Below are positions 1 through 64,000 of a stretch of DNA of 64,000 nucleotides, in pieces (within the stretch, counting starts at the first letter, position 1; each line of letters starts with the position of its first letter). The notes under the pieces are model-generated. The model saw nothing but the letters and a program-made list of their open reading frames with translations. It did not search any database and was not told the origin of the DNA. Origin of the DNA: Eledone cirrhosa (lineage: Eukaryota); contig OZ024741.1 in assembly GCA_964016885.1 (NCBI GenBank), forward strand, positions 3,348,001-3,412,000, given 5' to 3'. The translations under genes were made by a program, and so were the position numbers.

Positions 1-3000
1 AATATAGAGAGACAACATAACAACTACAGCAATATAGAGACATAACAACTACAGCAATATAGAAAGACATAACAACTACGGCAATATAGAGAGACATAAC
101 AACTACAGCAATATAGAGAGATAACAACTACAGCAATATAGAGATACAACATAACAACTACAGCAATATAGAGACATAAAAAACTACAGCAATATAGAGA
201 GACATAACAACTACAGCAATATAGAGACATATCAACTACAGCAATATAGAGAGACATAACAACTGCAGCAATATAGAGAGACAACATAACAACGACAGCA
301 ATATAGGGAGACATAACAAATACAGCAATATAGATAGACATAACAACTGCAGCAATATTGAGAGACAAAATAACAACTACAACAATATAGAGAGACATAA
401 CAACTACAGCAATATAGAGAGACATAACAACTACAGCAATATAGATTCATAACAAGTACAGCAATATAGAGAGACATAACGACAACAGCAATATAGAAAG
501 ACATAACAACTACAGCAATATAGAGAGACATAACAAATACAGCAATATAGAGATAACAACTACAGCAATATAGAGACATAACAACTACAGCAATATAGAG
601 AGACAACATAACAACTACAGCAATATAGAGACATAACAACTACAGCAATATAGAAAGACATAACAACTACGGCAATATAGAGAGACATAACAACTACAGC
701 AATATAGAGAGATAACAACTACAGCAATATAGAGATACAACATAACAACTACAGCAATATAGAGACATAAAAAACTACAGCAATATAGAGAGACATAACA
801 ACTACAGCAATATAGAGACATATCAACTACAGCAATATAGAGAGACATAACAACTGCAGCAATATAGAGAGACAACATAACAACGACAGCAATATAGGGA
901 GACATAACAAATACAGCAATATAGAAAGACATAACAACTACAGCAATATAGAGATAACAACTACAGCAATATAGAGAGACATAACAACTACAGCAATATA
1001 GAGAGACGTAACAACTACAGGAATATAGAGAGATAACAACTACAGCAATATAGAGAGACAACATAACAACTACAGCAATATAGAGAGACATAACAACTAC
1101 AGCAATATAGAAAGACATAACAACTACAGCAATATAAAGGGACATAACAACTACAGGAATATAGAGAGATAACAACTACAGCAATATAGAGACACATAAC
1201 AACTACAGCAATATAAAGGGACAAGATAACTACTACAGCAATATAGATAGACATAACAACTGCAGCAATATTGAGAGACAAAATAACAACTACAACAATA
1301 TAGAGAGACATAACAACTACAGCAATATAGAGAGACATAACAACTACAGCAATATAGATTCATAACAAGTACAGCAATATAGAGAGACATAACGACAACA
1401 GCAATATAGAGAGACATAACAACTACAGCAATATAGAGATAACAACTACAGCAATATAGAGAGACATAACAACTACAGCAATATAGAGAGACATGACAAC
1501 TACAGGAATATAAAGTGATAACAACTACAGCAATATAGAGACACATAACAACTACAGCAATATAAAGGGACAACGTAACTACTACAGCAATATAGAGAGA
1601 CATAACAACTGCAGCAATATAGCGAGACAACATAACAACTACAGCAATATAGAGAGACATAACAACTACAGCAATATAGTGAGCCATAACAACTACAGCA
1701 ATATAGAGACATAACAACTACAGCAATATAGAGAGACAACATAACAACTCCAGCAATATAGAGAGACATAACAACTACAGCAATATAGAGACATAACAAC
1801 TACACCAATATAGAGAGACAACATAATAACTACAGCAATATAGAGAGACATAACAACTACAGCAATATAGAGAGACATAACAACTACAGCAATATAGAGA
1901 CATAACAACTACAGCAATATAGAGAGACATAACAACTGCAGCAATATAGAGAGACAACATAACAACGACAGAAATATAGGGAGTCATAACAAATACAGCA
2001 ATATATAAAGACATAACAACTACAGCCATATAGAGAGACATAACAAATACAGCAATATAGAGATGACAACTCCAGCAATATAGAGAGACATAACAACTAC
2101 AGCAATATAGAGACATAACAACTACAGCAATATAGAGACATAACAACTACAGCAATATAGAGAGACAACATAACAACTACAGCAATATAGAGAGACAACA
2201 ACTACAGCAACATAGAGACATAACAACTACACCAATATAGAGAGACAACATAACAACTACAGCAATATAGAGAGACATAACAACTACAGCAATATAGAGA
2301 GACATAACAACTACAGCAATATAGAGAGACATAACAACTACACCAACATAAAGAGACAACATAACAACTACAGCAATATAGAGAGACATAACAACTACAG
2401 CAATATAGAGACATAACAACTACAGCAATATAGAGAGACAATATAACAACTACAGTAATATTGAGAGACATAACAACTGCAGCAATATAGAGACATAACA
2501 ACTACAACAATATAGAGACATAACAACTACAGTAATATAGAGACATATCAACTACAGCAATATAGAGAGACATAACAACTGCATCAATATAGAGAGACAA
2601 CATAACAACGACAGAAATATAGGGAGTCATAACAAATACAGCAATATAGAAAGACATAACAACTACAGCAATATAGAGAGACATAACAAATACAGCAATA
2701 TAGAGAGACAACATAACAACTACAGCAATATAGAGACATAACAACTACAGCAATATAGAAAGACATAACAACTACGGCAATATAGAGAGACATAACAACT
2801 ACAGCAATATAGAGAGATAACAACTACAGCAATATAGAGAGCCAACATAAAAACTACAGCAGTATAGAGAGACATAACAACTACAGCAATATAGAGACAT
2901 ATCAACTACAGCAATATAGAGAGACATAACAACTGCAGCAATATAGAGAGACAACATAACAACGACAGCAATATAGGGAGACATAACAAATACAGCAATA

Positions 3001-6000
3001 TAGAAAGACATAACAACTACAGCAATATAGAGAGACATAACAACTACAGCAATATAGAGATAACAACTACAGCAATATAGAGAGACATAACAACTACAGC
3101 AATATAGAGAGTCATGACAACTACAGGAATATAGAGAGATAACAACTACAGCAATAAAGAGAGACAACATAACAACTACTGCAATATAGAGAGACATAAC
3201 AACTACAGCAATATAGAAAGACATAACAAGTACAGCAATATAGAGAGACATAACAACTACAGGAATATAGAGAGATAACAACTACAGCAATATAGAGACA
3301 CATAAAAAATTCAGCAATATAAAGGGACAACGTAACTACTACAGCAATATAGAGAGACATAACAACTGCAGCAATATAGCGAGACAACATAACAACTACA
3401 GCAATATAGAGAGACATAACAACTACAGCAATATAGTGAGCCATAACAACTACAGCAATATAGAGACATAACAACTACAGCAATATAGAGAGACAACATA
3501 ACAACTCCAGCAATATAGAGACACATAACAACTACAGCAATATAGAGACATAACAACTACACCAATATAGAGAGACAACATAATAACTACAGCAATATAG
3601 AGAGACATAACAACTACAGCAATATAGAGAGACATAACAACTACAGCAATATAGAGAGACGTAACAACTACAGCAATATAGAGAGACATAACAAATACAG
3701 CAATATAGAGAGACAACATAACAACTACAGCAATATAGAGACATAACAACTACAGCAATATAGAAAGACATAACAACTACGGCAATATAGAGAGACATAA
3801 CAACTACAGCAATATAGAGAGATAACAACTACAGCAATATAGAGAGCCAACATAAAAACTACAGCAGTATAGAGAGACATAACAACTACAGCAATATAGA
3901 GACATATCAACTACAGCAATATAGAGAGACATAACAACTGCAGCAATATAGAGAGACAACATAACAACGACAGCAATATAGGGAGACATAACAAATACAG
4001 CAATATAGAAAGACATAACAACTACAGCAATATAGAGAGACATAACAACTACAGCAATATAGAGATAACAACTACAGCAATATAGAGAGACATAACAACT
4101 ACAGCAATATAGAGAGTCATGACAACTACAGGAATATAGAGAGATAACAACTACAGCAATAAAGAGAGACAACATAACAACTACTGCAATATAGAGAGAC
4201 ATAACAACTACAGCAATATAGAAAGACATAACAAGTACAGCAATATAGAGAGACATAACAACTACAGGAATATAGAGAGATAACAACTACAGCAATATAG
4301 AGACACATAAAAAATTCAGCAATATAAAGGGACAACGTAACTACTACAGCAATATAGAGAGACATAACAACTGCAGCAATATAGCGAGACAACATAACAA
4401 CTACAGCAATATAGAGAGACATAACAACTACAGCAATATAGTGAGCCATAACAACTACAGCAATATAGAGACATAACAACTACAGCAATATAGAGAGACA
4501 ACATAACAACTCCAGCAATATAGAGACACATAACAACTACAGCAATATAGAGACATAACAACTACACCAATATAGAGAGACAACATAATAACTACAGCAA
4601 TATAGAGAGACATAACAACTACAGCAATATAGAGAGACATAACAACTACAGCAATATAGAGAGACGTAACAACTACAGCAATATAGAGAGACAACATAAC
4701 AACTACAGCAATATAAAGGGACAACGTAACTACTACAGCAATATAGAGAGACATAACAACTGCAGCAATATAGAGAGACAACATAACAACTACAGCAATA
4801 TAGAGAGACATAACAACTACAGCAATATAGTGAGCCATAACAACTACAGCAATATAGAGACATAACAACTACAGCAATATAGAGAGACAACATAACAACT
4901 CCAGCAATATAGAGAGACATAACAACTACAGCAATATAGAGACATAACAACTACAGCAATATAGAGAGACATAACAACTGCAGCAATATAGAGAGACAAC
5001 ATAACAACGACAGAAATATAGGGAGTCATAACAAATACAGCAATATAGAGAGACATAACAACTACAGCAATATAGAGAGACATAACATATACAGCAATAT
5101 AGAGATAACAACTACAGCAATATAGAGAGACATAACAACTACAGCAATATAGTGAGCCATAATAACTACAGCAATATTGGGAGACAACATAACAACTCCA
5201 GCAATATAGAGAGACATAACAACTACAGCAATATAGAGACATAACAAATACAGCAATATAGAGACATAACAACTAGAGCAATATAGAGAGACAACATAAC
5301 AACTACAGCAATATAGAGAGACAACAACTACAGCAACATAGAGACATAACAACTACACCAATATAGAGAGACAACATAACAACTACAGCAATATAGAGAG
5401 ACATAACAACTACAGCAATATAGAGAGACATAACAACTACAGCAATATAGAGAGACATAACAACTACACCAACATAAAGAGACAGCATAACAACTACAGC
5501 AATATAGAGAGACATAACAACTACAGCAATATAGAGATATAACAACTACAGCAATATAGAGAGACAATATAACAACTACAGTAATATTGAGAGACATAAC
5601 AACTGCAGCAATATAGAGACATAACAACTACAGCAATATAGAGACATAACAACTACAGCAATATAGAGACATATCAACTACAGCAATATAGAGAGACATA
5701 ACAACTGCAGCAATATAGAGAGACAACATAACAACGACAGAAATATAGGGAGTCATAACAAATACAGCAATATAGAAAGACATAACAACTACAGCAATAT
5801 AGAGAGACATAACAAATACAGCAATATAGAGATAACAACTACAGCAATATAGAGAGACATAACAACTACAGCAATATAGAGAGACAACATAACAACTACA
5901 GCAATATAGAGACATAACAACTACAGCAATATAGAAAGACATAACAACTACGGCATTATAGAGAGACATAACAACTACAGCAATATAGAGAGATAACAAC

Positions 6001-9000
6001 TACAGCAATATAGAGATACAACATAACAACTACAGCAATATAGAGACATAAAAAACTACAGCAATATAGAGAGACATAACAAATACAGCAATATAGAGAC
6101 ATATCAACTACAGCAATATAGAGAGACATAACAACTGCAGCAATATAGAGAGACAACATAACAACGACAGCAATATAGGGAGACATAACAAATACAGCAA
6201 TATAGAAAGACATAACAACTACAGCAATATAGAGATAACAACTACAGCAATATAGAGAGACATAACAACTACAGCAATATAGAGAGACGTAACAACTACA
6301 GGAATATAGAGAGATAACAACTACAGCAATATAGAGAGACAACATAACAACTACAGCAATATAGAGAGACATAACAACTACAGCAATATAGAAAGACATA
6401 ACAACTACAGCAATATAAAGGGACATAACAACTACAGGAATATAGAGAGATAACAACTACAGCAATATAGAGACACATAACAACTACAGCAATATAAAGG
6501 GACAAGATAACATCTACAGCAATATAGATAGACATAACAACTGCAGCAATATTGAGAGACAAAATAACAACTACAACAATATAGAGAGACATAACAACTA
6601 CAGCAATATAGAGAGACATAACAACTACAGCAATATAGATTCATAACAAGTACAGCAATATAGAGAGACATAACGACAACAGCAATATAGAGAGACATAA
6701 CAACTACAGCAATATAGAGATAACAACTACAGCAATATAGAGAGACATAACAACTACAGCAATATAGAGAGACATGACAACTACAGGAATATAGAGTGAT
6801 AACAACTACAGCAATATAGAGAGACAACATAACAACTACTGCAATATAGAGACACATAACAACTACAGCAATATAGAAAGACATAACAAGTACAGCAATA
6901 TAGAGAGACATAACAACTACAGGAATATAGAGAGATAACAACTACAGCAATATTGAGACACATAACAACTACAGCAATATAAAGGGACAACGTAACTACT
7001 ACAGCAATATAGAGAGACATAACAACTGCAGCAATATAGCGAGACAACATAACAACTACAGCAATATAGAGAGACATAACAACTACAGCAATATAGTGAG
7101 CCATAACAACTACAGCAATATAGAGACATAACAACTACAGCAATATAGAGAGACAACATAACAACTCCAGCAATATAGAGAGACATAACAACTACAGCAA
7201 TATAGAGACATAACAACTACACCAATATAGAGAGACAACATAATAACTACAGCAATATAGAGAGACATAACAACTACAGCAATATAGAGAGACATAACAA
7301 CTACAGCAATATAGAGACATAACAACTACAGCAATATAGAGAGACATAGCAACTGCAGCAATATAGAGAGACAACATAACAACGACAGAAATATAGGGAG
7401 TCATAACAAATACAGCAATATATAAAGACATAACAACTACAGCCATATAGAGAGACATAACAAATACAGCAATATAGAGATAACAACTCCAGCAATATAG
7501 AGAGACATAACAACTACAGCAATATAGAGACATAACAACTACAGCAATATAGAGACATAACAACTACAGCAATATAGAGAGACAACATAACAACTACAGC
7601 AATATAGAGAGACAACAACTACAGCAACATAGAGACATAACAACTACACCAATATAGAGAGACAACATAACAACTACAGCAATATAGAGAGACATAACAA
7701 CTACAGCAATATAGAGAGACATAACAACTACAGCAATATAGAGAGACATAACAACTACACCAACATAAAGAGACAACATAACAACTACAGCAATATAGAG
7801 AGACATAACAACTACACCAATATAGAGAGACAACATAATAACTACAGCAATATAGAGAGACATAACAACTACAGCAATATAGAGAGACATAACAACTACA
7901 GCAATATAGAGACATAACAACTACAGCAATATAGAGAGACATAACAACTGCAGCAATATAGAGAGACAACATAACAACGACAGAAATATAGGGAGTCATA
8001 ACAAATACAGCAATATATAAAGACATAACAACTACAGCCATATAGAGAGACATAACAAATACAGCAATATAGAGATGACAACTCCAGCAATATAGAGAGA
8101 CATAACAACTACAGCAATATAGAGACATAACAACTACAGCAATATAGAGACATAACAACTACAGCAATATAGAGAGACAACATAACAACTACAGCAATAT
8201 AGAGAGACAACAACTACAGCAACATAGAGACATAACAACTACACCAATATAGAGAGACAACATAACAACTACAGCAATATAGAGAGACATAACAACTACA
8301 GCAATATAGAGAGACATAACAACTACAGCAATATAGAGAGACATAACAACTACACCAACATAAAGAGACAACATAACAACTACAGCAATATAGAGAGACA
8401 TAACAACTACAGCAATATAGAGACATAACAACTACAGCAATATAGAGAGACAATATAACAACTACAGTAATATTGAGAGACATAACAACTGCAGCAATAT
8501 AGAGACATAACAACTACAACAATATAGAGACATAACAACTACAGTAATATAGAGACATATCAACTACAGCAATATAGAGAGACATAACAACTGCATCAAT
8601 ATAGAGAGACAACATAACAACGACAGAAATATAGGGAGTCATAACAAATACAGCAATATAGAAAGACATAACAACTACAGCAATATAGAGAGACATAACA
8701 AATACAGCAATATAGAGAGACAACATAACAACTACAGCAATATAGAGACATAACAACTACAGCAATATAGAAAGACATAACAACTACGGCAATATAGAGA
8801 GACATAACAACTACAGCAATATAGAGAGATAACAACTACAGCAATATAGAGAGCCAACATAAAAACTACAGCAGTATAGAGAGACATAACAACTACAGCA
8901 ATATAGAGACATATCAACTACAGCAATATAGAGAGACATAACAACTGCAGCAATATAGAGAGACAACATAACAACGACAGCAATATAGGGAGACATAACA

Positions 9001-12000
9001 AATACAGCAATATAGAAAGACATAACAACTACAGCAATATAGAGAGACATAACAACTACAGCAATATAGAGATAACAACTACAGCAATATAGAGAGACAT
9101 AACAACTACAGCAATATAGAGAGTCATGACAACTACAGGAATATAGAGAGATAACAACTACAGCAATAAAGAGAGACAACATAACAACTACTGCAATATA
9201 GAGAGACATAACAACTACAGCAATATAGAAAGACATAACAAGTACAGCAATATAGAGAGACATAACAACTACAGGAATATAGAGAGATAACAACTACAGC
9301 AATATAGAGACACATAAAAAATTCAGCAATATAAAGGGACAACGTAACTACTACAGCAATATAGAGAGACATAACAACTGCAGCAATATAGCGAGACAAC
9401 ATAACAACTACAGCAATATAGAGAGACATAACAACTACAGCAATATAGTGAGCCATAACAACTACAGCAATATAGAGACATAACAACTACAGCAATATAG
9501 AGAGACAACATAACAACTCCAGCAATATAGAGACACATAACAACTACAGCAATATAGAGACATAACAACTACACCAATATAGAGAGACAACATAATAACT
9601 ACAGCAATATAGAGAGACATAACAACTACAGCAATATAGAGAGACATAACAACTACAGCAATATAGAGAGACGTAACAACTACAGCAATATAGAGAGACA
9701 ACATAACAACTACAGCAATATAAAGGGACAACGTAACTACTACAGCAATATAGAGAGACATAACAACTGCAGCAATATAGAGAGACAACATAACAACTAC
9801 AGCAATATAGAGAGACATAACAACTACAGCAATATAGTGAGCCATAACAACTACAGCAATATAGAGACATAACAACTACAGCAATATAGAGAGACAACAT
9901 AACAACTCCAGCAATATAGAGAGACATAACAACTACAGCAATATAGAGACATAACAACTACAGCAATATAGAGAGACATAACAACTGCAGCAATATAGAG
10001 AGACAACATAACAACGACAGAAATATAGGGAGTCATAACAAATACAGCAATATAGAGAGACATAACAACAACAGCAATATAGAGAGACATAACATATACA
10101 GCAATATAGAGATAACAACTACAGCAATATAGAGAGACATAACAACTACAGCAATATAGTGAGCCATAATAACTACAGCAATATTGGGAGACAACATAAC
10201 AACTCCAGCAATATAGAGAGACATAACAACTACAGCAATATAGAGACATAACAAATACAGCAATATAGAGACATAACAACTAGAGCAATATAGAGAGACA
10301 ACATAACAACTACAGCAATATAGAGAGACAACAACTACAGCAACATAGAGACATAACAACTACACCAATATAGAGAGACAACATAACAACTACAGCAATA
10401 TAGAGAGACATAACAACTACAGCAATATAGAGAGACATAACAACTACAGCAATATAGAGAGACATAACAACTACACCAACATAAAGAGACAGCATAACAA
10501 CTACAGCAATATAGAGAGACATAACAACTACAGCAATATAGAGATATAACAACTACAGCAATATAGAGAGACAATATAACAACTACAGTAATATTGAGAG
10601 ACATAACAACTGCAGCAATATAGAGACATAACAACTACAGCAATATAGAGACATAACAACTACAGCAATATAGAGACATATCAACTACAGCAATATAGAG
10701 AGACATAACAACTGCAGCAATATAGAGAGACAACATAACAACGACAGAAATATAGGGAGTCATAACAAATACAGCAATATAGAAAGACATAACAACTACA
10801 GCAATATAGAGAGACATAACAAATACAGCAATATAGAGATAACAACTACAGCAATATAGAGAGACATAACAACTACAGCAATATAGAGAGACAACATAAC
10901 AACTACAGCAATATAGAGACATAACAACTACAGCAATATAGAAAGACATAACAACTACGGCATTATAGAGAGACATAACAACTACAGCAATATAGAGAGA
11001 TAACAACTACAGCAATATAGAGATACAACATAACAACTACAGCAATATAGAGACATAAAAAACTACAGCAATATAGAGAGACATAACAAATACAGCAATA
11101 TAGAGACATATCAACTACAGCAATATAGAGAGACATAACAACTGCAGCAATATAGAGAGACAACATAACAACGACAGCAATATAGGGAGACATAACAAAT
11201 ACAGCAATATAGAAAGACATAACAACTACAGCAATATAGAGATAACAACTACAGCAATATAGAGAGACATAACAACTACAGCAATATAGAGAGACGTAAC
11301 AACTACAGGAATATAGAGAGATAACAACTACAGCAATATAGAGAGACGACATAACAACTACAGCAATATAGAGAGACATAACAACTACAGCAATATAGAA
11401 AGACATAACAACTACAGCAATATAAAGGGACATAACAACTACAGGAATATGGAGAGATAACAACTACAGCAATATAGAGACACATAACAACTACAGCAAT
11501 ATAAAGGGACAAGATAACATCTACAGCAATATAGATAGACATAACAACTGCAGCAATATTGAGAGACAAAATAACAACTACAACAATATAGAGAGACATA
11601 ACAACTACAGCAATATAGAGAGACATAACAACTACAGCAATATAGATTCATAACAAGTACAGCAATATAGAGAGACATAACGACAACAGCAATATAGAGA
11701 GACATAACAACTACAGCAATATAGAGATAACAACTACAGCAATATAGAGAGACATAACAACTACAGCAATATAGAGAGACATGACAACTACAGGAATATA
11801 GAGTGATAACAACTACAGCAATATAGAGAGACAACATAACAACTACTGCAATATAGAGACACATAACAACTACAGCAATATAGAAAGACATAACAAGTAC
11901 AGCAATATAGAGAGACATAACAACTACAGGAATATAGAGAGATAACAACTACAGCAATATTGAGACACATAACAACTACAGCAATATAAAGGGACAACGT

Positions 12001-15000
12001 AACTACTACAGCAATATAGAGAGACATAACAACTGCAGCAATATAGCGAGACAACATAACAACTACAGCAATATAGAGAGACATAACAACTACAGCAATA
12101 TAGTGAGCCATAACAACTACAGCAATATAGAGACATAACAACTACAGCAATATAGAGAGACAACATAACAACTCCAGCAATATAGAGAGACATAACAACT
12201 ACAGCAATATAGAGACATAACAACTACACCAATATAGAGAGACAACATAATAACTACAGCAATATAGAGAGACATAACAACTACAGCAATATAGAGAGAC
12301 ATAACAACTACAGCAATATAGAGACATAACAACTACAGCAATATAGAGAGACATAGCAACTGCAGCAATATAGAGAGACAACATAACAACGACAGAAATA
12401 TAGGGAGTCATAACAAATACAGCAATATATAAAGACATAACAACTACAGCCATATAGAGAGACATAACAAATACAGCAATATAGAGATAACAACTCCAGC
12501 AATATAGAGAGACATAACAACTACAGCAATATAGAGACATAACAACTACAGCAATATAGAGACATAACAACTACAGCAATATAGAGAGACAACATAACAA
12601 CTACAGCAATATAGAGAGACAACAACTACAGCAACATAGAGACATAACAACTACACCAATATAGAGAGACAACATAACAACTACAGCAATATAGAGAGAC
12701 ATAACAACTACAGCAATATAGAGAGACATAACAACTACAGCAATATAGAGAGACATAACAACTACACCAACATAAAGAGACAACATAACAACTACAGCAA
12801 TATAGAGAGACATAACAACTACAGCAATATAGAGACATAACAACTACAGCAATATAGAGAGACAATATAACAACTACAGTAATATTGAGAGACATAACAA
12901 CTGCAGCAATATAGAGACATAACAACTACAACAATATAGAGACATAACAACTACAGTAATATAGAGACATATCAACTACAGCAATATAGAGAGACATAAC
13001 AACTGCACCAATATAGAGAGACAACATAACAACGACAGAAATATAGGGAGTCATAACAAATACAGCAATATAGAAAGACATAACAACTACAGCAATATAG
13101 AGAGACATAACAAATACAGCAATATAGAGAGACAACATAACAACTACAGCAATATAGAGACATAACAACTACAGCAATATAGAAAGACATAACAACTACG
13201 GCAATATAGAGAGACATAACAACTACAGCAATATAGAGAGATAACAACTACAGCAATATAGAGAGCCAACATAAAAACTACAGCAGTATAGAGACATAAA
13301 AAACTACAGCAATATAGAGAGACATAACAACTACAGCAATATAGAGACATATCAACTACAGCAATATAGAGAGACATAACAACTGCAGCAATATAGAGAG
13401 ACAACATAACAACGACAGCAATATAGGGAGACATAACAAATACAGCAATATAGAAAGACATAACAACTACAGCAATATAGAGAGACATAACAACTACAGC
13501 AATATAGAGATAACAACTACAGCAATATAGAGAGACATAACAACTACAGCAATATAGAGAGTCATGACAACTACAGGAATATAGAGAGATAACAACTACA
13601 GCAATAAAGAGAGACAACATAACAACTACTGCAATATAGAGAGACATAACAACTACAGCAATATAGAAAGACATAACAAGTACAGCAATATAGAGAGACA
13701 TAACAACTACAGGAATATAGAGAGATAACAACTACAGCAATATAGAGACACATAACAACTACAGCAATATAAAGGGACAACGTAACTACTACAGCAATAT
13801 AGAGAGACATAACAACTGCAGCAATATAGCGAGACAACATAACAACTACAGCAATATAGAGAGACATAACAACTACAGCAATATAGTGAGCCATAACAAC
13901 TACAGCAATATAGAGACATAACAACTACAGCAATATAGAGAGACAACATAACAACTCCAGCAATATAGAGACACATAACAACTACAGCAATATAGAGACA
14001 TAACAACTACACCAATATAGAGAGACAACATAATAACTACAGCAATATAGAGAGACATAACAACTACAGCAATATAGAGAGACATAACAACTACAGCAAT
14101 ATAGAGATAACAACTACAGCAATATAGAGAGACATAACAACTACAGCAATATAGAGAGACGTAACAACTACAGCAATATAGAGAGACAACATAACAACTA
14201 CAGCAATATAAAGGGACAACGTAACTACTACAGCAATATAGAGAGACATAACAACTGCAGCAATATAGAGAGACAACATAACAACTACAGCAATATAGAG
14301 AGACATAACAACTACAGCAATATAGTGAGCCATAACAACTACAGCAATATAGAGACATAACAACTACAGCAATATAGAGAGACAACATAACAACTCCAGC
14401 AATATAGAGAGACATAACAACTACAGCAATATAGAGACATAACAACTACAGCAATATAGAGAGACATAACAACTGCAGCAATATAGAGAGAGAACATAAC
14501 AACGACAGAAATATAGGGAGTCATAACAAATACAGCAATATAGAAAGACATAACAACTACAGCAATATAGAGAGACATAACATATACAGCAATATAGAGA
14601 TAACAACTACAGCAATATAGAGAGACATAACAACTACAGCAATATAGTGAGCCATAATAACTACAGCAATATAGGGAGACAACATAACAACTCCAGCAAT
14701 ATAGAGAGACATAACAACTACAGCAATATAGAGACATAACAAATACAGCAATATAGAGACATAACAACTACAGCAATATAGAGAGACAACATAACAACTA
14801 CAGCAATATAGAGAGACAACAACTACAGCAACATAGAGACATAACAACTACACCAACATAAAGAGACAACATAACAACTACAGCAATATAGAGAGACATA
14901 ACAACTACAGCAATATAGAGACATAACAACTACAGCAATATAGAGAGACAATATAACAACTACAGTAATATTGAGAGACATAACAACTGCAGCAATATAG

Positions 15001-18000
15001 AGACATAACAACTACACCAATATAGAGACATAACAACTACAGCAATATAGAGACATATCAACTACAGCAATATCGAGAGACATAACAACTGCAGCAATAT
15101 AGAGAGACAACATAACAACGACAGAAATATAGGGAGTCATAACAAATACAGCAATATAGAAAGACATAACAACTACAGCAATATAGAGAGACATAACAAA
15201 TACAGCAATATAGAGATAACAACTACAGCAATATAGAGAGATAACAACTACAGCAATATAGAGAGACAACATAACAACTACAGCAATATAGAGACATAAC
15301 AACTACAGCAATATAGAAAGACATAACAACTACGGCAATATAGAGAGACATAACAACTACAGCAATATAGAGAGATAACAACTACAGCAATATATAGAGA
15401 AAACATAACAACTACAGCAATATAGAGACATAAAAAACTACAGCAATATAGAGAGACATAACAACTACAGCAATATAGAGACATATCAACTACAGCAATA
15501 TAGAGAGACATAACAACTGCAGCAATATAGAGAGACAACATAACAACATCAACAATATAGGGAGACATAACAAATACAGCAATATAGAAAGACATAACAA
15601 CTACAGCAATATAGAGATAACAACTACAGCAATATAGAGAGACATAACAACTACAGGAATATAGAGAGATAACATAACATCAACAGCAATATAGTGAGCC
15701 ATAATAACTACAGCAATATAGAGAGACAACATAACAACTCCAGCAATATAGAGAGACATAACAACTACAGCTATATAGAGACATAACAACTACAGCAATA
15801 TTGAGACATAACAACTACAGCAATATAGAGAGACAACAACTACAGCAACATAGAGACATAACAACTACACCCATATAGAGAGACAACATAACAACTACAG
15901 CAATATAGAGAAACTTAACAACTACAGCAATATAGAGAGACATAACAACTACAGCATTATAGAGAGACATAACAACTACACCAACATAAAGAGACAACAT
16001 AAAAACTACAGCAATATAGAGACATAACAACTACAGCAATATAGAGAGACAATATAACAACTACAGTAATATTGAGAGACATAACAACTGCAGCAATATA
16101 GAGACATAACAACTACAGCAATATAGAGACATAACAACTACAGCAATATAGAGACATATCAACTACAGCAATATAGAGAGACATAACAACTGCAGCAATA
16201 TAGAGAGACAACATAACAACGACAATAATATAGGGGGTCATAACAAATACAGCAATATAGAAAGACATAACAACTACAGCAATATAGAGAGACATAACAA
16301 ATACAGCAATATAGAGATAACAACTACATCAATATAGAGAGACATAACAACTACAGCAATATAGAGCGACATAACAACTACAGGAATATAGAGAGATAAC
16401 AACTACAGCAATATAGAGAGACAGCATAACAACTACATCAATATAGAGAGACATAACAACTACAGCAATATAGAAAGAGATAACAACTACGGAAATATAG
16501 AGAGACATAACAACTACAGCAATATAGAGAGATAACAACTACAGCAATATAGAGAGACAACATAACAACTACAGCAATATAGAGACATAAAAAACTACAG
16601 CAATATAGAGAGACATAACAACTACAGCAATATAGAGACATATCAACTACAGCAATATAGAGAGACATAACAACTGCAGCAATATAGAGAGACAACATAA
16701 CAACGACAGCAATATAGGGAGACATAACAAATACAGCAATATAGAAAGACATAACAACTAGAGCAATATAGAGATAACAACTACAGCAATATAGAGAGAC
16801 ATAACAACTACAGCAATATAGAGAGACATAACAACTACAGGAATATAGAGAGATAACAACTACAGCAATATAGAGAGACAACAAAACAACTACATCAATA
16901 TAGAGAGACATAACAACTACAGCAATATAGAAAGGCATAACAACTACAGCAATATAGAGGGACATAACAACTACAGCAATATAGAGACACATAACAACTA
17001 CAGCAATATAAAGGGACAACATAACTACTACATCAATATAGATAGACATAACAACTGCAGCAATATTGAGAGACAAAATAACAACTACAGCAATATAGAG
17101 AGACATAACAACTACAGCAATATAGAGAGACATAACAACTGCAGCAATCTAGAGTCATAACAAGTACAGCAATATAGAGAGACATAACAACAACAGCAAT
17201 ATAGAGAGACATAACAACTACAGCAATATAGAGAGACAACATAACAACTCCAGCAATATAGAGAGACATAACAACTACAGCAATATAGAGACATAACAAC
17301 TACAGCAATATAGAGACATAACAACTACAGCAATATAGAGAGACAACATAACAACTACAGCAATATAGAGAGACAACAACTACAGTAACATAGAGACATA
17401 ACAACTACACCAATATAAAGAGACAACATAACAACTACAGCAATATAGAGAGACATAACAACTACAGCAATATAGAGAGACATAACTACAGCAATATAGA
17501 GAGATATAACAACTACACCAACATAAAGAGACAACATAACAACTACAGCAATATAGAGAGACATAACAACTACAGCAATATAGAGACATAACAACTACAA
17601 CAATATGGAGAGACAATATAACAACTACAGTAATATAGAGGGACATAACAACTACAGCAATATAGAGAGACATAACAACTACAGCAATATTGAGAGATAT
17701 AACAACTACACCAACATAAAGAGACAACATAACAACTACAGCAATATAGAGACATAACAACTACAGCAATATAGAGACATAACAACTACAGAAATATAGA
17801 GACAAAACAGCTACAGCAATATAGAGACATAACAACTACAGCAATATAAAGGGACAACATAACAACTACAGCAATATAGAGACATATCAACTACAGCAAT
17901 ATAGAGAGACATAACAACTGCAGCAATATAGAGAGACAAAATAACAACGACAGAAATATAGGGAGTCATAACAAATACAGCAATATAGAAAGACATAACA

Positions 18001-21000
18001 ACTACAGCAATATAGAGAGACATAACAAATACAGCAATATAGAGATAACATCTACAGCAATATAGAGAGACATAACAACTACAGCAATATAGAGAGACAA
18101 CATAACAACTACAGCAATATAGAGACATAACAACTACAGCAATATAAAAAGACATAACAACTACGGCAATATAGAGAGACATAACAACTACAGCAATATA
18201 GAGAGATAACAACTACAGCAATATAGAGAGACAACATAACAACTAAAGCAATATAGAGACATAAAAAACTACAGCAATATAGAGAGACATAACAACTACA
18301 GTAATATAGAGACATAACAACTACAGCAATATAGAGAGACATAACAACTGCAGCAATATAGAGAGACAACATAACAACGACAGCAATATAGGGAGACATA
18401 ACAAATACAGCAATATAGAAAGACATAACAACTACAGCAATATAGAGAGACATAACAACTACAGCAATATAGAGATAACAACTACAGCAATATAGAGAGA
18501 CATAACAACTACAGCAATATAGAGAGACGTAACAACTACAGCAATATAGAGAGACAACATAACAACTACAGCAATATAAAGGGACAACGTAACTACTACA
18601 GCAATATAGAGAGACATAACAACTGCAGCAATATAGAGAGACAACATAACAACTACAGCAATATAGAGAGACATAACAACTACAGCAATATAGTGAGCCA
18701 TAACAACTACAGCAATATAGAGACATAACAACTACAGCAATATAGAGAGACAACATAACAACTCCAGCAATATAGAGAGACATAACAAATACAGCAATAT
18801 AGAGACATAACAACTACAGCAATATAGAGAGACATAACAACTGCAGCAATATAGAGAGACAACATAACAACGACAGAAATATAGGGAGTCATAACAAATA
18901 CAGCAATATAGAAAGACATAACAACTACAGCAATATAGAGAGACATAACAAATACAGCAATATAGAGATAACAACTACAGCAATATAGAGAGACATAACA
19001 ACTACAGCAATATAGAGAGATAACAACTACAGCAATATAGAGAGACAACATAACAACTACAGCAATATAGAGACATAAAAAACTACAGCAATATAGAGAG
19101 ACATAACAACTACAGCAATATAGAGACATATCAACTACAGCAATATAGAGAGACATAACAACTGCAGCAATATAGAGAGACAACATAACAACGACAGCAA
19201 TATAGGGAGACATAACAAATACAGCAATATAGAAAGACATAACAACTAGAGCAATATAGAGATAACAACTACAGCAATATAGAGAGACATAACAACTACA
19301 GCAATATAGAGAGACATAACAACTACAGGAATATAGAGAGATAACAACTACAGCAATATAGAGAGACAACAAAACAACTACATCAATATAGAGAGACATA
19401 ACAACTACAGCAATATAGAAAGGCATAACAACTACAGCAATATAGAGGGACATAACAACTACAGCAATATAGAGACACATAACAACTACAGCAATATAAA
19501 GGGACAACATAACTACTACATCAATATAGATAGACATAACAACTGCAGCAATATTGAGAGACAAAATAACAACTACAGCAATATAGAGAGACATAACAAC
19601 TACAGCAATATAGAGAGACATAACAACTGCAGCAATATAGAGTCATAACAAGTACAGCAATATAGAGAGACATAACAACAACAGCAATATAGAGAGACAT
19701 AACAACTACAGCAATATAGAGAGACAACATAACAACTCCAGCAATATAGAGAGACATAACAACTACAGCAATATAGAGACATAACAACTACAGCAATATA
19801 GAGACATAACAACTACAGCAATATAGAGAGACAACATAACAACTACAGCAATATAGAGAGACAACAACTACAGTAACATAGAGACATAACAACTACACCA
19901 ATATAAAGAGACAACATAACAACTACAGCAATATAGAGAGACATAACAACTACAGCAATTTAGAGAGACATAACTACAGCAATATAGAGAGATATAACAA
20001 CTACACCAACATAAAGAGACAACATAACAACTACAGCAATATAGAGAGACATAACAACTACAGCAATATAGAGACATAACAACTACAGCAATATGGAGAG
20101 ACAATATAACAACTACAGTAATATAGAGAGACATAACAACTACAGCAATATAGAGAGACATAACAACTACAGCAATATAGAGAGATATAACAACTACACC
20201 AACATAAAGAGACAACATAACAACTACAGCAATATAGAGACATAACAACTACAGCAATATAGAGACATAACAACTACAGAAATATAGAGACAAAACAGCT
20301 ACAGCAATATAGAGACATAACAACTACAGCAATATAAAGGGACAACATAACAACTACAGCAATATAGAGACATATCAACTACAGCAATATAGAGAGACAT
20401 AACAACTGCAGCAATATAGAGAGACAACATAACAACGACAGAAATATAGGGAGTCATAACAAATACAGCAATATAGAAAGACATAACAACTACAGCAATA
20501 TAGAGAGACATAACAAATACAGCAATATAGAGATAACATCTACAGCAATATAGAGAGACATAACAACTACAGCAATATAGAGAGACAACATAACAACTAC
20601 AGCAATATAGAGACATAACAACTACAGCAATATAAAAAGACATAACAACTACGGCAATATAGAGAGACATAACAACTACAGCAATATAGAGAGATAACAA
20701 CTACGGCAATATAGAGAGACATAACAACTACAGCAATATAGAGACATAACAACTAAAGCAATATAGAGACATAAAAAACTACAGCAATATAGAGAGACAT
20801 AACAACTACAGTAATATAGAGACATAACAACTACAGCAATATAGAGAGACATAACAACTGCAGCAATATAGAGAGACAACATAACAACGACAGCAATATA
20901 GGGAGACATAACAAATACAGCAATATAGAGAGACATAACAACTACAGCAATATAAAGAGACATAACAACTACAGCAATATAAAGAGATAACAACTACAGC

Positions 21001-24000
21001 AATATAGAGAGACATAACAACTACAGCAATATAGAAACATAACAACTACAGCAATATAAAGGGACAACATAACAACTACAGCAATATAGAGACATAACAA
21101 CTACAGCAATATAGAGACATATCAACTAGAGCAATATAGAGAGACATAACAAATGCAGCAATATAGAGAGACGACATAACAACGACAGCAATATAGGGAG
21201 ACATAACAAATACAGCAATATAGAAAGACATAACAAGTACAGCAATATAGAGAGACATGACAACTACAGCAATATAGAGATAACAACTACAGCAATATAG
21301 AAAGACATAACAACTACAGCAATATAGAGAGACATAACAACGACAACAATATAGAGAGATAACAACTACAGCAATATAGAGAGACAACATAACATCTACA
21401 GCAATATTGAGAGACAACATAACAACTACAGCAATATAGAGAGACAACGTACAACTACAGCAATATAGAGACATAACAACTACACCCAGCAATGTAGAAA
21501 GACAAAATAACAACTACAGCAATATAGGGAGACAACATAAAAACTACAGCAATATAGAGATATAACAACTACAGCAATATAGAGAGTCATAACAACTACA
21601 GCAATATAGAGAGATATAACAACTACAGCAATATAGAGAGACAACATAACCACTACAGCAATATAGAGATACATAACAACTACAGCAATATAGAGAGATA
21701 ACAACTACAGCAATATAGAGAGATAACAACTACAGCAATATAGAGAGAAAACATAACAACTACAGAAATATAGAGACATAACAACTAAAGCAATATAGAG
21801 AGACATAACAACTACAGCAATATAAAGAGACATAACTACTACAGCAATATAGAGAGATAACAACTACAGCAATATTGAGAGACATAACAACTACAGCAAT
21901 ATAGAAACATAACAACTACAGCAATATAAAGGGACAACATAACAACTACAGCAATATAGAGACATAACAACTACAGCAATATAGAGACATATCAACTAGA
22001 GCAATATAGAGAGACATAACAACTGCAGCAATATAGAGAGACGACATAACAACGACAGCAATATAGGGAGACATAACAAATACAGCAATATAGAAAGACA
22101 TAACAACTACAGCAATATAGAGAGACATAACAAATACAGCAATATAGAGATAACAACTACAGCAATATAGAGAGACATAACAGCTACAGCAATATAGAAA
22201 GACATAACAACTACAGCAATATAGAGAGACATAACAACTACAGCAATATAGAGAGACAATATAACAACTACAGCAATATAGAGACGTAACAACTACAGCA
22301 ATAATTAGAGACATAACAACTACAGCAATATAAAGGGACAACATAACAACTACAGCAATATAGAGAGACATAAAAACTGCAGCAATATAGAGATACAACA
22401 TAACACCGACAACAATATAGGGAGACATAACAAATACAGCATTTTTGAAAGACATAACAACTACAGCAATATATAGAGATAACAACTACAAGAATATAGA
22501 GAGACATAACAACTACAGCAATATAGAAAGACAACATAACAACTACAGCAATATAGAGAGACGTAACAACTACAGCAATATAGAAAGACATAACATCTAC
22601 AGCAATATAGAGAGATATAACAACTACAGCAATACAGAGAGATAACAACTACAGCAATGTAGAGAGACAACATAACAACTACAGCAATATAGAGAGACAA
22701 CATAACAACTACAGCAATATAGAGAGATAACAACTACAGCAATATACAGAGACAACATTACTACAGCAATATAGAGAGACAACATAACAACTAAAGCAAT
22801 ATAGAGAGACATAACAACTACAGCAATATAGAAAGACATAACAACTACAGCAATATAGATAACATAACAACTACAGCAATATAGAGAGACAACATAACAA
22901 CTACAGCAATATAGAGACATAACAACTACAGCAATATAGAGAGACATAACAACTACAGCAATATAGAGAAACAACATAACAACTACATCAATATAGCGAG
23001 ACATACATCTACAGCAATATAGAGAGACATAATATCTACAGCAATATAGAGAGACATAACAACTACAGGAATATAAAGAGACATAAGAACCACAGCAATA
23101 TAGAGAGACATAAAGACTACACCAATATAGAGAGACAACATAACAATCACAGCAATATAGAGGGACATAACAACTACAGCAATATAGAGACATAGCAACT
23201 ACAGCAATATAGAGAGACAATATAACAACTACAGCAATATTGAGAGAAATAACAACTACAGCAATATAGGGAGACATAACAAATACAGCCATATAGAAAG
23301 ACATAACAACTACAGCAATATATAGAGACATAACAACTACAGCAATATAGAGAGATAACAACTACAGCAATATAGAGACACATAACAACTCCAGCAATAT
23401 AGACAGACAACATAACAACTACAGCAAATAGAGAGACATAAAAACTACAGCAATATAGAGAGTCATAATAACTACAGCAATATAGAGACATAACAAGTAC
23501 AGCAATATAGAGAGACATAGCAACTACAGCAATATAGAGAGACAAAACAACAACAGCAATATAACAACATAACAACTAGAGCAATTTAGAGAGACATAAA
23601 AAACTACAGCAATATAGAGACATAACAACTTCAGCAATATAGAGAGATAAAAACTATAGCAATATAGAGAGACATAACAACTACATCAATATAGAGAGAC
23701 AACAACTACAGCAACATAGAGACATAACAACTACACCAATATAGAGAGACAACATAACAACTACATCAATATAGAGAGACAACATAACATCTACAGCAAT
23801 ATAGTGAGCCATAACAACTACAGCAATATAGAGAGACAACATAACAACTGCAGCAATATAGAGACATAACAACTACAGCAATATAGAGACATAACAACTA
23901 CAGCAATATAGAGACATAACAACTACAGAAATATAGAGACATAACAGCTACAGCAATATAGAGACATAACAACTACAGCAATATAAAGGGACAACATAAC

Positions 24001-27000
24001 AACTACAGCAATATAGAGAGACATAACAACTGCAGCAATATAGAGAGACAACATAACAACGACAGCAATATAGAGCGACATAACAACTACAGCACTATAG
24101 AGACATAACAACTACAGCAATATAGAGACATAACAACTACAGAAATATAGAGACATAACAGCTACAGCAATATAGAGACATAACAACTACAGCAATATAA
24201 AGGGACAACATAACAACTAGAGCAATATAGAGAGACATAACAACTGCAGCAATAGAGAGTGACAACATAACTACTAGAGCAATATAGGGTGACATAACAA
24301 ATACAGCAATATAGAAAGACATAAAAACTACAGCAATATAGAGAGACATAACAACTACAGCAATATAGAGACATATCAACTACAGCAATATAGAGAGACA
24401 TAACAACTGCAGCAATATAGAGAGACAACATAACAACGAGAGCAATATAGGGAGGCATAACAAATACGGCAATATAGAAAGACATAACAACTACAGCAAT
24501 ATAGAGAAACATAACAACTACAGCAATATAGAAACATATCAACTACAGCAATATAGAGAGACATAACAACTGCAGCAATATAGAGAAACAACATAACTAC
24601 GACAGCAATATAGGGAGACATAACAAATACAGCAATATAGAAAGACATAACAACTACAGCAATATAGAGAGACATAACAACTACAGCAATATAGAGATAA
24701 CAACTACAGCAATATAGAGAGACATAACAACTACAGCAATATAGAGACATAACAAATACAGCAATATAGAGAGACAATATAACAACTACAGCAATATTGA
24801 GAGACATAACAACTGCAGCAATATAGAGACATAACAACTACAGCAATATAGAGACATAACAACTACAGCAATATATAGACATAACAACTACAGAAATATA
24901 GAGACATAACAGCTACAGCAATATAAAGGGACAACATAACAGCTACAGCAATATAGAGACATAACAACTACAGCAATATAAAGGGACAACATAACAACTA
25001 CAGCAATATAGAGAGACATAACAACTGCAGCAATATAGAGATACAACATAACAACGACAGCAATATAGTGAGACATAAAAAATACAGCATTATAGAAAGA
25101 CATAACAACTACAGCAATATAGAGATACATAACAAATACAGCAATATAGAGAGACAACATAACAACTACAGCAATATAGAGAGACAACATAACAACTACA
25201 GCAATATAGAGAGATAACAACTACAGCAATATACAGAGACAACATTACTACAGCAATATAGAGAGACAACATAACAACTAAAGCAATATAGTGAGACATA
25301 ACAACTACAGCAATATAGAAAGACATAACAACTACAGCAATATAGATAACATAACAACTACAGCAATATAGAGAGACAACATAACAACTACAGCAATATA
25401 GAGACATAACAACTACAGCAATATAGAGAGACATAACAACTACAGCAATATAGAGAAACAACATAACAACTACATCAATATAGCGAGACATACATCTACA
25501 GCAATATAGAGAGACATAATATCTACAGCAATATAGAGAGACATAACAACTACAGGAATATAAAGAGACATAAGAACCACAGCAATATAGAGAGACATAA
25601 AGACTACACCAATATAGAGAGACAACATAACAATCACAGCAATATAGAGGGACATAACAACTACAGCAATATAGAGACATAGCAACTACAGCAATATAGA
25701 GAGACAATATAACAACTACAGCAATATTGAGAGAAATAACAACTACAGCAATATAGGGAGACATAACAAATGCAGCCATATAGAAAGACATAACAACTAC
25801 AGCAATATATAGAGACATAACAACTACAGCAATATAGAGAGATAACAACTACAGCAATATAGAGACACATAACAACTACAGCAATATAGACAGACAACAT
25901 AACAACTACAGCAAATAGAGAGACATAAAAACTACAGCAATATAGAGAGTCATAATAACTACAGCAATATAGAGACATAACAAGTACAGCAATATAGAGA
26001 GACATAGCAACTACAGCAATATAGAGAGACAAAACAACAACAGCAATATAACAACATAACAACTAGAGCAATTTAGAGAGACATAAAAAACTACAGCAAT
26101 ATAGAGACATAACAACTCCAGCAATATAGAGAGATAAAAACTATAGCAATATAGAGAGACATAACAACTACATCAATATAGAGAGACAACAACTACAGCA
26201 ACATAGAGACATAACAACTACACCAATATAGAGAGACAACATAACAACTACATCAATATAGAGAGACAACATAACATCTACAGCAATATAGTGAGCCATA
26301 ACAACTACAGCAATATAGAGAGACAACATAACAACTGCAGCAATATAGAGACATAACAACTACAGCAATATAGAGACATAACAACTACAGCAATATAGAG
26401 ACATAACAACTACAGAAATATAGAGACATAACAGCTACAGCAATATAGAGACATAACAACTACAGCAATATAAAGGGACAACATAACAACTACAGCAATA
26501 TAGAGAGACATAACAACTGCAGCAATATAGAGAGACAACATAACAACGACAGCAATATAGAGCGACATAACAACTACAGCACTATAGAGACATAACAACT
26601 ACAGCAATATAGAGACATAACAACTACAGAAATATAGAGACATAACAGCTACAGCAATATAGAGACATAACAACTACAGCAATATAAAGGGACAACATAA
26701 CAACTAGAGCAATATAGAGAGACATAACAACTGCAGCAATAGAGAGTGACAACATAACTACTAGAGCAATATAGGGTGACATAACAAATACAGCAATATA
26801 GAAAGACATAAAAACTACAGCAATATAGAGAGACATAACAACTACAGCAATATAGAGACATATCAACTACAGCAATATAAAGGGACAACATAACAACTAG
26901 AGCAATATAGAGAGACATAACAACTGCAGCAATAGAGAGTGACAACATAACTACTAGAGCAATATAGGGTGACATAACAAATACAGCAATATAGAAAGAC

Positions 27001-30000
27001 ATAAAAACTACAGCAATATAGAGAGATATAACAACTACAGCAATATAGAGAGACAACATAACCACTACAGCAATATAGAGATACATAACAACTACAGCAA
27101 TATAGAGAGATAACAACTACAGCAATATAGAGAGATAACAACTACAGCAATATAGAGAGATAAAAACTATAGCAATATAGAGAGACATAACAACTACATC
27201 AATATAGAGAGACAACAACTACAGCAACATAGAGACATAACAACTACACCAATATAGAGAGACAACATAACAACTACATCAATATAGAGAGACAACATAA
27301 CATCTACAGCAATATAGTGAGCCATAACAACTACAGCAATATAGAGAGACAACATAACAACTGCAGCAATATAGAGACATAACAACTACAGCAATATAGA
27401 GACATAACAACTACAGCAATATAGAGACATAACAACTACAGAAATATAGAGACATAACAGCTACAGCAATATAGAGACATAACAACTACAGCAATATAAA
27501 GGGACAACATAACAACTACAGCAATATAGAGAGACATAACAACTGCAGCAATATAGAGAGACAACATAACAACGACAGCAATATAGAGCGACATAACAAC
27601 TACAGCACTATAGAGACATAACAACTACAGCAATATAGAGACATAACAACTACAGAAATATAGAGACATAACAGCTACAGCAATATAGAGACATAACAAC
27701 TACAGCAATATAAAGGGACAACATAACAACTAGAGCAATATAGAGAGACATAACAACTGCAGCAATAGAGAGTGACAACATAACTACTAGAGCAATATAG
27801 GGTGACATAACAAATACAGCAATATAGAAAGACATAAAAACTACAGCAATATAGAGAGACATAACAACTACAGCAATATAGAGACATATCAACTACAGCA
27901 ATATAGAGAGACATAACAACTGCAGCAATATAGAGAGACAACATAACAACGAGAGCAATATAGGGAGGCATAACAAATACGGCAATATAGAAAGACATAA
28001 CAACTACAGCAATATAGAGAAACATAACAACTACAGCAATATAGAAACATATCAACTACAGCAATATAGAGAGACATAACAACTGCAGCAATATAGAGAA
28101 ACAACATAACTACGACAGCAATATAGGGAGACATAACAAATACAGCAATATAGAAAGACATAACAACTACAGCAATATAGAGAGACATAACAACTACAGC
28201 AATATAGAGATAACAACTACAGCAATATAGAGAGACATAACAACTACAGCAATATAGAGACATAACAAATACAGCAATATAGAGAGACAATATAACAACT
28301 ACAGCAATATTGAGAGACATAACAACTGCAGCAATATAGAGACATAACAACTACAGCAATATAGAGACATAACAACTACAGCAATATATAGACATAACAA
28401 CTACAGAAATATAGAGACATAACAGCTACAGCAATATAAAGGGACAACATAACAGCTACAGCAATATAGAGACATAACAACTACAGCAATATAAAGGGAC
28501 AACATAACAACTACAGCAATATAGAGAGACATAACAACTGCAGCAATATAGAGATACAACATAACAACGACAGCAATATAGTGAGACATAAAAAATACAG
28601 CATTATAGAAAGACATAACAACTACAGCAATATAGAGATACATAACAAATACAGCAATATAGAGAGACAACATAACAACTACAGCAATATAGAGAGACAA
28701 CATAACAACTACAGCAATATAGAGAGATAACAACTACAGCAATATACAGAGACAACATTACTACAGCAATATAGAGAGACAACATAACAACTAAAGCAAT
28801 ATAGTGAGACATAACAACTACAGCAATATAGAAAGACATAACAACTACAGCAATATAGATAACATAACAACTACAGCAATATAGAGAGACAACATAACAA
28901 CTACAGCAATATAGAGACATAACAACTACAGCAATATAGAGAGACATAACAACTACAGCAATATAGAGAAACAACATAACAACTACATCAATATAGCGAG
29001 ACATACATCTACAGCAATATAGAGAGACATAATATCTACAGCAATATAGAGAGACATAACAACTACAGGAATATAAAGAGACATAAGAACCACAGCAATA
29101 TAGAGAGACATAAAGACTACACCAATATAGAGAGACAACATAACAATCACAGCAATATAGAGGGACATAACAACTACAGCAATATAGAGACATAGCAACT
29201 ACAGCAATATAGAGAGACAATATAACAACTACAGCAATATTGAGAGAAATAACAACTACAGCAATATAGGGAGACATAACAAATGCAGCCATATAGAAAG
29301 ACATAACAACTACAGCAATATATAGAGACATAACAACTACAGCAATATAGAGAGATAACAACTACAGCAATATAGAGACACATAACAACTACAGCAATAT
29401 AGACAGACAACATAACAACTACAGCAAATAGAGAGACATAAAAACTACAGCAATATAGAGAGTCATAATAACTACAGCAATATAGAGACATAACAAGTAC
29501 AGCAATATAGAGAGACATAGCAACTACAGCAATATAGAGAGACAAAACAACAACAGCAATATAACAACATAACAACTAGAGCAATTTAGAGAGACATAAA
29601 AAACTACAGCAATATAGAGACATAACAACTCCAGCAATATAGAGAGATAAAAACTATAGCAATATAGAGAGACATAACAACTACATCAATATAGAGAGAC
29701 AACAACTACAGCAACATAGAGACATAACAACTACACCAATATAGAGAGACAACATAACAACTACATCAATATAGAGAGACAACATAACATCTACAGCAAT
29801 ATAGTGAGCCATAACAACTACAGCAATATAGAGAGACAACATAACAACTGCAGCAATATAGAGACATAACAACTACAGCAATATAGAGACATAACAACTA
29901 CAGCAATATAGAGACATAACAACTACAGAAATATAGAGACATAACAGCTACAGCAATATAGAGACATAACAACTACAGCAATATAAAGGGACAACATAAC

Positions 30001-33000
30001 AACTACAGCAATATAGAGAGACATAACAACTGCAGCAATATAGAGAGACAACATAACAACGACAGCAATATAGAGCGACATAACAACTACAGCACTATAG
30101 AGACATAACAACTACAGCAATATAGAGACATAACAACTACAGAAATATAGAGACATAACAGCTACAGCAATATAGAGACATAACAACTACAGCAATATAA
30201 AGGGACAACATAACAACTAGAGCAATATAGAGAGACATAACAACTGCAGCAATAGAGAGTGACAACATAACTACTAGAGCAATATAGGGTGACATAACAA
30301 ATACAGCAATATAGAAAGACATAAAAACTACAGCAATATAGAGAGACATAACAACTACAGCAATATAGAGACATATCAACTACAGCAATATAGAGAGACA
30401 TAACAACTGCAGCAATATAGAGAGACAACATAACAACGACAGCAATATAGGGAGGCATAACAAATACGGCAATATAGAAAGACATAACAACTACAGCAAT
30501 ATAGAGAAACATAACAACTACAGCAATATAGAAACATATCAACTACAGCAATATAGAGAGACATAACAACTGCAGCAATATAGAGAAACAACATAACTAC
30601 GACAGCAATATAGGGAGACATAACAAATACAGCAATATAGAAAGACATAACAACTACAGCAATATAGAGAGACATAACAACTACAGCAATATAGAGATAA
30701 CAACTACAGCAATATAGAGAGACATAACAACTACAGCAATATAGAGACATAACAAATACAGCAATATAGAGAGACAATATAACAACTACAGCAATATTGA
30801 GAGACATAACAACTGCAGCAATATAGAGACATAACAACTACAGCAATATAGAGACATAACAACTACAGCAATATATAGACATAACAACTACAGAAATATA
30901 GAGACATAACAGCTACAGCAATATAAAGGGACAACATAACAGCTACAGCAATATAGAGACATAACAACTACAGCAATATAAAGGGACAACATAACAACTA
31001 CAGCAATATAGAGAGACATAACAACTGCAGCAATATAGAGATACAACATAACAACGACAGCAATATAGTGAGACATAAAAAATACAGCATTATAGAAAGA
31101 CATAACAACTACAGCAATATAGAGATACATAACAAATACAGCAATATAAAGATAACAACTACAGCAATATAGAGAGACATAACAACTACAGCAATATAGA
31201 GAGACAACATAAAAACTACAGCATTATAGAGACATAACAACTACAGCAATATAGAAAGACATAACAACTACGGCAATATAGAGAGACATAACAATTACAG
31301 CAATATAGAGAGATAACAACTACAGCAATATAGAGAGACAACATAACAACTACAGCAATATAGAGACATAACAACTACAGCAATATAGAGAGACATAACA
31401 ACTACAGCAATATAGAGAGACAACATAACAACTCCAGCAATATAGAGAGACAACATAACAACTACAGCAATATAGAGAGACAACAACTACAGCAATATAG
31501 AGACATAACAACTAGAGCAATATAGAGACATAACAACTACAGCAATATAGAGAGACAACATAACAACTACAGCAATATAGAGAGACATAACAACTACAGC
31601 AATATAGAGACATAACAACTACAGCAATATAGAGACATAACAACTACAGCAATATAGAGACATAACAACTACAGCAATATAGAGAGACAACATAACAACT
31701 ACACCAATATAGAGAGACAACATAACAACGACAGCAATATAGGGAGACATAACAAATACAGCAATATAGAAAGACATAACAACTTCAGCAATATAGAGAA
31801 ACATAACAACTACAGCAATATAGAAACTTATCAACTACAGCAATATAGAGAGATATAACAACTGCAGCAATATAGAGAAACAACATAACAACGACAGCAA
31901 TATAGAGAGACATAACAACTACAGCAATATAGAGATAACAACTACAGCAATATAGAGAGACATAACAACTACAGCAATATAGAGACATAACAACTACAGC
32001 AATATAGAGAGACAATATAACAACTACAGCAATATTGAGAGACATAACAACTGCAGCAATATAGAGACATAACAACTACAGCAATATAGAGACATAACAA
32101 CTACAGCAATATATAGACATAACAACTACAGAAATATAGAGACATAACAGCTACAGCAATACAGAGACATAACAACTACAGCAATATAAAGGGACAACAT
32201 AACAACTACAGCAATATAGAGACATAACAACTACTGCAATATAAAGGGAAAACATAACAACTACAGCAATATAGAGAGACATAACAACTACAGCAATATA
32301 GAGACATATCAACTACAGCAATATAGAGAGACATAACAACTGCAGCAATATAGAGAGACAACATAACAACGACAGCAATATAGGGAGACGTAACAAATAC
32401 AGCATTATATAAAGACATAACAACTACAGCAATATAGAGACACATAACAAATACAGCAATATAGAGATAACAACTACAGCAATATAGAGAGACAACATAT
32501 CAACTACAGCAATATAGAGACATAACAACTACAGCAATATAGAGAGACATGACAACTACAGCAATATAGTGACATATCAACTACAGCAATATAGAGAGAC
32601 ATAACAACTGCAGCAATATAGAGACATAACAACTACAGCAATATAGAGACATAACAACTACAGCAATATATAGACATAACAACTACAGAAATATAGAGAC
32701 ATAACAGCTACAGCAATACAGAGACATAACAACTACAGCAATATAAAGGGACAACATAACAACTACAGCAATATAGAGACATAACAACTACAGCAATATA
32801 AAGGGACAACATAACAACTACAGCAATATAGAGAGACATAACAACTACAGCAATATAGAGACATATCAACTACAGCAATATAGAGAGACATAACAACTGC
32901 AGCAATATAGAGAGACAACATAACAACGACAGCAATATAGGGAGACATAACAAATACAACATTATATAAAGACATAACAACTACAGCAATATAGAGAAAC

Positions 33001-35199
33001 ATAACAAATACAGCAATATAGAGATAACAACTACAGCAATATAGAGAGACAACATAACAACTACAGCAATATAGAGACATAACAACTACAGCAATATAGA
33101 GAGACATGACAACTACAGCAATATAGTGACCTATCAACTACAGCAATATAGAGAGACATAACAACTGCAGCAATATAGAGAGACAACTTAACAACGACAG
33201 CAATATAGGGAGACATGACAAATACAGCAATATAGAGAGAGACATAACAACTACAGGAATATAGAGAGATAACAACTACAGCAATATAGAGACACATAAC
33301 AACTACAGCAATATAAAGGGACAAGATAACTACTACAGCAATATAGAGAGACATAACAACTGCAGCAATATAGAGAGACAACATAACAACTACAGCAATA
33401 TAGAGAGACATAACAACTACAGCAATATAGAGACGTAACAAGTACAGCAATATAGAGAGACATAACAACAACAGCAATATAGAGAGACATAACAACTACA
33501 GCAATATAGAGACATAACAACTACAGCAATATAGAGAGACAACATAACATCTACAGCAATATAGTGATCCATAACAACTACATCAATATAGAGACATAAC
33601 AACTACGGCAATATAGAGAGTCAACATAACAACTCCAGCAATATAGAGAGACATAACAACTACAGCAATATAGAGACATAACAACTACAGCAATATAGAG
33701 ACATAACAACTACAGCAATATAGAGCGACAACATAACAACTACAGCAATATAGAGAGACATAACAACTACAGCAATATAGAGACATAACAACTACAGCAA
33801 TATAGAGAGACAATATAACAACTACAGCAATATTGAGAGACATAACAACTGCAGCAATATAGAGACATAACAACTACAGCAATATAGAGACATAACAACT
33901 ACAGCAATATAGAGAGATAACAACTACAGCAATATAGAGAGACAACATAACAACTACACCAATATAGAGAGACAACATAACAACGACAGCAATATAGGGA
34001 GACATAACAAACACAGCAATAGAGAAAGACATAACAACTACAGCAATATAGAGATAACAACTACAGCAATATAGAGAGACATAACAACTACAGCAATATA
34101 GAGAGACAACATAACAACTACAGCAATATAGAGAGACAACATAACAACTACAGCAATACAGAAACATAACAACTACAGCAATATAGAGAGACATGACAAC
34201 TACAGCAATATAAAGGGACAAAATAACTACTACTGCAATATAGAGAGACATAACAACTACAGCAATATAGAGAGACAACATAACAACTACAGCAATATAG
34301 AGAGACATAACAACTACAGCAATATAGAGAGATAACAACTACAGCAATATAGAGAGACATAACAACTACAGCAATATAGAGAGACAACATAACAACTACA
34401 GCAATATAGAGAGACATAACAACTACAGCAATATAGAGACATAACAACTACAGCAATATAGAGACATAACAACTACAGCAATATAGAGAGACAACATAAC
34501 AACTACAGCAATATAGAGAGACATAACAACTACAGCAATATAGAGAGATAACAACTACAGCAATATAGAGAGACATAACAACTACAGCAATATAGAGAGA
34601 CAACATAACAACTACAGCAATATAGAGAGATAACAACTACAGCAATATAGAGAGACATAACAACTACAGCAATATAGAGAGACATAACAACTACAGCAAT
34701 ATAGAGAGACATAACAACTACAGCAATATAGAGAGACAACATAACAACTACAGCAATATAGAGAGACATGACAACTACAGCAATATAGAGAGACAACATA
34801 ACAACTACAGCAATATAGAGAGACATAACAACTACAGCAATATAGAGAGACATAACAACTACAGCAATATAGAGAGACATAACAACTACAGCAATATAGA
34901 GAGACAACATAACAACTACAGCAATATAGAGAGACATAACAACTACAGCAATATAGAGAGACAACATAACAACTACAGCAATATAGAGACATAACAACTA
35001 CAGCAATATAGAGAGACATAACAACTACAGCAATATAGAGAGATAACAACTACAGCAATATAGAGAGACATAACAACTACAGCAATATAGAGAGACAACA
35101 TAACAACTACAGCAATATAGAGAGACATGACAACTACAGCAATATAAAGGGACAACATAACAACTACAGCAATATAGAGTGACATAACAACGACAGCAA
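1..35199 (+). repeat. Satellite A, main arm; consensus monomer AATATAGAGAGACATAACAACTACAGC (27 bp) with 23/25/30-bp length variants; runs off the window start
   Basis: Continuous tandem monomers AATATA-(GA)n-[CAA]CAT-AACAAC-TACAGC. Length variation comes from (GA)n and (AAC)n slippage. Higher-order periods of 1005, 5007, 2488, 2487 and 3513 bp are read from diagnostic variants. Confidence 0.98.
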
Positions 35200-35227
35200 A
35201 ATATGTTGCTCTAATCCGGTCACAGGT

Positions 35228-35458
35228 ATTGATGTTGTTGTTGTCGTTGTTGTTGATGGTGTTGTTGTTCTCATTGTCGTGGTTGTTGCTGTCCTTGTTG
35301 TCGTTGTTGTTGTTGTTGTCGTTGTTGTTGTCGTCGTTGTTGTCGTCGTTGTTGCTGTTGTTGTTGTTGTTGTCGTTGTTGTTGTTGTTGTCGTTGTTGT
35401 TGTCGTTGTTGTTGTCGATGTGGTCGTGGTGGTGGTGGGTGTTGTTGTTGTTGTTGTT
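35228..35458. repeat. Imperfect (GTT)n/(GTC)n microsatellite at the satellite inversion point
   Basis: gttgttgttgtcgttgttg... run that grades directly into the inverted satellite (gttgttgttatgttatctctctatattgctg). Confidence 0.95.
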
Positions 35459-38290
35459 ATGTTATCTCTCTATATTGCTGTAGTTGTTATGTTGTCTCTC
35501 TATATTGCTGTAGTTGTTATGTCTCTATATTGCTGTAGTTGTTATGTCTTTCTATATTGCTGTAGTTGTTATGTCTCTCTATATTGCTGTAGTTGTTATG
35601 TCTCTATTTTGCTGTAGTTGTTATGTCTTTCTATATTGCTGTAGTTGTTATGTCTCTCTATATTGCTGTAGTTGTTATGTCTCTATTTTGCTGTAGTTGT
35701 TATGTCTTTCTATATTGCTGTAGTTGTTATGTCTCTCTTTATTGCTGTAGTTGTTATGTCTCTCTATATTGCTGTAGTTGTTATCTCTATATATTGCTGT
35801 AGTTGTTATGTCTCTCTATATTGCTGTAGTTGTTATGTCTCTCTATATTGCTGTAGTTGTTATGTCTCTATATTGCTGTAGTTGTTATGTTGTCTCTCTA
35901 TATTGCTGTAGTTGTTATGTCTCTCTATATTGTTGTAGTTGTTATGTTGTTTCTCTATATTACCGTAGCTGTTATGTTTCTATATTGCTGTAGTTGTTAT
36001 GTCTCTATATTGCCGTAGTTGTTATGTCTCTATATTGCTGTAGTTGTTATGTCTCTCTATATTGCTGTAGTTGTTATCTCTCTATATTGCTGTAGTTGTT
36101 ATGTCTCTCTATATTGCTGTAGTTGTTATGTCTTTCTATATTGCTGTAGTTGTTATGTCTCTCTATATTGCTGTAGTTGTTATGTTGTCTCTCTATATTG
36201 CTGTAGTTGTTATGTCTCTCTATATTGCTGTAGTTGTTATCTCTCTATATTGCTGTAGTTGTTACGTCTTTCTATATTGCTGTAGTTGTTATCTCTCTAT
36301 AGTGCTGTAGTTGTTATGTCTCTCTATATTGCTGTAGTTGTTATGTCTTTCTATATTGCTGTATTTGTTATGTCTCCCTATATTGCTGTCGTTGTTATGT
36401 CTCTATATTTCTGTAATTGTTATGTCTCTATATTGCTGTAGTTGTTATGTTGTCCCTCTATATTGCTGTAGTTGTCTCTCTCAATATTGCTGCAGTTGTT
36501 ATATCTCTCTATATTGCTGTAGTTGTTATGTCTCTATATTGCTGTAGTTGTTATGTTTCTCTATATTGCTGTAGTTGTTGTGTCTCTATATTGCTGTAGT
36601 TGTTATGTCTCTATATTGCTGTAGTTGTTATGTTGTCCCTCTATATTGCTGTAGTTGCTATGTCTCTATATTGATGTAGTTGTTATATCTCTCTATATTG
36701 CTGTAATTGTTATCTCTCTATATTGCTGTAATTGTTATCTCTCTATATTGCTGTAGTTGTTATGTCTCTCTATATTGCTGTAGTTGTTATGTCTCTATAT
36801 AATCCTGGAGTTGTTATGTTGTCTCTCTATATTGCTGTAGTTGTTATGTCTCTATATTGCTGTAGTTGTTATGTCTCTCTATATTGCTGTAAATGTTATG
36901 TCTCTATATTGCTGTGGTTGTTATGTCTCTCTATATTGCTGTAGTTGTTATGTCTCTCTATATTGCTGTATTTGTTATGTCTCTCTATATTGCTGTAGTT
37001 GTTATGTCTCTATATTGCTGTAGTTGTTATGTCTTTCTATATTGCTGTAATTGTTATGTCTCTCTATATTGCTGTAGTTGTTATGTCTCTATATTGCTGT
37101 AGTTGTTATGTCTCTCTATATTGCTGTAGCTGTATGTCTCGCTATATTGCTGTAGTTGTTATGTTGTCTCTCTCTATATTGCTGTAGTTGTTATGTCTCT
37201 ATTTTGCTGTAGTTGTTATGTCTCTCTATATTGCTGTAGTTGTTATGATACTCTATATTGCTGTAGTGGTTATGTCTCTATATTGCTGTAGTTGTTATTT
37301 TTCTATATTGCTGTAGTTGTTATGTTTCTATATTGCTGTAGTTGTTATGTCTCTCTATATTGCTGTAGTTGTTATCTCTCTATATTGGTGTAGTTGTTAT
37401 GTCTCTTTATATTGCTGTAGTTGTTATGTCTCTCTACATTGCTGTAGTTGTTATGTCTCTATATTGCTGTAGTCGTTATGTCTCTATATTTCTGTAGTTG
37501 TTATGTCTCTATATTGCTGTAGTTGTTATGTCTCTATATTGCTGTAGTTGTTATGTCTCTCAATATTGCTGTTGTTGTTATATTGTCTCTCTATATTGCT
37601 GTAGTTGTTATGTCTCTATATTGCTGTAGTTGTTATGTCTCTCTATATTGCTGTAGTTGTTATGTTGTCTCTTTATATTGGTGTAGTTGTTATGTCTCTA
37701 TGTTGCTATAGTTGTTGTCTCTCTATATTGCCGTTGTTGTTATGTTGTCTCTCTATATTGCTGTAGTTGTTATGTCTCTATATTGCTGTAGTTGTTATGT
37801 CTCTATATTTCTGTAGTTGTTATGTCACTCTATATTGCTGGCGTTGTTATGTTGTCTCTCTATATTGCTGTACTTGTTATGTCTCTAGATTGCTGTAGTT
37901 TTTATGTGTCTCTATATTGCTGTAGTCGTTATGTCTCTCTATATTGCTGTATTTGTTATGTCTCTATATTGCTGTAGTTGTTATGTCTATATATTGCTGT
38001 AGTTGTTATGTCTCACTATATTGCTGTAGATGTATGTCTCGCTATATTGATGTAGTTGTTAATTTGTTTCTCTATATTGCTGTAGTTGTTATGTCTCTCT
38101 ATATTGCTGTAGTTGTTATGTCTCTCTATATTGCTGTAGTTGTTATGTCTCTCTATATTGCTGTACTTGTTATGTCTCTATATTGCTGTAGTTGTTATGT
38201 CTCTCTATATTGCTGTAGTTGTTATGTCTCTCTATTTGCTGTAGTTGTTATGTCTCTCTATGTTGCTGTAGTCGTTATGTCTCTCTATAT
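35452..38290 (-). repeat. Satellite A, inverted arm (~2.8 kb)
   Basis: Monomers read GTCTCTCTATATTGCTGTAGTTGTTAT, the reverse complement of the main arm. The ORF track shows the same spurious peptides switching from the - to the + strand. Confidence 0.97.
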
Positions 38291-38415
38291 TTACTCGGGG
38301 CACCACCCCTAGGTTCCTTTATCTACCCGGGGCCACCACCCATAGTTTCCTTTATCTACCCGGGTCACCACCCCTAGGTTCTTTATCTACCCGGGCCACC
38401 ACACCTAGGTCCCTT
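38291..38415. repeat. ~31-bp GC-rich minisatellite, 4 copies, capping the satellite
   Basis: Unit ~TTTATCTACCCGGGGCCACCACCCCTAGGTTCC repeated four times with small indels. Confidence 0.88.
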
Positions 38416-38454
38416 TCTTCACATTTATTGCATTTGCTTTATAATTATTATTTA

Positions 38455-38668
38455 GCTGCTATACAAGTATCGAGGGAGCGTTGAACATCTTTCGAAGTAT
38501 AGAGTTATGGCCTTCTACGTTCTGAGTTCAAATCCCGCCGAGCTTAACTTTGCCTTTCGTCCTTACAAGGTCGATAAAATAAAGTACCAGTAATGCACTG
38601 CGGTCAATTTAATCGACTTTTCCCTCCCCCAAAATTGTTGGCCTTGTGCCTAAATCAGAAAGCATTAT
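38455..38668 (+). mobile_element. tRNA-derived SINE, degenerate (first of a tandem pair)
   Basis: B-box-like GAGTTCAAATCC at 38524-38535, followed by CTTTGCCTTTCGTCCTT..GGTCGATAAAATAAAGTACCAGT. Related copies at 38672, 46141, 47085 and 51000. Confidence 0.75.
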
Positions 38669-38671
38669 TTG

Positions 38672-38836
38672 GATGCTATGCAAGTACCGGTAGAGAGTTG
38701 AACAACATGCTTTACAGCATAGAGTTGCGTTCCTTTACGTTCTGAGTTCAAATCCCGCCGAGGTTAGATAAAATAAAGTACCATTAATGCACAGGGGGTT
38801 CAATTTAATAATACCTAAGTCAGAAACCGTTATTAT
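38672..38836 (+). mobile_element. tRNA-derived SINE, internally deleted second copy
   Basis: TACGTTCTGAGTTCAAATCCCGCCGAG recurs 220 bp after the first copy, with GATAAAATAAAGTACCA and a CAGAAACCGTTATT tail. Confidence 0.7.
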
Positions 38837-38936
38837 ATTATCAATTTTCTCCTTTTCCAAACAAAATTGATGACTTTGTTCCAATAATAGAAACCCTTAT
38901 TTTGTCGGGCAATGAAATCTTCAATTAACCCTTTAG

Positions 38937-39371
38937 CATTTACATTACTCTATATATACTATTGTATAATCACGGTAAACACTTTACCTCACGTAATATC
39001 TCACATAACATTTACATTACTCTATATATACTATTGTATTGTCACAGTAAAGGCTTTACCTCACATAATATCTCACATAACATTTACATTACTCTATATA
39101 TACTATTATATTTTCACAGTAAAGGCTTTACCTCACATAATATCTCACATAACATTTACATTACTCTATATATACTATTATATTGTCACAGTAAAGGCTT
39201 TACCTCACATAATATCTCACATAACATTTACGTTACTCTATATATACTATTGTATTGTCACAGTAAAGGCTTTACCTCACATAATTTCTCACATAACATT
39301 TACATTACTCTATATATACTATTGTATTTTCACAGTAAAGGCTTTACCTCACATAATATCTCACATAACAT
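38937..39371. repeat. 72-bp minisatellite, left half (6 copies)
   Basis: Unit CATTTACATTACTCTATATATACTATTGTATTGTCACAGTAAAGGCTTTACCTCACATAATATCTCACATAA starts at 38937, 39009, 39081, 39153, 39225 and 39297. The first copy overlaps the left TIR. Confidence 0.96.
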
Positions 39372-39557
39372 CTCGTATACGAGAGACGTGTGTTGACGTG
39401 TGTGAAGAAGCTCGGCTACCGAGTCGGATTTACTTACTCAAAAGTGAGTTTTGATTAATTTTGTATACTGTAATATACGTTAACCCCTTGCCTTGGTCGT
39501 CAAACTTTGAGTTTATTTATTTTCCAGTTAAAAATTTATTACGGCAAACTAATAGAA

Positions 39558-41297
39558 ATGGACGGAATTTTCACATCTCATCCTAACGAGAAAGCCACGG
39601 CCCCTAAGAAAGGTGATACAGAGAAGCTAGAAGCACAAGGCTCTAAGTCTTCCCTCCTCACTTCTGCAAAAGAAACATGGAACATGGAATTAAAAGAAAA
39701 ATTTGTAAAAATGGGTGAAAACCCAGAAAGTCACATAAACGCAGACAAAAACAACAACGACAATAACAGCAATAGTCACAACACCAACCAAGGAAAAAAT
39801 AACGATAACACCAAACAAAGCGAACTAACTACTGGTGCCTCCTTTGCACAGGCGGTCCGGAAAACACAAACCTGCAAGCAACTGGACATTACAACTCTGA
39901 GAGAAAAGATGAAGGAAGCGAAACAGTATGTAACTTTCAAAGAAGGAGGAGACTTCACAATCACCTCCCCACAAGAAATCAAAAGAGACACGACGCTAAG
40001 AACGATATCTTTCAGAACAATTTCCAACATAACAAGGAAACCAGCTCAATTATCCCAAAAAGAGATTGAACTGGTCCTAAAAAATGTGTGGAGTGATATA
40101 TCGTTCATACAAAAAGGGCCACTCTATGGGAATATAACGGTCCTAATGAAGGATCAATTGACGGCCAGGAATTACTCTGTGGCGCCAATTGTTTCCAAGC
40201 TACATACATTTTTCCCCACATATTTAGGGAAAAGAACGCAGAAAATAAGGGTCTCCGGAATCCGGCCAAATGCATGCATTTCCTGGGTATTAACAGGATT
40301 TTTAGAAGACGAGGACGGAATCCTCTCAGTAGGAGAAGTCACCACAGATGTTTTCGGCGGTTTGAGCGTGGAGGTTCTGGTCCAAATGAGACCAGAACGA
40401 ATAGCTAGAATACCACAGAGGGTGTCCCTCGATGGAGAAACATTTATATACATTTCAGCCGAGGGTAGGAGGCCCATATGTTACTACTGTTCAAGCAGGG
40501 GTCATCTAAGGGCTGCTTGTCCTCAATAGACAAAAAAAAAGGCTCTTTTGCCTACACCCCACACACCACCATCGCCACCACCACCACCACCACCTCCACC
40601 ACCACCACAACAACAACAACAAAAACAACACGAAAAAATAACACAAGACACGGCCCCACCCAAAACAACTCCAAAAACACACACAAATACAACAAAACCC
40701 CAAAATACACCACTACCCGACAACACGGACGAGGACCCAGCTGAAACGGCACCTAGTGACGAAGAGGGGGAACCCTTCCAACCTGTAAAAAGGAAAAAAA
40801 GAAAACACCACTCGAACATAAACGAAACAAACACACAACCACCAACAAAAACAAAACAAACAGAACAAACAAAATCCGCCCCACCCCAAAACATAACACA
40901 TACAACAAAACGTAAGCACACACAAGAACAGCAAACAAACACAACACAAATAAAACAGTATACATACATTAACACAAATAACAAAGAACTAGTAAAAACA
41001 ATACACAAAGACCCTTCGGTGGAAACTGAAGGGCAATTCTTTGCAAGCGCGGCCAACAAATCGCATTTAAAAATGATAAGACTCCCAATGGACACCTATG
41101 CAAAACTAAGAGAGAACTTTCCTGAGGACGTGGGGAAAACATGTACTCGACCCTATAACCGCGTCCTCTTGAAACGTTTCCCCACCCACACCTCACCAAA
41201 CACCCCCACTCCACCACAGAACAACACCCCACCAAACAACTCCTCCAATACGCCCATGGATATTGTGCAACCTGCTCCTCAGGAGCCGAACAGGTAG
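39558..41297 (+). pseudogene. Tx1-like ORF1 (gag-like zinc-knuckle protein, ~579 codons) with one in-frame TAG at 40527-40529
   Basis: ATG at 39558. CX2CX4HX4C motif CYYCSSRGHLRAAC at 40479-40520. Track ORFs 39507..40529 and 40548..41297 are in the same frame, separated only by TAG. A Pro/Thr/Gln-rich linker follows. Confidence 0.85.
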
Positions 41298-41318
41298 GTC
41301 CTTCCTCTTTTAACCAAC

Positions 41319-44300
41319 ATGGCTGATATAAGAGTTGGGTGTCTGAATGTACGCGGCCTGGGACTGTCTTGGAAACAAGGCAAACTTTTAAACGATCTCA
41401 GGTCGCATAGAATGGATGTAATGGCTATTTGCGAGTCCAGGATCAGCAGCGAGCACCAACTGGCGCCCCTCTTCGACGACTTTGAGATCTTCGCATCTCT
41501 CTGTCAACCGGGGGGTGGGGGTGGAGTTGTCGTTCTGCTGCGAAAACACCTGGGCCTCGCCATACAGAAGGTGCACCTGGACCCGGAGGGTCGACTGGTG
41601 GTTTTAGACGTCGGCAGTAGTGAAAGTGGAGCCCTTAGACTAATAGCTGTGTACGCCCCTTTTTGGGCAGCGCGGCCGGAATACTTCCAACGTCTGGAAA
41701 CTTTTCTGGGAACGTCCCGCTCCTTGCTTTTAGTGGGGGACTGGAATGGTATCCTGGATGCACGTTGGGACTATGTAGGGGCATGTGCCAATAGAGGGGG
41801 GTGTAAAAGCCTCAAAAGGTTAATCGGCCGATTTGACCTAGCCGATAGATATCGACTAGATTTTCCGACTGTACCACTATGGACGTGGACCAATCGTAGC
41901 GGAACATATAGGTCGTACCTAGATAGGGTCCTAGTTAGAGAGAAGGATAGGAACACATTTAGCTGTCCAAAAATGTTCATGGTTGACTATTCGGATCACA
42001 AGTTAGTGACCTGCATAGCCAACCTTGATAGAACCCATAGACAGGGACCCGGTTACTGGAAGCTGAACTTGTCCTTACCGACAAGCAAAGCTTACAGTAA
42101 ACGGATTAGCACGTTAGTTAAGCAGAGTTTGACAGGGGCAATTGTCAACAACAGGTGGTGGAGCTCTCTTAAGAGAGCAATTAGAATAGAATCGATAGGT
42201 TTTAGTCAGGAATTAGCAAGGGATAGGAACAAGACGGAAAGGGAATTAGTAGATAGAGTAGCAGAGGCGATTAGGAGTGGCAATGTAGCCGGCGTGCTGG
42301 CATCAAGAATGGCCTTAGACCAGTTCTTTGAGGTGAAGCATGAAGGCTGCGTTGTCAGGAGTAAAATACGTGCTCTGGGTAATGAGGGAGCCAAAGCTGT
42401 GAGCTGGGCCCGAGTGACAGAGGCAAAAAGTGGGAACAAGTCCACGATTCGGTCTTTGAAGGAACAGGATGGGCGTGTGATCCTTGAACCTGGGAAGATG
42501 TGTACGGCCTTTCAGCGGCACTTTGCACGACTGTTCGAGAGGGGTGGCGCGCCGGGTGAGACTATGGATTTCAATCCATACCTCGACGGTCTGCCGCGCC
42601 TCTCGGACGCGGAGGCGAAGTCCTGCGAAAGGACGATTTCAGCTGCTGAGATAGGGGCGGCGCTGAGCCAATGCGGCAAACGCAAATCCCCGGGTCTCGA
42701 TGGTCTACCATACGAGCTATATGTAGCGATGCCGGACTTGTTCTCCGATATCCTCGAAGCGGTCTACTGCAACTGGCAGCAGAACGGGAGAATTCCCAGT
42801 TCTGTGACCAAGGGCGTAGTTACGCTGCTGGGGAAGGATGAGAACAAGGAGGATGACATAAGTAACTTCAGGCCCATAACTCTGCTAAATACAGAGTTAA
42901 AGATTTTGGCCAAGGTGTTAGCGAAGAGTTTGGCGCTTGTCGTTGGAAACCTGGTGGGAGAAGCGCAGACATGCGCAATCCCGTCCAGGTCCATTCACGA
43001 CAATCTCCACCTTATGCGATACATCATAGAGAGGGTAGGGAATGAACCCGGCTTTGGTGGGGCCCTGATCAACTTGGATCAATCTAAAGCTTTCGGTAGG
43101 GTTGACCATCGTTACCTGGATGCAGTGCTCGCGGCGGCAGGCTTCGGACCCGTTTTCAGGGGTTGGATTGCTGCGATGCACAGCAGCAACGTCTGATCAA
43201 GGGTCTAGGTGAACGGCCACCTCTAGGAGCCGTTCCAAATCATGAATCCATCCGACAGGGATGCCCTCTCTCCTCCCTACTGTATGTGCTGGCTCTTGAG
43301 CCACTACTGCGGAAGTTGGAGCGGTTGCAGGGCATCCTTTTAGAACCGGGATTGCAGAAAGCGGCGTCGGCCTACGCCGATGACGTGACAGTAATGGTGT
43401 CGAAAACCTCGCAAATCGGTGAGATCGGCACCTTACTGGAGGAATATGAAAGGTTTACAGGAGCCAAGCTGAACCGGGACAAGTCCGTCGGTTTGCAACT
43501 CGGAACATGGAGAGGCAAACCGATGCCCTCCAACGACGTCGTCGGACGCTGGACGGAGGGCCCGGTGAAGCTGCTTGGGGTCTGGTTCGGACCAGACCTC
43601 CATGTGGAGAAAAACTGGAACGAGGTAACGGCCAGGGTGTTTGCACTCACCCAGAAGTGGGCCCAGTGCAAACTATCCCTGAAAGGTCGAGCGGAGGTGG
43701 CGAATACTTATATAGCATCGGTCATCTACTACCGCTTGACCGTCGTGCCTTGCCCAGTGAAAAGACTTGCCAAAATGGAGTGCGCGCTGTTCCACTTTCT
43801 TTGGAACAAGCGGACCCCTTTGGTGAGGAGATCCATCTGCTGTCAACACCCTTCGAAAGGGGGGCTGGGGATGCCGTGGCTACAGATGCGTAAACACGCA
43901 TTAAGGCTACGGCACCTCCAGGTATTCCTCACCGGTCAACCGGTGTGGGCCCCGTTTGTGAGGCGAGCCTTTCCCAGACTCGTCTCGCTCACCGAGCTGT
44001 AATCCTGGGTCAAGCAAAGACCGAGAAAAGTGGGCGACTGGCACATTGAATGTGCCCAGGCGCTCACGGCCCTCTGGAAAGCGGACCCGGCAATCAGTGG
44101 AGACTCCACCTCGACATTCTATAGAGGGTTGGTACGCAGCAGGTGCGACGATGCTCTCGGAGAAGCTCTAGGCATGGAGGAAGATGAACTGGCCAGTCTG
44201 TTCGGTAGGACGTTTGGCCCTGGACCGATGGACAACTTCCAAAAGTCCCTGGCTTGGAAGTGCTACCGAGGGACTCTACCCGTTCGAGACAAGCTCCACA

Positions 44301-44755
44301 GGCATGGGAGCCTGGGTAGAGATCCTTTGAATAAGATCTGTCCGAGATGCGTGCATGATGACGAAACCGTTGCGCACGCATTCGTACACTGCCCAGGCAT
44401 TGCTGACCTGTGGGGCTATGTGGAACAACTACTGTCGAGGGTGGGACCAATCCGGTTGACCACCGAGTCCATTGTCACGATCAAACCGCCTCCCCCTTTC
44501 AAAAACGAAGGAGAGGCGGTTTTTCTCTCTGTGATAGCCATGGCTAAAGAAGTTGTATGGTGGACGAGGCTGAAAGGGCTGAGGTCAGACACCTTTCTCT
44601 CCGGCCAACAACTGGTCCCCTTTTTCAAATACCATTTTAAAAGAAGGATCAGAATGGAGAGAGAGGTGCTCTACCCCAGCAAGTTTTATGAAAGGTGGGT
44701 GAAAGTAGGGAGAATGGCCAGAGTGAATGGGTCTTCTCTCTATATCAGCCTGTAG
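41319..44755 (+). pseudogene. Tx1-like ORF2 (AP endonuclease, reverse transcriptase, zf-RVT), disrupted
   Basis: APE motifs LNVRGL, VGDWN, LDRVL, SDH. Linker GPGYWKLN. RT motifs KSPGLDGL, FRPITLLN, LDQSKAF, RQGCPLS and YADD (43373-43384). C-terminal CPRC-X8-H-X4-C. Stops at 43194, 43206, 43224 and 44000, and a 1-bp frameshift at ~43245. Confidence 0.95.
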
Positions 44756-44980
44756 GTGAAAGAAGAGGAAAAAGAGGAGACGAGGGAAGCACCTACTCTT
44801 TGTGCTCCTGAGGAGAAGGGTTGCACATTTTTTCCGGGGTGTGTGCGACCCATGTTAATGCCCCCTCCCTATTGAGGACTTCGTTTGTTGTTGTTATTTC
44901 ATTGTTATATTTTTGTACTCGTTAATTATATGTAAACTTCCCCCCTTGTATCTGTCCCTACCTTTTGTGCCCTAGTGGCA

Positions 44981-44986
44981 AATAAA
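44981..44986 (+). promoter_or_regulatory. Polyadenylation signal at the LINE 3' end
   Basis: AATAAA lies 6 bp before the 72-bp array resumes. Confidence 0.6.
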
Positions 44987-44992
44987 GAAACC

Positions 44993-45405
44993 ACTCTATA
45001 TATATTATTGTATTTTCACAGTAAAGGCTTTACCTCACATAATATCTCACATAACATTTACATTACTCTATATATACTATTGTATTTTCACAGTAAAGGC
45101 TTTACCTCACATAATATCTCACATAACATTTACATTACTCTATATATACTATTGTATTTTCACAGTAAAGGCTTTACCTCACATAATATCTCACATAACA
45201 TTTACATTACTCTATATATACTATTGTATTGTCACAGTAAAGGCTTTACCTCACATAACATTTACATACTCTATATATACTATTGTATTTTCACGGTAAA
45301 GGCTTTACCTCACATAATATCTCACATAACATTTACATTACTCTATATATAATTTTGTATTTTCACGGTAAAGGCTTTACTTCACATAATATCTCACATA
45401 ATATC
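44993..45405. repeat. 72-bp minisatellite, right half (6 copies, one 60-bp variant)
   Basis: Units at 44993 (partial), 45055, 45127, 45199 (60 bp), 45259 and 45330; same consensus as the left half. Confidence 0.96.
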
Positions 45406-46140
45406 GAATCTATGAGATTTTAATATTATTTATTTTGAGAACAACATCTTAACATCAGTATGAGCAGCCAGTTACGACCAGTTTAAACAGAAAGAGATGA
45501 GAGAATTCTGGCCGGATATGGCCGGTTTAAATGCTAAAGGGTTAAAGGTCCTCTGAGTGACACTTCCTGCTCTAATTAGTACCAGTCAAGTACTGGGGTC
45601 ATTCTTCCTCTATATCTCTTTCTCGTTTCCATTTTCACTCACTCTTTATCATTCTCGAAGAAATCTGCTGTAGTCAGATGAGGAATAAAGATGAGCTCCG
45701 TCAGGTTTTTAAATTCCCTAGGGAAATTAGGGATCCATACATACATATTTCACTACTCCCAGCCCCATTATCATTGTTGCGGCCTTCAAAATCTACATAT
45801 ATCTAGTTATTTCATAAGTTCAAGGTAACCTCTATAGTTTCACAAGTTTTCATCCTTTCTTCAACCACGAGTTGTATTGTTAACGGTCTTTAAAACAACA
45901 TTTATGTCATACACTTTCAATGTTTCTATTTCCTATAAATATGATATCTGCAGCATTTTATTTAACCTTTTTAAATCCGATTTTTGTTCTACACTACAAA
46001 ATCTTCAACCTAATAATGATAAAGTTAGAGTTGTCAGAGTTGTTGGAGCTTTGCGTTATGTCTTTTGGTTCTCTGGGTTCTCAGTTAAAACTTTCATCCT
46101 TTCATCCTTTCACTGTTGATAAAAGAAAGTAGCTGTCTAC

Positions 46141-46250
46141 GGCGGTGAATTAGCAGAACTGTCAGACCATTTGGTATGATGCCTTCTGGTATTTGTTCCG
46201 TCTTTTGGTGGGATGGGGGTTCTAAGTTCTAATCCCGCTGTGATCTAACT
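46141..46250 (+). mobile_element. SINE 5' head fragment
   Basis: A-box-like GGCGGTGAATTAGCAGAA and B-box-like TTCTAAGTTCTAATCCCGC, similar to the copies at 38.5 kb. Confidence 0.55.
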
Positions 46251-47084
46251 GGACGCTAGACTTAATCTGCCACTCGGTTTAACAACCCTACCTACATCTT
46301 TGAGGACACCTCCCGCACGTCTCAGAGACCCTGAAAAGAGCCATGGCCACTGCCCTTCCCTCCCGAACTATACAATAAAAAAAAATAGGGTCGTTACTTC
46401 AGAAAAGAAAATTCTCCTCCACCTCCGAGCCAAATTTTACCCGCATTCAAATTTGAAACCGCTCGGTGACAAAGTTCTCTAAAATCCAGATGAAAAACAC
46501 GGTTAAAGCATTAAAACAGTAATTTAATATAAGTTGCTTTCAACGCTTTATAAAGCAAAGTGAAATTGGTCATGAATCGGAATTGATGAGCTAATAGTCA
46601 CACCCTTATTACAACCAATTAGTATTGAGAATTTGTGTCATGCGGGCATTTATTTTGTCTTATTATTGGTGATGAATAGTGAGTGCGAATTAAAGTGTTG
46701 TCACTTTTTCTTGATAGCTGTGTTGCTACAAATTAAGTGGAATAACAAGCTGCCAAAATTTACACTTCATTGGCCTGATTTAATTAAAGATTTCAAATCA
46801 ATATTATATGTAGAACACATAAGGATAAACCCCTTTGCCGTGGCCTGTACAAATAAGAGAAAAAGTGTCGCCGGTGAAAGTTTTTTGTTCGGTGAAAATA
46901 AAAATGTCCAGGTTATTATTTCTTGATGGAAGTAAATTGTTGTGTGTAAGTTACTGTAGATTTAGTTGAAGTATATAAAAACTATAATCTGAGCGGCACT
47001 GTTTGGTCAAGCATAAGAAATACGAACTTCTAGGCAAACTAACATTTAAATAAAAAGTTATTCAAGTAGTAATTTATTTCATGT

Positions 47085-47200
47085 CAGAGAATTGGTTGAG
47101 TCGTTTTGTAGTTCTATTTCTGTCTTCTCTGAGTTCAAATCAACTTTGCCTTTTATCCTTTCGAGGTAGATAATATTACCAGTCCAGTACTTGAGTCAAT
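47085..47200 (+). mobile_element. SINE fragment
   Basis: CTGAGTTCAAAT-CAACTTTGCCTTTTATCCTTTCGAGGTAGATAA..TACCAGT matches the core of the other copies. Confidence 0.65.
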
Positions 47201-47631
47201 TCTTTCACTATATATATCTTTCTCATTTCCTCTCTCGATCGCTCCCCTTTTCTGGAAGAAATCGACTGTTTTCTGTTCTGGAGAGAGGAAGGGCATCGCC
47301 AGGTTTAGAGTGTCAAAGACATGATGAATGTCACATCAGCTCCCCAAGAACTCGATCAGAAGTTACGGTTCCTGACAGACAATATATTTTCAAAGTACAT
47401 GAAAGAGAATACTTCCGTAAGTCATATAAATGGTGAAGAGTGTGAGCTAATTATAAAAAAAAAGAGAGAAAATACACCTCGAATGTGAGTTTGTTAGAAT
47501 ACATAGTTGCTGCTGGCTGTACATAGTTTGACGAATGACAAACTTTGCGAGAATAAATTTATTTAAAACCGTTACATGGGACCAACTACCAGGGACGAGG
47601 ATTTCTTTCCTGGAATCAAATCAGTTATACT

Positions 47632-47835
47632 TAGTGACGTAGTTATAGGTCATGTACCACCAACTGGTAAAATCTCAGAGAGGTTTAGTTGCTTTAATAA
47701 AACCTCAGTGGTGTAGTTATAGACCATGTTCCACCAACTGGTAAAATCTCGAAGAGGTCTAGTTGCTTTAATAAAACCTTAGAGGTGTAGTTATAGGCAA
47801 TGTACCATCTCAGACTGGACATGATGCTTTAATAA
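47632..47835. repeat. 74-bp tandem repeat, ~2.5 diverged copies
   Basis: AGTTATAG at 47641, 47715 and 47789; shared CCACCAACTGGTAAAATCTC and GCTTTAATAAAA. Confidence 0.85.
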
Positions 47836-47946
47836 AAAAAGATTTCTAATTAAGGTGTTAGAATCCAGTTGAATTTAGATACTAGACACCTTAACAGCAT
47901 TGACTTATTCATCAACAAAATTTATTTTCATATTCTCTCGGAATAT

Positions 47947-48430
47947 TTCTTCTTCTTCTTCTTCTTCTTCTTCTTCGCCCACTTTCCCCTGAAAGTGTCG
48001 TGGGGGAAGAGTTCTCAAACACTCCTTCCAGTGGGTCCTGTCAGAAGCAACCGTTTCCAACTGATCCAGCTGGATCCACAAATGAGAACAGCCAAGCTCA
48101 CGGATGTTATCCAACTATCTTGCTCGGGGTCTACCTCTGGGTGTCCTCCTGAGATATTCTAACCACATGTCCTTCATAGTATCGGAGCTGTGATCTCTCA
48201 ATTCTGAGAAGTAGCAGCTCTACCTGGAGTGACTCTCTCATCTCCCAGCTACACACTCTATCGAGTAACATTACCCCAAAGACCCTTCAAAGGAATCCCA
48301 TATCGCGATTGTATTCGCAATCGTATTCTTTCGGTCATTACTCAAGATTCATGACCATAGGCAAGGGTTGTCACGAATACCGAATTGAAGATAGCTAGTT
48401 TGGCTTTTGCACCTACCTGCTGCTTCAATT
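47947..48430 (-). mobile_element. 5'-truncated RTE-clade (Expander/Rex3-like) LINE 3' fragment with (GAA)10 tail
   Basis: Manual minus-strand translation gives AKLAIFNSVFVTTLAYGHES*VMTERIRLRIQ ... PRGRPRAR*LDNIREL ... VASDRTHWKECLRTLPPR, then (GAA)n. These match typical RTE C-terminal motifs (LTYGHExWVMTER, RGRPRxRW, DRxxW). Confidence 0.82.
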
Positions 48431-48719
48431 ATGGAATTAATGGACAAAAAATAGTTCTATGGTTTGGAATGTTTTATCGATATTATAAGCCATATAAATA
48501 GGTTTGAAATTGCAGGAGGTAGAATCAGTTTATCAGCTCTTTTCTTGCTAATAACAGAAGTTTTGATTGAACGCTGCAATTGTTCATAACTTAACTAACA
48601 CATTGTAAAGTGTATTTTATCGATGGTGTTTTATGTTACAAGGCGTTTAAAGTTACCCGTTTTCAAATGCTCTTTTGAGGTTTACCAAACTATAAACTTG
48701 AACTACAAATAATCTAATC

Positions 48720-49600
48720 TACGAAGAAAATATCTGTCTTCAGTCCTTTCAGTTGGATCCACAACTCAACCTCTTTCGCTACAGCCACCAGACAGAAGAC
48801 AACTGCTTGCCCTTCCAAAATAAAGTAAGATGACGGAGCGAGCTTCTCGATGGAGTCGACCAATAGCCGGAAAAATTAAGAGAAAGAAACGAGTCTACTT
48901 GCAATTGTTAGAGATCGAGTAGATTGTTTTTCATATTTGGTTGAGATTCCTTCGGAAACCCGGTTTAAAGCCTACAGGTTGGATTTATATTAGGGGCTTC
49001 CACGTCGTAGGGAAAGCTCTCCCTAATGTTATTGTATCCCCCAAGAGACATGCGCACCATCATCAATGTTTAGGATACTAGTGTTGATGCCAAAACTTTA
49101 TCCTTTCTCACTCAATTTCCTCATTTCATGAGGGGCACCAATTCATTGTTGGCCTTCCTCACTAGAACACACTCTGGTGTGGTTAGTTATGGTTGTGTGT
49201 CTACATTCTTTTTGTGGGTAGCTGGGATTGTGGTAGTGTTGGTGGTGCTGGTAGTAGTAGTGGTGGTGGTGGTGGTGGTGGTGGTGGTGGTGGTGATGAT
49301 GGTGGTGGCGGTGGTGATGGTGGTGATGGTGTTGGTGGTGGTGGTAGTGTTGGTGGTGCTGGTAATAGTGGTGGTTGTGTTGCCAGTTATGGTGTGGTTG
49401 GTGTTGTAGGTGTGTCTGTAATTGCTGGGAGTGCGTCCCCTGTTTTCTGTCCTTTGTGTTGGTTTGAGGCAGGATGATTTTTTGTGCTTTCTGTTTTGTT
49501 TTGAGGGGGGTTCCCTCTCATCTCCACTTAGAGATGAGGAGGTACCAGGGTCTGCAGAATCTGACACGGATGTTTGTGGGAGTGTGTTTGTGTGGGGTGT
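48720..49600 (-). mobile_element. Diverged relative of the Tx1 element: ORF1 C-terminal part joined to the ORF2 tail, with APE and RT absent
   Basis: Minus strand gives LMMVRMSLGGYNNIRESFPYDV vs ORF1 LKMIRLPMDTYAKLRENFPEDV. It also gives RLLVDSIEKLAPSSYFILEGQAVVFCLVAVAKEVELWIQLKGLKTDIF vs ORF2 RLTTESIVTIKPPPPFKNEGEAVFLSVIAMAKEVVWWTRLKGLRSDTF. Both alignments are gap-free. Confidence 0.82.
49226..49410. repeat. (GGT)n imperfect microsatellite (Thr-rich linker of the ORF1 relic)
   Basis: ggtggtggt/gat/agt triplets; poly-Thr on the minus strand. Confidence 0.9.
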
Positions 49601-49835
49601 CTATGTGTGTGTTTGTGTGGGGTATCTATGTGTGTGTGGGGGGGCATCTATGTGTGAGTGTGGGGGGTATCTATGTGTCTGTGTGGGGTATCTATGTGTG
49701 TGTGGGGGGTATCTATGTTTGTGTGGGGTATCTATGTGTGTTTGTGGGGGGTATCTATGTGTTTGTGTGGGGTATCTATGTGTGTTTGTGGGGTATCTAT
49801 GTGTGTGTGGGGGTGGGGGGTATCTATGTGTGTAT
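49590..49835. repeat. ~19-23-bp minisatellite (TATCTATGTGTGTGTGGGGG)n, ~11 copies
   Basis: Repeating TCTATG-(TG)n-G4-6 units; HTHRYPP repeats on the minus strand. Confidence 0.9.
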
Positions 49836-49924
49836 GAGTAAATCATGAGTTCTGGTCCTGTAGAATCCATTTCTGTATTAAATATCTATGTACCAATTAG
49901 TACAATCATCTTTCGTGAGACTTA

Positions 49925-50745
49925 TGTTTTAATTTCGGAGTGAATTTCTTTATAAACTATTTTCCATTCCTAGTCGGTACTTTGGATCATCACTTGAACA
50001 TTTATAAAAAGGAAATATTTTGAATTTTCATTCCTCATAAATTACTAAATTCTCCCTTAACGGTATTTTCCTTAGTTCTGGTTTTCATATCTATTGTGTA
50101 CTGTAATTCATTCCCACAAGGAGTTCTTGGTTTGACTAATATACTCCACAGACACACTATACAATATACTCCACAGACACACTATACAATAAACTCCACA
50201 GACACACTATACAATATACTCCACAGACACACTATACAATATACTCCACAGACACACTATACAATATACTCCACAGACACACTATACAATATACTCCACA
50301 GACACACTATACAATATACTCCACAGACACACTATACAATATACTCCACAGACACACTATACAATATACTCCACAGACACACTATACAATATACTCCACA
50401 GACACACTATACAATATACTCCACAGACACACTATACAATATACTCCACAGACACACTATACAATATACTCCACAGACACACTATACAATATACTCCACA
50501 GACACACTATACAATATACTCCACAGACACACTATACAATATACTCCACAGACACACTATACAATATACTCCACAGACACACTATACAATATACTCCACA
50601 GACACACTATACAATATACTCCACAGACACACTATACAATATACTCCACAGACACACTATACAATATACTCCACAGACACACTATACAATATATTAGATG
50701 TGTTAAATATTTTGCAGTTTATTCCTGCATTCTATCAAGAAATTC
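49925..50745 (-). mobile_element. Penelope-like element remnant (GIY-YIG endonuclease C-terminus), interrupted by a 25-bp minisatellite
   Basis: Manual minus-strand translation across frameshifts: HLIYCIVC ... EYISQTKNSLWE*ITVH ... PELRKIPLRENL ... FKIFPFYKC ... RLGME ... FIKKFTPKL, following the Penelope pattern LIY-C..YIGQT..L..R...H....E..FI....P.LN. Confidence 0.78.
50138..50693. repeat. 25-bp near-perfect minisatellite, ~22 copies
   Basis: Unit AATATACTCCACAGACACACTATAC; only one variant copy seen (AATAAACTCC, ~50190). Confidence 0.98.
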
Positions 50746-50793
50746 CCCCTGAAACTAAACCATGACAGCTCAGATGCGAAATACATATAGAGA

Positions 50794-50990
50794 GGGTCGT
50801 GGGGGAAGAGTCCTCAAACGGTCCTTCCAGAAACAACCGTCTCCACCTGATCTGTTTGAGGACTCTGCCCCCACGACCCAACCTCTGAAGAAGAAGAAGA
50901 AGAAGAAGAAGAAGAAGAAGAAGAAGAAGAAGAAGAAGAAGAAGAAGAAGAAGAAGAAGAAGAAGAAGAAGAAGAAGAAGAAGAAGAAGA
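50794..50990. mobile_element. RTE 3'-end fragment present in both orientations (26-bp stem hairpin) with a (GAA)~35 tail
   Basis: 50794-50819 and 50854-50879 are reverse complements (25/26). The left arm matches the RTE end at ~47997-48020 (GTCGTGGGGGAAGAGTYCTCAAAC). Pure (GAA)n at 50887-50990. Confidence 0.8.
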
Positions 50991-50999
50991 CTACCTTCT

Positions 51000-51190
51000 T
51001 AATAACGGTTTCTGATTTAAAGATAAGGCTAACAATTTTTGGGGGAGGATAACGTCGATTAAATCGACCCCAGGACGTTACTGGTACTTTCTTTTATTGA
51101 CCTCGGAAGAATGAAAGGCAAAGCTCACCTCGGTGGGATTTGAACTCAGAATGTAATAATGTCCGACGCTCTACTGCCAATCCACCACCG
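51000..51190 (-). mobile_element. tRNA-derived SINE, reverse orientation
   Basis: GGGATTTGAACTCAGAA (reverse B box), GAATGAAAGGCAAAG, ACTGGTACTTT and ATCGACCCCAG form the reverse complement of the 38.5-kb SINE. Confidence 0.75.
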
Positions 51191-51384
51191 ATTACTGCCA
51201 ATCCACCACCCCTTCACTACCCTTTTATTAATAACTAAAATCTCATAAAAGAACGTAAGCCCTAGATTAATATTTTAAACAATGTTTTATTATTGTACTT
51301 CTTCATCCAAGTGATAAACAGTGTTTTATCACTTCTGACAATTATACTTTATTAATATATTATCCTGTACAATAACAAAGACAT

Positions 51385-51591
51385 ACATATATGTGTGTAT
51401 ATGTATATATACATATAAATATGCGTTGGTGCGTACCTGGGTGTGGGTGTTTGCATGTGTGTATGTGTGTGTGTGTGTGTTTGTGTGTTTGTGTATATAT
51501 ATATATGTGTGTGTGTGCGTGTTTGTGTGTGTGTGTGTGCGTGTCTGTGTGTGTGTGTGCATGTCTGTGTGTGTGTGCGCATGTGTGTGTG

Positions 51592-51625
<34 letters not shown>

Positions 51626-51677
51626 CGTGTATGTGTGTGTGTGTGCATGCCTGTGTGTGTGTGCGCGTGTGTGTGTG

Positions 51678-51709
<32 letters not shown>

Positions 51710-51757
51710 CCTGTATGTGTGTGTGTATGTGTGTGTGTATGTGCGTGTGTATGTGTG
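51385..51757. repeat. Compound (GT)n/(TA)n microsatellite
   Basis: TG runs periodically interrupted by (TA)5-6 and GC. Confidence 0.95.
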
Positions 51758-51879
51758 ATATCCAATTCTGACTGTAAATGAAAGGAGAAGGCAGGAGGAC
51801 ACAGTACTACAGCTGTGAGACATCCCGGACAGTTGTGGGACTACTGGTTGTAGAGGGAGGTAATCACTTCCCCCCACAC

Positions 51880-53185
51880 GAACACCACACCACCACCACC
51901 ACTATCACCACCACCACCACCACTACCGCCACCATCACCAATACCACTACCACCACCACCACAACCACCACCACCACGACTACCACCACCACTACCGCCA
52001 CCACACCACCACCACCACCACCACCACCACTATCACTACCACCATCACTACCACCACCACCACCACTACCGCCACCACCACAACCACACCACCAGCACCA
52101 ACACTACCACCACCACACCACCACCACCACCACCATCACCACCACCACGACTACCACCACGACTACCACCACCACGACTACCACCACCACACCACCACTA
52201 CCACCACCACCACTACCACCACTACCACCACATCACCACCACCACCACTACCACCACCACCACCACCACTAACACCACACCACCACCATCACTACCACCA
52301 CTACCACCACCACTAACACCACACCACCACCACCACCACCATCCCCACCACCACCACCAACACCACCACCACCACCACCGCCACCATCACCACCACCACC
52401 ACCAACACCAACACCACCACCACCACCACCACCATCACCACCACCACCATCATCACCAACACCACCACCACCATCATCACCACCACCACCACCATCACCA
52501 ACACCACCACTATCACCAACACCATCACCACCATCATCACCACCACCACCACCACTACCACCACCATCACCACCACCACTACCACCAACACCACCAACAC
52601 CACCACCACCACCACCAGCACCAACACCACCACCACCACCATCACCAACACCAGCACCACCACCAGCATCATCACCATCACCAACACCACCATCATCACC
52701 AACACCACCACCATCACCATCACCATCACCACCACCACCACCAGCATCATCACCATCACCAACACCACCATCATCACCAACACCACCACCACCACCAACA
52801 CCAGCACCACCACCAGCATCATCACCATCACCAACACCACCATCATCACCAACACCACCACCACCACCATCACCAACACCAGCACCACCACCAGCATCAT
52901 CACCATCACCAACACCACCATCATCACCAACACCACCACCATCACCACCACCATCACCACCACCACCACCAGCATCATCACCATCACCAACACCACCATC
53001 ATCACCAACACCACCACCATCACCATCACCATCACCACCACCATCACCAACACCACCACCACCACCACCAACACTACCATCACCACCACCACCACCACCA
53101 TCATCACCATCACCAACACCACTACTACCACCAACGTCATCATCATCACCATCTTCAATATCAACACCAACACCAACAACACCAA
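51880..53185. repeat. 1.3-kb compound (CAC)n/(CAT)/(CAA)/(TAC) triplet microsatellite
   Basis: Continuous CAC-based triplets with recurring sub-blocks such as CCAGCATCATCACCATCACCAACACCACCATCATCACCAACACC. Confidence 0.95.
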
Positions 53186-53309
53186 CTGGAAAGAAACACT
53201 CAAGTTATTAACAAGAAGAGTTGAAATTAATACATGCAAGATTTCACAGCCCTATCATCACACTTCATAGTCAACTAATGAACTTTTCAGTCGACCCTCG
53301 TACATATAC

Positions 53310-53495
53310 ACGTTGGACTTCCGTCGGTTCTGACGATGAATATTCCAGTTGTTTGATCAACGTAACAGGCTGCTGATGAAATCAACGTTTTAAGTTGCTA
53401 AGTATCCCGCTGACACGTGTTTCGTTGACATAGTTATCAGCGAGATTCCGTGTTGTGTGACATGACTGACCCTTTTCTGGTACAACTCATTTGCT
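53310..53495. mobile_element. Degenerate interspersed repeat (probable SINE tail)
   Basis: Resembles, from memory only, an abundant octopus repeat (..CCAGTTG..GATCAACG.AACAG.CTGCT..TGAAAT.AACGT..). No second copy in the window. Confidence 0.35.
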
Positions 53496-53685
53496 CAAAT
53501 TGAATCGGGGGCCATCATTATTGATATTTAGGTATCTGATACTTGAGCTGAAGCCCGGGAAAGTTCTTGTAAAACTGTCCATCCAATGCTGGAGCTGCTC
53601 TTCAGAGTGCTGTGTCGTCTGCAATGAACATGTCCCAAATAACTACATAACACATGTTGCTTATTTTACTTCAGCCAGAAAAAAT

Positions 53686-53848
53686 TAGGTACCTTCCTGT
53701 CAGATTTAGTGGGAAGGTAGATACCAAAGTAGGTACCTTCCACCAAAGTAGGTACCTTCCTGTCAGATTTAGTGGGAAGGTAGATACCAAAGTAGGTACC
53801 TTCCACCAAAGTAGGTACCTTCCTGTCAGATTTAGTGGGAAGGTAGAT
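53686..53848. repeat. 63-bp tandem repeat, ~2.6 copies
   Basis: CAGATTTAGTGGGAAGGTAGATA at 53701, 53764 and 53827. Each unit has a TACCTTCC..GGAAGGTA inverted pair. Confidence 0.93.
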
Positions 53849-54169
53849 AGCATCATTTAATATTCCAAATGCATGCTTTAGCAGGATGACGAGGAAGACA
53901 GTAAACAGCATGAGAAGAAGACAGTGAGAAGAAGCACACACCTGGAGATCACAGCAGTGTGAAGGACAAAGGTCTCTGAAGAAGAGACTTCAAACACAAC
54001 GGCTCACTTGAAGTTTGTTTGGAATGATTGAACTAAGCGAAAGAACTTCCGTGTACAACCTTGCCGAGGATTTTAAACAGATCATCTCCGCTCATACAAT
54101 TGAATTCCTTCTGAAGATTAATGGAAGCTATGTAGGCTGGTTGTCTTTGCTACCTACATTTCCCTGATA

Positions 54170-54369
54170 CAGGGAGAGTCATAAGTAACCGGCAGGTCCT
54201 ACATTTATATTCCAAATGATAATATTTACCAAAGTTCTGGTCTTACGAAATTATAAATAAATCAAACAAAAGTGTTTGAAAAATAGAATTAAAGTGTTTG
54301 AGAAGCTGACTCCGTTCCTCAAAATATTGTGAACTTTACAATATTCTCGATTACTTATGACTCATCCTG
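54170..54369. mobile_element. 200-bp Tc1/mariner-type MITE
   Basis: TA-CAGGGAGAGTCATAAGTAA ... TTACTTATGACTCATCCTG-TA: 19-bp TIRs with 2 mismatches and a TA duplication. Removing it plus one TA restores the RTE reading frame (KL-SGKCR). Confidence 0.85.
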
Positions 54370-54491
54370 TAGTTTTCAAACGGAGAAGATTATATCTGGA
54401 AAGCATTTTTACATGAGACAAATCTGAGACGTACTTTCATTGATTTTCTGGAGTTTGTTCTGAACCAGGAGGGTAAAGACCTTTCCAACAG

Positions 54492-54533
54492 CACTCACGA
54501 GTTGTTATAGTCTTCTATAACAACTCGTGAGTG
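54492..54533. other. Perfect 19-bp-stem, 4-nt-loop hairpin
   Basis: CACTCACGAGTTGTTATAG-TCTT-CTATAACAACTCGTGAGTG. Confidence 0.95.
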
Positions 54534-54560
54534 TTCTTCTACTGAGTAACAATGTCATAG

Positions 54561-57500
54561 ACACCTGCTAGACTATATATGTAGGTTGTTGGTGATTTAA
54601 CGCTATATACACACCTGCTAGACTATATATGTAGGTTGTTGGTGACTTAACACTATATACACACCTGCTAGACTATATATGTAGGTTGTTGGTGGCTTAA
54701 CACTATATACACACCTGCTAGACTATATATGTAGGTTGTTGGTGACTTAACACTATATACACACCTGCTAGACTATATATGTAGGTTGTTGGTGACTTAA
54801 CACTATATACACACCTGCTAGACTATATATGTAGGTTGTTGGTGACTTAACACTATATACACACCTGCTAGACTATATATGTAGGTTGTTGGTGACTTAA
54901 CACTATATACACACCTGCTAGACTATATATGTAGGTTGTTGGTGACTTAACACTATATACACACCTGCTAGACTATATATGTAGGTTGTTGGTGATTTAA
55001 CGCTATATACACACCTGCGAGACTATATATGTAGGTTGTTGGTGACTTAACACTATATACACACCTGCGAGACTATATATGTAGGTTGTTGGTGACTTAA
55101 CACTATATACACACCTGCTAGACTATATATGTAGGTTGTTGGTGATTTAACGCTATATACACACCTGCGAGACTATATATGTAGGTTGTTGGTGACTTAA
55201 CACTATATACACACCTGCTAGACTATATATGTAGGTTGTTGGTGACTTAACACTATATACACACCTGCTAGACTATATATGTAGGTTGTTGGTGACTTAA
55301 CACTATATACACACCTGCTAGACTATATATGTAGGTTGTTGGTGACTTAACACTATATACACACCTGCTAGACTATATATGTAGGTTGTTGGTGACTTAA
55401 CACTATATACACACCTGCTAGACTATATATGTAGGTTGTTGGTGACTTAACACTATATACACACCTGCTAGACTATATATGTAGGTTGTTGGTGATTTAA
55501 CACTATATACACACCTGCGAGACTATATATGTAGGTTGTTGGTGACTTAACACTATATACACACCTGCTAGACTATATATGTAGGTTGTTGGTGACTTAA
55601 CACTATATACACACCTGCTAGACTATATATGTAGGTTGTTGGTGACTTAACACTATATACACACCTGCTAGACTATATATGTAGGTTGTTGGTGACTTAA
55701 CACTATATACACACCTGCTAGACTATATATGTAGGTTGTTGGTGATTTAACGCTATATACACACCTGCTAGACTATATATGTAGGTTGTTGGTGACTTAA
55801 CACTATATACACACCTGCTAGACTATATATGTAGGTTGTTGGTGACTTAACACTATATACACACCTGCTAGACTATATATGTAGGTTGTTGGTGATTTAA
55901 CGCTATATACACACCTGCGAGACTATATATGTAGGTTGTTGGTGACTTAACACTATATACACACCTGCGAGACTATATATGTAGGTTGTTGGTGACTTAA
56001 CACTATATACACACCTGCTAGACTATATATGTAGGTTGTTGGTGACTTAACACTATATACACACCTGCGAGACTATATATGTAGGTTGTTGGAGACTTAA
56101 CACTATATACACACCTGCTAGACTATATATGTAGGTTGTTGGTGACTTAACACTATATACACACCTGCTAGACTATATATGTAGGTTGTTGGTGACTTAA
56201 CACTATATACACACCTGCTAGACTATATATGTAGGTTGTTGGTGACTTAACACTATATACACACCTGCTAGACTATATATGTAGGTTGTTGGTGACTTAA
56301 CACTATATACACACCTGCTAGACTATATATGTAGGTTGTTGGTGATTTAACGCTATATACACACCTGCGAGACTATATATGTAGGTTGTTGGTGACTTAA
56401 CACTATATACACACCTGCTAGACTATATATGTAGGTTGTTGGTGACTTAACACTATATACACACCTGCTAGACTATATATGTAGGTTGTTGGTGACTTAA
56501 CACTATATACACACCTGCTAGAATATATATGTAGGTTGTTGGTGACTTAACACTATATACACACCTGCTAGACTATATATGTAGGTTGTTGGTGACTTAA
56601 CACTATATACACACCTGCTAGACTATATATGTAGGTTGTTGGTGACTTAACACTATATACACACCTGCTAGACTATATATGGAGGTTGTTGGTGATTTAA
56701 CGCTATATACACACCTGCGAGACTATATATGTAGGTTGTTGGTGACTTAACACTATATACACACCTGCGAGACTATATATGTAGGTTGTTGGTGACTTAA
56801 CACTATATACACACCTGCTAGACTATATATGTAGGCTGTTGGTGATTTAACGCTATATACACACTTTCTAGACTATATATGTAGGCTGTTGGTGACTTAA
56901 CACTATATACACACCTGCTAGACTTTATATGTAGGTTGTTGGTGACTTAACACTATATACACACCTGCTAGACTATATATGTAGGTTGTTGGTGACTTAA
57001 CACTATATACACACCTGCTAGACTATATATGTAGGTTGTTGGTGACTTAACACTATATACACACCTGCTAGACTATATATGTAGGTTGTTGGTGACTTAA
57101 CACTATATACACACCTGCTAGACTATATATGTAGGTTGTTGGTGACTTAACACTATATACACACCTGCTAGACTATATATGTAGGTTGTTGGTGATTTAA
57201 CGCTATATACACACCTGCGAGACTATATATGTAGGTTGTTGGTGACTTAACACTATATACACACCTGCGAGACTATATATGTAGGTTGTTGGTGACTTAA
57301 CACTATATACACACCTGCTAGACTATATATGTAGGCTGTTGGTGATTTAACGCTATATACACACTTTCTAGACTATATATGTAGGCTGTTGGTGACTTAA
57401 CACTATATACACACCTGCTAGACTATATATGTAGGTTGTTGGTGACTTAAAACTATATACACACCAGCTAGGCTATATATGTAGGTTGTTGGTGATTTAA

Positions 57501-60500
57501 CACTATATACACACACCTGCTAGACTATATATGTAGGTTATTGGTGACTTAACACTATATACACACCTGCTAGACTATATATGTAGGTTGTTAATGTCTT
57601 AACACTATATACACACCTGCTAGACTATATATGTAGATTGTTGATCACTTAACACTATATACACAGCTGCTAGACTATATATTTATGTTGTTGATGAATT
57701 ACCGCTATATACACACCTGCTAGACTATATATGTAGGTTGTTGATGACTTAACACTATATACACACCTGCTAGACTATATATGTAGGTTGTTGGTGACTT
57801 AACACTATATACACACCTGCTAGACTATATATGTAGGTTGTTGGTGACTTAACGCTATATACACACATGCTAGACTTTATATGTAGGTTGTTGGTGACTT
57901 AACACTATATACACACATGCTAGACTATATATGTAGGTTGTTGATGTCTTAACACTATATACACACCTGCTAGACTATATATGTAGGTTGTTGGTGACTT
58001 AATACTATATACACACCTGCTAGACTATATATGTAGGTTGTTGGTGACTTAACACTATATACACACCTGCTAGACTATATATTTACGATGTTGGTGACTT
58101 AACACTATATACACACCTGCTAGACTATATATCTAGATTGTTGGTGACTTAACACAATATACACACCTGCTAGACTATATATGTAGGTTGTTGGTGACTT
58201 AACACTATATACACACCTGCTAGACTATAGATGTAGGTTGTTGGTGACTTAACACTATATACACACCTGCTAGACTATATATGTAGGTTGTTGGTGACTT
58301 AACACTATATACACACCTGCTAGATTATATATGTAGGTTGTTGGTGATTAACACTATATACACCCCTGCGAGACTATATATGTAGGTTGTTGGTGACTTA
58401 ACACTATATACACACCTGCTAGACTATATATGTAGGTTGTTGGTGACTTAACACTATATACACACCTGCTAGATTATATATGTAGGTTGTTGGTGATTAA
58501 CGCTATATACACCCCTGCTAGACTATATATGTAGGTTGTTGGTGAATTAACGCTATATATACACCTGCTAGACTATATATGTAGGTTGTTGGTGACTGAA
58601 CACTATATACACCCCTGCTAGACTATATATGTAGATTGTTGATGACTTAACACTATATACACACCTGCTAGACTATATATGTAGGTTGTTGATGACTTAA
58701 CACTATATACACACCTGCTAGACTATATATTTATGTTGTTGATGAATTACCGCTATATACACACCTGCTAGACTATATATGTAGGTTGTTGATGACTTAA
58801 CACTATATACACACCTGCTAGAATATATATTTATGTTGTTGATGAATTAACGCTAAATACACACCTGCTAGACTATATATTTATGTTGTTGGTGACTTAA
58901 CACTATATACACACCTGCTAGACTATATATGTAGGTTGTTGATGACTTAACGCTATATACACACGTGCTAGACTATATATGTACGATGTTGATGACTTAA
59001 CGCTATATACACACCTGCTAGACTATATATTTATGTTGTTGATCACTTAACGCTATATACACACCTGCGAGACTATATATGTAGGTTGTTGATGACTTAA
59101 CGCTATTTACACACCTGCTAGACTATATATGTAGGTTGTTGGTGACTTAACACTATATACACACGTGCTAGACTATATATGTAGGTTGTTGGTGACTTAA
59201 CACTATATACACACGTGCTAGACTATATTTGTAGGTTGTTGGTGACTTAACACTATATACACACCTGCTAGACTATATATTTATGTTGTTGGTGACTTAA
59301 CACTATATACACACCTGCTAGACTATATATTTATGTTGTTGGTGACTTAACACTATATACACACCTGCTAGACTATATATGTAGGTTATTGGTGACTTAA
59401 CACAATATACACACCTGCTAGACTATATATGTAGGGTGTTGGTGACTTAACGCTATATACACACCTACTAGACTATATATGTAGGTTGTTGATGACTTAA
59501 CGCATTATACACACCTGCTAGACTATATATGTAGGTTGTTGGTGACTTAACACTATATACACACCTGCTAGACTATATGTGTACGATGTTGGTGATTTAA
59601 CGCTATATACACACCTGCTAGACTCTATATGTAGGTTGTTGATGACTTAACACTATATACACACCTGCTAGACTATATATGTAGGTTGTTGATGACAACG
59701 CTATATACACACCTGGTAGTCTATATATGTAGGTTATTGGTGATTTAACGCTATATACACACCTGCTAGACTATATATGTAGGCTGTTGGTGATTTAACG
59801 CTATATACACACTTTCTAGACTATATATGTAGGCTGTTGGTGACTTAACACTATATACACCCCTGCGAGACTATATATGTAGGTTGTTGGTGACTTAACA
59901 CTATATACACACCTGTTAGACTATATATATAGGTTGTTGTTGATTAAACACAATATACACACCTGCTAGACTATATATGTAGGTTGTTGGTGACTTAACA
60001 CTATATACACACCTGCTAGACTATATATGTAGGTTGTTGGTGACTTAACACTATATACACCCCTGCGAGACTATATATGTAGGTTGTTGGTGACTTAACA
60101 CTATATACACACCTGCTAGACTATATATGTAGGTTGTTGGTGACTTAACGCTATATACACCCCTGCTGGACTATATATGTAGATTGTTGGTGACTTAACG
60201 CTATATACACCCCTGCTAGACTATATATTTACGATGTTGGTGACTTAACACTATATACACACCTGCTAGACTATATATGTAGGTTGTTGATGTCTTAACA
60301 CTATATACACACCTGCTAGACTATATATTTACGATGTTGGTGACTTAACACTATATACACACCTGCTAGACTATATATGTAGGTTGTTGGTGACTTAACA
60401 CTATATACACAGCTGCTAGACTATATATGTAGGTTGTTGGTGACTTAACACTATATACACACCTGCTAGACTATATATGTAGGTTGTTGGTGACTTAACA

Positions 60501-63500
60501 CTATATACACACCTGCTAGACTATATATGTAGGTTGTTGGTGACTTAACACTATATACACACCTGCTAGACTATATATTTACGATGTTGGTGACTTAACA
60601 CTATATACACACCTGCTAGACTATATATCTAGATTGTTGGTGACTTAACACAATATACACACCTGCTAGACTATATATGTAGGTTGTTGATGTCTTAACA
60701 CTATATACACACCTGCTAGACTATATATGTAGGTTGATGGTGACTTAACACTATATACACACCTGCTAGACTATATATGTAGGTTGTTGATGTCTTAACA
60801 CTATATACACACCTGCTAGACTATATATGTAGGTTGTTGATGACTTAACACTATATACACACCTGCTAGACTATATATGTAGGTTGTTGGTGACTTAACA
60901 CTATATACACACCTGCTAGACTATATATTTATGTTGTTGATGAATTACCGCTATATACACACCTGCTAGACTATATATGTAGGTTGTTGATGACTTAACA
61001 CTATATACACACCTGCTAGACTATATATTTATGTTGTTGATGAATTAACGCTATATACACACCTGCTAGACTATATATTTATGTTGTTGGTGACTTAACA
61101 CTATATACACACCTGCTAGACTATATATTTATGTTGTTGGTGACTTAACACTATATACACACCTGCTAGACTATATATGTAGGTTGTTGATGACTTAACG
61201 CTATATACACACGTGCTAGACTATATATGTACGATGTTGATGACTTAACGCTATATACACACCTGCTAGACTATATATTTATGTTGTTGGTGACTTAACA
61301 CTATATACACACCTGCGAGACTATATATGTAGGTTGTTGATGACTTAACGCTATTTACACACCTGCTAGACTATATATGTAGGTTGTTGGTGACTTAACA
61401 CTATATACACACGTGCTAGACTATATATGTAGGTTGTTGGTGACTTAACACTATATACACACGTGCTAGACTATATATGTAGGTTGTTGGTGTCTTAACA
61501 CTATATACACACCTGCTAGACTATATATTTATGTTGTTGGTGACTTAACACTATATACACACCTGCTAGACTATATATTTATGTTGTTGGTGACTTAACA
61601 CTATATACACACCTGCTAGACTATATATGTAGGTTATTGGTGACTTAACACAATATACACACCTGCTAGACTATATATGTAGGGTGTTGGTGACTTAACG
61701 CTATATACACACCTACTAGACTATATATGTAGGTTGTTGATGACTTAACGCATTATACACACCTGCTAGACTATATATGTAGGTTGTTGGTGACTTAACA
61801 CTATATACACACCTGCTAGACTATATGTGTACGATGTTGGTGATTTAACGCTATATACACACCTGCTAGACTCTATATGTAGGTTGTTGATGACTTAACA
61901 CTATATACACACCTGCTAGACTATATATGTAGGTTGTTGATGACAACGCTATATACACACCTGGTAGTCTATATATGTAGGTTGTTGGTGATTTAACGCT
62001 ATATACACACCTGCTAGACTATATATGTAGGCTGTTGGTGATTTAACGCTATATACACACTTTCTAGACTATATATGTAGGCTGTTGGTGTCTTAACACT
62101 ATATACACACCTGCTAGACTATATATATAGGTTGTTGGTGATTAAACACAATATACACACCTGCTAGACTATATATGTAGGTTGTTGGTGACTTAAAACT
62201 ATATACACACCAGCTAGGCTATATATGTAGGTTGTTGGTGATTTAACACTATATACACACCTGCTAGACTATATATGTAGGTTGTTGGTGTCTTAACACT
62301 ATATACACACCTGCTAGACTATATATGTAGGTTGTTGGTGACTTAACACTATATACACACCTGCTAGACTATATATGTAGGTTGTTGGTGACTTAACACT
62401 ATATACACACCTGCTAGACTATATATGTAGGTTGTTGATGTCTTAACACTATATACACACCTGCTAGACTATATATGTAGGTTGTTGATGTCTTAACACT
62501 ATATACACACATGCTAGACTTTATATGTAGGTTGTTGGTGACTTAACACTATATACACACATGCTAGACTTTATATGTAGGTTGTTGGTGACTTAACACT
62601 ATATACACACATGCTAGACTATATATGTAGGTTGTTGATGTCTTAACACTATATACACACCTGCTAGACTATATATGTAGATTGTTGATCACTTAACACT
62701 ATATACACACCTGCTGTACTATATATGTAGGTTGTTGGTGACTTAACGCTATATACACACCTGCTAGACTATATATGTAGGTTGTTGGTGACTTAACACT
62801 ATATACACCCCTGCTAGACTATATATGTAGGTTGTTGGTGACTTAACACTATATACACACCTGTTAGACTATATATTTACGATGTTGGTGACTTAACACT
62901 ATATACACACCTGCTAGACTATATATGTAGGTTGTTGATGTCTTAACACTATATACACACCTGCTAGACTATATATTTACGATGTTGGTGACTTAACACT
63001 ATATACACACCTGCTAGACTATATATGTAGATTGTTGATCACTTAACACTATATACACACCTGCTAGACTATATATGTAGGTTGTTGGTGACTTAACACT
63101 ATATACACACCTGCTAGACTATATATGTAGGTTGTTGGTGACTTAACACTATATACACACCTGCTAGACTATATATGTAGGTTGTTGGTGACTTAACACT
63201 ATATACACACCTGCTAGACTATATATGTAGGTTGTTGGTGACTTAACACTATATACACACCTGCTAGACTATATATTTACGATGTTGGTGACTTAACACT
63301 ATATACACACCTGCTAGACTATATATCTAGATTGTTGGTGACTTAACACAATATACACACCTGCTAGACTATATATGTAGGTTGTTAATGTCTTAACACT
63401 ATATACACACCTGCTAGACTATATATGTAGGTTGTTGGTGACTTAACACTATATACACACCTGCTAGACTATATATGTAGGTTGTTGGTGACTTAACACT

Positions 63501-64000
63501 ATATACACACCTGCTAGACTATATATGTAGGTTGTTGATGTCTTAACACTATATACACACCTGCTAGACTATATATGTAGGTTGTTGATGACTTAACACT
63601 ATATACACACCTGCTAGACTATATATGTAGGTTGTTGTTGACTTAACTCTATATACACACCTGCTAGACTATATATTTATGTTGTTGATGAATTACCGCT
63701 ATATACACACCTGCTAGACTATATATGGAGGTTGTTGATGACTTAACACTATATACACACCTGCTAGACTATATATGTAGGTTGTTGATGACTTAACACT
63801 ATATACACACCTGCTAGACTATATATGTAGGTTGTTGATGACTTAACACTATATACACACCTGCTAGACTATATATGTAGGTTGTTGATGACTTAACACT
63901 ATATACACACCTGCTAGACTATATATGTAGGTTGTTGATGACTTAACACTATATACACACCTGCTAGACTATATATTTATGTTGTTGGTGACTTAACACT
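54561..64000. repeat. Satellite B, 50-bp monomer, ~189 copies, runs off the window end
   Basis: ACACCTGCTAGACTATATATGTAGGTTGTTGGTGACTTAACACTATATAC in tandem; near-homogeneous to ~57450 and more variable afterwards. Confidence 0.98.

Follow-up and report, generated by a model that had tools for sequence, protein, structure and literature searches.

A young Tx1-like LINE at a fixed site in the tandem arrays of a non-autonomous piggyBac element in Eledone cirrhosa

Introduction

Tx1L of Xenopus laevis inserts into the internal tandem repeats of Tx1D and makes a target duplication of approximately 23 bp. It is a Tx1-type APE LINE, site-specific in Tx1D, which is itself a non-autonomous piggyBac (PMC4494074, PMC1950540). 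Other Tx1 families, the crocodilian Tx1-Mar and Tx1-9_AMi as well as Kibi and Koshi, have DNA transposons of the Mariner or Harbinger type or else microsatellites as their targets, so that targets have switched between transposon and microsatellite classes within Tx1; no tandem array is described in the targets of these four families in the available text (PMC4494074). Preference for a target sequence is widespread among Tx1 elements, and their targeting of DNA transposons is already known, from Xenopus and crocodilians.

In melanogaster-type R1, full-length copies make a precise small deletion and the RNA carries upstream target sequence that anneals, truncated copies show duplications, and tandem insertions occur (PMC2718515). 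Tandem repeats in non-autonomous DNA transposons have been described in Xenopus Xmix/Xstir and miDNA4 (PMC9659126) and as Helentron arrays (PMC7492417), and in one model of MITE-borne satellites the monomer is born in the MITE and is then amplified (PMC9659126). The comparison literature further includes PMC3747384 and PMC8967140. In the literature searched, with subscription papers, Repbase and supplements outside the search, neither an account of this cephalopod system nor LINE-seeded MITE arrays were found.

Here, a Tx1-like LINE from the octopus Eledone cirrhosa is described which, like that of Xenopus Tx1C, occupies one fixed position among the internal repeats of a TTAA element. Unlike Tx1L with its duplication of approximately 23 bp, full-length Eledone copies delete 7 bp. 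The Eledone LINE also belongs to a deep lineage separate from Xenopus Tx1, and its nearest sister targets (TATC)n.

Results and Discussion

Anatomy of the composite

The window is the whole stretch of E. cirrhosa DNA that was analysed, 64,000 nucleotides long. The initial annotation had described 14-bp TIRs with TTAA on both sides, enclosing a 72-bp array that is split 6+6 by a LINE of about 5.6 kb, and the coordinates confirm this structure (Table 1). Together with the TTAAs, the 14-bp TIRs form 18 nt that are 100 % complementary. The last six bases of the left TIR double as the start of the first array unit, the last unit of the left array ends 7 bases early, and the first base of the right array, position 44993, is the fixed insertion point. 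ORF2 of this copy is interrupted by two stops, one at 43194-43196 and one at 44000-44002, and by a frameshift of 1 bp near 43245; with both ORFs broken, the window copy of the LINE is dead, a point absent from the initial annotation.

Table 1. Features of the composite, in window positions.
Feature	Position	Strand	Remarks
TTAA target-site duplication, left	38925..38928	.	Read in window sequence
Left TIR, non-autonomous piggyBac (MITE)	38929..38942	+	Matches one end of 2.57-kb autonomous piggyBac
Left array part, 72-bp units, 6.0 copies	38937..39371	+	
Array sequence of 23 nt, putative 5′ end of LINE RNA	39349..39371	+	Conservation across 85 copies
Tx1-like LINE body, 5,621 bp, full length, inactivated copy	39372..44992	+	
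ORF1, one putative CCHC knuckle; ~580 aa in intact copies	39558..41297	+	Broken here, stop 40527-40529
ORF2: APE endonuclease, RT, zf-RVT; 1,145 aa in intact copies	41319..44755	+	Broken here
AATAAA, six bases ahead of 3′ junction	44981..44986	+	No poly(A) tail after
Right array part, 5.9 copies (6 units, one of 59 bp)	44993..45401	+	
MITE unique body, 126 bp	45402..45527	+	
Right TIR	45528..45541	-	Matched to autonomous piggyBac end
TTAA target-site duplication, right	45542..45545	.	Read in window sequence

Elsewhere in the window, two SINE-like copies, which we take to be of the octopus OK-type, lie just left of the MITE (38484-38800). A 27-bp satellite of approximately 1,300 copies fills 1-35203 and 35465-38291, its orientation flipping across a (TTG)n tract at 35229-35458, and a 50-bp satellite (189 copies, 94 % matches) occupies 54557-64000 and runs past the window end.

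Target specificity across the genome

The 30 best matches to the last 493 bases of the LINE all read through into the beginning of the array unit, 29 of them going on as MITE and one (L004) departing after 12 bases. In the 3.0-Gb genome, the exact 3′ 21-mer of the LINE occurs 359 times, with the target directly after it in 274 cases, and reversed-pattern controls for the 21-mer plus target returned 0 genome-wide. The exact 5′ 21-mer occurs 311 times, preceded by one array 11-mer in 300, and no LINE 5′ ends joined directly behind sequence equivalent to the left TIR were found genome-wide. A sample of 60 places was then taken from the first 81 exact 3′ 21-mer places listed in order of position, excluding the window. 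Family copies, 92-98 % identical, account for 34 of the 60, and all 34 are on target with one 3′ junction. The 26 off-target places are not members of the window LINE family: 22 match it at approximately 68-85 % and four gave no chained match. Twenty-three of the 26 sit in (TATC)n-like microsatellite.

The LINE is a young family of approximately 300 copies at one fixed unit-boundary site. Chance nesting of a LINE in one local array, for which there is nothing beyond the single-locus view, can practically be dismissed, given that exact junctions recur across the genome, 274 of them 3′ and 300 of them 5′. The proposal of the initial annotation that 3′ flanks of LINE copies would share a target is upheld both in the sampled family copies and in the exact ends, and a target-specific Tx1-like LINE in the tandem array of a non-autonomous TTAA/piggyBac element is borne out genome-wide.

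The copies are also unevenly placed. On C1-C3, 34 of 34 on-target copies lie within the outer 8 % of the chromosome ends, as do 6 of 39 off-target matches and 17 of 25 array left ends; two on-target copies on C4 do not. MITE density on C1 is 0.7 per Mb in the ends versus 3.5 per Mb inside. This confinement to chromosome ends on C1-C3 exceeds what sequence specificity alone accounts for.

Sister LINE families in (TATC)n (L098, L106-L112, L125-L130, L132-L139, L149) are found throughout chromosome interiors. They are approximately 80 % identical, approximately 85-87 % in RT amino acids, and have at least two different 5′ ends. It is likely that the preference for MITE arrays descends from a (TATC)n-targeting ancestor. 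Since the nearest sister targets (TATC)n, the targeting of a DNA transposon is likely to have arisen independently of Xenopus. The Eledone family is an invertebrate example, separate and still young, of a Tx1-like element that lives in a DNA transposon. With microsatellite-targeting sisters in the same genome (RT 87 % identical), the target switch should be mappable to endonuclease residues.

Coding capacity and classification of the LINE

The 95 parsed loci, which include 60 further loci picked from the on-target list, have a full-length LINE in 87 cases and a LINE without its 5′ part in eight. An ORF2 of >1,100 aa is present in 34 of the 95, and both ORFs in 21. In the intact copy L097, ORF2 has the Pfam domains PF03372, PF00078 and PF13966 above cut-off, in keeping with the Tx1 layout of an APE endonuclease at the N-terminus, RT and a zinc-binding domain at the C-terminus; its ORF1 (580 aa) has a zf-CCHC match of 16.9 bits, under the 20.8 cut-off.

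In phmmer searches, ORF2 scored 299 bits against Xenopus Tx1 (YTX2_XENLA, P0310; 30 % identity over 832 aa) and 183 bits against human L1 ORF2. By score, ORF2 is nearer to Xenopus Tx1 than to L1, and the LINE is classed here as Tx1-like. The invertebrate parallel to Xenopus Tx1L/Tx1D suggested in the initial annotation is a real one. In a 25-row tree, unrooted and containing neither L1 nor any other outgroup, a long branch with 100/100 support lies between the query group and vertebrate Tx1, which places the Eledone LINE on a deep lineage separate from the vertebrate Tx1 group. Atlas and cluster look-ups returned no clade name.

Compared with a sister copy, dN/dS is 0.14 in RT and 0.24 in the endonuclease; RT is 87 % identical and the endonuclease, at 71 %, is the least conserved part of ORF2. 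These values indicate purifying selection on ORF2, strongest on RT. A relative in Argonauta hians has 67 % identity across part of ORF2. A relative in Patella caerulea (P0080 cluster) is represented by many genes with near-consecutive locus tags, which suggests a tandem array in the limpet, perhaps a site-specific one.

The host MITE and its piggyBac

The typical MITE copy is approximately 200-220 bp long, contains a single unit and is flanked by TTAA at either end. Its exact left-end 24-mer occurs 10,681 times in the genome and the left end followed by the array junction 624 times, about 6 % of MITEs, the two patterns differing slightly in strictness. In comparison with Xenopus Tx1C, the Eledone arrays are present in ~6 % of hosts, in which they arose in place. 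The array junction 27-mer has 33,583 exact occurrences. Further MITE copies, for which the initial annotation suggested a search, do carry arrays and LINEs at many loci, but the usual MITE has one unit and those with arrays are a minority.

An autonomous 2.57-kb piggyBac with PF13843 and open 561-aa transposase frames is present in the same genome. In its closest copies, 21 of 22 bases agree with one MITE end and 22-23 of 23 with the second; the host is therefore a non-autonomous piggyBac. The autonomous family is young and its open 561-aa frames are found at L272-L277 and L294; at L294, a copy has landed on a TTAA within a MITE's right end. Another piggyBac family (L281, L284, L286, L288) has different ends.

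Movement of the composite

The initial annotation had suggested that the 6.6-kb unit could be mobilized by a piggyBac transposase in trans, with the LINE hitch-hiking on the MITE. The 52 LINE-bearing hosts with a readable right end, among the 95 loci, give 1,326 pairs with a median identity of 83 % and a maximum of 96 %. Only one pair reaches 95 %, and its unit numbers differ (2/10 versus 12/1). Divergence from the commonest letters at 45 loci is 11.0 % in hosts and 0.5 % in LINEs, the host being the older in 45 of 45, and host divergence does not track that of the LINE (rho 0.10, p 0.5). Near-identical LINEs lie in old, unlike hosts, and the LINE therefore entered old MITEs one by one.

Carriage of the composite as one unit is thus very improbable, despite the intact TIRs and TTAAs in the window, the presence of both MITE ends within 10 kb at 25 of the 95 loci, and the near-matching ends of a piggyBac with open frames: there is no near-identical pair among the 52 hosts, the lone 95 % pair has different unit numbers, and the divergences do not go together. 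Rare mobilization by intact transposases with near-matching ends may occur. Amplification by transposase of an array-bearing MITE subfamily was also considered and rejected, the hosts being 83-84 % identical.

Several LINEs can share a host. One MITE at C1:4.22-4.26 Mb contains six head-to-tail LINEs (L092-L097) and another at C10:40.72-40.75 Mb contains five (L235-L239), each with 1-20 units between LINEs. Three of the five C10 LINEs differ at 1-2 of 3,600 bases and the six on C1 at 4-15 bases, the median over all pairs being 40. Some tandem LINE copies are local duplicates.

Junctions and the route of integration

In the best matches and family copies alike, the 3′ junction lacks poly(A), and AATAAA precedes it by six bases. 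On the 5′ side, positions 43-64 of the unit before the LINE have a single substitution across the 85 copies aligned of 87 full-length copies, while positions 10-42 vary freely, with a sharp conservation step at 42/43. In the unit that follows the LINE, positions 43-64 vary as well, with up to 10 substitutions per site. The conserved positions therefore indicate that the 23 nt listed in Table 1 travel with the LINE. A predicted hairpin starts at 39349, pairing with 39378-39405; this fold is weak (z about -2.0, equalled by 9 of 200 shuffles). An Rfam scan of the LINE 5′ end for ribozymes or known RNAs gave one match, far below threshold.

A target-site duplication of 50-65 bp in full-length copies was considered, sharing between the flanking units having exceeded permutation. 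Against the appropriate control, however, the units flanking the LINE share 38 of 108 variants (35 %; 70 loci, with tandem clusters and three disrupted loci excluded), and ordinary neighbours share as much (36-47 %). As the flanking units share no more than neighbours do, there is as a rule no long duplication and the junction is a 7-bp deletion at the unit boundary. By comparison, six 5′-truncated copies have a precise 3′ end and duplications of 2, 6, 9, 10, 16 and ~41 bp from the same start base. One 43-nt 3′ fragment (L189) is the only copy in a clear single-unit MITE among the 95 loci. At L182 there is one unit on each side, identical over approximately 50 bp. L185 has the look of an internally deleted copy, and other repeats interrupt L223. 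Eleven internal deletions in 10 copies keep both LINE ends; at these, short overlaps were seen and no consistent splice ends. Among contigs from three runs, one from X2 contains the LINE 3′ end and 12 target bases without differences, which is too short as a bridge, and contigs from a second organism, X5, included none spanning a LINE junction and are uninformative.

It is probable (roughly 0.8) that the LINE reaches the array site by target-primed reverse transcription, copy by copy and not as a composite. Judging from the junctions, the endonuclease would nick at, or just past, the unit start. The RNA would extend a few bases into the target, as the position of AATAAA and the absence of poly(A) suggest, and its 5′ end, as read from genomic copies rather than from the RNA itself, would carry at least 23 nt of the upstream unit. 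The finished cDNA would then anneal to the preceding unit, giving the precise join, whereas truncated copies would join via short duplications and could use a single-unit MITE. An upstream match exists only in arrays, and full-length copies would therefore need arrays; an R1-like junction of this kind is likely to account for that need. As in melanogaster-type R1, there is a small precise deletion in full-length copies (9 bp in R1, 7 bp in the Eledone LINE) and there are duplications in truncated ones. Unlike R1, which is of a different clade and targets the 28S rDNA host gene array, the Eledone LINE targets a transposon-borne array.

Several observations sit less easily with this model. A full-length fraction of 92 % is unusual for a LINE and, like the internal deletions that keep both ends, fits copying at the DNA level too. 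Three C10 copies are near-identical, so some copies are local duplicates. The L182 flanks can be read as a long duplication, the nick positions and RNA ends come from junctions only with a weak hairpin beside them, and copies on C1-C3 keep to the chromosome ends even though MITE density is higher in the interior. Spread at the DNA level would involve an endonuclease cut in an empty array and repair that copies the LINE out of an occupied one, in a homing-like conversion, plus unequal exchange. The 87 full-length copies out of 95, the deletions with both ends retained and the near-identical tandem copies would all be expected from it; in addition, copies sharing upstream-unit variants have slightly more LINE variants in common (2.25 versus 1.35, p 0.0005, from pairs that are not independent). 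It does not readily explain 5′-truncated copies that have short duplications and a precise 3′ end, a conservation step that is sharp at 42/43 with no fading tract, or purifying selection that is strongest on RT, and is considered improbable as the main route. That an APE-type LINE integrates precisely and nearly always at full length is of interest for the question of how 5′ junctions form, and for site-specific gene insertion tools.

Origin of the arrays

Of 70 array loci, 68 were parsed: 45 end in MITE body, four run into a LINE, and 19 are interrupted or exceed the stretch. The array hosts are old and unrelated (33 hosts, median identity 84 %, maximum 93 %). LINE-free two-unit arrays numbered 16 after three mis-parsed loci were dropped. 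In these, 33 of 50 host variants are common to both units (permutation mean 14.5), as are 12 of 24 rare host variants (permutation mean 1.6, maximum 8). The host's own sequence has therefore been duplicated in place. Read by eye, the 3′ part of the first unit is of a type that the host lacks in eight of the 16, and a donor therefore acted in trans; these comprise five short hosts in which the unit is long, two double-T hosts in which it is single-T and one short host in which it is double-T. Seven of the remaining arrays could be simple local copies and one is odd. Unlike in the Xmix/Xstir model, Eledone arrays are host/donor chimeras in old, unrelated hosts. A duplicated host around a donor piece fits staggered nicks with templated insertion, which the LINE machinery could carry out on transcripts that contain array units. 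Template switching at the DNA level, out of an array already present, fits as well, and the donor may be RNA or DNA.

Of 598 junctions in the arrays that follow LINEs, 568 are of one type and 22 are of other, microhomology-like types. This count was parsed without selection on the junction, while the tally of 67 of 68 among array loci was fixed by the search pattern. On a reading of the sequence, the single-unit MITE offers no exact microhomology for the dominant type.

Tentatively, the LINE may seed its own landing sites, array-carrying transcripts being reverse-transcribed into single-unit MITEs and so making arrays. There is about an even chance that arrays arise without the LINE, through template switches in replication or repair that carry an existing junction over to a single-unit MITE, chiefly in distal regions of high recombination, the LINE then simply making use of them. 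Satellites borne by MITEs in which no LINE is involved are known (PMC9659126). In Eledone, only four of the 68 array loci run directly into a LINE and most have no adjoining LINE; seven of the 16 two-unit arrays are explicable as simple local copies, and the 22 microhomology-like junctions speak for such an origin too. Moreover, a full-length LINE needs a prior array junction, so arrays came first at least once. A LINE-free origin is harder to reconcile with duplicated host sequence (12 of 24 rare variants) around a non-host piece, which resembles staggered nicks and templated insertion, and with a dominant junction type for which the single-unit MITE offers no exact microhomology.

If the LINE does seed arrays, this would offer a testable route to satellites with shared breakpoints in separate MITE copies that number hundreds to thousands. 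A retrotransposon would then drive a dispersed satellite (>33,000 exact unit junctions) in a dead DNA transposon, in a feedback loop in which the seeded arrays are the only places for full-length copies to integrate.

The unit is also entered by other sequences. A related foreign element, presumably Helitron/Helentron-like, is inserted into the unit at L141, L147 and L180, at or near the same place in two of these. Other insertions lie near unit position 13 at L152, L156 and L251.
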